Part shown: positions 1 through 53,112 of the stretch, piece by piece
Position numbering within the stretch: position 1 is the stretch's first letter
How the letters are laid out: every line of letters begins with the position of its first letter
Virus record (IMG/VR): IMGVR_UViG_3300012204_000011
Location: 1-53,112 of that record
Source of the DNA: a virus
Taxonomy: Duplodnaviria; Caudoviricetes
DNA length: 53,112 bases
Strand: one strand, 5' to 3'
Program-made: the position numbers and the translations under genes
The notes under the pieces: model-generated
The model's input: the letters and a program-made list of their open reading frames with translations, nothing else
Databases searched by the model: none
Told to the model about the DNA's origin: nothing

Positions 1-1
1 A

Positions 2-25
2 CGGCAGAGCAGGGGAATCGAACCC
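2..25 (-). other. Displaced tRNA 3' fragment, probable prophage att core (selC-like)
   Basis: Minus strand reads GGG-TTCGATT-CCCCT-GCTCTGCC-G (T-loop, 3' T-stem, acceptor strand); no D/anticodon arm upstream; ~1.1 kb downstream of integrase. Confidence 0.65.
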
Positions 26-38
26 GCGCGCAGGCCAC

Positions 39-683
39 CTAAACGGTGCTCGCGGTCGGGGCTGATGCCTGTGATTCCGAGGCCTTGGAGTCCGGCCCCG
101 CTCCCCGCCCGGGATCTGCGGGGCTCTTCGGGGAGGAGGCGGTAGTGACTTTGCCCCCGGTTGACGCTGGGGCCGTTCGGCGAGCGATCCGGTACCGGTG
201 CTGGCTTTTCGGCCCCTCGGCGACGGCCGCGCCCCGACGGACGAGCCGGTGGAGCGCGTTCCCGATCGCGAGCGCGCCGACGCCGGCGAGCTGCGCCCGC
301 ACCTCCGCCACGGCGAGCGGCCGCTCCGCGCGCTCGAGGACGTCGCGAACGTGCGCGAGCGCGGAAGCACCGGGAGGCGCGCCGCCGCCGGGCAGCCGCG
401 GGAGTGTGGCGTCGATCTCGGCGAGGCGAGCCCGGAGTTGCGCCCGCTCCGTCTTGAGGCGGCGGCGGAGCTCGGCGCCCTCGTCCTTCCAGCGCTGGAC
501 GTCGGCGAGCGTCATGTCGTGGCGCACTTGATCCACCGCCATGTCCACGGACCGCCGCCACTCGTCGCGGGTCCCGTACACGCAGTCGGGGTTCGCGCAC
601 GGCAACCGGTTCCCGCTGATCATGTGGGGACGGTGGTTGCCGCACGACTCGCAGGTCTCGGACTTGTTCAGGTCGATCGCCAT
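39..683 (-). CDS. Hypothetical protein with N-terminal Cys cluster, coiled coil and winged-helix-like segment
   Basis: GGAG RBS before ATG 683; CxxC/CxxxxC; VRDVLERAERPLAVAEVRAQL...IGNALHRLVRRG resembles wHTH. Confidence 0.6.
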   Translation of the reverse strand: MAIDLNKSETCESCGNHRPHMISGNRLPCANPDCVYGTRDEWRRSVDMAVDQVRHDMTLADVQRWKDEGAELRRRLKTERAQLRARLAEIDATLPRLPGGGAPPGASALAHVRDVLERAERPLAVAEVRAQLAGVGALAIGNALHRLVRRGAAVAEGPKSQHRYRIARRTAPASTGGKVTTASSPKSPADPGRGAGPDSKASESQASAPTASTV

Positions 684-685
684 CT

Positions 686-988
686 TCAAGCTCCGTCCGA
701 GTAGACGATCGCCCGCCACCGCGGGCAGGTCTTCGCGTGCCGTGGTCCATCGAACCGGCTACCGAGGCGGCACGTGCAGACGGGATCGTCGGGGCGGGGC
801 TCGAGCCCATGCCACATCCGGAGCGCGACGAGGATCCCGCCCGCGTCGTGAGCGAGCCGGCGGAACCCGTCGCGCAGGACGGCCCGGGACGCGTCGTCTC
901 CCGGCAATTGGTCTCCGGGCGTGAGGTCGTGCCCCCAGCGCCTCGCGTGCTCCTTCGCGGCCTCCTCGAGCGCGGTGAGCCAATCCAT
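686..988 (-). CDS. Hypothetical phage protein
   Basis: 100 aa ORF in operon direction, protein-like composition. Confidence 0.6.
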   Translation of the reverse strand: MDWLTALEEAAKEHARRWGHDLTPGDQLPGDDASRAVLRDGFRRLAHDAGGILVALRMWHGLEPRPDDPVCTCRLGSRFDGPRHAKTCPRWRAIVYSDGA

Positions 989-1003
989 GAGCGGCTTCGG
1001 GTG

Positions 1004-1147
1004 TTAGGGCTTGTGACGGCTCTTCCCGAGCGCGGCGGGCTTGCCCCACTGCGTCGGGTGGCACCCGCAGCCCGATTCGCCGCCGTTCGGGTTCGCCTTC
1101 CTGCGCGTGACAGGCGGGTTGCTGCGGCGGGGGTTCGTGCGGCTCAT
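1004..1147 (-). CDS. Small hypothetical protein (47 aa)
   Basis: ATGA overlap with integrase stop and GGAGG RBS; MSRTNPRRSNPP... Confidence 0.4.
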   Translation of the reverse strand: MSRTNPRRSNPPVTRRKANPNGGESGCGCHPTQWGKPAALGKSRHKP

Positions 1148-2364
1148 CCGCTACCTCCTCTTGCAGGGCGCAGGCGCGCGACGGCGCCGCGCGTGTGGAC
1201 CTTCACCGGGATGCACAGCACCGCGTCGCACAGCGCCGGCCACGCGGGCGAGTGGTAGTCGTCGATCTGGTCGCCCGGGGTGTGCGTGATCCAGCGCACC
1301 ATCTCCTTCGAGGCGCCGGCGTCGCCGGAGATCGAGCGAAAGGTCCGGCGCGAGTCGTAGTGCCGGCGCTTCCGCAGGCCGAGCTCCATGAGGTCCTTGT
1401 GGAACTTCTGGAGCGACCAGCCCACGTGCCGGTGCGCGCCCGTCGGCGACGGCGCGATGAGGTCCTCGTCCTTCGGGGGCCGCCCCATGAACCGCTGCCA
1501 CCCGGCGAGCTTCCACGCGGCGAGGAGTTGGGCGAGGGCGGGGTGCACGGGCACGAGGCGCGGCCGCTTCGTCTTCGTCACCTTCTCGGCGCGCGCCCGG
1601 CTGTTGTAGGACCGGGTGATCTTGAGCCGGCCGAGCGGCTTCAGGGCGCGGTCCCATCGCTCCCACCGGAGCGCCGCGGCTTCGCCGGAGCGGGTCCCCG
1701 TCAGGAACTCGATCGCGTACAGGACGCGGCGGTCCTCGGGGATGCGCAGGTCCGAGATGAGCTGCTCGACCTCGGCGGCCGTGAAGACCGCGTCGGCGCG
1801 CCAGATCGCGTCCTTGTCCTGCTTCTTCGGGAGTTCGTCCTTGTCGAGGTCGACGGGGTTCGCCTCGAGCAGCTCCGCGCGCACCGCGGCGCGGAACACC
1901 TGGCGCAGCGTGCGGTACACGTGGAGCACGGTGCGCGGCGCGAGCCGCTCGGGCTCCTCGCCCTTCCGGCGTGGCACCCGGGCCTTCTCCTGCACCGCCG
2001 CCATGAGCGCGCGCACGTGCGAGCGGCGGACCTCGATGAGCGGCGTCTCGCCGATCATGGGGTAGACGTGGAGCCGGAGGCGGAACTCCTCGTGGCGGAC
2101 GGCGTCGATCCCGGCGGCGCGCCGCTTCTCGAGCCAACGCTCGCCCCAGACGCGGACGGTGAGCGGGCCGCCGCCCGGCCCGGCGGCGCGGCGCTGCGCC
2201 TCGAGCTGCTCGCGAACGTGGACGAGGAGCGCGGCTGCCTTCTCGCGGTCGCCCTCGACGTGGACGTAGAAGGGAGTCGGTCGGCCGAGCCAGCGCCCGG
2301 AGAGATCCTTGAACCGGATCCACCACTTCCGGCCCTTCGGGTAGACGGAGCCTTCCCACTGCAT
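1144..2364 (-). CDS. int: Tyrosine recombinase / phage integrase
   Basis: TGTRSGE (Arg I), KTK, YDSRRTF (Arg II), ITH and DDY (Tyr); N-terminal arm-binding-like strand region. Confidence 0.92.
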   Translation of the reverse strand: MQWEGSVYPKGRKWWIRFKDLSGRWLGRPTPFYVHVEGDREKAAALLVHVREQLEAQRRAAGPGGGPLTVRVWGERWLEKRRAAGIDAVRHEEFRLRLHVYPMIGETPLIEVRRSHVRALMAAVQEKARVPRRKGEEPERLAPRTVLHVYRTLRQVFRAAVRAELLEANPVDLDKDELPKKQDKDAIWRADAVFTAAEVEQLISDLRIPEDRRVLYAIEFLTGTRSGEAAALRWERWDRALKPLGRLKITRSYNSRARAEKVTKTKRPRLVPVHPALAQLLAAWKLAGWQRFMGRPPKDEDLIAPSPTGAHRHVGWSLQKFHKDLMELGLRKRRHYDSRRTFRSISGDAGASKEMVRWITHTPGDQIDDYHSPAWPALCDAVLCIPVKVHTRGAVARLRPARGGSG

Positions 2365-2367
2365 CGG

Positions 2368-2754
2368 TCATCCTCCCCGGCGAGCGCCGCGCAGGATCTT
2401 GCCCGCTTCGACTGCGAGGTCAACGGGTCCCCGCGCCGGGGAGGGGCGGCGAGCGCTCGGGTTCGCGAGGAACGCCATCAGGTCCGCGCGCAGGATCCGG
2501 TGCTCACGGACCCCGGGCGGCCGCCGCGCGGAGAGCCCGCGGCGCTTGATCCAGTCCCGGACCGTGTCCGGCTCGACCCCCGCGATTCGGGCGGCCTCGG
2601 CGGTGTCGAGCTCGTCCGGCGGCGCCCCCGTCGCCACGCGCAACTCGTCGAGGAGCGCGCGGAGTTCCTCGCGGATCATCGGGCGTAGGCGCTCCTCGAG
2701 CACCGCGGCGACGATCTGGTCGAGGCTCGGTGCGGTCGCCGCCATCGGGATCAC
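2368..2754 (-). CDS. Excisionase-like HTH DNA-binding protein
   Basis: LDTAEAARIAGVEPDTVRDWIKRRGL...HRILRADL (HTH_17-like); adjacent to int. Confidence 0.8.
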   Translation of the reverse strand: MIPMAATAPSLDQIVAAVLEERLRPMIREELRALLDELRVATGAPPDELDTAEAARIAGVEPDTVRDWIKRRGLSARRPPGVREHRILRADLMAFLANPSARRPSPARGPVDLAVEAGKILRGARRGG

Positions 2755-2996
2755 CGGCTCGGACCGAGGGGGATGACCGCGGCGCTCGGCCGCGCGGGGT
2801 CGCGCAGCGCGCGGATCTCGGACGGCACGAACCGCAGGAGGCCCGCCTTGCGCGTGCTCGGGATCCGCTCGTCGGCGGCGGCTCGGTATACCCAGGTCCT
2901 TTTCACCTTCAGGTACCGGGCGACGTCCGCCGCGGTCCAGAGGTCGTCCTCTTCTTCGGGAGGAGCAGGCGGCGGAGGCTGCTTCGTGGAGGCCAT
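2751..2996 (-). CDS. Second excisionase-like HTH protein
   Basis: WTAADVARYLKVKRTWVYRAAADERIPSTRKAGLLRF (HTH_17-like). Confidence 0.8.
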   Translation of the reverse strand: MASTKQPPPPAPPEEEDDLWTAADVARYLKVKRTWVYRAAADERIPSTRKAGLLRFVPSEIRALRDPARPSAAVIPLGPSR

Positions 2997-2998
2997 GG

Positions 2999-4828
2999 TC
3001 AGTTCAGCTCCTCGCTGGCGCGAAGCTCGCCGCGGCCCTCGACGAGCTCGAGCGCGCGCAGCCTGCCGAGGTACGTAGAGAAGGTTCCCGAGGCGTGGGA
3101 GATCCGCGCCCTCTCCCCGAGCTGCTCGTTCGTCAGCCCCGCCGGGTAGACGTCGACGAGCGCCTGGAGCATCCGCGCAGCCCCGCCGCCGATCTCGCGG
3201 ATCCAGTAGTCGGCGAGGGCGCGGCCCTCCGGGAGCAGGTCGTAGGCGCCGAGCGCGACGATCCCCGCATCGGTGATCTTCAGGTGGCCGCGGCCATCGA
3301 TCCAGCCCTGCGACCGCGCGCGGCCGAGGTACGTGCTGAACGTCCCCGACCTCGAGGAGACGCCGGCCCGGACGCCGAGCTGCTGGTTCGTGAGGCCCTG
3401 CGGCCGCTGCGCGAGGGCGATGAGCATCCGGCGGAGGCCGCTGTTCCCGACCGAGACCTCGCCGCCCGGCTCGCCGGCGGCGGCGCGCGCCGTGGCGGGA
3501 GGCGCGATCGGGCGGCGCGCGGGCAGGATCGGCGCCGCGGGGCGCGGCACGGCGGGAGATGGGGTTGCGCGGGCCGCCGACTGGAACGACAGAACGCGAC
3601 CGGCAAGCGCCCCCATCTCCGTGACGAGCGCACCGTGGGCCGCCCCTAGCTTCTCGGCGGTTGCGCTGACCCGCTCGAAGAGCGCCTCGAGCCGCTTCAC
3701 CTGCGCGTCCTTCAGGACCGGCACCTCGACGCGCTTCTCCTTCGCCGGCTTCGACGGGCGCTGCTCGACGTCCTGCGCGAGGCGCTGGTACTCGGCGGCC
3801 TGCTTCTGCGCGCCGGAGAGGCTGCGCTCGAGCTCCGCGATCCGCCGGCGGAGGAGGGTGGGGTCGGCGGCCTTCACGCGCTCGACGGTGGCGGCCATCT
3901 GCCGGCGGAGCGCCTCCAGGTCGACGTCGGCCCGCTCCTTCGGCTCGACCCGCTTCTGCCCGGGCTCGGGCGTCGCGCCCGAGTCGAAGGTTTCGATCGG
4001 GTCGACGTGGACGCGCTGGAAGATCCCCTCGTCCGTCGGCCAGCCCGGAGACCACACCCAGGCGTCGCCGCGGGGTAGCGACGGGAGGGACTCCATCAGC
4101 GTCGCGCGCTGCTCGGGCGTGCCGTGGACCTCGATCCACGCGTCCATCGCGGCGAGATCCTGCGGCGCGATCGTCCGCATGGCGATCATCACCTGGGCCT
4201 GCGTCAGCACGTTCTTGTTCAGGACGGCCGAGCGCTGGGTGACGAGGGTGCAGCCGATCCCGCGCTGCCGGCCGCGGCGCACGATGTCCTCGATCGCGCC
4301 GAGCATCCGCTCTTCGCCGCGCTGGGGCTTCTGCGGGGCGACGGCGTCCGCCTCGTCGACGAAGAGCATCACCGGGGTCCGGTACTGCTCGCGCGCCTTG
4401 AGCCGGTAGAAGTTCTCGAGGAACGCCGTCATAAACGTCGCGACCTCGTGCTTCCGAAAGAGCGAGAGGTCGAGGACGACGCTCACGCGCTCCTCGACGA
4501 CGAGCTTCGCCACGAGCTCGCCGGAGCCGGGCTCGAGCGGGAGGTCCCCGTGCTCGCCGCCGAGGATGAGGCAGCCGATCCCGGGGCCCTTGCCATCCGC
4601 GGAGGATCGCACGCCCCAGTGGTCGCCCTTCGGGTCGACGTCGACGACCTGCATGCCGGCCTTGAACAGGCGCTCGAGGAGCAGGCGCAACGTGAACGTC
4701 TTCCCGGAGCCCTTCCGGGCCAAGATGGCGAGCGTCTGGGTGACGACGTCGAGCGGCAGCGCCAGCTCCTTCGCGATGCGGAGCATCTTCACGTTCTTCT
4801 CCTGGTGGACGACGGCGACCGATCGCAT
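2999..4828 (-). CDS. HerA/FtsK-like (DUF87) ATPase with C-terminal winged-helix repeats
   Basis: Walker A ARKGSGKT, Walker B LFVDEAD, RRGRQRGIG...TQR; two C-terminal GLTNxQLG..SGTFSTYLGR repeats; alternative start 4786. Confidence 0.85.
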   Translation of the reverse strand: MRSVAVVHQEKNVKMLRIAKELALPLDVVTQTLAILARKGSGKTFTLRLLLERLFKAGMQVVDVDPKGDHWGVRSSADGKGPGIGCLILGGEHGDLPLEPGSGELVAKLVVEERVSVVLDLSLFRKHEVATFMTAFLENFYRLKAREQYRTPVMLFVDEADAVAPQKPQRGEERMLGAIEDIVRRGRQRGIGCTLVTQRSAVLNKNVLTQAQVMIAMRTIAPQDLAAMDAWIEVHGTPEQRATLMESLPSLPRGDAWVWSPGWPTDEGIFQRVHVDPIETFDSGATPEPGQKRVEPKERADVDLEALRRQMAATVERVKAADPTLLRRRIAELERSLSGAQKQAAEYQRLAQDVEQRPSKPAKEKRVEVPVLKDAQVKRLEALFERVSATAEKLGAAHGALVTEMGALAGRVLSFQSAARATPSPAVPRPAAPILPARRPIAPPATARAAAGEPGGEVSVGNSGLRRMLIALAQRPQGLTNQQLGVRAGVSSRSGTFSTYLGRARSQGWIDGRGHLKITDAGIVALGAYDLLPEGRALADYWIREIGGGAARMLQALVDVYPAGLTNEQLGERARISHASGTFSTYLGRLRALELVEGRGELRASEELN

Positions 4829-4829
4829 T

Positions 4830-5222
4830 TCAGATCCCCTCGCCGTCGATGCCGACGGCCTGTGCGCGCTCGCGCGCGGCGGTGTCGCGGAGCTCCTGCT
4901 CCAGCGCGAGCCAGAACGGCTCTCCCTGCTCGAACCCCGTGAGGTTCGTCGCGCTCTTCCAGACCAGGTCCGCCCAGCCGTAGCCGACGTGCGTCCCGTA
5001 GCACCGCCCGCCGGCGACGTACTCGCATGCGCGCGACGCTTCGGGGCGTGCGACTGCGCGATGGAAGGAGACCGCCTTCGGCCCGAGCTCCTCCGCCTGA
5101 CCCTGGCGGTTGCGGTAGGCCGGGACCTCAAGAGAGAGCGCGACGTCGCCGTCCTTCACGACGAAGTTCCACTCCTCGTCGAGGCTGTTCTTGCGCGGCA
5201 CCTTGAACGTGATCCGTTCCAT
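4830..5222 (-). CDS. Hypothetical protein
   Basis: 130 aa, tightly packed in operon. Confidence 0.65.
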   Translation of the reverse strand: MERITFKVPRKNSLDEEWNFVVKDGDVALSLEVPAYRNRQGQAEELGPKAVSFHRAVARPEASRACEYVAGGRCYGTHVGYGWADLVWKSATNLTGFEQGEPFWLALEQELRDTAARERAQAVGIDGEGI

Positions 5223-5474
5223 CTAGGCGTCTCCCTCGACCTGCGTCGGCCGCGGCGCGCCGTCGGGGGGAGGCCGGGCCGCGTCCTCGACGTCCCACTC
5301 GATCCGCAGGCGCACGGTTCGCGCGCGCCGGATCGTCTCCATCTCCTCGAGCGAGAGGAGGTGCTTGAACGCGACCGTGCCGACGGCTCCGAGCTGCCGC
5401 AGCACGAGGCCGCGCCCGTCCTCCACCGCGGGCCGCATCACCTCGGCCCTGTACCGCGTGCGCTTCGAGCTCAC
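5223..5474 (-). CDS. Hypothetical protein
   Basis: GTGA overlap with upstream stop. Confidence 0.55.
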   Translation of the reverse strand: MSSKRTRYRAEVMRPAVEDGRGLVLRQLGAVGTVAFKHLLSLEEMETIRRARTVRLRIEWDVEDAARPPPDGAPRPTQVEGDA

Positions 5475-6157
5475 GGGAGCACGCCCTCCCCCCGGCCGCC
5501 GAAGTCCTCGCCGGGGGCGCAGAAGTCGGCGCCGTACACGGCCTCGCAGACCCGCTCGCACTTCTTCAGATCGAAGCGGTCGTCGGTTCGGACGCCGCTC
5601 TCCATGTCGATCCAGTAGGGCCCGGTCGCGCCGACCGCGGCGAGGACGTCGCGGACGTTCTCGGGCCCGAGGCCACCCGCGTAGCCGACAAGGCGGCCGC
5701 CTCCGGGATGGCGCGGCCACGACGCGGGCGCGAGCCCAGCGCCGCCGGATCGGTCGAACAGCCAGCCGATCTCGTCATCGTCGGGGAACCTATCGCCTCG
5801 CGCCTGCGCGACGCACGGCAGGCGCATGTGGGCCTGCGCGGCGGCGATCCGGCGAACGAGCGGCTGGGCGTGGTTCACCTGAAGGCGCGCGAACCCGTCG
5901 AAGATGTCGCGCGGAACTCGGTCGAAGACCTCGCCGGCCATGATGTCGCGGCTGAACCCGCCGCAGAGGTGGGCGGCGAGGCGCAGGCCGCGATGGACGA
6001 ACCGCTCCGTGTGGCGCGGATACCGCGGCACGCCATAGCGCGAGAGGCTGTGGAGGATTCCCCACTCGATCGGGTAGCGCGCAGTGAGCGCGACCATCGC
6101 GTCGACGTCCGTCTGGTCGTCGGCGCCGGTGAACGTGATGAACTCGGGCAGTCTCAT
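5471..6157 (-). CDS. Phosphoribosylanthranilate isomerase (TrpF)-like TIM-barrel protein
   Basis: LFDRSGGAG, GYAGGLGPENV, WIDMESGVRTDDRFDLKK match PRAI-like phosphate-binding motifs. Confidence 0.75.
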   Translation of the reverse strand: MRLPEFITFTGADDQTDVDAMVALTARYPIEWGILHSLSRYGVPRYPRHTERFVHRGLRLAAHLCGGFSRDIMAGEVFDRVPRDIFDGFARLQVNHAQPLVRRIAAAQAHMRLPCVAQARGDRFPDDDEIGWLFDRSGGAGLAPASWPRHPGGGRLVGYAGGLGPENVRDVLAAVGATGPYWIDMESGVRTDDRFDLKKCERVCEAVYGADFCAPGEDFGGRGEGVLP

Positions 6158-6361
6158 CTAGACGAGCTCCTTCTGCGTGGCGATCCACTCCGTGACGAGC
6201 ATCGTTCCCGGGCTCGACTTGAGGCTGTAGACCTCGGAGTCCTCGTCGATCTGGGACTTCGGGATCCACGCCTCCTTGCCGTCGTCGGTCCGGATCCGGA
6301 GCGCGGCGGCGGTCTCGGCGAGGACGGAGACCTCGAGCTCGACCATGCCCTCACGCGGCAT
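6158..6361 (-). CDS. Small conserved phage protein
   Basis: ETAAALRI...EAWIPKSQI...VTEWIATQKEL pattern typical of small phage beta proteins. Confidence 0.7.
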   Translation of the reverse strand: MPREGMVELEVSVLAETAAALRIRTDDGKEAWIPKSQIDEDSEVYSLKSSPGTMLVTEWIATQKELV

Positions 6362-6869
6362 CGCGGACCTCCCGCTCGCGGACGAGCTCGGCGATCTCGT
6401 CGGGCACCTTCCAGAAGCCGAGCGCCCCCCTGCAGGGGACCGTCTCCGAGAGGCTCCGGACGTCGGCGAGAAGCCAGGCCCACGGGCCGAAGGTCCACGG
6501 CGAGGCGAGGATCTCGAACTGCTGCCGGAGGTCGAGGTCGCCGACCTGGCACCCGGGGAGTCCATCGACGCTGACCTGGCGTTCGGGCATCTCCGTGACG
6601 CGAACGGGGAGCGCTCCGACGAGCCGCGCCGTGCCGACGATCGCGCTACGCTCGGGCTGGTTCGTCATCACCACCTGGAGCGCGCCGAGCACGCCGTGGA
6701 CGAACGGCACCGCGTCGCGGTCCCAGCCAGCGCTCGCGTGCAGCGCGAACCGCTTGCCGAGCATCCTCGCCGGCGGCTTCCAGCTCCGGTTCTCGACGGT
6801 CTTGTGCCCGTGCTCGATGCACCAGAGCCACGGCTGGAGGAAGGAGAGGGCGAGGAGCTGGTCAGACAC
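6351..6869 (-). CDS. ASCH domain protein
   Basis: ALSFLQPWLWCIEHGHKTVENRSW (GxKxxExR), IHAS-like LHAS, CRGALGFW. Confidence 0.85.
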   Translation of the reverse strand: MSDQLLALSFLQPWLWCIEHGHKTVENRSWKPPARMLGKRFALHASAGWDRDAVPFVHGVLGALQVVMTNQPERSAIVGTARLVGALPVRVTEMPERQVSVDGLPGCQVGDLDLRQQFEILASPWTFGPWAWLLADVRSLSETVPCRGALGFWKVPDEIAELVREREVRDAA

Positions 6870-6920
6870 GGGGGCCTCCTGCGGTGGACGTCTCGGAGGC
6901 CGGCGCGTCCTCGCGAGCGA

Positions 6921-7727
6921 TCATCGTGAGGGTGATCTGCATCGGGACGTACAGGTTCCGCGCCGCGTCGCTCGCCACGCCGCCGCAGCGGGCTTCTCGT
7001 GGATCGCGTCCGCCCAGGCCTGCGCGGCGCGGACGAACGCGAACGCCTGGGTCCGGAGCTCCCGCCGCGCGTCGTCGAGAACCTTCGGCCGGTCGGCGTC
7101 GAGGGTCTCGACCTTCGCGAGCGCGCGCGCCGCGCGCCGGAGCTGTGCGTCGTCGGGCGCCTTCGCGTCGTGCGCCTCGTCGCGCGGGCGGAGAAAAGGG
7201 ATGGGCGGGTTCTCGCGGTGCCGGCGCACGACGAGGAGCAGCTCGGAGACGTTCACGCGCGCGGCGGCCGGGGCCTGCCCCTGCTCGTGCGCCGCCTTCA
7301 GGAACACCTCGAGCAGCTCGTCCACGCCGCGCAGCGCCCCGCGCCAGCCGTACTCGGCCGCGACGAGGTCGGCCTCTTCGCGCTCCTTCTTGACCCGCGA
7401 GACGTCGACTTGGGCGGTCGCGAGCGCGGCCTCGGCCGCCTCGGCGCGCTTCGACATCACGCCCCAGCGGATCTCCCAGCCGCGGCGCAACTCCGCCTCC
7501 CGCTGCAGATCGCCGTCCGCCTTCGCGAGCGCGATGCGCGCGCGGTCGAGCTCCTGCTCGAGCTGCGCCATCCGGTCGGCGCGGGGCGTCGACGGCGGCT
7601 CCCGGTAGTCGCGGAGCGCGTCCGCGGCCGGCGAGCGGGAGTCGATCACCTTCCGGCGAACGAGCACCGCCACCTCGTCGGCGAGCGCATCGGCGCAGAC
7701 CTTGTCGAGCGGCGAGAGCGCGGTCAT
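6921..7727 (-). CDS. Hypothetical coiled-coil protein
   Basis: 268 aa; 3' end uncertain (possible frameshift near 6990). Confidence 0.6.
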   Translation of the reverse strand: MTALSPLDKVCADALADEVAVLVRRKVIDSRSPAADALRDYREPPSTPRADRMAQLEQELDRARIALAKADGDLQREAELRRGWEIRWGVMSKRAEAAEAALATAQVDVSRVKKEREEADLVAAEYGWRGALRGVDELLEVFLKAAHEQGQAPAAARVNVSELLLVVRRHRENPPIPFLRPRDEAHDAKAPDDAQLRRAARALAKVETLDADRPKVLDDARRELRTQAFAFVRAAQAWADAIHEKPAAAAWRATRRGTCTSRCRSPSR

Positions 7728-8017
7728 CGGGACACCTTCAGGTGCGAGAACGTGTGGGCGCGCGCGGGCGGATCGCCTTTCGCGACGCGTGCCAAGTCCT
7801 GCATGTCCACATGGTGCTGGACGATCGCGAGCACGTCCTCGAGCCGGTACGCCTTATCAGTGTCGCGGCTGCGCTCCTGCCGGCGGGCTTCCTCCTCCGT
7901 GAAGATCGCGGCCACGCGTAGGTCGCAGGTGTAGCCCGCGCCATCCCAGCACCAGAAGAACACCGAGTTGCCGCAGGTCGTGCGGCTGTCCACGATCACG
8001 TAGCGGTCGGTCTTCAC
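7724..8017 (-). CDS. Hypothetical protein
   Basis: FWCWDGAGYTCDLRVAAIFTEEEA, common phage motif; overlapped stops/starts. Confidence 0.7.
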   Translation of the reverse strand: MKTDRYVIVDSRTTCGNSVFFWCWDGAGYTCDLRVAAIFTEEEARRQERSRDTDKAYRLEDVLAIVQHHVDMQDLARVAKGDPPARAHTFSHLKVSR

Positions 8018-8463
8018 GGCGTCGGCCCTCCCCTCGTCGCGTCGGGGTCCGAGGCCAGGGCGGCGCGGAGGGCGTCCTCTACGAGTCCTGCGCAGATGGC
8101 GAGCGCGAGGGCGTAGCCCTCGGATCGGCCAGCAACGAACGGGACATCCGGCTCCGCGTTGCGGCGGATCCGGGCCGCCGCTCGCCAGTCCTTGACGTGT
8201 GCCCCGAGCGCCTCCCGCAGCGCCTTCTCCCTCGCTTCCGAGGAGGAGAGGGCGGACTCGGCGGCTTCGGCGCGTTCACGTTGCGCTCGCGCGGAGTAGT
8301 TCGCGGCCGCTCGCCCGAGGCTCGGTCCGGGTGTCCCGCGTTCCGCGAGTGCCGACTCCGCAGCCTGAACGCGGCGGTTCAGGCGCACGTTCGTCTCGCG
8401 GGCTCGCGCCAGCTCCGCCTCCACCTCGCGGAGCCTCGTCGCGTACTCAGTGCCGCCGCTCAT
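8014..8463 (-). CDS. Hypothetical coiled-coil protein
   Basis: Coupled ORF. Confidence 0.6.
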   Translation of the reverse strand: MSGGTEYATRLREVEAELARARETNVRLNRRVQAAESALAERGTPGPSLGRAAANYSARAQRERAEAAESALSSSEAREKALREALGAHVKDWRAAARIRRNAEPDVPFVAGRSEGYALALAICAGLVEDALRAALASDPDATRGGPTP

Positions 8464-8654
8464 GCTCCCTCTCTCTCGCCCTTCGCGGGCGCGTCGATGC
8501 CGTCGTACCGCGGGTCAGCCAGAAGCTCGCGCAGGTCCGAGGCGCACTTCGCCAGCAGCCGCTGCTTGGTCACGCGCGCGAGTTGCGCCGTGCTCAGGTA
8601 GGACCGCCGCTCGAATTCCGCGGAGAGAGCCGCGATCTCGTCGCGCAGCGTCAC
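8460..8654 (-). CDS. Hypothetical protein
   Basis: GTGA-coupled ORF. Confidence 0.5.
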   Translation of the reverse strand: MTLRDEIAALSAEFERRSYLSTAQLARVTKQRLLAKCASDLRELLADPRYDGIDAPAKGEREGA

Positions 8655-8950
8655 GGCTTCGCTCCCGGGGTCGCGCCGTCGCCGCTCTGCGCTGAGGGCA
8701 TGAACCTGCGGCGCCACGCGGCCTCGCGGGCCTTCTCCTTTTCGATCCCGACGTGGACGCGGGTTGCGGCGGCGATCTCCTCGGGGCCGTCTGGAGCGGC
8801 CCGCGCTATGCGATCCGCGACGGCCTTGGCGAGCGCCCGCTCGTAGTAGACCAGCGATCCATGTGGAGCCCCGGCCCCGAGCGCGGCCCGATAGCGAGCC
8901 GCCGCGATCCGCATCGCCTTAGTGACCGTGACGGTCGGGTGCGCTCTCAC
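8651..8950 (-). CDS. Hypothetical protein
   Basis: GTGA-coupled ORF with GGAGG RBS. Confidence 0.55.
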   Translation of the reverse strand: MRAHPTVTVTKAMRIAAARYRAALGAGAPHGSLVYYERALAKAVADRIARAAPDGPEEIAAATRVHVGIEKEKAREAAWRRRFMPSAQSGDGATPGAKP

Positions 8951-9786
8951 GGCTCACCTCCCGCGCCGTCGCTGCTCTGCGGAGAGGAGGCGGGCTCGGC
9001 CAGTGGCCGGTTCGAGAGGGATTGCATGTCGGGGCACGAGCAGCGCCCATGGGTCGCGCTGTGCGGCATGGACTCCCAGTTCGCGTACACGATTCCGCCG
9101 CATCGGCGACACAGATAAGCGTGGCAGTCGCCGCAGTACGGCAGGCACGAGGCGCGCCTCGCGTGGAGGCTCCCCATCATCGGGCAGCAGCAGTCTTCGA
9201 TCGTCGCGATGATCTCGGGACCTCCCTTCGTGTCGGGCCCCGTGGCCGCGGTCGTCCCCTCGGGAGCGCCCCCGCTGCCGAACGTGATGGTGAGCCGCAT
9301 CCCCTCGCCGTGTGGGTCATGCCCCGGCCCGTCCGCGCGGTCCCTCGGGGCGGGCTCCCCGGGGACCCAGAGCGTTCCCGCCGGGGCCGGAACGTCCTCA
9401 GGCGCCGTGGCGTCCGCAGCGACGAGGAGGCGCCGGACCTCCCCCTGGCAGTCGTTGTGCGTCGCGTGCTCGCCAGCGCCGCATACAGACGACGCCTTCG
9501 GGCCCGGGACGAGATGGAGGAGCGCACGCTTGATTTGGTGCCGCAGCCACGCCGCTTCGTGGGGCGTCGGTGCCGCTGGCGCCGGGGAGGAGGCGTCGAG
9601 GGCGCGGAGCCGGAGGAGGGCGTCGTACTCCTCGCGCGCCCGCATGACGAGTGCGCGCCATGCGTCGTACTTGTCGGGGCCGTCCTCGGGGGCGAGATCG
9701 TTGGCCGCATGGAGCAGCGCCGCGAGCGCCCGGATTACGTTGCCGCTGTATGCCTTCGCCTTCGCCGTCGCTTCCTCGCGCGTCAT
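8947..9786 (-). CDS. Hypothetical multi-segment protein with C-terminal Cys-rich (Zn-binding) region
   Basis: ATG 9786 with GGAGG; CCC, CxxC, CxxC, CxC motifs. Confidence 0.6.
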   Translation of the reverse strand: MTREEATAKAKAYSGNVIRALAALLHAANDLAPEDGPDKYDAWRALVMRAREEYDALLRLRALDASSPAPAAPTPHEAAWLRHQIKRALLHLVPGPKASSVCGAGEHATHNDCQGEVRRLLVAADATAPEDVPAPAGTLWVPGEPAPRDRADGPGHDPHGEGMRLTITFGSGGAPEGTTAATGPDTKGGPEIIATIEDCCCPMMGSLHARRASCLPYCGDCHAYLCRRCGGIVYANWESMPHSATHGRCSCPDMQSLSNRPLAEPASSPQSSDGAGGEP

Positions 9787-10301
9787 CGCGAACCCTCCGT
9801 CGTGGGGTGTCCGCCGTCGGTCACAGGGGAGGGGGCGCGAACCTCGATGGCCGCGAGCATCTTGGCGGACGTGTTGCGGAGCAGGCGCTGGAGCGTCTCG
9901 CCGTGGACCTCGATCGGGAACACCCGCCCCGTGCGCGCCATCCCAGCGCAGGTGCAGTCCACGATCATCTCGATGAGATCGAGGAGATCCGCGTCGTCGT
10001 GCATGCGGTCGTTGATGTGGTGCTTCTCGGTGAGGTGCAGCGCCCACCACGGGTGATCCTTGAACTCGATCTCCTTCCGCATCGCCTGCGCGAAGTTCTC
10101 GTGGAACAGGTCAATGGCGCCGACCTTCGTGTGGTCGTGCCGCTCGGCGCGCTCGATCATCTCAGCGGCCAGCGCCGCCATCACGCGCCGGACGTGCGAG
10201 CGGTGGAGGTGCGACTCGCGCAGGAGCACGTCCTTCGCGGGGATCTCGGAGGCAGAGCGCGTGTCCGCGCCCGTGGTTGGCTCGATCTGGATCGTCTTCA
10301 T
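9783..10301 (-). CDS. HD-like (DUF5662-like) putative metal-dependent hydrolase
   Basis: H..RVM...RAERHDHTK, HLTEKHH, LLDLIEMIVDC motifs. Confidence 0.65.
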   Translation of the reverse strand: MKTIQIEPTTGADTRSASEIPAKDVLLRESHLHRSHVRRVMAALAAEMIERAERHDHTKVGAIDLFHENFAQAMRKEIEFKDHPWWALHLTEKHHINDRMHDDADLLDLIEMIVDCTCAGMARTGRVFPIEVHGETLQRLLRNTSAKMLAAIEVRAPSPVTDGGHPTTEGSR

Positions 10302-10843
10302 CGGGTCTCCTCCTTCCCCGTGGTGTCCGCGGGAGCGGGGGTTGCAGTGGACGGGGGAGCGAAAGGGGCGGCAAAGTTCCGCCGCGCGAATTCGCCATGC
10401 GCCTCGACGGCGGCAACGTCGTAGGCGCCTGCGGCCTCCTCCCGTGTGGCGTAATAGCCGAGGGAGTGCTGCTTGCCGGCGATCCTGATGTGCGCCCGCC
10501 ACTTCCGGTCGCGCTTGTGCCAGGAGACGCCCTTGAGCCCGCTGGCGTTGTTCGCCTGCGCGCTGCGATTCGCCTGGTTCTGCTGCGCGGTCGCGATTCG
10601 GAGGTTGGCCCGGCGATTGTCCAGCCCGTTGCCGTTGACGTGGTCCACCTCGACGTCTGGATCGGTGATGCCCAGCACCTCGCGGTGGAGACGGAACTCC
10701 CGCAGTTTGCCGCCCCGCCGCGCGCCGCGCGCCGCGTACCACGCGCGGCAGTCGCGCTTCGCGTACCATTTGTGCGCCGCGAGGTGGGCGTCACGGTCAT
10801 CGATCAGGGCGACCTTGCCTTGGGTGAGCGGAATCGCGATCAC
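10298..10843 (-). CDS. HNH-AP2 homing endonuclease
   Basis: IPLTQGKVALIDD, LHREVLG, VDHVNGNGLDNRRANLR, SGLKGVSW...WRAHI...LGYY..EEAAGAYD...HGEFARRNF. Confidence 0.92.
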   Translation of the reverse strand: MIAIPLTQGKVALIDDRDAHLAAHKWYAKRDCRAWYAARGARRGGKLREFRLHREVLGITDPDVEVDHVNGNGLDNRRANLRIATAQQNQANRSAQANNASGLKGVSWHKRDRKWRAHIRIAGKQHSLGYYATREEAAGAYDVAAVEAHGEFARRNFAAPFAPPSTATPAPADTTGKEETR

Positions 10844-11283
10844 GGCGTCGTCCCCTTCGCGGTGACGGGGGGAGCGCGGTACGCCTTGACGGCAGCGGTC
10901 AGCGCCTCGGCCTCTTCCCAACCGACGGTCGTGATCTCGATCTCGTCGTCGGTGTCGGCGTCGATGCGCCCCTCGGCCTCGAAGCTATCGGCCGCCTCGA
11001 GCGCTGCGCCCAGCACCTTCGCCGCGAGCCTGCGCCTGCGCGTGACCTCCTCCACCGGGAGCATCGACGTGGAGCCGTCGGCCTCGTACCAAGGGGCGAG
11101 CGGCGGGCGGAAGTCGTCCGGCTGCGCTGCGGGAGGCACGGCGCGGGAGGCGGCGGCCCGCTCGATCTCCGCGATGGCCGGACCCAGCAGTCCCTTCGCG
11201 GCCTCGGCGGGGTAGCGCACGTCGCCGCCGATCATCTGGGAGTAGAGGTGGCGCAACTGCGCGACGGCATGGTCAAGGCTCAT
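10840..11283 (-). CDS. Hypothetical protein
   Basis: ATG 11283 with GGAGG; coupled stop. Confidence 0.6.
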   Translation of the reverse strand: MSLDHAVAQLRHLYSQMIGGDVRYPAEAAKGLLGPAIAEIERAAASRAVPPAAQPDDFRPPLAPWYEADGSTSMLPVEEVTRRRRLAAKVLGAALEAADSFEAEGRIDADTDDEIEITTVGWEEAEALTAAVKAYRAPPVTAKGTTP

Positions 11284-12244
11284 GGCTTCGGTCCTCCTCG
11301 GAGTGGGGACAGGCGCAGATCCCGGTCTGAGTGCAGCCGCAGCCGCCTCTGCACTTCGGGCTCTCGCACCAGTCGTCGGCGGGGTACGCCGCGTCCTCGG
11401 CCCCGGAGGCGCGCGCGGGGCTAGAGGAGAGGGCGGCACGCGCTCCGTCGTACTCGGGGCCAGGCGAGCCCCGTAGAACCACGCCCCACCAACAGCGGTC
11501 CGCGTGACCGTTGCTATCGTTCCCCGGGCAAGCAGGGCATTTGATGAGCGACGCTGCGTGCATCGCGAGTTCCAGCGCCTCTACCCGATCCCGGAGGGCG
11601 TCGCGCTGTTCGGTGGCGCACGCGAGGCACGGCGGGCCCGGCGCTCGGCACGGCTCGCCTCGACGCGATCCGCAGCCCTTTAGGTGTGTCTCGTAGTGGC
11701 GGCGAATCTCAGAGGACTCGCGCTCGGCGGCCTCGGCGCGGTCACGCATGGCGTTCTCGCAATCGACGCAGACCTCCATCGCCTCCTGGCTCATGCCGAG
11801 CGCTGCGGCCGCCTCGTCCCGATCCCTCCGCAGGTCATCGAGCCGGGCGAGGAGGGAGGCGCGGGCGGGCCGATCCAGCACGTCGTGGGTGCCCTGCTGC
11901 CAATACCGGAGTGCCGCACTCGTCTCCGACTCGACGGCCTTGACCATCGCCTCGTCGGCCTCCCGTTCCGGGGGCTGCGTCGCCTCGGCGGGGGCGGGGG
12001 GCGGGGCGCTAGCGATGTGCCGCGACGATCCGCAGTGCCTGTAGACCGTCCGCTCTCGGCCGCAGTCGGGGCAGTTGACCCCCTCCCCCTTCGCCGGGGA
12101 CGACGCGCGCGAGGCGCGGACCTCGGAGAGCAGAGCGCGCACGGTCGCGCGACGGATCGGCGGGAACAACCAGTCCGTCGGGTGAGCCTCGCCCATCCGC
12201 TCCAGCCCCGCGATCTCCTCGTCGCTCAGGCGAGGGGTCGTCAC
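11273..12244 (-). CDS. Hypothetical mosaic protein with several Cys clusters
   Basis: 323 aa; CPDC, CVDC, CLAC, CPAC, CxxxxCxxxCxC. Confidence 0.6.
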   Translation of the reverse strand: MTTPRLSDEEIAGLERMGEAHPTDWLFPPIRRATVRALLSEVRASRASSPAKGEGVNCPDCGRERTVYRHCGSSRHIASAPPPAPAEATQPPEREADEAMVKAVESETSAALRYWQQGTHDVLDRPARASLLARLDDLRRDRDEAAAALGMSQEAMEVCVDCENAMRDRAEAAERESSEIRRHYETHLKGCGSRRGEPCRAPGPPCLACATEQRDALRDRVEALELAMHAASLIKCPACPGNDSNGHADRCWWGVVLRGSPGPEYDGARAALSSSPARASGAEDAAYPADDWCESPKCRGGCGCTQTGICACPHSEEDRSHEP

Positions 12245-12570
12245 GGCCGCCCTCCATCGTCAGTGGACGGGGCGGGGGCGACTCCGCCGCCCTCGACCTG
12301 GCAGGCATCGCAGAGCCACACGCCGTCCTCTTCGCCGTACGCAGCGCCCTCTGGGCGGTCGGGATCGACGAGGTGCCCGCAACCTTCGCAGACCGCGAAC
12401 TCGATCTCCGCCAACTCATGCGCGCGCACGCACATCGGAACCATGTCGGCGAGGGCCTCCACCCCGAGGCGGATCACCTCCTCGATCACGGCCGGCGGAA
12501 TCCCCGCGAGGCGGATGCGCGTGTGCTTCCGCTGAATCATGCGGAGGTGGATGCGCTCGGCGAGTGTCAT
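12241..12570 (-). CDS. Hypothetical Zn-finger protein
   Basis: CEGC...LCDAC; AGGAG RBS. Confidence 0.6.
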   Translation of the reverse strand: MTLAERIHLRMIQRKHTRIRLAGIPPAVIEEVIRLGVEALADMVPMCVRAHELAEIEFAVCEGCGHLVDPDRPEGAAYGEEDGVWLCDACQVEGGGVAPAPSTDDGGRP

Positions 12571-12572
12571 CG

Positions 12573-12983
12573 CTACTCCTTCGTTTCGGTTGCGTGGGTC
12601 GTCGTGGCCGGCATGAGATCGGGCGTGTCTTGCGCCCGGAGGGCATCGAGAGCGAGAGGCGTGGGCGGGCGCACCCCGGCGATTCGGTAGAGTCGATCCG
12701 CGACAAGGGGCGTCGTAGTCCACATCGGCGGCCCCGCGTGCTCGCGCGCCATGAGCAGGATCTCGCCCTTGAGCCGCTCCACCTCCGTGAGTCGGGCCTC
12801 CGCCTCCGTCGCTCGGTCCAGCAGCGCGCTCGCCTGGGCGTCCATGACGGAGATGGCGGCCTCGGCGATGACGAGCTTCTCGAGCTGCGCGGCGCGTTCC
12901 TCGGCCAACCTTCGCTCCAACGCCGCGATCGTCTCGCGCATAGAGTCCTCGTTCGTCGCCTGCGTCTCGGCTGCGGTCGCCAC
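12573..12983 (-). CDS. Hypothetical coiled-coil protein
   Basis: GTG 12983 after upstream stop. Confidence 0.5.
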   Translation of the reverse strand: MATAAETQATNEDSMRETIAALERRLAEERAAQLEKLVIAEAAISVMDAQASALLDRATEAEARLTEVERLKGEILLMAREHAGPPMWTTTPLVADRLYRIAGVRPPTPLALDALRAQDTPDLMPATTTHATETKE

Positions 12984-12985
12984 GG

Positions 12986-13222
12986 CTAGGCTCCCTTCGC
13001 CGGCGCCGGCGAGACGAGGGCGAGGTGCTCGACGGAGACGCCGCCGGAGACCCCCTCGATCGAGACGATCCAGTCGCCGCTCCCGAGCTTCCAAGGCTCG
13101 GAGAGGACCTCGCGGTTCGCGTGCGTCACGGGGCCCGAGCGGAGGGATCGGTAGTCGACGCGGGCGCCCGGCTTGAGCCAGGCGGGCGGGGGCATAGGCT
13201 TTCGGCGCATCGGGACGGGCAT
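12986..13222 (-). CDS. Hypothetical protein
   Basis: LKPGARVDYRS...SEPWKLGSGDWIVSIEGVSGGVSVEHL, SH3-like phage protein. Confidence 0.65.
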   Translation of the reverse strand: MPVPMRRKPMPPPAWLKPGARVDYRSLRSGPVTHANREVLSEPWKLGSGDWIVSIEGVSGGVSVEHLALVSPAPAKGA

Positions 13223-13224
13223 GG

Positions 13225-13725
13225 TCAGCTCCAAGGGAACGGGGTGAGCGATCCGGCGAGGTACAGCGGATGCTGAGGGAACCCGCCCTTCGTCAGTTTC
13301 AGAGCGTGGAGTTCGCGGCGCGGCGTCGCGTTCGCGAGCATCCGGCGCACGGTGTCCTCGCGATGGCGGAAGTTCCCGTGGACGCCCCAGCCCGCGATCG
13401 TCATCGCGCAGCGCGCGGTGGCCGCGAGAATGGCGGCGTCGTTGTCGGGTCCGACCGGATCCACCGCGGCGCGCATCACGGTCGGCTTCGGCGATCGGAA
13501 GCCGAACAGGTTCCAGACCTCGAACCCGCCGAAGCCCCACGCCATCGTGAAGTCCTTCACGCGCGTGAGCGTCGGGTCGAGCTTCTCAGCGTCGGCGCTC
13601 GAAGGGTTCAACATCCCCCAGCCGAGGCGCGGCTTCGACGCGTCCCAGGTCGCGACCAGGCCGTAGCGGTAGAGGCCGCAGGGCGAGAAGGTCGCGCCGC
13701 GCTCGACGTAGGTGGGCTCAGGCAA
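13225..13725 (-). CDS. DUF1643 family protein
   Basis: FSPCGLYRYGL..W, MLNPSSADAEKLDPT, NLFGFRS, NDAAI, AGWG, PQHPLY. Confidence 0.88.
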   Translation of the reverse strand: MPEPTYVERGATFSPCGLYRYGLVATWDASKPRLGWGMLNPSSADAEKLDPTLTRVKDFTMAWGFGGFEVWNLFGFRSPKPTVMRAAVDPVGPDNDAAILAATARCAMTIAGWGVHGNFRHREDTVRRMLANATPRRELHALKLTKGGFPQHPLYLAGSLTPFPWS

Positions 13726-14323
13726 CGGCGGCCTCCTGGGCAGGCGCGTCGATCCCGAGCTCGGCGCGGAGGGCGGGGGCGAACTGCCCGCGGAAGATTT
13801 CGTGGAAGAACCGGAGCGACCAAGCCGGCCAGCGGTCACGACAGACGGACGAGACCTCGTACCCGTCGCTCTCGAAGACGTGCCCGTAGAGCGCCGGGCA
13901 CTCCGTCATCACGAGGTGGACGAAGAACGTCGCGTCGCGGGTCTCCTCAAGTTCGTCGGCCTCGTCCCATGCGGCCCGCGCCTCGGCCTTGTCGAGGGAA
14001 CCCACGCACGCGCCGGCGCGCCGCTTGTCGAGGATCCGCTTTCGAACGGCGCGGAGCGTGGCCTCGAAGTCGAACTCCCGGTCGCCACGCTTGACCTTCC
14101 CGATGAAGTAGTCTGGATCCGTGAGCTGCAGGAGGAAGTGCTTGAAGCTCTCGCGCCCGTGGTGCCCCCAGCCGTCGTAGGCGTAGTCGCCCACGTCCGA
14201 CACGGCCTGGAAAATGCCGCGCGGGTCGAGCGTGATGATCGCCCACATCCCGTGTGGCCCGTTGAACTGGTACTGCTCGACGGTCTTCTTCGTGAACGTC
14301 CAGCCGGCGGTCGGGTCAGCCAC
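13718..14323 (-). CDS. Hypothetical conserved phage protein
   Basis: SDVGDYAYDGW...SFKHFL...DYFIGK. Confidence 0.7.
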   Translation of the reverse strand: MADPTAGWTFTKKTVEQYQFNGPHGMWAIITLDPRGIFQAVSDVGDYAYDGWGHHGRESFKHFLLQLTDPDYFIGKVKRGDREFDFEATLRAVRKRILDKRRAGACVGSLDKAEARAAWDEADELEETRDATFFVHLVMTECPALYGHVFESDGYEVSSVCRDRWPAWSLRFFHEIFRGQFAPALRAELGIDAPAQEAAVA

Positions 14324-15191
14324 GGTCCACCTCGGGAGCCCGCGGCGCGGGCGGGGTCCAACCCTCGGAACCGACGGTGATGATCACGGGCGCGCCATCG
14401 CGCGCCTCGTCGCGCAGGTGCGACTCGATCGCCTCCTCCTTCGTGGCGTAGCCCTCGCTCAGCGGGAACTCGGGGTGATCCCAGTAGCGGTCGCACCACT
14501 TCTCCGCGTTCGCGCGCGCCAGCTCGGGGGTGAGGTCGATGAAGACGCGCTCGCCGGGCTGCGGCTTGTAGTCGGGCCGCACCTGGTCGAGGTGCCAGTC
14601 GACGTGGGAGAGGAGCTCGTCGTCGCCGAACGGTCCCTGCCGACCCTTCGGGCCGACGAGGAACGGCGTCACGCCGTCGCGGCTGTTCCAGACCCACTCG
14701 ACGCCGGAGCCGTCCTTCCGGGCGTACTTCATCCGGCAGAAGGCTTCGCCGTGGACGTATTTTCGCGGCGTCTCCGGGGTGCAGGCGGGCTCACCGTGGA
14801 ACCTCTTGCAGACGCGGCACCAGGAGAGGGTGCTCGGCGGCCGCTCGGTCTCTGGCGCCGCGCGGCCGCAGCTCGCGCAGGCGATGAAGAGGGTGCGCGG
14901 GAAGCGCTGGAGCGCGCCGGCGGAGCAGAGGGGGCAGAGATCGCCGTGGCGCCAGAAGCTCGGGCGCACGAACAGCGGCTTCTCGCCTCCGACCACGACG
15001 ACGTCGACGCCCGAGCGCGCGATCTCCCGGGCGACCCGGGCCAGGTCGACGTCGGCGCGCGGCGGGGGCACGAGGAGGGGATCCAGCGGCGGCGGGCGGT
15101 AGGTCGCGAGGGCCGCTCCCGTCCGCTGGTTCTCGCGTCGGCGCTCCTCGAGGCGCCGCTTCGCGCGGCGGATCCTGCTCTGTCGGGACAT
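14316..15191 (-). CDS. Hypothetical protein with Zn-ribbon motifs
   Basis: CPLC, CASC, CRVC; HGEAFCRMKY...WNSRDGVTPF. Confidence 0.65.
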   Translation of the reverse strand: MSRQSRIRRAKRRLEERRRENQRTGAALATYRPPPLDPLLVPPPRADVDLARVAREIARSGVDVVVVGGEKPLFVRPSFWRHGDLCPLCSAGALQRFPRTLFIACASCGRAAPETERPPSTLSWCRVCKRFHGEPACTPETPRKYVHGEAFCRMKYARKDGSGVEWVWNSRDGVTPFLVGPKGRQGPFGDDELLSHVDWHLDQVRPDYKPQPGERVFIDLTPELARANAEKWCDRYWDHPEFPLSEGYATKEEAIESHLRDEARDGAPVIITVGSEGWTPPAPRAPEVDRG

Positions 15192-15484
15192 CACCGCACC
15201 TCCGTGGTCTGCTTCCGGTACCAAGCAAGGAGCCTCTCGGCGCCGCCGCCGCGCGTCGTCCCGCCCGCGCTCCCCACGACCCGCCAGCGTCCCGTGCTCA
15301 CGTAGAAGTCGATCTTGGGCCGGCCCGGCTCCCGGAGCAGGAGGGTCGCGCCGAGCAGGCCGTCCGGGCTCTCGCGGAGCGAGAACCGGAGGCCGCTCGC
15401 GCGGAGCACCGCCAGATCCGCCTCGGCGCGGCGCACGTGGCGCGCGCGCCACTCCTCGCGCGTCTCGGGGATGGCGGGGTCCAT
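15191..15484 (-). CDS. Hypothetical protein
   Basis: TGATG coupling; KIDFYVSTGRW motif. Confidence 0.65.
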   Translation of the reverse strand: MDPAIPETREEWRARHVRRAEADLAVLRASGLRFSLRESPDGLLGATLLLREPGRPKIDFYVSTGRWRVVGSAGGTTRGGGAERLLAWYRKQTTEVR

Positions 15485-16026
15485 CAGCGAACCTCCTCGG
15501 CGCCGCGCAGCGCCTCGAGCTTGCGGAACCTCTCGGGGACCAGGTAGTCGTGGCGTGCGGCCCACCGCTTCACGTCGGGGAGCCACGCGAGCGGCTTCTT
15601 GTCGAAACCCAGCGGCCCCTGGTGGCACTCGTGGTGCTCCATGAGGCAGTTGCGGACGCTCTGCTGCTGCCGGCGCTTCCCGCTCCCGCCGTCGAGGTGG
15701 CACATCTGGGCTTCGTCGGGATTCCGGGGCAGCGGCCGGCCGCAGAGTTCCCCGACCCACCCGAACCGGAGCGCGCGCTGCACGCAACGCTCGCGGACGC
15801 GTGCGGTCTCCGCTCTCAGCGCGGCGTCCTGCCTACCGCGAACGTCCTCGTGGTGCTCGACGCTCGCGATCGACGGCTTCTGCGGCGCCGCGCGCGGCTC
15901 GGCGAGCGAGGGGAGCAACCTCCTAGCCTCCCGCGTGATGTCGGGGCTGAGCTGCCCCCGGTCGAGCGCCTGGAGCACGGACCTGATGTCCCGGGCGTCG
16001 GTGACCTTGATCCGGATCGTCTTCAC
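15484..16026 (-). CDS. Putative degenerate HNH-fold nuclease
   Basis: QMCHLDGG...VRNCLMEHHECHQG. Confidence 0.5.
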   Translation of the reverse strand: MKTIRIKVTDARDIRSVLQALDRGQLSPDITREARRLLPSLAEPRAAPQKPSIASVEHHEDVRGRQDAALRAETARVRERCVQRALRFGWVGELCGRPLPRNPDEAQMCHLDGGSGKRRQQQSVRNCLMEHHECHQGPLGFDKKPLAWLPDVKRWAARHDYLVPERFRKLEALRGAEEVR

Positions 16027-16883
16027 GCGGCCCTCCGCTCGGGGATCGCCCAGCGCCCCGCGGCGCGCACCGCGCCGACGGCGCGGAGGTCGCGGTACAG
16101 GGCCCGGTCTCCGGCGATGCCGGCCCACCAGCAGGGGTGCGCTTCGCGCAGGTCGGCGGCCGAGCACGGCACCATCCGCCGCACGACCGTCTGGCGCGCC
16201 ATCGGCGCGTGCGACTGGCCGCAGCCGCGGCAGATCGCCGAGGCGGCGAGCTCGACCTTGCGCCCGCGCATCACCTCGGCGTGGAGGGCACGCAGCTTTG
16301 CGAGCGAGCGGGGCGTCACCCGGGCACTCCGCGGCCGGTAGAAGGTTCCGAGCCGCTCGATGATCTCGGCCCAGGTGATCCCGGCGGCACGGATCTGGGC
16401 GAACAGGCGGCGCGCCTCCGCTGCACGAACGTAGCGGGGGTCGGCCCGGTCGCGGCGGAACTCGCCCGGGCGCCGCGTCGCCATGATCTTCGCGTGGAGG
16501 GATCGGATCCGAACCGCAGTAATTGCCCAAACGCGCCCGCGCTCGCCGAGCCGCAGCTCGCGAGTCTTGAGCCCGAGACGGAGGGCGATCTCGCCTCGCG
16601 TCAGGCCAGCGGACAGGAGTTCCCCGATGAGCGCTCGGGTTGGGCCCGCCGGGATGCTGGATCGGTCGTCCGCGGCGCCAGCATCGACGGAGAGGAGGCG
16701 CTGGGCGGTGGCCGCGCGGAGAACCCGCTGGCGCCCAGAGAGCACGTTGCGAACCGTCGTCTTCGAGACGTCGCAGGCCGCCTCGATCGAGGTGCAGCCG
16801 ACGCCCGCCCAGCGGAGGGCGCGCAGGTGGGCGCGCACGGGCGCGGCGTCGACGAGCACGTCGGCTCTCGCGAGATCCGTCAC
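16023..16883 (-). CDS. Multi-HTH DNA-binding protein
   Basis: VDAAPVRAHLRAL..GVGCTSIEAACDVSKTTVRNVLSGR; further HTH-like repeats; C-terminal CRGC. Confidence 0.65.
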   Translation of the reverse strand: MTDLARADVLVDAAPVRAHLRALRWAGVGCTSIEAACDVSKTTVRNVLSGRQRVLRAATAQRLLSVDAGAADDRSSIPAGPTRALIGELLSAGLTRGEIALRLGLKTRELRLGERGRVWAITAVRIRSLHAKIMATRRPGEFRRDRADPRYVRAAEARRLFAQIRAAGITWAEIIERLGTFYRPRSARVTPRSLAKLRALHAEVMRGRKVELAASAICRGCGQSHAPMARQTVVRRMVPCSAADLREAHPCWWAGIAGDRALYRDLRAVGAVRAAGRWAIPERRAA

Positions 16884-17176
16884 GCTGCGGCCCTCTTCCG
16901 CGCGAACTGCGCCTCGACCCATGCGCGCGCCTTCCCGAGCGCGGCGTCCGGGCTCGGACCGAAGAACCATTTCCGCAGGAGCTTCTCCTCCGTCTTCGTC
17001 GAGGAGGGGATCGCCTTCTCGACGAGGCGATACACCGTGGCGCAGTAGCGCTCGCCGGGGATCTCGTCTCCGAGGTCCTCGAGCCCGCCGAAGCGGGTGC
17101 GGCACTTCTCCTCAAGCCAGCGCAGGTCGGCGGCGGCCGCGGGGGAGAACTGCACGTCGAGGAGCTTCTCGGTCAC
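16880..17176 (-). CDS. Hypothetical protein
   Basis: GTGA-coupled ORF. Confidence 0.6.
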   Translation of the reverse strand: MTEKLLDVQFSPAAAADLRWLEEKCRTRFGGLEDLGDEIPGERYCATVYRLVEKAIPSSTKTEEKLLRKWFFGPSPDAALGKARAWVEAQFARKRAAA

Positions 17177-17793
17177 CGGGCGCCTCCGGCGGCCACGGTC
17201 GCCGCGGCGACGAGATGGCGGGTCTCGTCGCTGAGCACCAGCGCGAGCCCGATGACGAGCGGAGGGGGACCGTCGCCGGGAGTCGGGGCGAAGGCGAGCG
17301 CCCGGCGGACCGGCTTCCCGCCGATCTCCACGGCCGAGCGGATGATCCCGGCCGTGACCTCCACCGGGATGTCCCAGCCACCGATCCCGTCGGTGGAGGC
17401 CGCGCACCGGTTCGCGCTCTCGCTGAACGCCTGGACGCAAGCGAGGGGCCGGTGGTCGTACACGCGGCAGCGGCGATCGGGCGAGAGGAATGGACACGGG
17501 AACTCGCCGCGGCGGTCGCGGAGCCCGCGCCCCGGCGCGGCGGTCTCGCGGAGCAACCCGATCTGGGCGGCCACCTTCGCCGGAACGTCGGCGAGGTCTG
17601 CCCGGACCCGGGCGAGATGGGCGAGCGCTTCGGCCTCGGGGCGCGACAGGGGAGGCGAGTCGTTCGTGCAGCACCGCGCGGAACGGCAGCCGCCGCACGC
17701 CGGCGAATACCCGAGCACGTCGAGGGCTCGCCCGTGGGCTCGGCCGTAGGCGCGCACCGCCCGCGCGTGCTCGACGAGCAACTCAGCCGACAC
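17173..17793 (-). CDS. YkgJ-family (CxxCxxCC) Zn/Fe-S cluster protein
   Basis: CGGCRSARCC...CPFLSPDRRCRVYDHRPLAC. Confidence 0.85.
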   Translation of the reverse strand: MSAELLVEHARAVRAYGRAHGRALDVLGYSPACGGCRSARCCTNDSPPLSRPEAEALAHLARVRADLADVPAKVAAQIGLLRETAAPGRGLRDRRGEFPCPFLSPDRRCRVYDHRPLACVQAFSESANRCAASTDGIGGWDIPVEVTAGIIRSAVEIGGKPVRRALAFAPTPGDGPPPLVIGLALVLSDETRHLVAAATVAAGGAR

Positions 17794-18235
17794 GGGCGGC
17801 CCCTTTTGCGCGGATCGCCTTGGCGAGCGCCGCCGCGTGGGCGCCGATGTCGTTCATGGAACCGCGCCGCTCGTCGTGCCACGCCGCCTTGGCCTTCTCG
17901 CGCTCCTCGGGCGAGGAGATCGCCGCGAGGACCCGCTCCATGCGAGCGCGCTCGGCGCGGTTGCCGATCGTCACGGTCTCGAGCGCGGCGGCGATCTCTT
18001 CACGGCGACGCTCGATCGCGTCGCCGAACGGGTGCCCGAACTGCTCCCGCCAGAACTTGTCGAGCTGCGCCTCGCCGCGGGGCCCGAAGAAGAGGGGCAG
18101 CACCGACGCGCCTTCGGCGTCGTTCAGGCCGTACATCCCCTCGCCGAGGAACACCACCGCGGCGCAGACCACCTCGCGCTCGCCGGCGATGCTGTAGGCG
18201 TCGGAGGGGTTCACGATCTCGTAGAGGTCAGCCAC
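17783..18235 (-). CDS. Hypothetical protein
   Basis: LYEIVNPSDAY...HDERRGSMNDIG. Confidence 0.65.
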   Translation of the reverse strand: MADLYEIVNPSDAYSIAGEREVVCAAVVFLGEGMYGLNDAEGASVLPLFFGPRGEAQLDKFWREQFGHPFGDAIERRREEIAAALETVTIGNRAERARMERVLAAISSPEEREKAKAAWHDERRGSMNDIGAHAAALAKAIRAKGAARVG

Positions 18236-18989
18236 GGCGCGGCCCCTTGTGCGTGACCGCGTCGCCGGTGACATCCCTGCCCGTCAGCTCGGCGTGACCG
18301 TCGTTCCGCAGGTATCCGGAAGCGATCTCGGCGAGGAAGTGCTCCCGCGCCGCCTTCTCGGCGTCGGCGATCTCGAGCTTGGAGCCGACGAGCGGACCCT
18401 TCGCCGCGCCGGGAGCGAAGCGCAGCACGTCGAAGCGCCCGGGGCGAGCCACGACCTCGTACCGGCTGCCGTCGGGGAGCGTCGCGACCCGGAGGACGTC
18501 GCCCTCGCCCCGCTTCCACGCGAGCTTCGTGATCGGGATGAGCTTGCCGCCCCTCTCCTCCGCGGCCAGCTTCTCGTCGATCGCCTTACGTGCCTGCGGG
18601 CCGAGCGCGACCTCCTTGTCGCCGACCCCGATCGTCACGGTCGGCTCGCCACCGCCCGGGGCTGGCGGCTCTTCCTTGGGCTCGTCGGGCGGGGCGGGCT
18701 CGATGCCCGTGATCTGCTCGACGGCCTCGATCGCGTCGCGCAGGGCCCGGCCGACCTTGCGCTCCCGGTCGGTCTTCTCGGCCTCTATCCCAGGGAGATC
18801 GGGCTGGGCGGGCTGACGGCCCTCGAGGATGTCCCGCACCGTGTTCTCGTGGGTCCACTCGGCATCGAGCGCCGCCTTGAACACGTCGCGGATCTCGGCC
18901 TTCTCGGTGTCGAGCCGGTCGATCCGGCGGCGGGTGGCGAGGAGGTCCTCGACGTACTTCTCGCGAAGCTCCGGCGAGAGCGCGCTCAT
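18228..18989 (-). CDS. Hypothetical protein
   Basis: 253 aa, ATGA-coupled to ACP gene. Confidence 0.65.
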
Positions 18990-19231
18990 CGCTTGCTCCG
19001 GGTGGCGATGAAGTCGACCGCCTGCTGGACGGTCTTGATCTGCTCCCCGTCGGCGTCCGTGATGTCGATCTCGAACTCCTCCTCGGCGGCCATGAGCAGC
19101 TCGATGATGTCGAGGGAGTCCGCGCCGAGGTCCTCGATGAAGGACGAGGTCGCCTTGATCTCGTCCTCGCCGACGCCCAGCTGGTCCGCGATGATGCTCT
19201 TCACCTTCTGCTCGATCTGGGCGGGCGTCAT
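18986..19231 (-). CDS. acpP: Acyl carrier protein
   Basis: [15 protein letters not shown]...[42 protein letters not shown]; intact DSL phosphopantetheinyl Ser. Confidence 0.93.
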
Positions 19232-19842
19232 GGCGTGGCTCCGGGCGCCTTGGGGGCGCGGGTGACCTTCTTCGCGGGGGCAGCGGGGATGCGGTAGTAG
19301 TCGTCGCGGGCGGCGGCCTGCGCGCCGAGCTCGGTCGCGAGCCCTTCGACGACGAGCTCCTCGACCTGGGGCTCGCACCACCAGAGCTCGAAGGTGGCCG
19401 CGCCGGCCGTCTTGCGGACCTCGTAGCGGTTGTCGTCGATCGAGAGGACGAGATACCCGTCGTCGCCGTCCTTCCACGCCGACCAGTCGATCGGCTTCGG
19501 CTCGGGCGGTTCGGCGGGCTCTGCGGGCGGCGGCGCAGGCGGGCGCGAGCGCGCGGAGAGCATCGCGTCGGCGATGGCGTAGGCCTCGGCCGCGAGCCAC
19601 GGCGCGTCCGGGTCGCGGTCGCTGCACCGCGCCGTGAGCCCCTGCATCGCCAGCGCGGCGAGCTGGTCGCGATCGGGCGGCGCGGCCGCGTGGCGCACGA
19701 CGATCTCGTGCTGCTCGATGCGCTCCAGGAGGGCGCGCCCGAGGCTGTCCCCGAGCGCGTGCCCGACTTCTTGGGCTGTGCCCTGCTCCACGAGCCGCCA
19801 GACGGCGCGGCGGATCGACTCCTCGTCGAAGGTCAGTTCCAC
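19228..19842 (-). CDS. Hypothetical phage protein
   Basis: [12 protein letters not shown]...[15 protein letters not shown], a widespread phage motif. Confidence 0.7.
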
Positions 19843-19852
19843 CGGACACCTC

Positions 19853-20056
19853 CTACCGGCAGAGATCGGCGGCCCGGACGCCGAGCGCCTTCGCGAGCGA
19901 CTCGAGCGTGTCGAGCGGGGGCGACCGCTGCCCGCGCTCGAGCATGGAGACGTACGAGACGGAGATCCCCGCCTTCTCGGCGAGGTCCTCCTGGCTGAGC
20001 TTCTTCGCGAGGCGACGGGCCTTCAGGTTGGCGGTGACGGTGTCGACGAGGTTCAC
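19853..20056 (-). CDS. XRE-family HTH regulator
   Basis: LSQEDLAEKAGISVSYVSMLERGQRSPPLDTLESLAKALGV. Confidence 0.9.
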   Translation of the reverse strand: MNLVDTVTANLKARRLAKKLSQEDLAEKAGISVSYVSMLERGQRSPPLDTLESLAKALGVRAADLCR

Positions 20057-20077
20057 GAGTCTTCTCCTTCGGGTTGG

Positions 20078-20278
20078 TCAGGCGTTCGTGGAGCGGGGAG
20101 ACGCGGGTCCAGCCGCGGCGGCGAGATGCGTCACGGTGGTCGGCTCCCCGGTGAGGAGCGCGCCCACGTGCGCGGTGCACGCGTGCGTGTAGTCGTCCGT
20201 CGCGGAGCCGTCGCGGAGTTCCCACTCCGCGGGCGCGTCGCAGGGGATGAAGCAGCAGTGCATGATCGGGTCAGGCAT
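20078..20278 (-). CDS. Small Cys/His protein
   Basis: CCFIPC...HACTAH. Confidence 0.55.
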   Translation of the reverse strand: MPDPIMHCCFIPCDAPAEWELRDGSATDDYTHACTAHVGALLTGEPTTVTHLAAAAGPASPRSTNA

Positions 20279-21605
20279 GGGCGGCCTCCGCAGGCGCCTC
20301 GGCGCCCTCGACCTGCCCGTCCTCGATCACGATGCCGTCGCCGCCCTTCCCGACGACCTCGAGCCAGACTTGAAGGTCCGCCTTGGCGGCCTCCTCCTCC
20401 AGGAGGGCGAGCGAGTCCTCGTCGAGGAGCGAGCCGTCGCGCACGAGCATCGCGCGCAGTTCGGGGTTGAGGGCGCTCCCGATCGCGACCGAGATCCGGA
20501 TCTGCTGCGCCTGCGAGGCCTGCTCGAGCGGAAGATCGTCGAACGTGACGCCGTCATCGGTGAAGGAGAGCCCTTCGACTGGAAGCGCCGCGTCAGCGAG
20601 GGTCTTCGCCTTATGGGCGTCGATCGCGTCGATCTCGGACTCCAGCCGGGCGGCCTCCTTCTCGGCATCGGCGAGTCGGGCGGCCTCGACTGCACGCTCC
20701 TTCTTGCGCCGCACGCGGTCGTTCACCGCGTCGAGCTCGCGGAGCTTCGCTGGGATCTCCTCCAGGTTCGGGTCGGCGAGCACGTCGACCTCGGCCTTCA
20801 GGGCGACGCCGCGCGCCTTGCAGGCGTCGAGGTCCTTCTGGTCGCCGGCGAGGAGCGCCCGGGCGTCGGCGAGCGCCTTCTCGAGCTTCGCGATCTCGCT
20901 ATGTCCCATGGCAATGCGCCGCTCGATGGCCTCGTACTTCTGACGCGCGGCAGCGAGTTCGCGCCGCTTCGCCTCGTTCGCGTCGTGCAGCGCGCGACGG
21001 CGATCCTGCTCCTCGTTGAGCGCGGCGGAACTCTCGGGCGCGTCGGGCGCCTCGACGGCCGGCATCGCAGCGAGCCGCGCCCTGATCTGGGCGAGCGAGC
21101 GGTTCGCGAGGGTCCGCTCCTCGTAGGCCTTCTGGCGCTTCGCGTCGAGCAGCGAGAAGTCGACGCCGGAGAGCTTCCGGAGCGTCTCCGCCTGCTCCTT
21201 CGCGGGGAGCCGCACGTACGCGAGCGGATCGAATGAGAGCCGGCCGATGAGCTCGTCGAGGCGCCGCTGGGGCTTGTCGAGCTTCAGCCCGTCCTGCTCC
21301 CGGTACAGTTTGAGGGCCGAGGAGATGGAGCCGTCCTCGGAGCGCCGGAACCGACGCTCGGCGATGACCCGGCCGAATTCCGGGAACTGGTCGAGTGTCG
21401 CGCGGACCATCCCCTCCGTCTCGCCGCGGCGGATGGGCTCCTTCGGGCAGAGCTTCTCGCCGCCGAGCAGACCCGGGATGCTGTCCAAGACCGAACTCTT
21501 GCCGGCGCCGTTCTTGCCCCTCACCTGGACGACGGGGCCCTTCGGCACGATGTCGATGGCACGGATGCGCTTGAAGTTGGAGACTTCTAGCCGGACGATC
21601 TTCAT
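20271..21605 (-). CDS. SMC/Rad50-like ABC-type ATPase
   Basis: LEVSNFKRI, Walker A GKNGAGKSS, long coiled coil, signature-like ASQAQQ, MLVRDGSLLD. Confidence 0.88.
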   Translation of the reverse strand: MKIVRLEVSNFKRIRAIDIVPKGPVVQVRGKNGAGKSSVLDSIPGLLGGEKLCPKEPIRRGETEGMVRATLDQFPEFGRVIAERRFRRSEDGSISSALKLYREQDGLKLDKPQRRLDELIGRLSFDPLAYVRLPAKEQAETLRKLSGVDFSLLDAKRQKAYEERTLANRSLAQIRARLAAMPAVEAPDAPESSAALNEEQDRRRALHDANEAKRRELAAARQKYEAIERRIAMGHSEIAKLEKALADARALLAGDQKDLDACKARGVALKAEVDVLADPNLEEIPAKLRELDAVNDRVRRKKERAVEAARLADAEKEAARLESEIDAIDAHKAKTLADAALPVEGLSFTDDGVTFDDLPLEQASQAQQIRISVAIGSALNPELRAMLVRDGSLLDEDSLALLEEEAAKADLQVWLEVVGKGGDGIVIEDGQVEGAEAPAEAAHA

Positions 21606-22072
21606 GCTTCCCTCCACGCCAGGCCATTCACGATCCTGGCGATCATCGAGTGGTGAACCCCGTGCCGCCGCCCGAGCGCGACATTCGTCTCGCCCGCCGC
21701 GTGCGCGGCCCTAATCTCGCGGACCAACGCGTCGTTCAACTTTGCGGAGCCGTTCGCGGCGCCGGGCGCACCGCGTTGGCGGCCCTTCTGCACCTTGTCG
21801 GCCGCGTTGTCGGTGTTCGTCCCCTCGAAGAGATGGAGGACACACGGCCGGTGGTCGCACGCGTGGAGCACCTCCATCGGTGCGGTGGGGAATGAACCGT
21901 GCTTCAGGAACCACGCGACGCGGTGGGCGAGCTCGGGCCGGCCGTTCAGCCAGAACCAGCCATAGCCGTTCATGGTTAGAGCGGCGGCCCACACCCAGCA
22001 CGGCGTCTCCATGCCGGGCATCAGCGGCCCGCTCTTGTCGACCTTCCCCCAGAAGCGCGTCGCGACGTCCAC
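21602..22072 (-). CDS. HNH homing endonuclease with C-terminal HTH
   Basis: RFWGKVDK..CWVW..GYG..AHRVAW..VLHACDHRPCV.HLFEGTNTDN; AKLN..VREIR. Confidence 0.88.
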   Translation of the reverse strand: MDVATRFWGKVDKSGPLMPGMETPCWVWAAALTMNGYGWFWLNGRPELAHRVAWFLKHGSFPTAPMEVLHACDHRPCVLHLFEGTNTDNAADKVQKGRQRGAPGAANGSAKLNDALVREIRAAHAAGETNVALGRRHGVHHSMIARIVNGLAWREA

Positions 22073-22085
22073 GATCCCCCCTGTC

Positions 22086-23135
22086 CTAGAACGGGATGTC
22101 GCTCGGGTTCGCTGCCTTCTTCGCCTCGATCGCCTTCGCGACAATCGCGACGTCTTCGTCCGTGAGCTGGGCCGCGTTCGCCTTCTTCGTGGCGTCCTTC
22201 ACGATCGCCTTGAGCTCCTCCTCCGGGAGCTGGCGGTCGAGCGCGCGGATCCGCTGCCACGGGGAGGGCTTGTCGCCGCCGCCGGCCGCGCCGGGCCCGC
22301 CGCCGATGCCGGCCTGTGCGTTCGCGCGCTTCGCGAGCATCGCCTCGGCGATGTCGAGGTCCCGCTTGCAGAAGCGGTGGTACTTCTCCTTCGCCGGGTC
22401 GGCGAGGTCGCGCTTCCATGCGGCGATGTACCAGCGCACATCGTCGTCGGCGCACTCGGAGAGCCGGGTCTTGCCGGCCTTCTTCGCGTTCCCGAACTTC
22501 AGCTCGACGTCGTCCTGCTGGTGCTGCTGACCGCCGCCCCGCGACCCGCTCTTGTGCGTGATCTGGGCGGCCTTCTCCGGGTCGAGCTTCCCGCCCGAGA
22601 GGTCGGCGAGGCGGGCCCAGGTGAGACCGCGGAGCCCGAGGAGGCGCATGACCCCGTTCACGATGAGGTTCGAGTACGCGGCCTTGAGGATGTCGTCCTC
22701 GTTGATGTCCGAGAGGTTGTCGCGCCCGCTCGCCTCGGTTCCGAGGAACTGGTCGCGCGAGCTACACGTCCCGATCACCTCCGCCGAGTCGAGCCCGCCG
22801 GGGAGCTCCACGGTCCCCGTGTACGCGTAGAAGAAGAAGTCGCCCTCGTCGTCGCGGCGCTCCTCTCGCTTGTAGGAGATCGAATGGACCTTCACCGCGC
22901 AGCGTCGCGCGATGGTCTCGGCTGCGGCGGCCGTCGGCCACGGCTTCCCGTCCATGTTCGTCCACTGCTCGGACCACGTCGCCTTGATCGCGGCGTCGCG
23001 GATCTTGTCCATCAGAGCGTTTCGCCGGTCGATCGCCTGCTCGAGCTGCTCGGGCGTCGCCTTCGCGAGCGCCGTCGGGTCGTTCAGGATCTCTATCGTC
23101 TGCTGCCCTGCGGGCGCTCCGTGCGTCGATGCCAT
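22086..23135 (-). CDS. Putative ssDNA annealing/recombination protein
   Basis: Lies between exonuclease and ATPase; GKPWPTAAAAETI, GTCSSRD, ILKAAYSN; acidic DIPF C-terminus. Confidence 0.6.
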   Translation of the reverse strand: MASTHGAPAGQQTIEILNDPTALAKATPEQLEQAIDRRNALMDKIRDAAIKATWSEQWTNMDGKPWPTAAAAETIARRCAVKVHSISYKREERRDDEGDFFFYAYTGTVELPGGLDSAEVIGTCSSRDQFLGTEASGRDNLSDINEDDILKAAYSNLIVNGVMRLLGLRGLTWARLADLSGGKLDPEKAAQITHKSGSRGGGQQHQQDDVELKFGNAKKAGKTRLSECADDDVRWYIAAWKRDLADPAKEKYHRFCKRDLDIAEAMLAKRANAQAGIGGGPGAAGGGDKPSPWQRIRALDRQLPEEELKAIVKDATKKANAAQLTDEDVAIVAKAIEAKKAANPSDIPF

Positions 23136-24157
23136 TAGTGCGTCCCTCCGTGTCCGATGCGATGGATCTTCTTCACCCAGAACGACGCGGCTTTGACCGT
23201 GTACGCTCCCCGCTCCTGCTTCTTCCCATCGACCTCGAAGTCGCCGACGAGGACGCGCGGAGCGTCGGGGAGCATCGACTTCACGAGCTTGTCGGCGCGC
23301 TCGTAGAGCTTCTTCGACTGCTCGAGCTCCTCGCGCGTCTTGAGCGCGTCGAGGAGGTCCTTCGGTGGGCTCTCCAGCACGATCGGAGCGTCGCCGTATG
23401 TGATGTCGGGGCAGCAGATGTGCTTGAACCCGCACCTCACGCACTCATCGGTGACGAGGGTCCGCGCCAGCGGCTCGCGCGCGCGGACCGCGTCGCGGAT
23501 GCGGAGCGCCTTCTTCACGATGTGCTCGTCGATGAAAGCGTCGTCGCGCGGGCAGTCGACGAAGGTGAAGTCGCCGGAGCTCTTCCCGAGGAGCGCGAAG
23601 AGCCCGAGGGGCTTCTTCTCGGTGTAGAGGTAGCCCTGGAGCTGCGAGAAATACTTCCGCACCCACGGTGACGGGTTGTGCCGGATGTCATCGATCGTCT
23701 CGATGGTGCCGGCGGTGAACTCGTTCAGACCCTTCACCTCGGTGACCACGTCGAGCGGCCAGCCCTCGCGCGTCAGCATCAGGTCGACGTGCCCGGTCAC
23801 GTCGAGATCGAGGTCGTGCCAGTCCTTCCCCCGCTGGACGACATCGAAGCCCATCGCCTCGAGCTTCCGCACCGCGTAGACTTCGAGGTGCTTCCCGAGG
23901 TCGAAGATGGCCTGCAGGCCGGCGTCGTACGGCTTCTCGCGGTTCCCCTCGGTGCGCCGGTAGTAGATGCGCCGCTCGCAGGCGTCTCCGATGCCGGAGA
24001 TGCGCGTGGTCGTCCAAGGGTGGATGCTCACGCGGCCTTCGAGGTAGCGCTGCCACTTCGCGGCGAGTTCGGCCGCCGGCGAGAACACGGGCTCGGCGGA
24101 GGTCTCGAGGGCGGGTGCGGCTGCGATCGTGTTCGCGTCCATGGTCATCCTCCTCAC
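23135..24157 (-). CDS. Cas4-like PD-(D/E)XK exonuclease with 4Fe-4S ligands
   Basis: ISGIGDAC, GKHLE, TGHVD, EVK, QLQGY, CVRCGFKHIC. Confidence 0.85.
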   Translation of the reverse strand: MRRMTMDANTIAAAPALETSAEPVFSPAAELAAKWQRYLEGRVSIHPWTTTRISGIGDACERRIYYRRTEGNREKPYDAGLQAIFDLGKHLEVYAVRKLEAMGFDVVQRGKDWHDLDLDVTGHVDLMLTREGWPLDVVTEVKGLNEFTAGTIETIDDIRHNPSPWVRKYFSQLQGYLYTEKKPLGLFALLGKSSGDFTFVDCPRDDAFIDEHIVKKALRIRDAVRAREPLARTLVTDECVRCGFKHICCPDITYGDAPIVLESPPKDLLDALKTREELEQSKKLYERADKLVKSMLPDAPRVLVGDFEVDGKKQERGAYTVKAASFWVKKIHRIGHGGTH

Positions 24158-24339
24158 GCGGCCTCGTCGGCCGCCTCCGCGTCGACGAGCCAGCCGCGGC
24201 GCTCGTCCTCGGTCACCAGCGCCCCGGGCTCCGGAACCTCGACCTGCCCGGTGCCCTTGCAGCCGAGCTCGCAGAACGGGTTGGCCGAGGGGCCGAACTT
24301 CGTGTCGATGACGCAGGCGCAGATCGCGGTCGCGCGCAT
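24154..24339 (-). CDS. Small Cys-rich protein
   Basis: CAC...CELGCKGTG. Confidence 0.5.
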   Translation of the reverse strand: MRATAICACVIDTKFGPSANPFCELGCKGTGQVEVPEPGALVTEDERRGWLVDAEAADEAA

Positions 24340-24689
24340 CAGCGGCCCCTCCCCCCGCGCCGCTCGATGCGGCGCTCCTCGTCGCGCGCCTCCTCGAAGC
24401 CCTCGCGGGCGGAGATGTCGCGGTCCCACGCCTCGGCGTGGGCCTTCTCCTGGAACGCCTTGTCCGCGGCGATCACGTCCTCGAGCTCGGGGTGCTCGAA
24501 CCCCGTCCCGACCTCGATCACCTTCTCGACCTCGACGCTTCCGTCCTCGTCGGCCGGCGACCAAGTCGTGCGCTCGCCCTTCGACGTGAACGCTCCGGGA
24601 TCCGGCGTGCCCGGGGTGACGCGGCAGGAGACGAGGAGGTCCACGTCCTCGTGCGTCCAGGAGACGGAGACGCGCGAGCTACGAGGCAT
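24339..24689 (-). CDS. Hypothetical protein
   Basis: ATG 24689 with GGAGG. Confidence 0.6.
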   Translation of the reverse strand: MPRSSRVSVSWTHEDVDLLVSCRVTPGTPDPGAFTSKGERTTWSPADEDGSVEVEKVIEVGTGFEHPELEDVIAADKAFQEKAHAEAWDRDISAREGFEEARDEERRIERRGGRGR

Positions 24690-25077
24690 GGCTGGCCTCC
24701 TCCGCCGCAGCGAAGTTCTCGCCGGTGATGAAGGCGTGGCAGGCGTCTCCACACGTCGGCGCGTCGGCGCGCTGCGGGGCGGTCTCGCACACGATGCAGG
24801 CGCCCCACGCCTCCTCGTCGAACGCGGCCGCGATCGAGCAGTAACCCTTCCCGTCGGTGCCGATGACGACTGCAGCGTCGTGGCAGCAGGGGCAGGGCTC
24901 GAGGCCGTCGCCGTGGCAGCGCTCGCAGTCGCGCAGCGCGTAGTCGGGAGACTCCTGCGCCGAGGAGCGGGCGGCGAGCTGGACCTCGACGACCTTCTCG
25001 CCGTCGCACGCCGCGCAGAGCAGCTCGCCCCTCGTGTTCCGCGGCCAGGCCTTCGTCGATATGCGTTCCTGCATCAC
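24679..25077 (-). CDS. Zn-finger protein (DnaJ-type CxxCxGxG repeats), first gene of left operon
   Basis: CAACDGEK, CERCHGDG, CPCC, CIVC. Confidence 0.65.
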   Translation of the reverse strand: MMQERISTKAWPRNTRGELLCAACDGEKVVEVQLAARSSAQESPDYALRDCERCHGDGLEPCPCCHDAAVVIGTDGKGYCSIAAAFDEEAWGACIVCETAPQRADAPTCGDACHAFITGENFAAAEEASHAS

Positions 25078-25108
25078 CGTATGCCCCCGTGTGCTCCCCG
25101 TGGCGTAG

Positions 25109-25154
25109 TGTTGGTGTATCTACCAGCATCACCGGGAGGGTGTCAACACCAACA
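25109..25154 (-). promoter_or_regulatory. Leftward early promoter with two operators
   Basis: TTGACA (25146-25141) N18 TAGATA with TG extension; operators TGTTGGTGTATCTACCAGCA (25109-25128) and GGTGTCAACACCAACA (25139-25154). Confidence 0.7.
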
Positions 25155-25160
25155 TCGCAG

Positions 25161-25191
25161 AAAAAGAAAACCGCCCAACAAGCGGGCGGTT
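25161..25191 (-). terminator. Rho-independent terminator of repressor operon
   Basis: AACCGCCC/GGGCGGTT stem followed on minus strand by TTCTTTTT. Confidence 0.75.
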
Positions 25192-25215
25192 CGGTAGGTC
25201 GTCAGAGGAGGGGAG

Positions 25216-25458
25216 CTAGGTGGCGAGGCGCGGACGCCCGCGACGGAGCGGGCGCAGCTCGGCCTGGAGAATCTCGAGCGCGTCGAACAGGTAGTCGACG
25301 CCCATCGCCGGGTCGTTCCCGGACAAGGCCATCCCGGCGAGCCGGGCGGTGTGGCGGAGTTGCTTCGCGAGTCGGGAGAGCTGCCTCAGATCCGGTTCGG
25401 GGGCCGAGTCGCCACGGTGGCGCTCATCCGTCCCCCTACGGATGGTGTTGGGTCGCAT
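25216..25458 (-). CDS. Hypothetical protein downstream of repressor
   Basis: 80 aa helical ORF ending just before terminator. Confidence 0.5.
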   Translation of the reverse strand: MRPNTIRRGTDERHRGDSAPEPDLRQLSRLAKQLRHTARLAGMALSGNDPAMGVDYLFDALEILQAELRPLRRGRPRLAT

Positions 25459-25589
25459 GGAACCCGAACGGTAGCATGCGCCGCGCCGCCGGGGCCCGTC
25501 GCTTGGGCGCGGTACAACGGCGCGGGAACACTCGGCGTGCGGCTCAAGTGTCCCGTGAATACTGGACGAAACGCCCTAGACCCAGGGGG

Positions 25590-25940
25590 TCAGTCCTTGG
25601 ACCCGCGGAGGGCCCGAAGGATCCCTTCTGCCGCATCCCCGTCCTTCCATCTCACGAGCGGCCAGCCCAGCGGGGCGCCCTCGGGGCGGCCCTTGATCTT
25701 GCCGGCCGCCATCGCGATGCGGCCGAGGTGCTCGTAGTCGAAGCGCGCGCCGGCGCGCTCGTTCATGCGATGCCGGAACTCGGATGTCGCGTCCCGCGGC
25801 GTCATCTCCGGGAACGCAGCCTCGGCCAACCGCTGCTGCGTGCCGCGCGGCGCGGCGTCGATGAACGCCTGGATCTCGGCGGTCAGCCCCTCGTAGGAGT
25901 ACCGCTCCTCGGCTTCCGTCGGCCGCTTCGGGGGAGACAT
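25590..25940 (-). CDS. Putative immunity repressor (divergent HTH, no peptidase domain)
   Basis: cI position divergent from Cro-like gene; RGTQQRLAEAAF...SEFRHRMN HTH-like; start uncertain (25940/25952/25988). Confidence 0.55.
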   Translation of the reverse strand: MSPPKRPTEAEERYSYEGLTAEIQAFIDAAPRGTQQRLAEAAFPEMTPRDATSEFRHRMNERAGARFDYEHLGRIAMAAGKIKGRPEGAPLGWPLVRWKDGDAAEGILRALRGSKD

Positions 25941-25973
25941 CCCGGAAATCATACGACGGCTCGCGGGTTTCCG

Positions 25974-26029
25974 TGTTGGTATCGGCATGGTGTAGACGCC
26001 AGTCTTGCGTGCTGGTATACACACCAACA
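25974..26029 (+). promoter_or_regulatory. Rightward early promoter with operators
   Basis: TAGACG (25993) N17 TATACA (26016) with TG extension; operators TGCTGGTATACACACCAACA (26010-26029), TGGTGTAGACGCCA (25988-26001). Confidence 0.7.
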
Positions 26030-26308
26030 ATGAACGTCGAACGCCTGGGCCGCCGAATCCGCGAGTTGCGCATCGAGCGCAAGCTCTCGGCGACCGCAGT
26101 AGCCAAGCGCGCCCTCCTCGACCGCTCCGACTACTGGCGGATCGAGAACGGGCGCGGCCCGAAGTCGATCGGCATCGACCGGCTCGAGCGGATCGCGAAG
26201 GCGCTCGGCGTCCCGCTCTCCGCGCTCCTCGAGGTCAGCAAGGGACGCCGGGTGGCGCCAGGTCGTCGCGCTGCTCATACGGTCCGTACGGTCCCTCACG
26301 CCGGGTAA
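26030..26308 (+). CDS. Cro-like XRE regulator
   Basis: LGRRIRELRIERKLSATAVAKRALLDRSDYWRIENG...IDRLERIAKALGV. Confidence 0.85.
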   Translation: MNVERLGRRIRELRIERKLSATAVAKRALLDRSDYWRIENGRGPKSIGIDRLERIAKALGVPLSALLEVSKGRRVAPGRRAAHTVRTVPHAG

Positions 26309-26405
26309 CAAGGCCAGATCCCATGCGTATCCGTGACAGGCGGGCAGAGCACCGAACCGGGGAGAACGCTGAGCACGCGACAGGGAACGGGAAGGGGGCG
26401 GGTCG

Positions 26406-26495
26406 ATGGCGGCAAGGACGATAGAGGCGGCGGGCATCATCCTCGGGTTCGGCTTCGTCGTGTGGGCTGCGTGCCGCTTCGCGGGGATGCTCTGA
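26406..26495 (+). CDS. Small membrane peptide (29 aa)
   Basis: MAARTIEAAGIILGFGFVVWAACRFAGML, TGATG-coupled to next ORF. Confidence 0.4.
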   Translation: MAARTIEAAGIILGFGFVVWAACRFAGML

Positions 26496-26629
26496 TGCTG
26501 CCCGCCTACGCCGTAGTGACGTTCGAGCCCGCCGAGTCCGTGGCGCCGCTCGAGGAGCGGATCCCTGGGCACGTGAACTGCCGGTGTACCGTGACGCTGG
26601 TCACCGCGACGCGGGCGGTGCGCGCGTGA
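26495..26629 (+). CDS. Small hypothetical protein
   Basis: Coupled at both ends. Confidence 0.4.
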   Translation: MLPAYAVVTFEPAESVAPLEERIPGHVNCRCTVTLVTATRAVRA

Positions 26630-27102
26630 ACGCGTGCCCTGCTCCGGCCCCCGGGCGTACACGCCTCCGCGGCGAAGCTCCGCTCTCCGGAGCCGGTCCG
26701 CAAGCCGCTGCGCGGGGTCGCCCCCTCTCGGCGCGCCTGAGCAGGTTCGTGACGCCCGTGCAGGCCATGCTCGGGATCGCGGGGATCGTGGTCGCGCTCA
26801 CGGTCGCCGAACGCGCAGCGCCAGCGCGGCCGCCGCTCCCCAACGCGCTTCCGGCGCTCGAGCACCTCCGGAAGCAGGTGGCACGGCTCGACCCGTTCGC
26901 CTACGCGGTGCCCGCCGGCCTCGGGTGCCGGGCCGCGTGCGAGCTCGGCGCCAAGCGGATCCGGTTCCACGCGGGCGAGGCGCTCTGCGACTGCCGGCTG
27001 CTCACGGCGATAGGCGTCCACCGGATGCCGAGGGCCGCACGGTTCGAGACCGTGGTCGGGCCGACCGGCCCGGTGATCGCTGACGCGGGAGGCGCGCCGT
27101 GA
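26626..27102 (+). CDS. Hypothetical membrane-anchored protein
   Basis: Hydrophobic AMLGIAGIVVALTVA; CRAAC..CDC. Confidence 0.5.
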   Translation: MNACPAPAPGRTRLRGEAPLSGAGPQAAARGRPLSARLSRFVTPVQAMLGIAGIVVALTVAERAAPARPPLPNALPALEHLRKQVARLDPFAYAVPAGLGCRAACELGAKRIRFHAGEALCDCRLLTAIGVHRMPRAARFETVVGPTGPVIADAGGAP

Positions 27103-27503
27103 TCGAGATTCCGCTCACGAAGGGCAAGGTGGCCCTGATCGACGACGAGGACGCGCACCTCGCGCGATTCAAGTGGTGGGCGGCCCGGACCCACTTCGGC
27201 GAGTTCGCCAAGCTGAACTTCCCCGAGGACGCTGGCGCCCCGCCGACGCGCGCGACCCTCCGCTTTCCAGGGGCGAAGCTGTCGTTCGCCCAGGTCGCGG
27301 AAATCCAGGGACGCCGCGCCTCCGGGGAGCGCGCCGCCGCGTTGGCGATGGAGTACGGCGTCGCCAAGAGCACGGTCAACCGGCTCGTGTGCGGATGCAG
27401 TTGGGCGGGCGCGCCCGGCGGCGGGTTCCCGATCGTCAGGCCCGGTGCGGCGGCCGAGGACGCCGCCGTTGCCGGGCTCGCTCTCTCAGGAGGGCAGCGC
27501 TGA
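27099..27503 (+). pseudogene. Internally deleted HNH-AP2 endonuclease retaining C-terminal HTH
   Basis: IPLTKGKVALIDDEDAHLARFKWW fused directly to AARTHFGEFAKLNFP; HNH and AP2 cores absent. Confidence 0.75.
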
Positions 27504-27892
27504 TGGCCTGCGCCGAGCCCTGCCCTGAAGGCTGCGATGCCGCCTGCGAGGTCCACGCGGCGTGGAAGCCGGATCCGCAGCGGCAGCACCCGGGGGTCGA
27601 CCGGGAGCCGCGGGCGGAGTCGATGCGGTTCCTGCCGGACAGGAAGGGCGGCGGGCGCGTGCAGGTCGCACCGCTCTCGTCTTGGGCGCGGCTCGGCCCC
27701 TGGAGCACGGTCGCGCGGAAGCGGCCACTTCTCGCGGCAGCCCTGCTCCTCGCCTTCGGCCTCGCGAGCTGCGCCTCGGAGCGACCGGCGTTTCACCTCC
27801 GCCCGCGGATCGCGCGGTGCGTCGCCGAGGGCCGGATGCTCACGCGCACCGGGGACCAGATCGAGTGCCCGGGCCCACGGAGGTCGCGATGA
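27503..27892 (+). CDS. Hypothetical protein with hydrophobic/lipobox-like segment
   Basis: LLAAALLLAFGLASC. Confidence 0.45.
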   Translation: MACAEPCPEGCDAACEVHAAWKPDPQRQHPGVDREPRAESMRFLPDRKGGGRVQVAPLSSWARLGPWSTVARKRPLLAAALLLAFGLASCASERPAFHLRPRIARCVAEGRMLTRTGDQIECPGPRRSR

Positions 27893-28125
27893 CGCCGGAC
27901 AGCCCCCGCGTGCTGGTGGTCGAGGACGACGCGCCGCAGCCTGGGGCCGCGCTCGCCGCGGAGAGCCACACGGTTCCGCGCCACACGTACGGCCCGGGTG
28001 GAACGACGCGATCTCGCGGCAGCACGGTCACGGATGGCGACGCGCGCCGGCGCGAGCGCGAGCGCCGCGCGAAGGGGAAGGCGGCCCGGCGCGCACGAAA
28101 GACGCAGCGCAGGAGGGGGCGGTAA
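27889..28125 (+). CDS. Hypothetical protein
   Basis: GGAGG RBS, coupled. Confidence 0.5.
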   Translation: MTPDSPRVLVVEDDAPQPGAALAAESHTVPRHTYGPGGTTRSRGSTVTDGDARRRERERRAKGKAARRARKTQRRRGR

Positions 28126-28391
28126 TGCCCGCCATCACCATCACGCTCGACCTCGGCACGGATCCCTGGACGGACGTGCGGCGCGAGCAGCTCGTCCACG
28201 TGACCGAGCCGTTTCGCGTCGGCGGTCTCCCCGGAGGGATGGCGAGCGGGAAGACGAGCGTCGCGTTCGACATCCCGCTCCCCGATGGCCGCCACGTGCT
28301 CGCCGAGACGAGCCTCGAACTGTTTCTCGCCGCTGCGGACGCGCTCCGCGCCCGGTACGGCGACAACGCACCACGCGGGAGAGACGCATGA
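28125..28391 (+). CDS. Hypothetical conserved phage protein
   Basis: LPGGMASGKTSVAFDIPLPDGRHVLAETSL. Confidence 0.7.
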   Translation: MPAITITLDLGTDPWTDVRREQLVHVTEPFRVGGLPGGMASGKTSVAFDIPLPDGRHVLAETSLELFLAAADALRARYGDNAPRGRDA

Positions 28392-28906
28392 GCACCTTCG
28401 AGGACAAGAGCAAGCGCGCGACGACGGACGGGCAGCCGCCGCGCCCCGGGTTCGAGGATGCGTCCGCGCCGGCGCCGACCGACGCGACCGGCCAGCATGG
28501 CGCGTACTGGATCCTCTCCGGGGAGGAGCGCGCGAAGGGCTTCGTGCGCCCGGTGCGCCGCCAGTACGTGCACGTCGGGCCGCCGGGCCCGAAGCATCCG
28601 CTCGTCGATCTCACCCCCGAGCAGCACGAGCGCTACGCGCAGATCGGGTACGTGAAGTTCGAGGCGTACCCGAAGACGGACGAGAGCGCGGTCACGGGTC
28701 GGTACTGGACCCAGGCCCAGCTCGACGCCGCGGGCAAGGGCTGCGGCTCGGTCACGACGATGGGGCTCGCCATCGCGGAGACGTACGCCAGACAACCCGT
28801 AGGGTTCTACGACAGCACCTTCTGCTGCCGCTGCGGCAAGCACCTGCCGGTCGGCGCCGCCGGCGAGTTCGTCTGGGACGGCACGGACGAGAGGGTGGGG
28901 ACGTAA
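28388..28906 (+). CDS. Hypothetical conserved phage protein (Zn-binding)
   Basis: ERAKGFVRPVRRQYVH...CGSVTTMGLAIAETYAR...FCCRC. Confidence 0.75.
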   Translation: MSTFEDKSKRATTDGQPPRPGFEDASAPAPTDATGQHGAYWILSGEERAKGFVRPVRRQYVHVGPPGPKHPLVDLTPEQHERYAQIGYVKFEAYPKTDESAVTGRYWTQAQLDAAGKGCGSVTTMGLAIAETYARQPVGFYDSTFCCRCGKHLPVGAAGEFVWDGTDERVGT

Positions 28907-28969
28907 ACCGCTTCCGCCCCTTTGGGCGGGAACTGCCGGCGAGCGCCGGCGAACACGAGGAGGAAGCAC

Positions 28970-29164
28970 ATGGGAGAGCGGATCAAATTGGGCGCCAGGG
29001 TGAAGGACAAGGTCAGCGGTTTCACGGGCATCGTGACGGCGCGCTGCGAGTACCTAAGCGAGGCACCGCGAGTCCTCGTCGAGGCGCAGGCCACGGAGAG
29101 CGGGGCCCGCGCCGCCGAGAGTTGGTACCCCGAGACCCGCGTCGAGATCGCGGAGGCGCTGTAG
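28970..29164 (+). CDS. Small SH3-like phage protein
   Basis: LGARVKDKVSGFTGIVTARCEYL; GAGGAGG RBS. Confidence 0.75.
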   Translation: MGERIKLGARVKDKVSGFTGIVTARCEYLSEAPRVLVEAQATESGARAAESWYPETRVEIAEAL

Positions 29165-29167
29165 CCG

Positions 29168-29404
29168 ATGCCGACCCTGGGCCCCGACAGCGTGAGCAGC
29201 ACCGCGCCCGTCGGGGCCCAGGGTCGGCGTGAGCCTCGCGTGTACGACGCCGATCGCGCCGAGGTCTTCATCACGATGCGCTGCCCGCGCTGCCGGAAGT
29301 CGAAACCGCTCAGGGACTTCGGCCTCCGCCGGATGGCGGACGGACGGATCCGGAATCAGCCGCAATGCGTGAAGTGCCGCGCGAAGGGAGTCGCCACGCC
29401 GTGA
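29168..29404 (+). CDS. Small Zn-finger protein
   Basis: CPRCRKSKPLRDF...QPQCVKC. Confidence 0.65.
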   Translation: MPTLGPDSVSSTAPVGAQGRREPRVYDADRAEVFITMRCPRCRKSKPLRDFGLRRMADGRIRNQPQCVKCRAKGVATP

Positions 29405-29829
29405 GCCAGGCGCTCCTCGACTTCACGCCGCAGCAGCGGCATCCCCGGCGACCGGAGCGGGTGGACCTGCGCGTGAAGCTCGCGCTGCGGTTCCTCCTCT
29501 CGTCGCGGCACCGCGGCATGGAGAACGCCGCCACCTGGGAGGAGATGCTCGAGCAACTCAACGCCGATGGCCGAGCGGCCGGGGAGGGCGGCCTCTACGT
29601 CGCTCGCGTCCGGCGCCTTCAGGAGGCGGCCGAGGAACTTCTCGCGGAAGAGAACCCCATTGCCTCGCTCTCCTCGAGGGGCGTGTTCTGGGCGCTCCGT
29701 CCGGAGGAACTCGAGGCGTCGTTCTGGGAGCGGGACAAGCGCGCGCGGAAGTCGATGCTCGGGCGCGGCCGGGCGCGGCGCGTCTGGAAGCGGATGCTCG
29801 GCCAGATCGACCTCGGGGAGAACGCGTGA
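29401..29829 (+). CDS. Hypothetical wHTH-like protein
   Basis: HRGMENA...RVRRLQEAAEEL..PIASLSSRGVFW. Confidence 0.6.
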   Translation: MSQALLDFTPQQRHPRRPERVDLRVKLALRFLLSSRHRGMENAATWEEMLEQLNADGRAAGEGGLYVARVRRLQEAAEELLAEENPIASLSSRGVFWALRPEELEASFWERDKRARKSMLGRGRARRVWKRMLGQIDLGENA

Positions 29830-30017
29830 CGCGTCTCGAGCCGATGCTCATCCGCGTCCCGCCGGACCTCGCCGCGGCGCTCCGCGATCTCGCGCGCGAG
29901 ACGCGGATTCACCAGGCCGACCTCCAGCGCGAGGCCATCGCGGACCTGCTCCGGAAGCACGGCCGCCACCCCGAGTTGGTCGACGTCGCCGAGGGCGACA
30001 CGAGAGGTGCAGCTTGA
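29826..30017 (+). CDS. Ribbon-helix-helix DNA-binding protein
   Basis: MLIRVPPDLAAALRDLARETRIHQADLQREAIADLLRKH. Confidence 0.8.
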   Translation: MTRLEPMLIRVPPDLAAALRDLARETRIHQADLQREAIADLLRKHGRHPELVDVAEGDTRGAA

Positions 30018-30340
30018 ACCACGCGGTCGGCGAGGCGAGCTACTCGGCGGGCTGGGGGTACGCGCACGAGCGCCTGCGCGCGCAGGACGAGGAGACCGGC
30101 CGGCGGCTCGACGACGCCATTGCGCGCGAGAACCGGGCCGTCGTCCAGGGACAGGTGGGGCTGCGCCGGCCCTCGGCGGACATCGCCGAGATCCTCAAGA
30201 TGCGCGCGCGGGGCGAGTCCCTCGCCGCGATCGGCCACCGGTTCGGCATCACCCGGGAGGCGGTCCGCCAGGTCGTCCTCCGGCACGGGACGGCGATCCA
30301 CCACGGCGTCGATCGCCGTCGGAAGCGGAGGCAGAACTGA
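30014..30340 (+). CDS. Sigma70 region-4-like HTH protein
   Basis: EILKMRARGESLAAIGHRFGITREAVRQVV. Confidence 0.7.
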   Translation: MNHAVGEASYSAGWGYAHERLRAQDEETGRRLDDAIARENRAVVQGQVGLRRPSADIAEILKMRARGESLAAIGHRFGITREAVRQVVLRHGTAIHHGVDRRRKRRQN

Positions 30341-30591
30341 TGGTCCTCGGCGAAGCAGCCTCCGTCGCATGCGACTTCGCGCGCGTGCACGTCGGCGCGG
30401 CGGAGATCGCGATGCGCGAGGCCCGGAGGGCACGCACGCCGATCGCGCAGGCGAAGGCGTGGGAGCGGGTCGCGCTGCAGCTCCGGAAGGCGGGGCGCGA
30501 GCTGGCGAAGGGCGAGCTCGCCGCGATCGAGCGCGCGCGCACGGCGGTGCTTGAGGGCGTCGCGCCGGCGAAGGCGAGGGCGCGCGGGTGA
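30340..30591 (+). CDS. Hypothetical protein
   Basis: Coupled at both ends. Confidence 0.55.
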   Translation: MVLGEAASVACDFARVHVGAAEIAMREARRARTPIAQAKAWERVALQLRKAGRELAKGELAAIERARTAVLEGVAPAKARARG

Positions 30592-31175
30592 GCTGGCGCA
30601 TCCTCCAAGGCGACTGCCGCGAGGTCCTCCGGACGCTGCCGGCGGAGTCGGTGCTACGCGGCGAGGCCGACGCGGTTCAGTTCGTGTGCGCGGGCACAAA
30701 GCCGCTCCATCTCGGCCGAGAGTTCGGCGGAGCGCGGTGCGCTTCCAGCGTGGCCGCGGCCGGGCGCGACGCGGGCCTTCTTGCTGCGCTCCTTCGCTTC
30801 CCGGAGCGCGAGGCAGTTCTCGGCCTGGGCGCGCTTGATCCGCAGGTAGGGGAGGAGCGCACGGAGGCACGCTGCGGCGCGCATGTCGGTGACCTCCCAG
30901 CCGAGCAGCGGGCGCCCGCGCTTGGCGTGCGGGTCGGCGACGAAGCGGTACCCGCCGAACAGCTGATGAAGGAGATCGACGGCCTGTGGCTCGACCTGCT
31001 TCACGCAGACACGCTCGCTGAATGTCGGCTGGGAGCAATCCCCGACGCGGCGCTGTTTGTACGTGCTTCGCTTCACGCCAATCGTCCCGTCCGAGTCGAT
31101 GACGCCGGCGCAGTACGCGCGTTCTTCGGGGCTCATGGTCATGCAGCAGTCTACGTGGAGGGTCCGACACGATGA
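30588..31175 (+). pseudogene. Displaced original 5' end of DNA methyltransferase (22 codons) continued by open frame antisense to homing endonuclease
   Basis: MSWRILQGDCREVLRTLPAESV matches MTase N-terminus at 31172; frame stays open to TGA overlapping new ATG. Confidence 0.8.
30654..31142 (-). CDS. Single-motif LAGLIDADG homing endonuclease
   Basis: AYCAGVIDSDGTI, VKQ, LHQLFGG, LRALLPYLRIKRAQAE. Confidence 0.9.
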   Translation of the reverse strand: MTMSPEERAYCAGVIDSDGTIGVKRSTYKQRRVGDCSQPTFSERVCVKQVEPQAVDLLHQLFGGYRFVADPHAKRGRPLLGWEVTDMRAAACLRALLPYLRIKRAQAENCLALREAKERSKKARVAPGRGHAGSAPRSAELSAEMERLCARAHELNRVGLAA

Positions 31176-32471
31176 CGTGGCGGATTCTCCAGGGAGATTG
31201 CCGGGAAGTATTGCGCACACTTCCAGCGGATAGCGTTCAGTGTTGCGTTACCAGCCCCCCATATTGGGGTTTGCGCGACTACGGGGTCGAGGGCCAGTTC
31301 GGGCTCGAGCGGACGCCGGAGGAGTACGTCGCGAAGATGGTCGAGGTGTTCCGGGAGGTCCGGCGCGTGCTCCGGCCGGACGGGACGCTCTGGCTGAACC
31401 TCGGGGACTCGTACTGCTCGGCGCCGGCAGGGAACGCGCCAGGGACGCAGGGCGCGAAGTCCGGGCTCACCAACCCGTGGCGGATGGAGGAGATCCGCGG
31501 GCGGCACAAGGAGGCGCGCTCGAGGGGCGAGAACCGTCCGGAGACGAACGGCGCGGCAGGGACCCTGGTGCAGCCGAACCGGACCACGATCCCTGGGCTG
31601 AAGCCGAAGGACCTCGTCGGCATCCCGTGGCGCGTCGCGCTCGCGCTCCAGGCGGACGGCTGGTGGCTCCGGCAGGAGATCATCTGGCACAAGCCGAATC
31701 CGATGCCGGAGGCGGTGACGGACCGTCCGACGCGGTCGCACGAGCAGGTGTTCCTGCTCTCCCGGTCGGCGTCCTACTTCTACGACCGCCACGCGATCAT
31801 GGAGCCGGTGACCGGCGGCGCGCACCCGCGCGGCGGTGGCGTGAACCCGAAGGCGCTCGAGTCCGGCTCGGAGGGGCGCGAGGGCCGCGTCGGCGCACCG
31901 CGGTCGAAGCAGAACGCGAGCTTCTCCGCCGCTGTGACCGGTCTGGTCGCGCAGCGGAACCGCCGGTCCGTCTGGAGCATCACCACGAAGCCGTACCCGG
32001 GCGCGCACTTCGCGACGTTCCCGGTGGACCTCGTTGAGCCGTGCATCCTCGCCGGGTCGAGCGAGCGCGGCGCCTGCGCGTCGTGCGGCGCTCCGCTCGA
32101 GCGCGTCGTGGAGACGCCGGACTTCTCCGAGCAGCCGAAGCGAGCGGAGAGCAGGCTCGAAGGGAAGATGATCGCGAAGGGCGCGGGCTACGCCACGAGC
32201 GCGGGGCAGGCGTGGCAGGACTGGCGCGCCGCGAACCCGGACCGGACCGTCGACTGGCGCCCGACCTGTAGCTGCGAACCGGGGGGGGGCAAGCGTCATG
32301 CCATGTAGCGTGCTCGACCCGTTCGCCGGCGCTTGCACGACCGGGCTCGTCGCGCGCCGTCTCGGGCGATCGTTCGTCGGCTGCGAGCTCTCGCCAGCGT
32401 ACGTGGAGATGGGCCGCCGCCGGATCATCGACGACGCACCGCTCCTGAACGCGCCGGGGAGGATCGCGTGA
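31172..32471 (+). CDS. N4-C/N6-A DNA methyltransferase (beta class), frameshifted at G9 tract
   Basis: TSPPYW, DGTLWLNLGD, IIWHKPN, HFATFP; motif I VLDPFAG lies in another frame after G9 at 32281-32289. Confidence 0.9.
32281..32289 (+). repeat. Poly-G (G9) tract at MTase frameshift
   Basis: G8 or G11 would restore the frame to ...PGGASVMPCSVLDPFAG. Confidence 0.85.
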
Positions 32472-33175
32472 CCGAGTCGCTCCTGCAGGTGCAAGACGGA
32501 AACGAATCGACGGCCGCCGAGAGGCGCGCCCTGGACCTCTACGCGACCCGGCCCGAGGTGGCACAGGCGATCTGCGAGCGGCTCCAGGCCGAGGTTCGCG
32601 TTCCCGACGTCATCGTCGAGCCGAGCGCCGGCCCGGGCCGGTTCGTTGCCGCGGCGCTCGCGGTATGGCCGGGCGCGCACGTCATCGCGGTGGACGTCGA
32701 CGGCGCGCACCGGGCCACCTGCCTCGCGGCGGGCGCGGCGGAGTTCCACGAGTGCGACTGGCCGACTTGGGTGGAGCGCAACCGCCGCGCCGGCGTGAAC
32801 TGCGGCCACGGGCGGCTCCTCATCCTCGGCAACCCGCCCTTCAGTCACGCGGTGCAGCACATCACCGCGGCGCTGGAGCTGCTCCTCCCTGGCGAGCATC
32901 TCGTCTTCCTCCTGCGCCAGTCGATCCGCGCGGCGAAGGAGCGCATCGGCTTCTGGGCGCGGTCGCCGCTCGAGGAGGCCGCGCTCGTCCTCCCGCGCCC
33001 CAGCTTCATCGGCGGGAACGACTCGGGCGAGTACGAGGTCCTTCGCTGGACGAAGGGCCACCAGGGGCGCGCCACGATCGCGCCCCCGATCCTGTGGGGC
33101 TCGGCGAAGGCGGAGGCCGAGGTGGCGCGAGACCAGCTCGGGCTGTTCGCCGCGCCAGCGGGGAGGGTCGGGTGA
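32468..33175 (+). CDS. Small N6-adenine DNA methyltransferase (gamma-like order)
   Basis: DLYAT, IVEPSAGPGRF (motif I), LILGNPPF (motif IV), RPSF. Confidence 0.82.
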   Translation: MTESLLQVQDGNESTAAERRALDLYATRPEVAQAICERLQAEVRVPDVIVEPSAGPGRFVAAALAVWPGAHVIAVDVDGAHRATCLAAGAAEFHECDWPTWVERNRRAGVNCGHGRLLILGNPPFSHAVQHITAALELLLPGEHLVFLLRQSIRAAKERIGFWARSPLEEAALVLPRPSFIGGNDSGEYEVLRWTKGHQGRATIAPPILWGSAKAEAEVARDQLGLFAAPAGRVG

Positions 33176-33510
33176 AGCACATCTACATCGCGGGGCCGTA
33201 CACGGCGGCCACCACCGAGGCGGTTCAGGCGAACGTGGACCGCGCGCTTGATACTGGCAACCGCCTTCTCGACGCCGGTCTCTGGCCGTACGTCCCGCAC
33301 CTCTCCCACTATCTCGAGGCCCGGAAGCCCCGGCACTACGAGGAGTGGATGGCGCTTGACCTCGCCATGCTTCGGCGGATGGACGCGATCCTCCGACTGC
33401 CCGAACCGTCGAGCGGGGCGGACCGGGAGGTCGCGGCGGCGCGGATCCTCGGGCTCCCTGTCTTCTGGACCGCGGCCGAGACGATCGCGTGGGCGCGGAG
33501 GGTCGCGTGA
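33172..33510 (+). CDS. DUF4406/nucleoside 2-deoxyribosyltransferase-like protein
   Basis: IYIAGPYT, PYVPH, DLAMLRRMDAILRL, SSGADRE...GLPVF. Confidence 0.78.
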   Translation: MKHIYIAGPYTAATTEAVQANVDRALDTGNRLLDAGLWPYVPHLSHYLEARKPRHYEEWMALDLAMLRRMDAILRLPEPSSGADREVAAARILGLPVFWTAAETIAWARRVA

Positions 33511-34355
33511 GCGCCCGAGTGATCCGCGTCTTCCCCCGCCGCACCGCGGCGACCCCGGTCGATGAACTCGCCCGCGTCGGCGTGCCGCCCGGCCTGTTCG
33601 ACGAGGCAGACGAGGTCCACGTCTCCGTCACGTTCACCTGGGACCTGCCCGCGGCGGAGCGACTCGCGCGCCAGTGGGCGCCGGTCGCGCCCGTGAAGAT
33701 CGGTGGCCCGGCGACCGGCGAGCGCGGGGAGACGTTCGAGCCGGGCCGCTACGTGCGGGAGGGGTACGTCATCACGTCGCGCGGCTGCCCGAATCGCTGC
33801 TGGTTCTGCTCCGTGTGGAAGCGGGAGGGGCAGGCGATCCGCGAGCTGCCGATCCGCGACGGGACCAACATCCTCGACGACAACCTCCTCGCCTGCTCGC
33901 CCGAGCACGTCATGTCCGTCTTCGCGATGCTCGCGCGGCAGAAGGCGGAGCGGCGCGGGGTCGAGATCCAGTTCACGGGCGGGCTCGAGGCGGCGCGGCT
34001 GAAGCCGTGGCACGTGGAGGCTCTCCGCGCCCTGCGCCCGCGTGCGGTGTTCTTCGCCTACGACACGCCGGACGACCTCGGGCCGTTGCGTCACGCCGGG
34101 GAGCTCATGCTCGGCGCCGGGTTCACGCGGGCGAGCCACCGCCTTCGCGCCTACGTCCTCGTCGGTGGCCCCGGCGACGCGTTCGCCGCGGCGGAGACGC
34201 GGATTGCCGAGACGCTCGAGGCTGGGTTCGTCCCGATGGCGATGCTCTACCGGAGGCCGGACGGGGACGGAAAGGTGGATCTGGCGTGGCGCGCGTGGGC
34301 GAGGTTGCGCGCCCGACCGGCGATCGTCTGCGCTCCGACAGGGTGCGCCGCATGA
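33507..34355 (+). CDS. Radical SAM protein
   Basis: TSRGCPNRCWFC (CxxxCxxC), ILDDNLLA, GGLEA; N-terminal SVTFTWD..IGGP. Confidence 0.88.
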   Translation: MSARVIRVFPRRTAATPVDELARVGVPPGLFDEADEVHVSVTFTWDLPAAERLARQWAPVAPVKIGGPATGERGETFEPGRYVREGYVITSRGCPNRCWFCSVWKREGQAIRELPIRDGTNILDDNLLACSPEHVMSVFAMLARQKAERRGVEIQFTGGLEAARLKPWHVEALRALRPRAVFFAYDTPDDLGPLRHAGELMLGAGFTRASHRLRAYVLVGGPGDAFAAAETRIAETLEAGFVPMAMLYRRPDGDGKVDLAWRAWARLRARPAIVCAPTGCAA

Positions 34356-34699
34356 CGGCCCTCGTCCCCCGCCGCCCGATGACCTCTGCCGAGGTCGACC
34401 TCACGCGCGCCCTCACGCGCTGCCATTTCCCGGTCGCGTCCTTTTCCAAAAGGTTCGCGCGCGGGCTCCGGTACCAGGCCGAGGCGCCGGAGCCGATGAT
34501 CACCGAGAACCAGGCGGCCTGCCTGCGGCGCCAGGTGGCCATCTACCGGCGGCAGATCCCCGCGGCGTCCATCCCTGCGGAGTGCCGCTACCTCCTCTCG
34601 GCCTCCGCGGCCGAGCGGCTCAGCTCGCGCGCCATCGCGCCCGTCCCGCCCCCGGCGCCGCTCGAGCCGCTGCCGCTCTTCGACACGGAGATCGAGTAG
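34352..34699 (+). CDS. Hypothetical protein
   Basis: ATGA-coupled. Confidence 0.6.
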   Translation: MTALVPRRPMTSAEVDLTRALTRCHFPVASFSKRFARGLRYQAEAPEPMITENQAACLRRQVAIYRRQIPAASIPAECRYLLSASAAERLSSRAIAPVPPPAPLEPLPLFDTEIE

Positions 34700-35098
34700 A
34701 TGGCGCGCGCGAAGGCCGCCCCGCTGCCGGTGACGCCGGCTCGCCTCCGGGAGATCCTCGGGACCTACCGCTACAACTTCGCCTCCGAGCGCGACCTCCA
34801 GGACGGGATCGCGCAGGTGCTCTTCCAGCGCGGCATCCGGTTCGCACGCGAGGTGCGGCTGCCGCCCGCGAAGAAGGGCGAGCAGGACATCCCCGACTTC
34901 ATGGTCGACGGGATCGCGGTCGAGGTGAAGGTCGACGGCGGCCTCTCCGACGTGACCCGCCAGCTCCACCGCTACGCGCAGCACAAGGAGGTGCAGGCGC
35001 TCCTCCTCGTCACCTCGCGGGCGCAGCTCGGGAACCAGCCCGGGAAGATGAGCGGCAAGCCGGTGATGGTCCTCGCGCTCCTCGGAGGGATCTTGTGA
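34700..35098 (+). CDS. PD-(D/E)XK nuclease
   Basis: ERDLQ, REVRL, IPDFMV, AVEVK, QLHRY. Confidence 0.78.
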   Translation: MARAKAAPLPVTPARLREILGTYRYNFASERDLQDGIAQVLFQRGIRFAREVRLPPAKKGEQDIPDFMVDGIAVEVKVDGGLSDVTRQLHRYAQHKEVQALLLVTSRAQLGNQPGKMSGKPVMVLALLGGIL

Positions 35099-36879
35099 AG
35101 ACCTTCGGGCGCATCGAGCACCTGGCGAAGAAGCGCCAGTGGAAGATCGAGGCCGAGCCTCACGTGTTCATCCGCCTGAAGCGGGTGTTCCAGAAGGTCG
35201 ACAAGACCTCGCACGGCGTCATCTACCTCTCGGACACTCCGGAAAATTCGCGCGAGTTGAGCTGGTTCCTCGATCGCTACCCGATGCGCGTCGACGCGCG
35301 TGAGCACCTCGAGCAGCAATCGCAGACGTACATGGAGCGCCAGGACCGGCTGAACCTCGTCCTCGACGGGAAGTACGAGCCGCGCCGATTCGAGCTCGCG
35401 CTGCCGCTGCGCGATTACCAGGCGGTCGCGGCCGAGCTGGCGCTCCAGGCCGGGTCGCTCATCATCGGCGACGAACTCGGCCTCGGGAAGACGGCAGAGG
35501 CGATCGGGATCATCGCCGATCCGAGCGCGCGGCCGGCTCTGGTCGTCACGGCGACGCACCTCACGAGGCAGTGGGCCGCCGAGATCAAGAAGTTCGCGCC
35601 GTCGCTCCGCGTCCACGTTCTGAAGACGGGCCGACCCTACGTGCCCGACGCGCCCTGGGGCGGCATCCTCGAGGCGATGCGGCCGCGGCGCCGGCGGAAG
35701 GACCCCGCGCCGACGCTCCTGCCGGGGATGAGCGGCGTTCCCGACGTCGTCATCTGCAACTACCACAAGCTCTCCGGCTGGGCGGACGTGCTCGCCGGGA
35801 AGATCCGCGGCGTCTTCTTCGACGAGGGGCAGGAGCTCCGCCTCCCGGACAGCGCGAAATACAAGGCGGCCGCGCACATCGCGGAGCGCGCCGACGTCCG
35901 GGTCATGCTGACCGCGACGCCCATCTACAACTACGGCGACGAGATGTTCACGGTGACGAAGGTCGTGAACCCCCTCGCCCTCGGGACGCGCGAGGAGTTC
36001 GTTCGCGAGTGGTGCAGCAACGATCGGATGGTGAAGGACCCAAAGGCGCTCGGCGTCTACCTGCGCGAGCAGTCGATCATGCTGCGGCGGACCCGCAAGG
36101 ACGTCGGCCGAGAGCTGCCGCCGGTCATCTCGATCCCGATGCTCGTCGAGGCCGACGAGGAGCCGCTCAAGAACATCGAGGGCGCCGCGGGTGAGCTCGC
36201 GCGCATCATCCTCACCCAAGGCGGCCAGAAGCGCGGGGAGAAGTTCCACGCCGCCGAGGAGCTGAGCTGGCGCCTCCGCCAGGCGACCGGGATCGCCAAG
36301 GCGGCACCGGTCGCCGCGCTCGTCCGGATGCTCGTCGAGCAGGGTGAGCCGGTACTGCTCACAGGGTGGCACAGGGAGGTGTATTCGCTGTGGCTCGAGC
36401 GTCTCGCCGACCTGAACCCCGTGATGTTCACGGGGACGGAGAGCGCCTCCCAGAAGGCCGAGTCAGTAGCGCGGTTCCTCCGCGGTGACGCGAAGGTCCT
36501 CGTCATGTCGCTGCGCTCGGGCGCCGGGCTCGAGGGCCTCCAGCAAGTGTGCAGCGTCGTCGTGCACGGCGAGCTCGACTGGTCCCCGAAGGTCCACGAC
36601 CAAGTCGGCGGGCGCCTCCACCGCGACGGCCAGGACGAGAACGTGCGCGCCTTCTTCCCGTACACAGAGACGGGCTCGGATCCGGTCGTCATGGACGTGC
36701 TCGGGGTGAAGCGGCAGCAGTCCGAGGGGATCGTGAACCCGTACGCGCCCGCCGTGGAGCCGCTCGACGTCCACGGCGGCGCCCAGAACATCCGGAAGCT
36801 CGCGGAGGCGTACCTGCGCCAGCGCGGGCTCGCCGTGCCGCAGCCGGCGCTCGAGCCGAGCGCGGCGATGGAGGGGTAG
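35095..36879 (+). CDS. SNF2-family helicase
   Basis: LRDYQ, DELGLGKT, FDEGQ, LTATP, MLRRTR, GLEGLQ, DWSP..HDQVGGRLHRDGQ. Confidence 0.9.
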   Translation: MKTFGRIEHLAKKRQWKIEAEPHVFIRLKRVFQKVDKTSHGVIYLSDTPENSRELSWFLDRYPMRVDAREHLEQQSQTYMERQDRLNLVLDGKYEPRRFELALPLRDYQAVAAELALQAGSLIIGDELGLGKTAEAIGIIADPSARPALVVTATHLTRQWAAEIKKFAPSLRVHVLKTGRPYVPDAPWGGILEAMRPRRRRKDPAPTLLPGMSGVPDVVICNYHKLSGWADVLAGKIRGVFFDEGQELRLPDSAKYKAAAHIAERADVRVMLTATPIYNYGDEMFTVTKVVNPLALGTREEFVREWCSNDRMVKDPKALGVYLREQSIMLRRTRKDVGRELPPVISIPMLVEADEEPLKNIEGAAGELARIILTQGGQKRGEKFHAAEELSWRLRQATGIAKAAPVAALVRMLVEQGEPVLLTGWHREVYSLWLERLADLNPVMFTGTESASQKAESVARFLRGDAKVLVMSLRSGAGLEGLQQVCSVVVHGELDWSPKVHDQVGGRLHRDGQDENVRAFFPYTETGSDPVVMDVLGVKRQQSEGIVNPYAPAVEPLDVHGGAQNIRKLAEAYLRQRGLAVPQPALEPSAAMEG

Positions 36880-36881
36880 GG

Positions 36882-38051
36882 ATGCCGAACCGGGTGCTCC
36901 ATGAATCACTCCTCGACTCGCGCTCACTCGAGGTGCTCACCCCGCGCGCGCAGGACGCATTCCCGCGGTTCATCCTACTGGCCGACGACTTCGGATGCTT
37001 TGAGCTGAACGCTCGCGTCCTCTGGGCGAAGGGATGGTCCCGCCGGCCCGACGTCGCCGAGGAGGACGTGAGCGCATGGGTCGCGGAGTACGCCGAGCGT
37101 CAGGCCGGCGACCCGGAGACCGGGAAGCAACTCCCGCCGGTGCTCATGCTCTGGACGCACGCCGGCAGGCGCTACGCCTACCTCACGGGTTGGTTCGGCA
37201 CCCACGGGCAGAAGAAGCGGGTCGAGTACGACCCGAACGCGCCCTTGGGTACGCCCGGGCGTCACGGGTCGAAGCGGAAGACGCCGGCCCCTCCCGCCGG
37301 CCTCCTGGCCTTGGTGATGGCGGGAGATGTCCGGGCCATCGACGGGAAGCCGCCGGGAACGGACCGGGAGCCAACCGGAAACCGGGAGCCGGAAACCGTC
37401 AATAATTCCACTCCCGCACGGGAACCGACCGGGAACACAACGGGAGACAACCGGGAAGCGAGCGGTTCCCGGGAGTTTCCCGCCCCCGCAGTTCCAGTCG
37501 CAGTCGCAGTTCCAGTCGCAGAAGAGACGTTTGCGCCGAGCCCTTCGGACTCGACGCCCCACTCGCCTGGACCGGAGGAGGAAACTGGGCCGGTCAAGTC
37601 CGACGCCGCGCGGGCGAACGCGGCCAGCGGGGGGGAGCGACCCGCAGCGACGGACGGCGGAGATGCCGCCTTGGCCGGGATGGCCAGGGAGACACGTGGC
37701 GCCGCCGGACCGTCGCGCCCGCCGGACCTGTCGCCGGTGGTGCTGGCGCTGCCATGCACCGGCACAGGGCCTCGCGAGTACGCCGTCACCGAGGCGCAGG
37801 TCGAGAAGTGGCAGGCGGCGTTCCCGGGCATCGACGTCGCGGCCGAGATCCGGAAGGCGCGCGTCTGGCTCGAGGCGAACCCGACGCGCGTGAAGACGCA
37901 TCGCGGGATCCCGGCGTTCGTCGTGCGCTGGCTCTCGTCCGCGCAAGACCGCGGCGGAGGCGGGGCGCGCCCCCGGGCACCGGCGAGGCGGCCAGGCATG
38001 GCGGCGATGGGCAGCGCGGCGGCATTCGCGAAGGACGAGAAACCGTGGTGA
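36882..38051 (+). CDS. Phage replication initiator protein
   Basis: MPNRVL..S..L..AQDAF..FILLADDFG N-terminus; internal iterons; C-terminal FPGIDVAAEIRKARVWLEANPTR..F..RWLSSAQD. Confidence 0.8.
   Translation: MPNRVLHESLLDSRSLEVLTPRAQDAFPRFILLADDFGCFELNARVLWAKGWSRRPDVAEEDVSAWVAEYAERQAGDPETGKQLPPVLMLWTHAGRRYAYLTGWFGTHGQKKRVEYDPNAPLGTPGRHGSKRKTPAPPAGLLALVMAGDVRAIDGKPPGTDREPTGNREPETVNNSTPAREPTGNTTGDNREASGSREFPAPAVPVAVAVPVAEETFAPSPSDSTPHSPGPEEETGPVKSDAARANAASGGERPAATDGGDAALAGMARETRGAAGPSRPPDLSPVVLALPCTGTGPREYAVTEAQVEKWQAAFPGIDVAAEIRKARVWLEANPTRVKTHRGIPAFVVRWLSSAQDRGGGGARPRAPARRPGMAAMGSAAAFAKDEKPW
37343..37458 (+). repeat. Iteron array, probable replication origin
   Basis: CGG(G/A)A units at 37343, 37354, 37365, 37376 and 37419, 37430, 37441, 37452 (11-bp period) flanking AATAATT. 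Confidence 0.7.
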
Positions 38052-38746
38052 CGGAGGTGGGCATGGAGACGCTGAGCACGAAATTCCGGGAGTGGGCCGA
38101 GCGGATGGCCGAGCGGAACGGCGACCCGGAGTATCAGCGCCACGCCGCGAGGCTGGCGACCGAACTCCGCGACTTCGAGGCGTTCACCGTAGCGCGGGAG
38201 CGGCGGGCCCGTCTGTTGCGCTCGGGTGTCCCCGAGGAGCATTGGGCGGCACTCGATTCGCCCCGGGAGTGCGGGGCGACGATCGCGATCCGCGGCTTCC
38301 TCGCGGCCGCGCCGGAGTTCCGTCTCCTCGTCCTCGCTGGGGTCGCCGGCCAGGGTAAGTCGTTCGCCCTCGCGTGGGCGGTGCATGCGAGAGGCGGGCA
38401 GTTCGTGAACCTGCACGAGCTCGCGACGGCGTCGAGCTTCGATGACGAATTCTGGGACCGCCTGGAATCGGCGCCGGTGCTCGCACTCGACGAACTCGGC
38501 GGCGAGAAGATGCACGATGCCTTCGAGTCGCGGCTCTACGGCCTGCTGAACGCCCGGTACCAGCGGAACCGGAAGACGGTTATCGCGACGAACCTCCTCG
38601 CCGACCAGTTCCGCGAACGCTACCTAGCGAACGGGCTCGAGCGGCTCGCCGATCGCCTGCGCACGGCGGCCGAATGGGTGAACCTCGCGGGCCCGTCGAT
38701 GCGTGTCCCTTGGCGGGAAGCGGCGAAGGCCGAGGGGCGGCCGTGA
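38048..38746 (+). CDS. DnaC/IstB-like helicase loader ATPase
   Basis: GVAGQGKS, LALDELG, NARY..TVIATN, RLADRL, GPSMR. Confidence 0.85.
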   Translation: MTEVGMETLSTKFREWAERMAERNGDPEYQRHAARLATELRDFEAFTVARERRARLLRSGVPEEHWAALDSPRECGATIAIRGFLAAAPEFRLLVLAGVAGQGKSFALAWAVHARGGQFVNLHELATASSFDDEFWDRLESAPVLALDELGGEKMHDAFESRLYGLLNARYQRNRKTVIATNLLADQFRERYLANGLERLADRLRTAAEWVNLAGPSMRVPWREAAKAEGRP

Positions 38747-38910
38747 TGGCGCGCCGTTCGTGGCTGGAGGGGCTCGTCACGCGGTTGCGCTGGTGGCTCA
38801 TGTGTAACCACCCGGTGCGTCACCTGCCGTCGCTACCGGCGAAAGACGAACCGGTGAGACCGCGGCTGCGGGCGGTGGGGAAGCTCGAGCCCCGGAGGCG
38901 CACGCCGTGA
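38746..38910 (+). CDS. Small hypothetical protein
   Basis: Coupled at both ends. Confidence 0.45.
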   Translation: MARRSWLEGLVTRLRWWLMCNHPVRHLPSLPAKDEPVRPRLRAVGKLEPRRRTP

Positions 38911-39125
38911 CCGGTGCGATCGAGCGGCTACAGGGCATGGCGCGGCGCGCGCGAGCGGCCGCGGAGCTGGCGGCGCCCGTCGACCCGATCGGCGCGGCGA
39001 TTCTCCATGACGCGGCCGTCGACTACGACGGCGCGGCGTTGAAGGCCGCGCATGCTCGCGAGAAGTGGATCGTCTATCTGCGGCGCGGTGGGCGCGTCGC
39101 GACGAAAAGGGGAAGGGCCGCATGA
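38907..39125 (+). CDS. Hypothetical protein
   Basis: Coupled at both ends. Confidence 0.5.
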   Translation: MTGAIERLQGMARRARAAAELAAPVDPIGAAILHDAAVDYDGAALKAAHAREKWIVYLRRGGRVATKRGRAA

Positions 39126-39292
39126 TTCCGACGAAGGAGATCGACGCCGCGGAGCCGGCGAAGGATCTGGAGCGCGACGAGGAAGGGCGGCCGCTCGCGT
39201 GCGTGCGGATGCCGCAGGCGAAGTGCGAGGCGCGAAGCGACTGCCGTGGCTGCCCCGGATACCCGGGCCTCGCGCGAGGAGCGCGGGCGTGA
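39122..39292 (+). CDS. Small Cys-rich protein
   Basis: Coupled; C..C..CRGC. Confidence 0.45.
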   Translation: MIPTKEIDAAEPAKDLERDEEGRPLACVRMPQAKCEARSDCRGCPGYPGLARGARA

Positions 39293-39744
39293 CCGTGCTC
39301 CGGTACGTCGTGCCCGTGAAGCCGCTCGGGGTGAACGAGATGTACCAGCCGCTCCCAAACGGCGGGAAGCGGAAGAGCGCGGAGGGGGTCGCCTTCGCCG
39401 GCGCGCTCGCCGCGTTCGGGCTGAAGGCGCGCAACCGCGCGCGCCTCGAGCCGATGACGTGCAAGGTCGACGTGCTCGTCACGTACTACTTTCAGAACGA
39501 GCGCCCAGACTCCGACGGCCCCGACAAGGCGGTGCTCGACTCGCTCCAGACCTCGCGAGCGCATCGCCACCCGGCGCACCGCCGTGTCGGCGCGGGCATT
39601 ATCGAGAACGACCGCCAGGTGCGGGACCGCCACTTCCGTCGCCGGATCGACCAGGCGAAGCCCCGCGTCGAGATCACGGTGGGCCCGACCGGCGAGGTGT
39701 TCTCCATGTCCGAGTTGCTCGAGCAGGAACTCGCGACGCCATGA
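39289..39744 (+). CDS. rusA: RusA-like Holliday junction resolvase
   Basis: PLGVNEMY, RPDSDGPDKAVLDSLQ, GIIENDRQV, PRVEITV. Confidence 0.8.
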   Translation: MTVLRYVVPVKPLGVNEMYQPLPNGGKRKSAEGVAFAGALAAFGLKARNRARLEPMTCKVDVLVTYYFQNERPDSDGPDKAVLDSLQTSRAHRHPAHRRVGAGIIENDRQVRDRHFRRRIDQAKPRVEITVGPTGEVFSMSELLEQELATP

Positions 39745-41511
39745 GCGACCCACGTCTCGACGTCCTGTTCCGCTGCGAGGAACTCGGCAAGGACCTCGCG
39801 CAGAAGCACTGCCTGCGCCGCCAGCTCGAGCGGAAGCAGACGCAGCACCCGCGGACGATAAAGAGCCAGGCGGGGCCGCCACGGAATGGGTACTGCGCAA
39901 CGGCGTGTGGTCAGGGCCGCGCGGTGAAGGCCGAGCTCGGGGACGTCCCCGCCGGCTCCTGCAACGCATGCGGGACCGCGTACATCGGTCTCGACGCGGC
40001 CGCGGCGCCATGCGGGACGTGCGCGGCGAAGATCGTGGACGCGGGCAAGGCGCCGGTGTGCGGGTTCCTGCCGTCAGCGCGCGGCGCGCCGCCCCAGGAA
40101 CGGATCTGGGAGAAGGGCGGGGTGCCCGAGGTCGCGATCGGCGTCGGCGTGGTGGTGCGGGACGTGGGGCTCACGCCGGAGGACGTCGCCGCGACCGCCG
40201 CGCGGGTCCGCGAGGCGACGAGCCGCCCGAAGGTGAGCGCGCCGCGCGCGCGGGCCTCTCGCGCGGAGGCGAAGGAACCTCGGTTCTGCGCGGACGGGTG
40301 CGGGCTCGAGCTGACGGGGAACTGGAACCGCACGGGCTACTCGTCCGACTGCCCGAACCGGAAGAAGGACCTCTACCCCGACGGTGTCGCGCGGACGGAC
40401 GCGAGCGCGGACACCGAGCCGGACAACCGCGAGGACGAGATCGAGGGCAACGCCGCGGAAACACAAGAAGAAGAGCCGGACACCTCGGTGGACGAACCGG
40501 CGGACGCGAAGCTGCCCGCGCTTCGCACGGCCGACCCGCTCGCTGCCGCGCTCGCGGACCGCACGCGCCGCACCCACGCCGAGCGGCTCGCCGCCGACGA
40601 GCGGATGCGCGCGCTCGTCGGATGGAGGGGGCAGGACGCCGAGGAGATCGCGGCGAGCTCCGACGCGGCGCTCCTCGCGCGGCGCGCCGCTGCGCCGACG
40701 CGTTCCTTTACCCCTGGCACGAATCAACCAATCGCCAAGCCCGGGCGCGTTTTGTCAACCGACGGCGCGCGCCGGACCTCCTATTTTGAGGGCGACAAAA
40801 GGGAACTGCAGGCGTCGCCGACCGGCTCAAGTGGAGCGACGTCCGCCGGGGCGGAGGAGCGCCGCACGCCGCCTCATGTCGGCCCCGGAAAACGAGCAGA
40901 GGCTCCCGCGACCCAGGCGCAGCGCGTCACACCCACACTCGCGCTCGCGGCGATGGCGTGGGTGACGCGGCACGGCTCGCCGGCGTTCCGGGACCTGCTC
41001 GAGCGCTACCACGCGACCCGTCTCGTCGACGTCCCCGAGGCCCGCCGCGACGACTTCCATGGCCGAGCTGACGAAGGACCAACCGCCGGCGACGCCGGCC
41101 CAGGAGAAGAGCATGGCACCTCACCCCCCGTGCCCCGGCTGCCAGAGCGGCGGGCGCTGCAAGAAGACCTGCACCCTGCGCGCTGCGGCGCGCAAGAAGG
41201 CAGCCGCGCTCTGCGGCGAGACGTCGCCGGCAAAGGCCCCTGCTCCGAAGAAGCTCCCCGCGGGGCGGAAGCTGAAGCCGGCGAAGGTGAGGGCGCTGCC
41301 GCGCCGTCCCGCGCCGCGGCGGCTCGGCCCCCCGAAGGTGCCGCTGCGGACGGCGCCGGCGCGCGACGCGAAGGTCCTCCCGATCGCCCAGCTCACCGAG
41401 GCCGAGCTGGCGCAGTCGATCACGCAGTGCCGCGCCGAGTTGCTCGAGCGGAAGAGGGCCCACGCGGAGGCCATCGCGAAGATCGAGAAGGCGATCGGGG
41501 ACGCGGCGTGA
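39741..41511 (+). CDS. Large Cys-rich hypothetical protein, probably frameshifted at ~41058
   Basis: Coding-like frame to DVPEARRDDF then continues as MAELTKDQ in the +1 frame (41059-41511). Confidence 0.5.
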
Positions 41512-41831
41512 GGCGGCGCTCGGCAGAGGCGGCGATGGCTGACTTCGAGCGCCAGGAGGCAGCCCAGCGGCGCGCCGTGCAGGACCACGTCGCGCTCGTA
41601 CACCTCGCGGTCGTCGACGGGCTCGCGACGATCGGGCGGTGGCGCGAGCAGCGGCGCCTCGGCGAGGACGCGCCCGAGGTGTCGTGGTGGTCGAAGCTCG
41701 GCCCCCTGAACCGGGTCGAGAGGATCGTCGCGCGCGAGTTGGTCTCGGACCGGGTGACGTTCGAGTGCTCGGCGCCGGGGCCGAAGGAGTGGGAGGCGAG
41801 GCTCTCGCCGTTCGCAGGAGGGGTGGCATGA
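41508..41831 (+). CDS. Hypothetical protein
   Basis: GTGA-coupled. Confidence 0.55.
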   Translation: MRRRSAEAAMADFERQEAAQRRAVQDHVALVHLAVVDGLATIGRWREQRRLGEDAPEVSWWSKLGPLNRVERIVARELVSDRVTFECSAPGPKEWEARLSPFAGGVA

Positions 41832-42625
41832 ACACGGTGACGATCGATGTCGAAGGGCTGCCGAACGAGACGGCGCGGCGCCTGGCGCGCGAGGTAGAGG
41901 ACCTCGTCGCGCACGCGCGCGCGAAGGCCGCCGCAACGCCGGCGGGCAGGGAGCACGCGAAGCGGTACCGGGCAATGGAAGCGCTCGCCGCCGTCCTCGC
42001 CTCGCCGACGAGCACCGGCTCCGACGTCGTCGAGGCGTTCAACGCCGCGGCGCGCGCGTGCGGAGACGGACCGTTCGTCACGCGTCACGAGGTGGACCGC
42101 GGCGTCGGGCGCTGGGAGATCGGGCTGCGCAACATCGTCACGATCCTCCTCGGGCCCGACAAGAAGTTCGAGATCGCCGACGTCGTCGAGCAGGTGCGGG
42201 CGCTGGCAGCCGACAAGGCGGCGGCTCGGGCGCGCATCGAGGAGGCCCGGAGCGCGATGGATGTGCGCGGGCGCCACGCCGTCATCCTCGAGGTGCCGTC
42301 GGCGCGGAGCATCGAGAGCGTCGAGCGCGAGCTCCTCGGGGCGCGCGACCTATCGGAGCGCCGCTCGATCGAGATCCTCGCGCGGATCGAGGAGCGAGAA
42401 CGCATCGTGGATGCGATGCCCGAGGGCTTCGGCGCGCCGCCGCTGGCGGAAGCCGTGGAGCGCCTCGTGCGCGACCGCGAGTCGGAGCGCGCTTGCCGAG
42501 CGAGCGCGCTCGAGAACCTCGCCCGCACGGAGCGGCAGCTTGCCGACGCGCGCCGTGACCGCGATGCGCTCCGCGAGAAGCTGAGGCTCATCGCGGCCGC
42601 AGCCGCGGACGGAGCGGCGGCGTGA
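41828..42625 (+). CDS. Hypothetical coiled-coil protein
   Basis: AGGAGG RBS; coupled. Confidence 0.65.
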   Translation: MNTVTIDVEGLPNETARRLAREVEDLVAHARAKAAATPAGREHAKRYRAMEALAAVLASPTSTGSDVVEAFNAAARACGDGPFVTRHEVDRGVGRWEIGLRNIVTILLGPDKKFEIADVVEQVRALAADKAAARARIEEARSAMDVRGRHAVILEVPSARSIESVERELLGARDLSERRSIEILARIEERERIVDAMPEGFGAPPLAEAVERLVRDRESERACRASALENLARTERQLADARRDRDALREKLRLIAAAAADGAAA

Positions 42626-42825
42626 CAGGCCCCGAGCTCGAGCGGAACGTGGTCGCGACATTGGGCTTGGCGATCATCGCCGGGCGCGAGGACCACCGCT
42701 TCGCCGAGCTCGGAGGCAACGCGGTGCTCCTCCTCGAGCTCATCCATGAAGCGGGCGGGCTCGAGGAGCTGGTGATGCGGTGCATGGCGCAGGGGACGAC
42801 GGCGCGCAGGTCGGCGGGAGGGTGA
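42622..42825 (+). CDS. Hypothetical protein
   Basis: Coupled. Confidence 0.5.
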   Translation: MTGPELERNVVATLGLAIIAGREDHRFAELGGNAVLLLELIHEAGGLEELVMRCMAQGTTARRSAGG

Positions 42826-42829
42826 TGGG

Positions 42830-43471
42830 ATGGCGTTGGCGAACCGCATCGAGCAGGACCTCCGGGCACTCCTCGACGCCGTCGAGAAGAAGAAGCCCGG
42901 AGTGGAGCAGCGGCGCCTCGCAGCGTCGGTCCGCGAGCACCTCGTGGCGAGGCAGGAGCGCGAGGCCGAGAGGAAGCGGAAGCTCCAGGAGCGCCAGGGC
43001 TACACGCTGCGGATGCGGCTGCGGGTCCTGGACGCTCGCGGGATACCGAGCGAGACGGTGCCGCCGGCTGGCCCGGTCTGGGAGACCGACTACTTCCGCT
43101 GCGCGCACTTCTCGAGCTGCCTCGTCGATGTGAAGACCTGCATGCTCCGCCAGGGCGCGAAGTGGCCGGGCGGGAACCGGCTGAAGGATGGGTCGGTGCG
43201 CGAGAAGAAGGCGAAGGTGCACCCGTACTGCGGGAGCGGGAAGTGCGATCAGGGGCACGACCTCGCGATGCGCTGCGCCTTCCGCCCGGAGTCGGTGTGG
43301 ACGAAGGGGCGGTACAAGTTCTACCGCCCGGACTCGCACCTCCAGCGCGAGGCGGCGAAGAAGCTGCGGGCGGAGGCGCCGCCCGAGGAGGGCGAACGCG
43401 CCGAGCTGACGCCATTCCAAGAGGTCGCAGCCATGACGAAGGACGACCCGGTGATGCCGGGAGGAGTGTAG
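42830..43471 (+). CDS. Hypothetical basic Cys-containing protein
   Basis: FRCAHF..C..C...HPYCGSGKCDQG resembles the N-terminus of the 39741 protein (FRCEEL..C...YCATACGQG). Confidence 0.6.
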   Translation: MALANRIEQDLRALLDAVEKKKPGVEQRRLAASVREHLVARQEREAERKRKLQERQGYTLRMRLRVLDARGIPSETVPPAGPVWETDYFRCAHFSSCLVDVKTCMLRQGAKWPGGNRLKDGSVREKKAKVHPYCGSGKCDQGHDLAMRCAFRPESVWTKGRYKFYRPDSHLQREAAKKLRAEAPPEEGERAELTPFQEVAAMTKDDPVMPGGV

Positions 43472-43474
43472 GCC

Positions 43475-43759
43475 ATGGGCGTGTTCGTGGAGGTGACGGA
43501 CAAGTGCGAGCGGTGCGGTGCGGAGGCGATGGCGCGCGCCGAGTTGCTGCCGGACGGGCGCCTTCAGCCCGTCTCGCCGATCCCGGCGGACGCGAGCGAT
43601 CGGCACTGGACCGTGATCTGCGTGCCGCGCGGTGCGCCGACCGAGAAGGACCCAATGCCGCGGCACTGGCGCGCCTACTGCGACCGCGTTCGCTGTCACG
43701 AGGCGTATCTCGAGGCCGTGAAGCGCGAGGATGATCGCGCGGCGGAGGTGGCCCCGTGA
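43475..43759 (+). CDS. Zn-finger protein
   Basis: CERC...YCDRVRC. Confidence 0.6.
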   Translation: MGVFVEVTDKCERCGAEAMARAELLPDGRLQPVSPIPADASDRHWTVICVPRGAPTEKDPMPRHWRAYCDRVRCHEAYLEAVKREDDRAAEVAP

Positions 43760-43965
43760 AGGCGCTCTACGCGACATGCGGGATGTGCGGCGAGGAGCTC
43801 GGGCTCTCCTTCGACGAGGAGAAGCCGAAGCACGAGGCCGCGGCGAGGAAGGCGCTCGAGATCGCTGCGGAGCGGCATCGGGCCGCGTGCGGAGGAGACT
43901 TCACCTTCCGCGGGCCGGAGCCGTACGCGCCGGCGCCGCGCGGCGGGCGGGGGGGACGGACATGA
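43756..43965 (+). CDS. Small Zn-finger protein
   Basis: CGMC...H..C. Confidence 0.55.
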   Translation: MKALYATCGMCGEELGLSFDEEKPKHEAAARKALEIAAERHRAACGGDFTFRGPEPYAPAPRGGRGGRT

Positions 43966-44543
43966 AGGCGAAGCTCGACGTCCGGTCGCGCATCGTGGGG
44001 CATGGCGAGGAGGCCCCGGAGCAGCTCCTCGCCAACCCGGCAAACTTCAGGCGTCACCCAGCCGAGCAGCAGGCGGCGCTGCGCGGGTCCCTGAAGGAGC
44101 TCGGCTGGGTCCGCTCCATCATCGTGAACAAGCGGACGGGCTACGTGGTCGACGGCCACGCCCGGATCGAGGAGGCGATGCGGCAGGGCCTCGCGGCCGT
44201 GCCGGTCGAGTACGTCGACCTCTCGCCCGAGGAGGAGAAGCTCGCGCTCGCCGTACTCGACCCGATCACGGAGATGGCGAAGCAGGATGACGAGGCGCTC
44301 GCGGCGCTCCTAGCCGAGGTCGAGACCGAGGACGAGGCGCTGCGCGAGATGCTCGCGGGGATGGAGAGCGAGCCGGCCGAGAAGGTCCAGGTGCAGGAGG
44401 TCGACGTGTCCGACGTCCAGGATCGATTCTGGATGAGCGTGCGCGGTCCGCTCCCGCAGCAGGTTGCCGTGCTCGAGAAGCTGCGCGCGATGCTCGACGA
44501 GCTCCCCGGTGTCGAGGTGGAACTTGGCACCACCGACGGTTGA
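43962..44543 (+). CDS. ParB/Sulfiredoxin-like N-terminal domain protein
   Basis: NPANFRRH..QQAALRGSLKELGW..IIVN..VVDGHAR. Confidence 0.85.
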   Translation: MKAKLDVRSRIVGHGEEAPEQLLANPANFRRHPAEQQAALRGSLKELGWVRSIIVNKRTGYVVDGHARIEEAMRQGLAAVPVEYVDLSPEEEKLALAVLDPITEMAKQDDEALAALLAEVETEDEALREMLAGMESEPAEKVQVQEVDVSDVQDRFWMSVRGPLPQQVAVLEKLRAMLDELPGVEVELGTTDG

Positions 44544-45042
44544 CCCCGTGACGCGATTTTGGGCGCTGACGACGCCCGAACCGAACACCGGGTGCTGGCT
44601 ATGGGCGGGAAGTTGCGACCGCAAGGGATACGGCTCGTTCAAGGCAGGCCCGGGCCGTACCGTGCGCGCGAACCGCTTCTCGCTCGAGCTGAAGTTGGGC
44701 AGGAAGCTCACGTCCGACGAGGAGGCGGCCCACTCGTGCGACACGCCCGGCTGCGTCGGATGGGACCATCTGTTCGCGGCGACCCGGCAGGAGAACGAAG
44801 ACGATAAGACGGCGAAGGGGCGCCGGCCGCACGAGGATCGGATACCGCCGGACCGTCGCGCCCGTGGTGTGCGAATCGGGACGGCGAAATTGGACGCCGC
44901 AGACGTGGCGGAGATCCGCAGGCGGTACAGGGACGGGAACGTCACGAAGCGCGACCTCGGCGCGGAGTTCGGGGTCAGCGATCGGCACGTGGGGGGCATC
45001 GTGCGCGGCGAGTTCTGGAAGACGGAGGCGACCGATGGATAG
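44524..45042 (+). CDS. HNH homing endonuclease with C-terminal HTH
   Basis: RFW..PEPNTGCWLW..GYG..ANRFS..AHSCDTPGCV..HL..T..EN; AKLD..VAEIRRRY; start uncertain. Confidence 0.85.
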   Translation: MAPPTVDPVTRFWALTTPEPNTGCWLWAGSCDRKGYGSFKAGPGRTVRANRFSLELKLGRKLTSDEEAAHSCDTPGCVGWDHLFAATRQENEDDKTAKGRRPHEDRIPPDRRARGVRIGTAKLDAADVAEIRRRYRDGNVTKRDLGAEFGVSDRHVGGIVRGEFWKTEATDG

Positions 45043-45739
45043 GGCGGGGAAGTCGAAGGACTGGTTCAAGGCCGGCGCCGCGCGGGTGGCGAAGGTCGAG
45101 AACAATCCGTTGGCGCTCGCGGCGAAGCTCGAGCTGCGCGAGAACGTGCTCGCGGAGGTGGCGCAGGCGCACGTCTTCGACGCGTTCTGCGGGGGCGGGG
45201 TGGGCGGGGCGGCGATGTACCGCGGCGTGTGGGCGAAGGCGGCGAGCTGGGTCGGCTGCGATGGCCGCCCCTGGGACCCGAGGATCGATCCGCCGCGGTT
45301 CGTCGCGGACAACCGCCGGGTCCTGCGCTGCCTCGACCTCCAGGCGTTTAACGTATTCGACTTCGACGCGTTCGGCTCCCCCTGGGAGCAGATGCTCATC
45401 CTCGCGGCGCGCCGGCGCTGGGCGCCCGGGGAGCTCGGCGCGGTGGTCGTGACCGACGGCTCGAACCTCCAGATGCGTGTCGGCGGCATCCCGCGCGCCA
45501 TCGCGCAGATCGTCGGGATGGAGAGGCTCCAGGGCATCCCGAGCATCTCGATCGCGCACGACCTTCAGCAGATGGCGTTGCGGGCGTGGGCGCCGAAGGC
45601 GGGGGTGGTCCCGCGGCGGGTGTGGGTCGCGAAGGGGCGCCACGCCGCGCACAACGGGAAGTCCGGCGGCGCGGACATGCTCTACATGGCGATGGTCTTC
45701 TCCGGAGCCGAGCCGCCGCCGGCGGGGAGCGACGCCTGA
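45035..45739 (+). CDS. SAM-dependent methyltransferase-fold protein
   Basis: VFDAFCGGG (motif I), VGCD, FDFDAFGSPW, VTDG. Confidence 0.7.
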   Translation: MDRAGKSKDWFKAGAARVAKVENNPLALAAKLELRENVLAEVAQAHVFDAFCGGGVGGAAMYRGVWAKAASWVGCDGRPWDPRIDPPRFVADNRRVLRCLDLQAFNVFDFDAFGSPWEQMLILAARRRWAPGELGAVVVTDGSNLQMRVGGIPRAIAQIVGMERLQGIPSISIAHDLQQMALRAWAPKAGVVPRRVWVAKGRHAAHNGKSGGADMLYMAMVFSGAEPPPAGSDA

Positions 45740-45753
45740 TGCTCGGCGAGATC

Positions 45754-45927
45754 CTAGGCGGGCGCGCGCGCGGCGATCCTAGCGATACGCGCGCGCTCGC
45801 GGGTGACGCGCTCGCACACGCGGCACGGCGGGACGTAGCCAACGAGGCCGGTGGCGGGGGGCGGCGCGGGGCGGCCGCACAGGGTCCGCCCTGGAACCTC
45901 GGGGTCGACGAAGTGCTGGGCGGCGAT
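45754..45927 (-). CDS. Small Zn-ribbon protein with apparent ATC start
   Basis: AGGAGG-gcgcc-ATC; QHF...TLCG...CRVC. Confidence 0.45.
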   Translation of the reverse strand: MAAQHFVDPEVPGRTLCGRPAPPPATGLVGYVPPCRVCERVTRERARIARIAARAPA

Positions 45928-45936
45928 GGCGCCCTC

Positions 45937-46734
45937 CTACCCGACCACGGGGAGCGCTGCCTGCCGCGCGAGGTCGGAGGCGCGCGGGGCGATGCCGGTG
46001 GGCGGGTCGACCCAGCGTCGGCCGTCGAGGACCGGCGTCTCGATCTTGCGCGACCCGCCATTCGTGACCTGCTGCTTGTAGAAGAACCCGACGCCCGCGG
46101 CGATGCATTGGTCCCGGATGTTCCGGACCCAGGCCTCCTCCATCGGGCGGGCGTGGGCGCCCGATTCCGCGCCGACGATGACCCAGTGGATGCCGTCGAG
46201 GTGGCCGGAGACGTCGCCGAGGTCCTCGAGCAGCGGCTCGATGGAGAGGAACCGGACGCGCGCGGGGATGTGCCGGAGCGTCTCGGCGCGGCGGAGCCCC
46301 GGCTTGTCGCCGACGGTGCAGCCCAGCCAGGCGTTCGGGTAGCCCTCGCCCCAGTCGGCGGGGAGCGTCTGCGCGATGCGGTCGTGCCGCTTCGTGAGCA
46401 GGAGCCAGTCGAGGCCGAGGGTGCGGCGGATGAGGGCGAACAGGCGCGGGACCTCGGCGGCGGGCGCGTCCTTGTCGGCCCAGTCGCACATGGAGCCGCA
46501 GAACACGCGGTGCCGCACGCCCGCCCTGATCGCGGCGGCGTTCCACTTCTCGGGCTCGTTCCAGTGCTTGTCGCCGAAGGTCCGCCTGCCCGCGGTCGTG
46601 CCCCACACCGCGTGCCCGTACCTCTTCGCGAGCGCCTCCGCGTAGCAGTGCTCGCACGCCGGGTCGATGCGAGCGCATCCCCACCAGGGGTTGAACGTCG
46701 AGTCGGTCCAGGCGATTGCCGTTTCGACGCCCAT
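45937..46734 (-). CDS. DUF5131 (Gp37/Gp68) three-Cys radical-SAM-like protein
   Basis: IAWTDSTFNPWWGCARIDPACEHCYA, VFCGSMCD, LLTKR, FLSIEPLL, WVIVGAESG, FFYKQ. Confidence 0.9.
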   Translation of the reverse strand: MGVETAIAWTDSTFNPWWGCARIDPACEHCYAEALAKRYGHAVWGTTAGRRTFGDKHWNEPEKWNAAAIRAGVRHRVFCGSMCDWADKDAPAAEVPRLFALIRRTLGLDWLLLTKRHDRIAQTLPADWGEGYPNAWLGCTVGDKPGLRRAETLRHIPARVRFLSIEPLLEDLGDVSGHLDGIHWVIVGAESGAHARPMEEAWVRNIRDQCIAAGVGFFYKQQVTNGGSRKIETPVLDGRRWVDPPTGIAPRASDLARQAALPVVG

Positions 46735-46828
46735 GCAGGCCTCCCTCGGGGGTTCGGACTTGTCTGAACGACAAGATAGGACAAGCGGGGCCGTCAAGTC
46801 AATCCTGCGACTCGACTGAGGTTTCCGG

Positions 46829-46838
46829 GATACGTGGG
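46829..46838 (+). promoter_or_regulatory. Candidate late-promoter motif GATACGTGGG (copy 1)
   Basis: Identical 10-mer upstream of terS, of the 49602 gene and of portal. Confidence 0.6.
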
Positions 46839-46862
46839 GCAGGAAGGGGAAGGGCGGGCACC

Positions 46863-47495
46863 ATGAGCGAGCCGGGCGACACGACGAACGTAGGACAGGC
46901 ACGGACCGGTGTGGCCCATGGGCCGGAACAGCGGCGCCGGGTCCCGCCGCTGACGAAGGCCCAGCGCCTCACCCTCCAGGACCAGGCGCTCGAGCTGAAC
47001 CTGGCGGGCAACTCCTACGGGAAGATCGCGGCGTTGCTGTCGAACGAGGCCATGCAGCGCGCGCTCGGGATCGTGCCTCACCGGCCGATCCCGAAGGTGA
47101 TGGCCTTCCGGCTCGTCGACAAGGCGCTCGCGAAGACGAAGGAGGAGGTCGGGGAGAAGGCGGACCGGAAGCGCGAGCGCGAGTTGCGCCGGCTCGACGC
47201 GATGTTCGTCGCGCTCTGGCCGCAGCGGAAGGTCCCGCGGGCGGCCGACTCGCTCCTGCGGATCTCGGAGCGGCGCGCGAAGCTGGAGGGGCTCGACGCG
47301 GCGATCAAGGTGAAGCACGAGGGCGAGCTCGCGACGTCGCCCGGGCTGCCGCTGAAGGACATGACGGACGAGGAGCTCGCGAAGCTCGAGGAGATCACCG
47401 CGGCGGTGGCGGTGCGCGCGGCGGCGAAGATGGGCGCGGCCGCGGCTGGCGCCGTCCCGGGCGCGACGTCGGAGGAGGGGAGCGATGAGCCCTGA
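46863..47495 (+). CDS. terS: Terminase small subunit (probable)
   Basis: QALELNLAGNSYGKIA HTH, ELRRLDAM..LW, LLRISERRAKLEGLDA; upstream of terL. Confidence 0.75.
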   Translation: MSEPGDTTNVGQARTGVAHGPEQRRRVPPLTKAQRLTLQDQALELNLAGNSYGKIAALLSNEAMQRALGIVPHRPIPKVMAFRLVDKALAKTKEEVGEKADRKRERELRRLDAMFVALWPQRKVPRAADSLLRISERRAKLEGLDAAIKVKHEGELATSPGLPLKDMTDEELAKLEEITAAVAVRAAAKMGAAAAGAVPGATSEEGSDEP

Positions 47496-47673
47496 CGAGT
47501 GCGCGCACGAGTGGACGGGCGTGAAGATCGGCGCGGGGCCGTCCGAGCCCGACGAGTACGACGAGGTCTGCGCCCACTGCGGAGCGGAGCGGACCGCGGT
47601 CGAGGGAGTGGACGGCTACAGCGCGGACGAGCTGCGCGAGGTCCTCGACCGCCTCGTTCGGAGCGACCGGTGA
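47485..47673 (+). CDS. Small Zn-finger protein
   Basis: CAHEW...CAHCG. Confidence 0.6.
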   Translation: MSPDECAHEWTGVKIGAGPSEPDEYDEVCAHCGAERTAVEGVDGYSADELREVLDRLVRSDR

Positions 47674-47921
47674 CGGCCCCCGTCGGCGACCTCGTGCGGA
47701 TCTTCTACGACTCGCGCGAGCGTGTCGCGCCGGGCGACGCCATCGTCACGCCGACGGGCCGCACCTACGAAGTGGTCTCCGTCCGCCTCCATGCGCGCGG
47801 GAAGCACGCGGGCCGCCAGCACCTCGGCTGCATCGTCACGCGCGAGCCCGCGCCCGACGCGCGCGTCTTCACCCTGCGCTGGTACCCGCGCGCACGCCGC
47901 GCTCATCGCCCGGAGGCCTAG
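47670..47921 (+). CDS. Hypothetical protein
   Basis: GTGA-coupled. Confidence 0.55.
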   Translation: MTAPVGDLVRIFYDSRERVAPGDAIVTPTGRTYEVVSVRLHARGKHAGRQHLGCIVTREPAPDARVFTLRWYPRARRAHRPEA

Positions 47922-47926
47922 CCCCC

Positions 47927-49519
47927 GTGGCGGTCGTGCTGACCGAGCTCCCGAGCCTGGAGGAGATCCGGGCCGAGAAGGCGCGCCGGCGCTTCGCCGA
48001 GTTCTGCCGCCAGGCCTGGCATGTCGTCGAGCCCGCCACTCGGCTCGTGTGGAACTGGCACATCGACGCGCTGTGCGAGCACCTCGAGGCCGTCTCCGCC
48101 GGGCAGATCCAGGACCTCCTCGTCAACGTGCCGCCGGGCACGATGAAGTCGCTCACCACCAGCGTCTTCTGGCCGGCCTGGGTCTGGACGCGCCGTCCAT
48201 CGTGGCGGGTCAACTATTGGTCTTACGCCGACGAGGTGTCGATCCGCGACTCGGTGAAGTGCCGCACGCTCATTCGGTCGAACTGGTACCGGAAGCACTT
48301 CATCCGCGACGAATGGAAGCTCAGCGCCGACCAGGACACGAAGCACCTGTTCCAGAACACGAGGTTCGGCTTCCGCGGCGCGCTCTCCATCGGTGGCGCC
48401 ACGACCGGCCTCCGCGGCGACACGATCGTCATCGACGACCCGCTCAACGCGCAGGAGCAGGACTCGAAGGCCGCCCGCGACGCCGTGCTCGTCGCGTGGG
48501 ACCAGGGCATCGCGAACCGGCTCAACGACATGCAGACCGGCTCGCGCGTCGTGATCATGCAGCGGCTCCACGAGGAGGACCTGTCCGGTCACCTCCTCCG
48601 CCAGGGCGGCTGGGAGCACCTCCTCCTGCCGTCGGAGTTCGATCCGAAGCGTCGCTCGGTCACGTACATCCGCAAGAACCCGCTTCCGCTGCCCTCGCCG
48701 CCGACCTGTCCTGCCGACGTCGCCGGCACCGAGCCGGACCTCGAATCGCAGATGCGCTCGGATGAGCCGAGCGAGCGCGTGAAGTTTTTCGAGGACCCCC
48801 GCAGGGATCCCGGCGAGCTGCTCTTCCCCGCGAAGTTCCCCGCCTCGGTGCTCGCCGGCGAGAAGACGCGCATGGGCTCCTCCGGCTACGCCGGCCAGCA
48901 CCAACAGCGCCCGGCGCCGCCCGAGGGGATCATCTTCAAGCGCGCGTGGTTCATGCGCTGGCACCGCGCCGGCGAGTTCATCCCGGTGGGCGTCGAGTCG
49001 CGCCTGCTGCCCGAGAAGTGGGACCAGGAGATCATCTCCGTCGACTGCTCGTTCAAGGACCTCGAGACCTCCGACTATGTGGCGATCGGGGTGTGGGGCC
49101 GCGTCGGGCCCGACAAATTCCTGCGCGACCAGGTGCGCGCGAAGCTCTCGTTCACCGAGACGTTGAAGAAGCTGCTCGAGCTCATCTCGGCCTACCCGCG
49201 CGCGCGCGCGAAGCTCATCGAGGACAAGGCGAACGGCACGGCCGTGATCTCTGTCCTGAAGAAGAAGATCCCCGGCATCATCCCGATCGAGCCGGAGGGC
49301 GGGAAGGAGGCGCGCGCGCATGCGGTCTCCCCGGACGTCGAGGCGGGGAACGTCTTCATCCCGCTCTACGCCCCCTGGGTGCACGACTACATCGAGGAGA
49401 TGTGCTCGTTCCCGAAGGCCGCCAACGACGACCAGGTGGACCAGACGACGCAGGCGCTCCGGCGCTTCTCGAAGAAGACCTCCGGGCTCGAGGCACTCGA
49501 GGCGCTCGCCGCGCGCTGA
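47927..49519 (+). CDS. terL: Terminase large subunit
   Basis: NWHID, VNVPPGTMKS, IVIDDP, IMQRLHEEDL, SVDCSFK, IEDKANG, FPKAANDDQVD. Confidence 0.93.
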   Translation: MAVVLTELPSLEEIRAEKARRRFAEFCRQAWHVVEPATRLVWNWHIDALCEHLEAVSAGQIQDLLVNVPPGTMKSLTTSVFWPAWVWTRRPSWRVNYWSYADEVSIRDSVKCRTLIRSNWYRKHFIRDEWKLSADQDTKHLFQNTRFGFRGALSIGGATTGLRGDTIVIDDPLNAQEQDSKAARDAVLVAWDQGIANRLNDMQTGSRVVIMQRLHEEDLSGHLLRQGGWEHLLLPSEFDPKRRSVTYIRKNPLPLPSPPTCPADVAGTEPDLESQMRSDEPSERVKFFEDPRRDPGELLFPAKFPASVLAGEKTRMGSSGYAGQHQQRPAPPEGIIFKRAWFMRWHRAGEFIPVGVESRLLPEKWDQEIISVDCSFKDLETSDYVAIGVWGRVGPDKFLRDQVRAKLSFTETLKKLLELISAYPRARAKLIEDKANGTAVISVLKKKIPGIIPIEPEGGKEARAHAVSPDVEAGNVFIPLYAPWVHDYIEEMCSFPKAANDDQVDQTTQALRRFSKKTSGLEALEALAAR

Positions 49520-49540
49520 GGAGCGTTCCCGGGGTTCCCT

Positions 49541-49550
49541 GATACGTGGG
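49541..49550 (+). promoter_or_regulatory. Candidate late-promoter motif GATACGTGGG (copy 2)
   Basis: Intergenic after terL, preceded by CCCGGGG. Confidence 0.6.
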
Positions 49551-49601
49551 GAGCACCAGACGAACAAGCGGCCGCGCGGCGACCGTAACAGGGAGGCGAA
49601 C

Positions 49602-50246
49602 ATGCCGAAGACCACCTCTTACGCGAACCTCCTGCTGGGCGTGAAGCGCGGCGTTGCGCTTTCCTGGCCGGCGACCGTCTACGCCGCGCTCGCCGTGGCG
49701 ACGAAGGGGGCGCGCGCCGCCCTCAACTCCCAGGCCGTCTCGCTCAACGACACGGTGTGTCTCACCCCCAACGGCGCGACGAAGCTGTCGCTCTACAAGG
49801 TGACGACCGCTGGGACGCTGGCCGCCGCGCAGAGCACGCTCTACCCGGGCGTCGCGAACGAGGCGATCACCGACGGGACCGCGGTGCTCACCGAGCAGAC
49901 CTCAGCGCTCCAGGCGATCACCGGGGCGAGCATGGCGATCGTGAACGAGCCGACGGTGGGCACGAACGCCTACGCCCGGATCGCGCTGACGAGCAACACG
50001 ACGAATTGGGGCGCGGCGGCTTCCGGTCAGATCCAGAACGCGGGCGCGGCCTGGACGTGGCCGCAGGCGACGCCCGCCGGCTGGACCTCGGGTCCCGCCG
50101 CGGCGTGGGGCGTCGTTCTACTCGACCAGGCAGCGGCCGGCGGCGGCAACGCATGGGAGTGGTACGGGATGCCGAACGTGATCCAGGTGTCGGCACTCGC
50201 TACCCCGTCGATCGCGGCTGCCGGACTGACGGTGACGGAGGCGTAG
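49602..50246 (+). CDS. Virion structural/minor tail-like protein
   Basis: VYAAL...NEP..NAYARIAL..WGAAASGQIQN..WPQAT..W pattern of minor tail proteins. Confidence 0.6.
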   Translation: MPKTTSYANLLLGVKRGVALSWPATVYAALAVATKGARAALNSQAVSLNDTVCLTPNGATKLSLYKVTTAGTLAAAQSTLYPGVANEAITDGTAVLTEQTSALQAITGASMAIVNEPTVGTNAYARIALTSNTTNWGAAASGQIQNAGAAWTWPQATPAGWTSGPAAAWGVVLLDQAAAGGGNAWEWYGMPNVIQVSALATPSIAAAGLTVTEA

Positions 50247-50247
50247 C

Positions 50248-50469
50248 GTGATCACGCACGCCAAGGTCACGGCCATCGCGGACGACGGTACGTCCGACGT
50301 GGGATCCGACGAGTGGAATGCTGCCCACGTTTTCGCCGGGATCCCACGTGTCATCACGACGAGCCTCGTCGTGGACACGTGCTGCAGCTACGTCGTGTCC
50401 GGCGACTTCGAGATCGCGGCGGGCCTCGACTTCGAGATCGCGACTGGCGCCACCCTGGAGATCCTATGA
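50248..50469 (+). CDS. Small structural-type protein
   Basis: ITHAKV...DEWNAAH; FEIAAGLDFEIATGATLEI. Confidence 0.55.
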   Translation: MITHAKVTAIADDGTSDVGSDEWNAAHVFAGIPRVITTSLVVDTCCSYVVSGDFEIAAGLDFEIATGATLEIL

Positions 50470-51692
50470 GCACCGCTACGCTGAACAAGGTCGCGACCCC
50501 GAGCACGCCCGCCGCAGGGAAGCTCTCGATCTTCTACGACACCGCAGACAACAAACTGAAGTCGATCGACGAGTTCGCGGTGGTCAGGGCGGTCGAGTTG
50601 GATGGCTGGCGCGACCACCCGACGATCGGCAACGGGGAGATGGAGTTCTGGCAGCGCCAGGCGCCGGGCACGCTGACCACGTACTCGAGCGTCGGCGGGC
50701 GGGTTTACACGGCGGATCGCTGGTTCGTCAGCAACGAGAACCTCAGCGTCCAGGCCATCCGCGTGGACACCGAGACGGCGAAGGAAACCGGGTTCGGCGT
50801 CCGGTACTACGGGCAATTCAGCAAGATCACGACGACCGGCAAGTTCATGATCGGGCAGCTTCTCAGCTCGACCGTGATCGCCTCAATGCGCGGCTCGCAG
50901 GTCCGCCTTCAGTTCAACATGAAGGCGTCCGCGGCCAAGACCATCCGGCTCGGGCTCGTCCAGCTCGCCGCCGCCGGAACCGTGGACGCGGTTCCGATCA
51001 GCGCCGGGACGTGGATCACGGCCTGGGGCGCCAACACCGTCGACCCGACGCTCGGGACGAACCTCGCCTATCTCACGCCGGTGGCGAACTCCGCGGATGG
51101 CGGGACCATCAGCGGCAGCGCGATGTCGTGCGCCTGCACGACCGCGTGGAAGCGCTTTTCCTGCGTCTTCGCTCCGCCGGTCGATTGCCACGACCTCATG
51201 CTGTGCATCTGGACCGACTCGCAGTTCGCGGCGGCCGACTCCGTTTCGTTCGGCGAGTGCTGCATCTACGACGGGCCAGAGGTCAGGACGAACTTCGTGG
51301 CCTTCCCTGCCTCGATCGAATTCAACCGCCTCCAGCGGTACTACTGCAAGTCATTTCCGGTCCTCACGGCACCTGCGGCGTCGCTGTCAGTCGCGGCGGC
51401 CGGGGCGGGCGAGGTTGGCGTCGTCGCGAGAGCCGGTGCGCTGGCTCTAGCGGATACGATCCCGATCTATTTTCCGATCGTTATGCGTGGCGTGCCCGTG
51501 GTGACGCTCTACACTCCGGTCGGCGCGGGAGCGGTGCCCTACCGGATCAATGGGACCACGCCAGCCGTTCAGACAGCGGTCGCCCAGCTCGGGCTCACGG
51601 AGCGCGGTCTGGTGGTCACCGCGACTGGCGACGCGGCCGGCGCGATCGGGGACCTCGTCGGCGTCCACTACACGGCGGACGCGGAGTTGTAG
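50466..51692 (+). CDS. Tail fibre/carbohydrate-binding-module protein
   Basis: NGEMEFWQR, YTADRW, TTAWKRFS, E..RLQRYYCKSF, FPIVMRGVPVVTLY, HYTADAEL. Confidence 0.75.
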   Translation: MSTATLNKVATPSTPAAGKLSIFYDTADNKLKSIDEFAVVRAVELDGWRDHPTIGNGEMEFWQRQAPGTLTTYSSVGGRVYTADRWFVSNENLSVQAIRVDTETAKETGFGVRYYGQFSKITTTGKFMIGQLLSSTVIASMRGSQVRLQFNMKASAAKTIRLGLVQLAAAGTVDAVPISAGTWITAWGANTVDPTLGTNLAYLTPVANSADGGTISGSAMSCACTTAWKRFSCVFAPPVDCHDLMLCIWTDSQFAAADSVSFGECCIYDGPEVRTNFVAFPASIEFNRLQRYYCKSFPVLTAPAASLSVAAAGAGEVGVVARAGALALADTIPIYFPIVMRGVPVVTLYTPVGAGAVPYRINGTTPAVQTAVAQLGLTERGLVVTATGDAAGAIGDLVGVHYTADAEL

Positions 51693-51701
51693 GAGGATCG
51701 C

Positions 51702-52664
51702 GTGGGCCTGTTCCAGCCCGGGGTCTTCCAGCCCACCGTCTTCCAGGGCGCCGCCGGTGGCGGCGGCAGCTCCGTCGCGGTCACGGCGTCCGGCTCCGGC
51801 GTCGGTCGCGGGCTCGCGTCGGTCCTTGTCGCCCTCGCGGTCGGGGCTTCCGGTGGCGGGGTCTCCACGGGGACCGCCACCGTCTCGGTCGCCGTCCCCG
51901 CGCAAGCGTCGGGCGCGGGGGTCAGCACCGGGACCGCCTCGGCTCGCTCCGCCCTCGCGGCCGTCGTCCTGGGCGCCGGCGCTGGCTCCGGGAGCGCGAC
52001 CCTCACGCTCGCCGCAGCGGTCCATGCGAGCGGAACGGGCGTCTCGACCGGTACGGCAGCGCTCGGCCTCGCCCAGGCGGCGCAGGCGAGCGGTGCGGGG
52101 CGAGAGGCGGGGACGGCGACTGTTTCGACCGCCCAGGCTCTCGCGGCAGGTGGGGCGGGTACCGGCTCCGGGACCGCGACCGCTCAGATCGCCCAGGCCA
52201 TCACGGCGAGCGGCTCGGGCGCCGGTCAGGGCACGGCGACGGCGCGGGAAACGATCGCGGTCCAGGCATCGGGCGACGGCCGCAGCACCGGAACGGCCAC
52301 CATCACGGTCGGCGGCGCCTCCGTCGCCGTCACCGCCTCGGGTGCGGGTATCGGGTCGGGCTCGGCGACCGTTCGGGAAGCGATCTCCATCGCCGCGTCC
52401 GGCGCAGGCGCATCGACGGGCAGCGCCACGGCTGCGGAGACGGTCCTCGTGGTCGCAAGCGGCGCCGGCTCGAGCCAGGGGACGGCCACGGTGCAGGCCG
52501 TCACCGCCGGCGCCCTTGAACCGCCAGCCCCGCGGCCGGAACCGACCGACCCCTGGGACATCCGGCGGATGCGGCTCCAGGGAACGACGCTCGGGGGAGC
52601 CTACCTGCGTGGGCGGACGAGCAGGATGCCGCGCGGCGTCGGGCGCAAGACCCCGCTCTTCTGA
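51702..52664 (+). CDS. Ala/Gly/Ser/Thr repeat structural protein
   Basis: N-terminal FQPGVFQPTVFQ; about a dozen ~20-aa ASGxGxxxGTAT repeats. Confidence 0.7.
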   Translation: MGLFQPGVFQPTVFQGAAGGGGSSVAVTASGSGVGRGLASVLVALAVGASGGGVSTGTATVSVAVPAQASGAGVSTGTASARSALAAVVLGAGAGSGSATLTLAAAVHASGTGVSTGTAALGLAQAAQASGAGREAGTATVSTAQALAAGGAGTGSGTATAQIAQAITASGSGAGQGTATARETIAVQASGDGRSTGTATITVGGASVAVTASGAGIGSGSATVREAISIAASGAGASTGSATAAETVLVVASGAGSSQGTATVQAVTAGALEPPAPRPEPTDPWDIRRMRLQGTTLGGAYLRGRTSRMPRGVGRKTPLF

Positions 52665-52691
52665 CGCCCGGTCGACCCGGGGCGCCCCAGT

Positions 52692-52701
52692 GATACGTGG
52701 G
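52692..52701 (+). promoter_or_regulatory. Candidate late-promoter motif GATACGTGGG (copy 3)
   Basis: 4 nt upstream of portal ATG, preceded by CCCGGGG. Confidence 0.6.
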
Positions 52702-52705
52702 CGGC

Positions 52706-53112
52706 ATGGCCAGACCGAAGGCGCGCGCGCGCGTGGACTCCGCCTCGAAGCCCGCGCGCCGCGGTCCGATCCAGGAGCGCCGCGATGCCGCCCTCACCAC
52801 CGTTCGGCATCGGGATGGGTGGGACAACGTCTTCACCGGGCTCGGGACCGAGCGCGACAAGCGCCGCGGCGCCGGCGTCGTCGTCCTCACCCTCGACTAC
52901 AACCAGGCCCATGACCTCTATCGCGGCGACGACATGGCCGCGAAGATCATTGACGAGCCCTCGCGCGAGGCCACGCGCCGCTGGCTCGACGTCCAGATCC
53001 AGGACGACAAGGTCGCGTCGGAGCTCGTCGAGAAAGAAGAGCGGAAGCTCAAGGCGAAGAAGCTCTTCCAGCGCGCGATGGCGTGGTCCCGCGCGTTCGG
53101 CGGCGCGGCCCT
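52706..53112 (+). CDS. Portal protein (DUF1073-type), 5' part, truncated by window
   Basis: RDGWDNVFTGLGTERDK...LYRGDDMAAKIID..REATR...AWSRAFGGA. Confidence 0.85.
   Translation, partial: MARPKARARVDSASKPARRGPIQERRDAALTTVRHRDGWDNVFTGLGTERDKRRGAGVVVLTLDYNQAHDLYRGDDMAAKIIDEPSREATRRWLDVQIQDDKVASELVEKEERKLKAKKLFQRAMAWSRAFGGAA

What the first reader, a model, noticed from the sequence alone, without database searches (positions are those of the whole stretch)
30588..31273. Antisense LAGLIDADG homing endonuclease that carries a synonymously recoded replacement 5' end for the methyltransferase it invades
Seen: the MTase N-terminus occurs twice. Copy 1 (30588-30653, MSWRILQGDCREVLRTLPAESV) is coupled to the upstream gene, uses host-like codons (1 of 22 A/T-ending) and stops matching exactly where the stop codon of a minus-strand LAGLIDADG gene begins (30654). 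Copy 2 (31172 on) matches 20/22 residues but shares only 4 codons. 15 of its first 34 codons end in A/T, and this recoded tract runs through the catalytic SPPY motif before codon usage reverts. Established: homing endonucleases target conserved catalytic-motif DNA and normally spare the gene via an intron or intein. Gene-end-duplicating endonucleases are known from fungal mitochondria. Inference: this is a splicing-free homing element that repairs its host gene with a cleavage-resistant 5' end and hides on the opposite strand. TAGACT 5 nt before ATG 31142 suggests its own leaderless promoter.
Basis: partly seen in the sequence, partly recalled or inferred. Interest (0 to 1): 0.85.

Follow-up and report, generated by a model that had tools for sequence, protein, structure and literature searches.

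The report
Homing endonuclease cassette replacing a methylase start
A selfish DNA-cutting gene sits backwards inside the start of a phage DNA-methylase gene, brings a differently spelled replacement start for that gene, and keeps its own opposite strand readable so the methylase can still be made.

Summary
A 22-codon methyltransferase (MTase) start (30588-30653) abuts the stop of a minus-strand 162-aa gene (30654-31142). A second, full MTase start follows at 31172, with 4 of 22 codons shared and 15 of the first 34 codons A/T-ending.

The minus-strand protein is an I-CreI/I-MsoI-type single-motif LAGLIDADG endonuclease that Pfam misses. It belongs to a family of at least 257 protein clusters.

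In 57 sources scanned, the same layout recurs: old 5' end, endonuclease on either strand, new 5' end, rest of the MTase. One relative does the same in a Ro60/TROVE gene. One cassette is about 100% identical in three different flanking backgrounds, which points to recent mobility.

- **Open antisense frame.** Antisense-type endonuclease genes avoid TTA/CTA/TCA (1 of 545 Leu+Ser codons against 43 of 310 in sense-type genes). This keeps a "bridge" reading frame open from the old MTase start to the new one. In the window this is 30588-31175, ending in an ATGA overlap.
- **Mini-insertions in relatives.** 27 of 35 distinct relatives carry a 1-9 nt insertion at the motif IV DNA. 23 of these have an in-frame stop.

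No intron signal was found. Cleavage, resistance and an empty allele for this phage remain untested.

The parts
30340..30591 (+). Upstream 83-codon ORF. Its TGA overlaps the GTG of copy 1 (GTGA). It has no family match.
   Evidence: Pfam 0 families in the correct frame
30588..30653 (+). Copy 1: the resident MTase 5' end (22 codons, 1 of them A/T-ending). It now serves as the start of the bridge ORF.
   Evidence: N-terminus profile E = 6e-9
30588..31175 (+). Bridge ORF (195 codons). It comprises copy 1 plus the codon-aligned antisense frame of the endonuclease gene. Its TGA overlaps the ATG of copy 2 (ATGA).
   Evidence: listed; frame and stop position; family-wide avoidance of TTA/CTA/TCA; no Pfam match
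30654..31142 (-). Single-motif LAGLIDADG homing endonuclease gene (162 aa; motif YCAGVIDSDGTIG).
   Evidence: PDB I-MsoI E = 7.7e-9 / 1.6e-3; PHROG 5046 E = 3.5e-16; model pLDDT 88.8, Foldseek I-MsoI/I-CreI TM 0.71; homodimer model 0.76 against best control 0.01; Pfam 0 families
31143..31171 (.). 29-nt divergent control spacer. On the minus strand, TAGACT (31148-31153) lies 5 nt before the endonuclease ATG. On the plus strand, GGAGGG (31157-31162) lies 9 nt before the MTase ATG.
   Evidence: TAnnnT ending 4-9 nt before the ATG in 10 of 24 antisense relatives, p = 7e-12; the generic sigma-70 scan found nothing
31172..31273 (+). Copy 2: the cassette-borne replacement 5' end (34 codons, 15 of them A/T-ending). 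It runs through TSPPYWGL.
31253..31276 (+). Motif IV DNA (S-P-P-Y-W-G-L), the inferred family target and cut site. Here it has no insertion and is spelled AGC CCC CCA TAT TGG GGT TTG.
   Evidence: the position of copy-1 breakpoints and of the mini-insertions in relatives; cleavage not tested
31172..32308 (+). MTase ORF, first 378 codons (PF01555 N6_N4_Mtase).
   Evidence: E = 2.4e-28
32281..32289 (+). A run of nine G that breaks the MTase frame. Variant contigs in two runs have one G fewer, which restores the frame.
   Evidence: table 4: 1 base left out at 32281 in X4 and X7
32298..32471 (+). MTase C-terminal piece (VLDPFAG motif), in the +1 frame relative to the main ORF.
   Evidence: PF01555, E = 1.1e-9, profile positions 185-218

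Best explanation
The window holds a mobile, splicing-free homing-endonuclease cassette of about 620 nt (30654 to about 31273). It sits in the 5' part of a phage N4/N6 DNA-methyltransferase gene.

The cassette has three parts:
- an I-CreI-like LAGLIDADG endonuclease gene on the opposite strand;
- a 29-nt divergent control spacer;
- a replacement MTase 5' end with its own Shine-Dalgarno sequence and ATG.

The replacement end stops at the DNA for catalytic motif IV (TSPPYWG). That DNA is the family's inferred cut site.

Inferred homing route: the enzyme cuts that DNA in cassette-free alleles. The break is repaired from the cassette-bearing allele, so endonuclease and replacement 5' end are copied together. 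The recipient's own 5' end is left upstream as copy 1.

Inferred self-protection: the cassette's own copy of the site must escape cutting. Most relatives carry a 1-9 nt insertion there. The window instead has only synonymous respelling.

Copy 1 is not dead weight. It keeps the original start, which is translationally coupled to the upstream gene. From it a 195-codon bridge frame runs antisense through the endonuclease gene. That frame stops on the new ATG (ATGA), so ribosomes are delivered to the new MTase start and the inserted stretch stays translated. Avoidance of polarity is the inferred benefit.

The endonuclease is probably transcribed from its own TAnnnT element as a leaderless or near-leaderless mRNA.

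Shown here: the anatomy, the fold, the family-wide architecture, mobility of one relative's cassette, and the open antisense frame. Inferred: the cut site, the resistance, the coupling and the promoter.
For: **The enzyme**
- PDB I-MsoI E = 7.7e-9.
- AlphaFold model pLDDT 88.8. The top 40+ Foldseek hits are I-MsoI/I-CreI, TM 0.71.
- 33 invariant columns in 28 sequences, including D16, D18 and G19 of the motif and K103.
- Homodimer model 0.76 against a best control of 0.01. That mark was reached by 20 of 30 solved homodimers and 1 of 23 monomers. Runs agree in at least 75% of contacts and pLDDT is at least 83. The pass may reflect likeness to solved I-CreI dimers.

**The architecture**
- Of 57 sources scanned (the window plus L084-L139), 45 show endonuclease, new N-terminus and the rest of the MTase. 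These give 35 distinct cassettes, 23 antisense and 12 sense.
- In the antisense loci where copy 1 was printed, it ends at SP|, SPP| or SPPY| or further upstream. In most of them it directly abuts the complement of the endonuclease stop.
- 5 of 28 aligned family proteins are fused in frame to an MTase N-terminus ending at or within the TSPP motif.
- L093 shows the same 5' duplication in a Ro60/TROVE-vWA gene.

**Mobility**
- L105, L106, L107 and L108 share a block that is about 100% identical. It runs from about 11 nt before the copy-1 ATG to 5 nt past the motif IV insertion.
- Their upstream flanks are 30-90% identical. Sequence diverges directly after the block.

**Composition (fraction of A/T-ending codons)**
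- Copy 2 0.362 (361/998) is close to the endonuclease gene 0.334 (2229/6677). Both exceed the downstream MTase 0.218 (298/1366) and copy 1 0.244 (125/513).
- Copy 2 exceeds the downstream part in 30 of 35 cassettes, p = 2.6e-6.
- Between the two copies within a locus, pS is 0.45-0.97 and pN is 0.13-0.48. So both copies were under protein constraint for most of their divergence.

**The bridge frame**
- TTA/CTA/TCA make up 1 of 545 Leu+Ser codons in 21 antisense-type genes, against 43 of 310 in 13 sense-type genes. Fisher p = 4.7e-19, at equal third-position A content (0.16 and 0.18).
- Stops per gene in the three antisense frames are 0.05, 5.1 and 7.5 for antisense-type genes, and 3.3, 5.4 and 7.0 for sense-type genes.
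- The frame's stop overlaps the copy-2 start, or lies within 1 nt of it, in the window, L086, L097, L098, L119, L120, L121, L126 and L133.
- In sense-type loci the endonuclease stop overlaps the copy-2 start (ATGA or GTGA) in L083, L101, L109, L111 and L118.

**Promoter**
- TAnnnT ends 4-9 nt before the ATG in 10 of 24 antisense loci, against 1.8% expected.
- A full TTGACA / 17-18 nt / TAnnnT arrangement is present in L098 and L100. L136 and L137 have TTGACT in the -35 position.

**No intron**
- Rfam gives 0 matches at E<=1 over 29800-32800.
Against: - No cassette-free allele contiguous with this phage's copy 1 was found. The upstream ORF has no relatives in IMG/VR, and the laid contigs did not bridge an empty site.
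- Cleavage and resistance are untested. Mismatch counts against a family consensus do not single out the window's site: it has 8 mismatches, and 13 of 73 cassette-free alleles have 8 or more.
- The window's endonuclease gene is GC-rich (A/T-ending fraction 0.15) while copy 2 is 0.45. So the simple reading 'copy 2 has the composition of the cassette' does not hold here.
- Identity between endonucleases and identity between their copy 2 segments correlate only weakly (rho 0.10, 473 pairs). The window's copy 2 is 90% identical in protein to its own copy 1, but only 48% to the copy 2 of its nearest endonuclease relative. So long-term co-inheritance of copy 2 with the endonuclease is not shown.
- The MTase frame is broken at the run of nine G, so the gene may be inactive in this record.
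- The generic promoter scan found nothing.
- With 24 Leu+Ser codons and third-position A content of 0.08, the absence of TTA/CTA/TCA in the window's own gene is not significant by itself. The argument is family-level.
Confidence: 0.75

Rival explanations
1. Static recombination scar. An illegitimate join between two phages with diverged MTase genes left a partial 5' duplicate and a passenger endonuclease gene. The element in this window no longer homes, or never did.
For: No empty allele was found for this phage. The MTase frame is broken at the run of nine G. Copy-1 breakpoints differ between loci (SP|, SPP|, SPPY|, or further upstream), so the left junctions arose by end-joining rather than by clean homology.
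Against: The same three-part layout recurs in 35 distinct cassettes and in a second host gene. One cassette is identical in three backgrounds. The endonuclease keeps all family-invariant residues, and its ORF is intact. The open antisense frame implies ongoing selection on the arrangement.
Confidence: 0.12
2. The A/T-ending codons of copy 2 serve translation initiation, by weakening mRNA structure at a newly independent start. They do not serve cleavage resistance or avoidance of recombination with copy 1.
For: Copy 2 needs to start on its own, with GGAGGG 9 nt upstream. Family-wide, copy 2 has about the same composition as the endonuclease gene, so no special recoding is needed in most loci.
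Against: The tract runs 33-34 codons, through motif IV, and ends within 3 codons of the place where relatives carry their insertions and where the identical block of L105-L108 ends. From recall, initiation effects usually cover only the first 10-15 codons. In all 8 cassettes without an insertion, copy 2 has more A/T-ending codons than its endonuclease gene.
Confidence: 0.2
3. The insert is a group I intron or an intein that is removed after transcription or translation.
For: LAGLIDADG genes are usually housed in introns or inteins. The insert sits in conserved catalytic-motif DNA.
Against: Rfam gives 0 matches at E<=1 on both strands. The endonuclease is on the opposite strand and is a separate ORF. 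A complete second 5' end with its own Shine-Dalgarno sequence and ATG makes splicing unnecessary.
Confidence: 0.02

Closest known systems
Mobile endonuclease ORFs of fungal mitochondria that duplicate a gene's 3' end (Glomus and Allomyces atp6, atp9, cox2, nad3 'gene hybrids'; PMC3630166, passages read)
   Same: A LAGLIDADG ORF travels with a foreign copy of the host gene's terminus. The native terminus is left behind as a remnant. The duplicates have low DNA identity (63.5% in atp6). No intron is involved.
   Different: Here it is the 5' end, not the 3' end, so the cassette must supply a new start. The setting is phage or bacterial, not organellar. Both orientations occur. The antisense form keeps a bridge frame open.
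MobA / gene 60 cassette of T4-like phages (bioRxiv 10.1101/2022.08.31.505936, abstract and section 12 read; Bonocora et al. 2011 recalled, not seen)
   Same: A free-standing endonuclease is inserted in an ORF. A second small insert at the target disrupts the recognition site and protects against self-cleavage. Endonuclease and insert move as one cassette. Degenerate 'hit and run' forms exist.
   Different: MobA is an HNH-type enzyme that splits the topoisomerase gene into two working pieces, and its insert is 50 nt. Here the enzyme is LAGLIDADG and the gene end is duplicated rather than split. Relatives' inserts are 1-9 nt, and the window has none.
I-CreI / I-MsoI homodimeric LAGLIDADG endonucleases
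   Same: Single motif, about 160 aa, same fold (TM 0.71). The predicted dimer forms through the motif helix.
   Different: Those enzymes are intron-encoded in algal chloroplast rRNA genes. Sequence identity is only 17-21%, and Pfam LAGLIDADG models do not detect this family.
Insertions in actinophage DNA methylases: intein, 'lone LAGLIDADG' and the ShiLan out-of-frame HNH element (PMC11855218, passages read)
   Same: Phage N6_N4 methylases are recurrent targets of homing elements inserted at conserved residues, without detectable splicing domains.
   Different: Those are in-frame internal insertions that are read through. No 5' duplication, bridge frame or stop-containing mini-insert is described in the passages I read.

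Membership tests
LAGLIDADG homing endonuclease, single-motif homodimeric type | LAGLIDADG motif with a conserved acidic residue at the end of helix 1 | tested here: met
   The motif is YCAGVIDSDGTIG. D16, D18 and G19 are invariant in 28 sequences, and the motif aligns to the I-MsoI motif.
LAGLIDADG homing endonuclease, single-motif homodimeric type | alpha-beta-beta-alpha-beta-beta-alpha core fold | tested here: met
   Model pLDDT 88.8 with H-E-E-H-E-E-H order. Foldseek I-MsoI/I-CreI E about 2e-8, TM 0.71.
LAGLIDADG homing endonuclease, single-motif homodimeric type | Homodimer through the motif helices | tested here: met
   In silico only. Score 0.76 against best control 0.01. The mark was reached by 20 of 30 solved homodimers and 1 of 23 monomers. 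The interface is residues 5-18. Runs agree in at least 75% of contacts, pLDDT at least 83. The pass may come from likeness to solved dimers.
LAGLIDADG homing endonuclease, single-motif homodimeric type | Match to a curated LAGLIDADG family model | tested here: not met
   Pfam gives 0 families at E<=0.1. PHROG 5046 matches but is labelled 'HNH endonuclease'.
LAGLIDADG homing endonuclease, single-motif homodimeric type | Site-specific cut of a roughly 22-bp site leaving 4-nt 3' overhangs | not testable with these tools
   Only indirect evidence. Breakpoints and insertions cluster within CCG TAC TGG, and the commonest +4 insert equals a duplication of ACTG.
Free-standing (intron-less) homing cassette | Endonuclease gene not inside an intron or intein | tested here: met
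   Rfam 0 hits. Opposite strand, separate ORF.
Free-standing (intron-less) homing cassette | Same cassette in otherwise different genomes, with boundaries at the target | tested here: met
   Met for relatives L105-L108. For the window's own phage, no cassette-free or second background was found.
MobA/gene 60-type cassette (endonuclease plus protective insert) | Small insert at the target, beginning with an in-frame stop | tested here: not met
   The window's junction has no insert. Among relatives, 27 of 35 distinct cassettes have an insert, and 23 of those 27 have the stop.
MobA/gene 60-type cassette (endonuclease plus protective insert) | Ribosomal bypass of the insert | not testable with these tools
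   Only indirect evidence. Matched codons flank the stop (TGG..TGG, CCN..CCN), and the upstream part is under purifying selection.
Gene-end-duplicating mobile endonuclease ORF (mitochondrial type) | Foreign copy of the gene end next to the endonuclease, with a native remnant beyond it | tested here: met
   Met in mirror image, at the 5' end rather than the 3' end. Copy 1 and copy 2 flank the gene.
Group I intron or intein | Ribozyme core, or in-frame splicing domains | tested here: not met
   One search gives no match. The endonuclease ORF is antisense to the host gene.

The most novel reading that the evidence does not exclude
In the window's relatives, the 3-9 nt stop-containing duplications at motif IV DNA may not be knock-outs. 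They may be protective inserts that ribosomes skip or shift over: TAC TGG TAG TGG, CCN TAG CCN TAC, TAY TGA C TGG, TTT C GG. That would make them natural 'stop-hops', or shifty stops, with matched take-off and landing codons. A 2016 review says no natural occurrence is known (PMC5009743, passages read). Together with the antisense bridge frame, this family would then be a set of selfish cassettes that rebuild host-gene expression purely by translational tricks.
Probability: 0.35. Interest if true: 0.9.

Novelty: new variant of a known kind. Interest (0 to 1): 0.8.

Why it matters
- **A third way to spare the host gene.** Homing endonucleases are thought to survive inside genes by riding in introns or inteins. 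This family needs neither. It carries a spare gene start and keeps translation flowing across itself, either by in-frame fusion or by keeping its own antisense strand free of stops.
- **A rare kind of selection signal.** The antisense constraint (1 against 43 forbidden codons) is an unusually clean case of selection on the non-coding strand of a gene.
- **An unannotated family.** It is large (at least 257 clusters), is invisible to Pfam, and is labelled 'hypothetical'. Phage annotation therefore currently miscalls these loci as broken or duplicated methylases.
- **A testing ground for short-range recoding.** The relatives' stop-containing mini-inserts offer dozens of natural sequences for asking whether short ribosome hops exist in nature.
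- **Possible new meganuclease scaffolds.** The enzymes recognise a conserved GC-rich site.

Tried and rejected
**Steps that led nowhere or were corrected**
- translated the upstream ORF from 30341, which is the wrong frame. I repeated it from 30340 and got no family.
- Pfam on the endonuclease gave nothing.
- Search of IMG/VR with the upstream ORF: 23 pattern matches, none confirmed.
- Genome collection: one distant locus only (L096, 40% identity).
- Phage GenBank collection: only distant MTase matches at 60-80% identity, and no record covered 80% of the query.
- The generic promoter and terminator scan found none.
- The mismatch count of the site against a consensus of 73 cassette-free alleles was not discriminating.
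- Restricting dN/dS to pairs with endonuclease pS below 0.55 left 3 pairs, of which only one was informative. I then used clade pairs.
- The correlation between endonuclease identity and copy-2 identity is weak.
- Palindromy of the inferred site was judged by eye only: 5 of 11 positions around ACTG, not better than chance in GC-rich DNA. I make no claim from it.
- GTT at the Val codon is commoner in insert-free alleles (5 of 8 against 1 of 27). It lies outside a 22-bp site, so I did not use it.

**Sequencing runs**
- No RNA holder was listed.
- The laid contigs showed no joint that skips the cassette.
- One short contig (X3, 180 nt) matches copy 1 alone and ends 2 nt after it.
- One contig in X1, X3 and X7 leaves the window at 30676. 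It could not be followed.
- Parts of the stretch without cover in X7 say nothing.

**Rows dropped**
- Endonuclease genes under 130 codons were left out.
- The 'copy 1' of L134 is a separate DPPY methylase about 2 kb away, not a remnant. It should be discounted, leaving 14 loci. In 12 of these copy 2 has more A/T-ending codons than copy 1, and in 2 the counts are equal.
- L083 (= L002) was not in the profile scan. Its junction (+5, TGAAT) was read.

**Literature**
- Searches found no description of a 5'-end-duplicating endonuclease cassette, an antisense bridge frame, or these mini-inserts.
- Bonocora 2011 and Weiss 1987 are recalled, not read.
Full report
**What is in the window**

The window is a 53,112-bp virus record, 71% G+C and estimated about 70% complete.

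- **Upstream gene and copy 1.** At 30588 a GTG overlaps the TGA of an 83-codon upstream ORF. It opens 22 codons that read as the N-terminus of an N6_N4 DNA methyltransferase (MTase).
- **The minus-strand gene.** The very next triplet, CTA at 30654-30656, is the complement of the stop of a minus-strand ORF whose ATG is at 31142.
- **Copy 2.** 29 nt beyond that ATG, a second MTase start (ATG 31172, with GGAGGG 9 nt upstream) opens the real gene (PF01555, E = 2.4e-28).
- **How alike the two starts are.** They share 19-20 of 22 residues but only 4 codons and 44 of 66 bases. Copy 1 has 1 A/T-ending codon. Copy 2 has 15 in its first 34, the last being GGT just after TSPPYW. After that the gene returns to almost pure G/C endings.

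**What the minus-strand gene is**

- Pfam finds nothing.
- The protein matches I-MsoI in the PDB (E = 7.7e-9 for the tandem construct, 1.6e-3 for the monomer).
- It also matches a PHROG that is mislabelled HNH.
- With an alignment of 28 family members it folds at pLDDT 88.8 into the alpha-beta-beta-alpha-beta-beta-alpha core. Its best structural matches are I-MsoI and I-CreI (TM 0.71).
- A two-copy model pairs through the motif helix. The score is 0.76 against a best control of 0.01. That mark was reached by 20 of 30 solved homodimers and 1 of 23 monomers. Runs agree in at least 75% of contacts and pLDDT is at least 83. This pass may simply reflect likeness to solved dimers.
- The family is large and unnamed. 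There are 257 clusters at E<=1e-3 among 341 candidates. None of the 120 listed has a Pfam domain, and the only source names given for any of them are 'hypothetical protein' and one uninformative entry.

**The layout is a family trait**

I fetched 13 loci from IMG/VR, 1 from genomes and 43 from metagenomes. I then scanned the window plus L084-L139 (57 sources) with three profiles:
- the MTase N-terminus through SPPY;
- the MTase stretch after it;
- the endonuclease.

Results:
- 45 sources show endonuclease, new N-terminus and the rest of the MTase. These give 35 distinct cassettes, 23 with the endonuclease antisense to the MTase (as here) and 12 sense.
- An old N-terminal copy lies beyond the endonuclease in 14 loci that allow a within-locus comparison (a fifteenth row, L134, is a separate gene).
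- In the antisense loci where copy 1 was printed, it ends at SP|, SPP| or SPPY| or further upstream. In most of them it directly abuts the complement of the endonuclease stop, as in the window.
- In sense loci the endonuclease is often fused in frame to the first 9-30 MTase residues. Five of the 28 aligned family proteins carry such a head, ending at or within the TSPP motif.
- A 46%-identical relative sits between a 36-codon stub and a full copy of a Ro60/TROVE-vWA gene. So the habit belongs to the endonuclease lineage, not to the methylase.

**Mobility and boundaries**

- L105, L106, L107 and L108 share a block that is about 100% identical. It runs from about 11 nt before the copy-1 ATG, through the endonuclease and copy 2, to 5 nt past motif IV.
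- Their upstream flanks are only 30-90% identical, and the sequences part directly after the block.
- Fractions of A/T-ending codons tell the same story. Copy 2 (0.362) goes with the endonuclease gene (0.334). Copy 1 (0.244) goes with the downstream MTase (0.218). Copy 2 exceeds the downstream part in 30 of 35 cassettes (p = 2.6e-6).
- Within loci the two copies differ by near-saturated synonymous change (pS 0.45-0.97) but modest replacement change (pN 0.13-0.48).

The simplest reading is that copy 1 is what remains of the invaded allele and copy 2 came with the cassette. The window fits this, with two caveats:
- Its endonuclease gene is GC-rich (0.15) while copy 2 is not (0.45).
- Its copy 2 is closer in protein to its own copy 1 (90%) than to the copy 2 of the nearest endonuclease relative (48%).

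So extra selection for a differently spelled copy 2 is plausible here. It could act against cutting, or against recombination with copy 1. It is not shown.

**The target**

Copy-1 breakpoints and the right edge of the cassette converge on CCG TAC TGG, the DNA for the catalytic SPPYW.

- In 27 of 35 distinct cassettes, copy 2 carries a small insertion exactly there. Counts by size: +6 in 9, +4 in 7, +1 in 4, +5 in 3, +8 in 2, +9 in 1 and +3 in 1.
- 23 of the 27 have an in-frame stop as the first codon of the insert. In the TGG-duplicating class the stop is the second codon.
- Most inserts can be derived as tandem duplications at the site. ACTG doubled gives TAC TGA CTG G. TACTGG or CCNTAC doubled, plus one C-to-G change, gives the +6 forms.
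- Such insertions would push apart the two half-sites of a homodimeric enzyme. The known parallel is the 50-nt insert that protects T4 gene 60 from MobA (bioRxiv 10.1101/2022.08.31.505936, section 12).
- The window, its nearest relative L097/L099 (74% identical endonuclease, also antisense, with a 16-codon copy 1) and six others have no insertion. Seven of these eight instead have unusual codons or residue changes at the site.

Resistance by respelling is therefore a reasonable inference for the window, but it is untested.

Because copy 1 joins the endonuclease gene exactly at its stop, the MTase-strand frame is the codon-by-codon antisense of the endonuclease.

- In the window this frame stays open for 195 codons (30588-31175). 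Its TGA overlaps the new ATG as ATGA.
- This is not a GC artefact. The three codons whose complements are stops (TTA, CTA, TCA) make up 1 of 545 Leu+Ser codons in 21 antisense-type genes. They make up 43 of 310 in 13 sense-type genes, at equal third-position A content (Fisher p = 4.7e-19).
- The other two antisense frames carry 5.1 and 7.5 stops per gene, the same as in sense-type genes.
- The frame's stop overlaps or touches the copy-2 start in nine antisense loci.
- In sense loci the endonuclease's own stop does the same job in at least five.

In both forms an unbroken chain of translation therefore runs from the original, upstream-coupled MTase start to the new start. I infer that this preserves translational coupling and spares the operon from polarity across about 500 nt that would otherwise go untranslated.

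**Expression of the endonuclease**

- The generic sigma-70 scan is blank.
- A TAnnnT hexamer ends 4-9 nt before the endonuclease ATG in 10 of 24 antisense loci, against 1.8% expected (p = 7e-12).
- A full TTGACA / 17-18 nt / TAnnnT promoter is present in L098 and L100. L136 and L137 have TTGACT in the -35 position.
- The window's TAGACT at 5 nt fits a leaderless or near-leaderless transcript.

**Are the insert-bearing methylases dead?**

This concerns relatives, not the window, but it is the most novel lead.

- The downstream MTase frame is open for at least 279 codons in 12 of 15 insert alleles whose end is visible.
- The 30 codons upstream of the insert are under purifying selection. In four independent pairs that share the same insert there are 42.2 synonymous changes on 86.7 sites, against 38.8 replacement changes on 264.3 sites (p = 1.4e-7).
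- Over 12 clade pairs the pooled pN/pS is 0.37, similar to the endonuclease itself.
- The codons flanking the stop match: TGG..TGG; CCA..CCA or CCG..CCG, which co-vary; and TTT to TTC at the +1 forms.
- The stop changes identity (TGA, TAA, TAG) but stays a stop.
- This is the 'stop-hop' configuration. A major review says it works in synthetic constructs but has no known natural case (PMC5009743, passages).

Against this reading:
- A duplication origin produces matched codons for free.
- Homing constantly supplies fresh downstream sequence.
- 3 of 15 alleles are decayed.
- The +4 class has only a 2-of-3 codon match.

I put bypass or frameshift at about one in three.

**Other checks**

- Rfam finds nothing at E<=1 on either strand of 29800-32800.
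- An independent run holds an identical 1038-nt contig across both junctions.
- Variant contigs in two runs have eight G, not nine, at 32281-32289, which restores the MTase frame.
- No cassette-free allele of this phage was found.
- Orientation is clustered on the endonuclease tree but switched at least twice. The window's well-supported clade holds 6 antisense and 2 sense members.

**Verdict**

It is incomplete in mechanism, and its claim of cleavage resistance is unproven. The closest known systems are the mitochondrial 3'-end-duplicating endonuclease ORFs and the MobA/gene 60 cassette. This is a new variant of that kind, with one feature I could not find described in six literature searches: the selected antisense bridge frame.

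Noticed in passing
window 32281-32289: A run of nine G splits the MTase into 31172-32308 and a +1-frame tail, 32298-32471. Variant contigs in runs X4 and X7 have one G fewer, which gives one continuous ORF. This could be an assembly error or a slippage-prone switch.
   Followed up: partly
L084-L139, copy 2 at motif IV (for example L105 2387-2392, L084 about 2848-2851): 27 of 35 distinct relatives carry a 1-9 nt insertion at SPP|Y|W. 23 of them have an in-frame stop, and matched codons often flank the stop. The sequence upstream of the insert is under purifying selection.
   Followed up: yes
L093 2841-5258: A 46%-identical endonuclease sits between a 36-codon stub and a full copy of a Ro60/TROVE-vWA gene. 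This is the same 5'-duplication design in an unrelated host gene.
   Followed up: partly
L002/L083, MTase ORF 4548-6179 of L002: This MTase also carries an in-frame internal LAGLIDADG-like insertion (motif LAAIIDGEGCF) between conserved blocks. It resembles the 'lone LAGLIDADG' reported in actinophage methylases (PMC11855218).
   Followed up: no
L095 and L139, about 2990-3100: The endonuclease is reduced to a 46-codon remnant that joins its N- and C-terminal ends. Copy 2 and its +5 stop-containing insert are retained. This looks like a decaying cassette.
   Followed up: no
L110 against L115: Copy 2 is nearly identical between the two (pS 0.09) while the endonuclease genes are far apart (pS 0.75). 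The parts of the cassette can therefore be exchanged.
   Followed up: no
L084 (2740-4743 in MTase orientation) and L127 (1880-4489): In these two +4 alleles the bridge frame runs on, through copy 2 out of frame, into the MTase body. This gives ORFs of 667 and 869 codons. It may be chance.
   Followed up: no
window 30676, runs X1, X3, X7: A contig follows the window up to 30676, which is 23 nt into the 3' end of the endonuclease gene. It then continues with sequence that resembles the stretch just before the copy-2 ATG. It may be a relative that has lost most of the endonuclease gene.
   Followed up: no
window 29826-30017 and 29567-30340: Upstream neighbours are a ribbon-helix-helix protein (PF12651, E = 4.6e-13) and an ORF ending in a weak sigma-70 region 4 / HTH match (E = 8e-4, below the family cut-off). 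The stop of the second ORF shares one base with the ATG at 30340.
   Followed up: no
window 32333-33175: This ORF, directly after the MTase, contains an LGNPPF stretch. From recall, that resembles motif IV of adenine methylases. It has no Pfam match at E<=0.01.
   Followed up: partly
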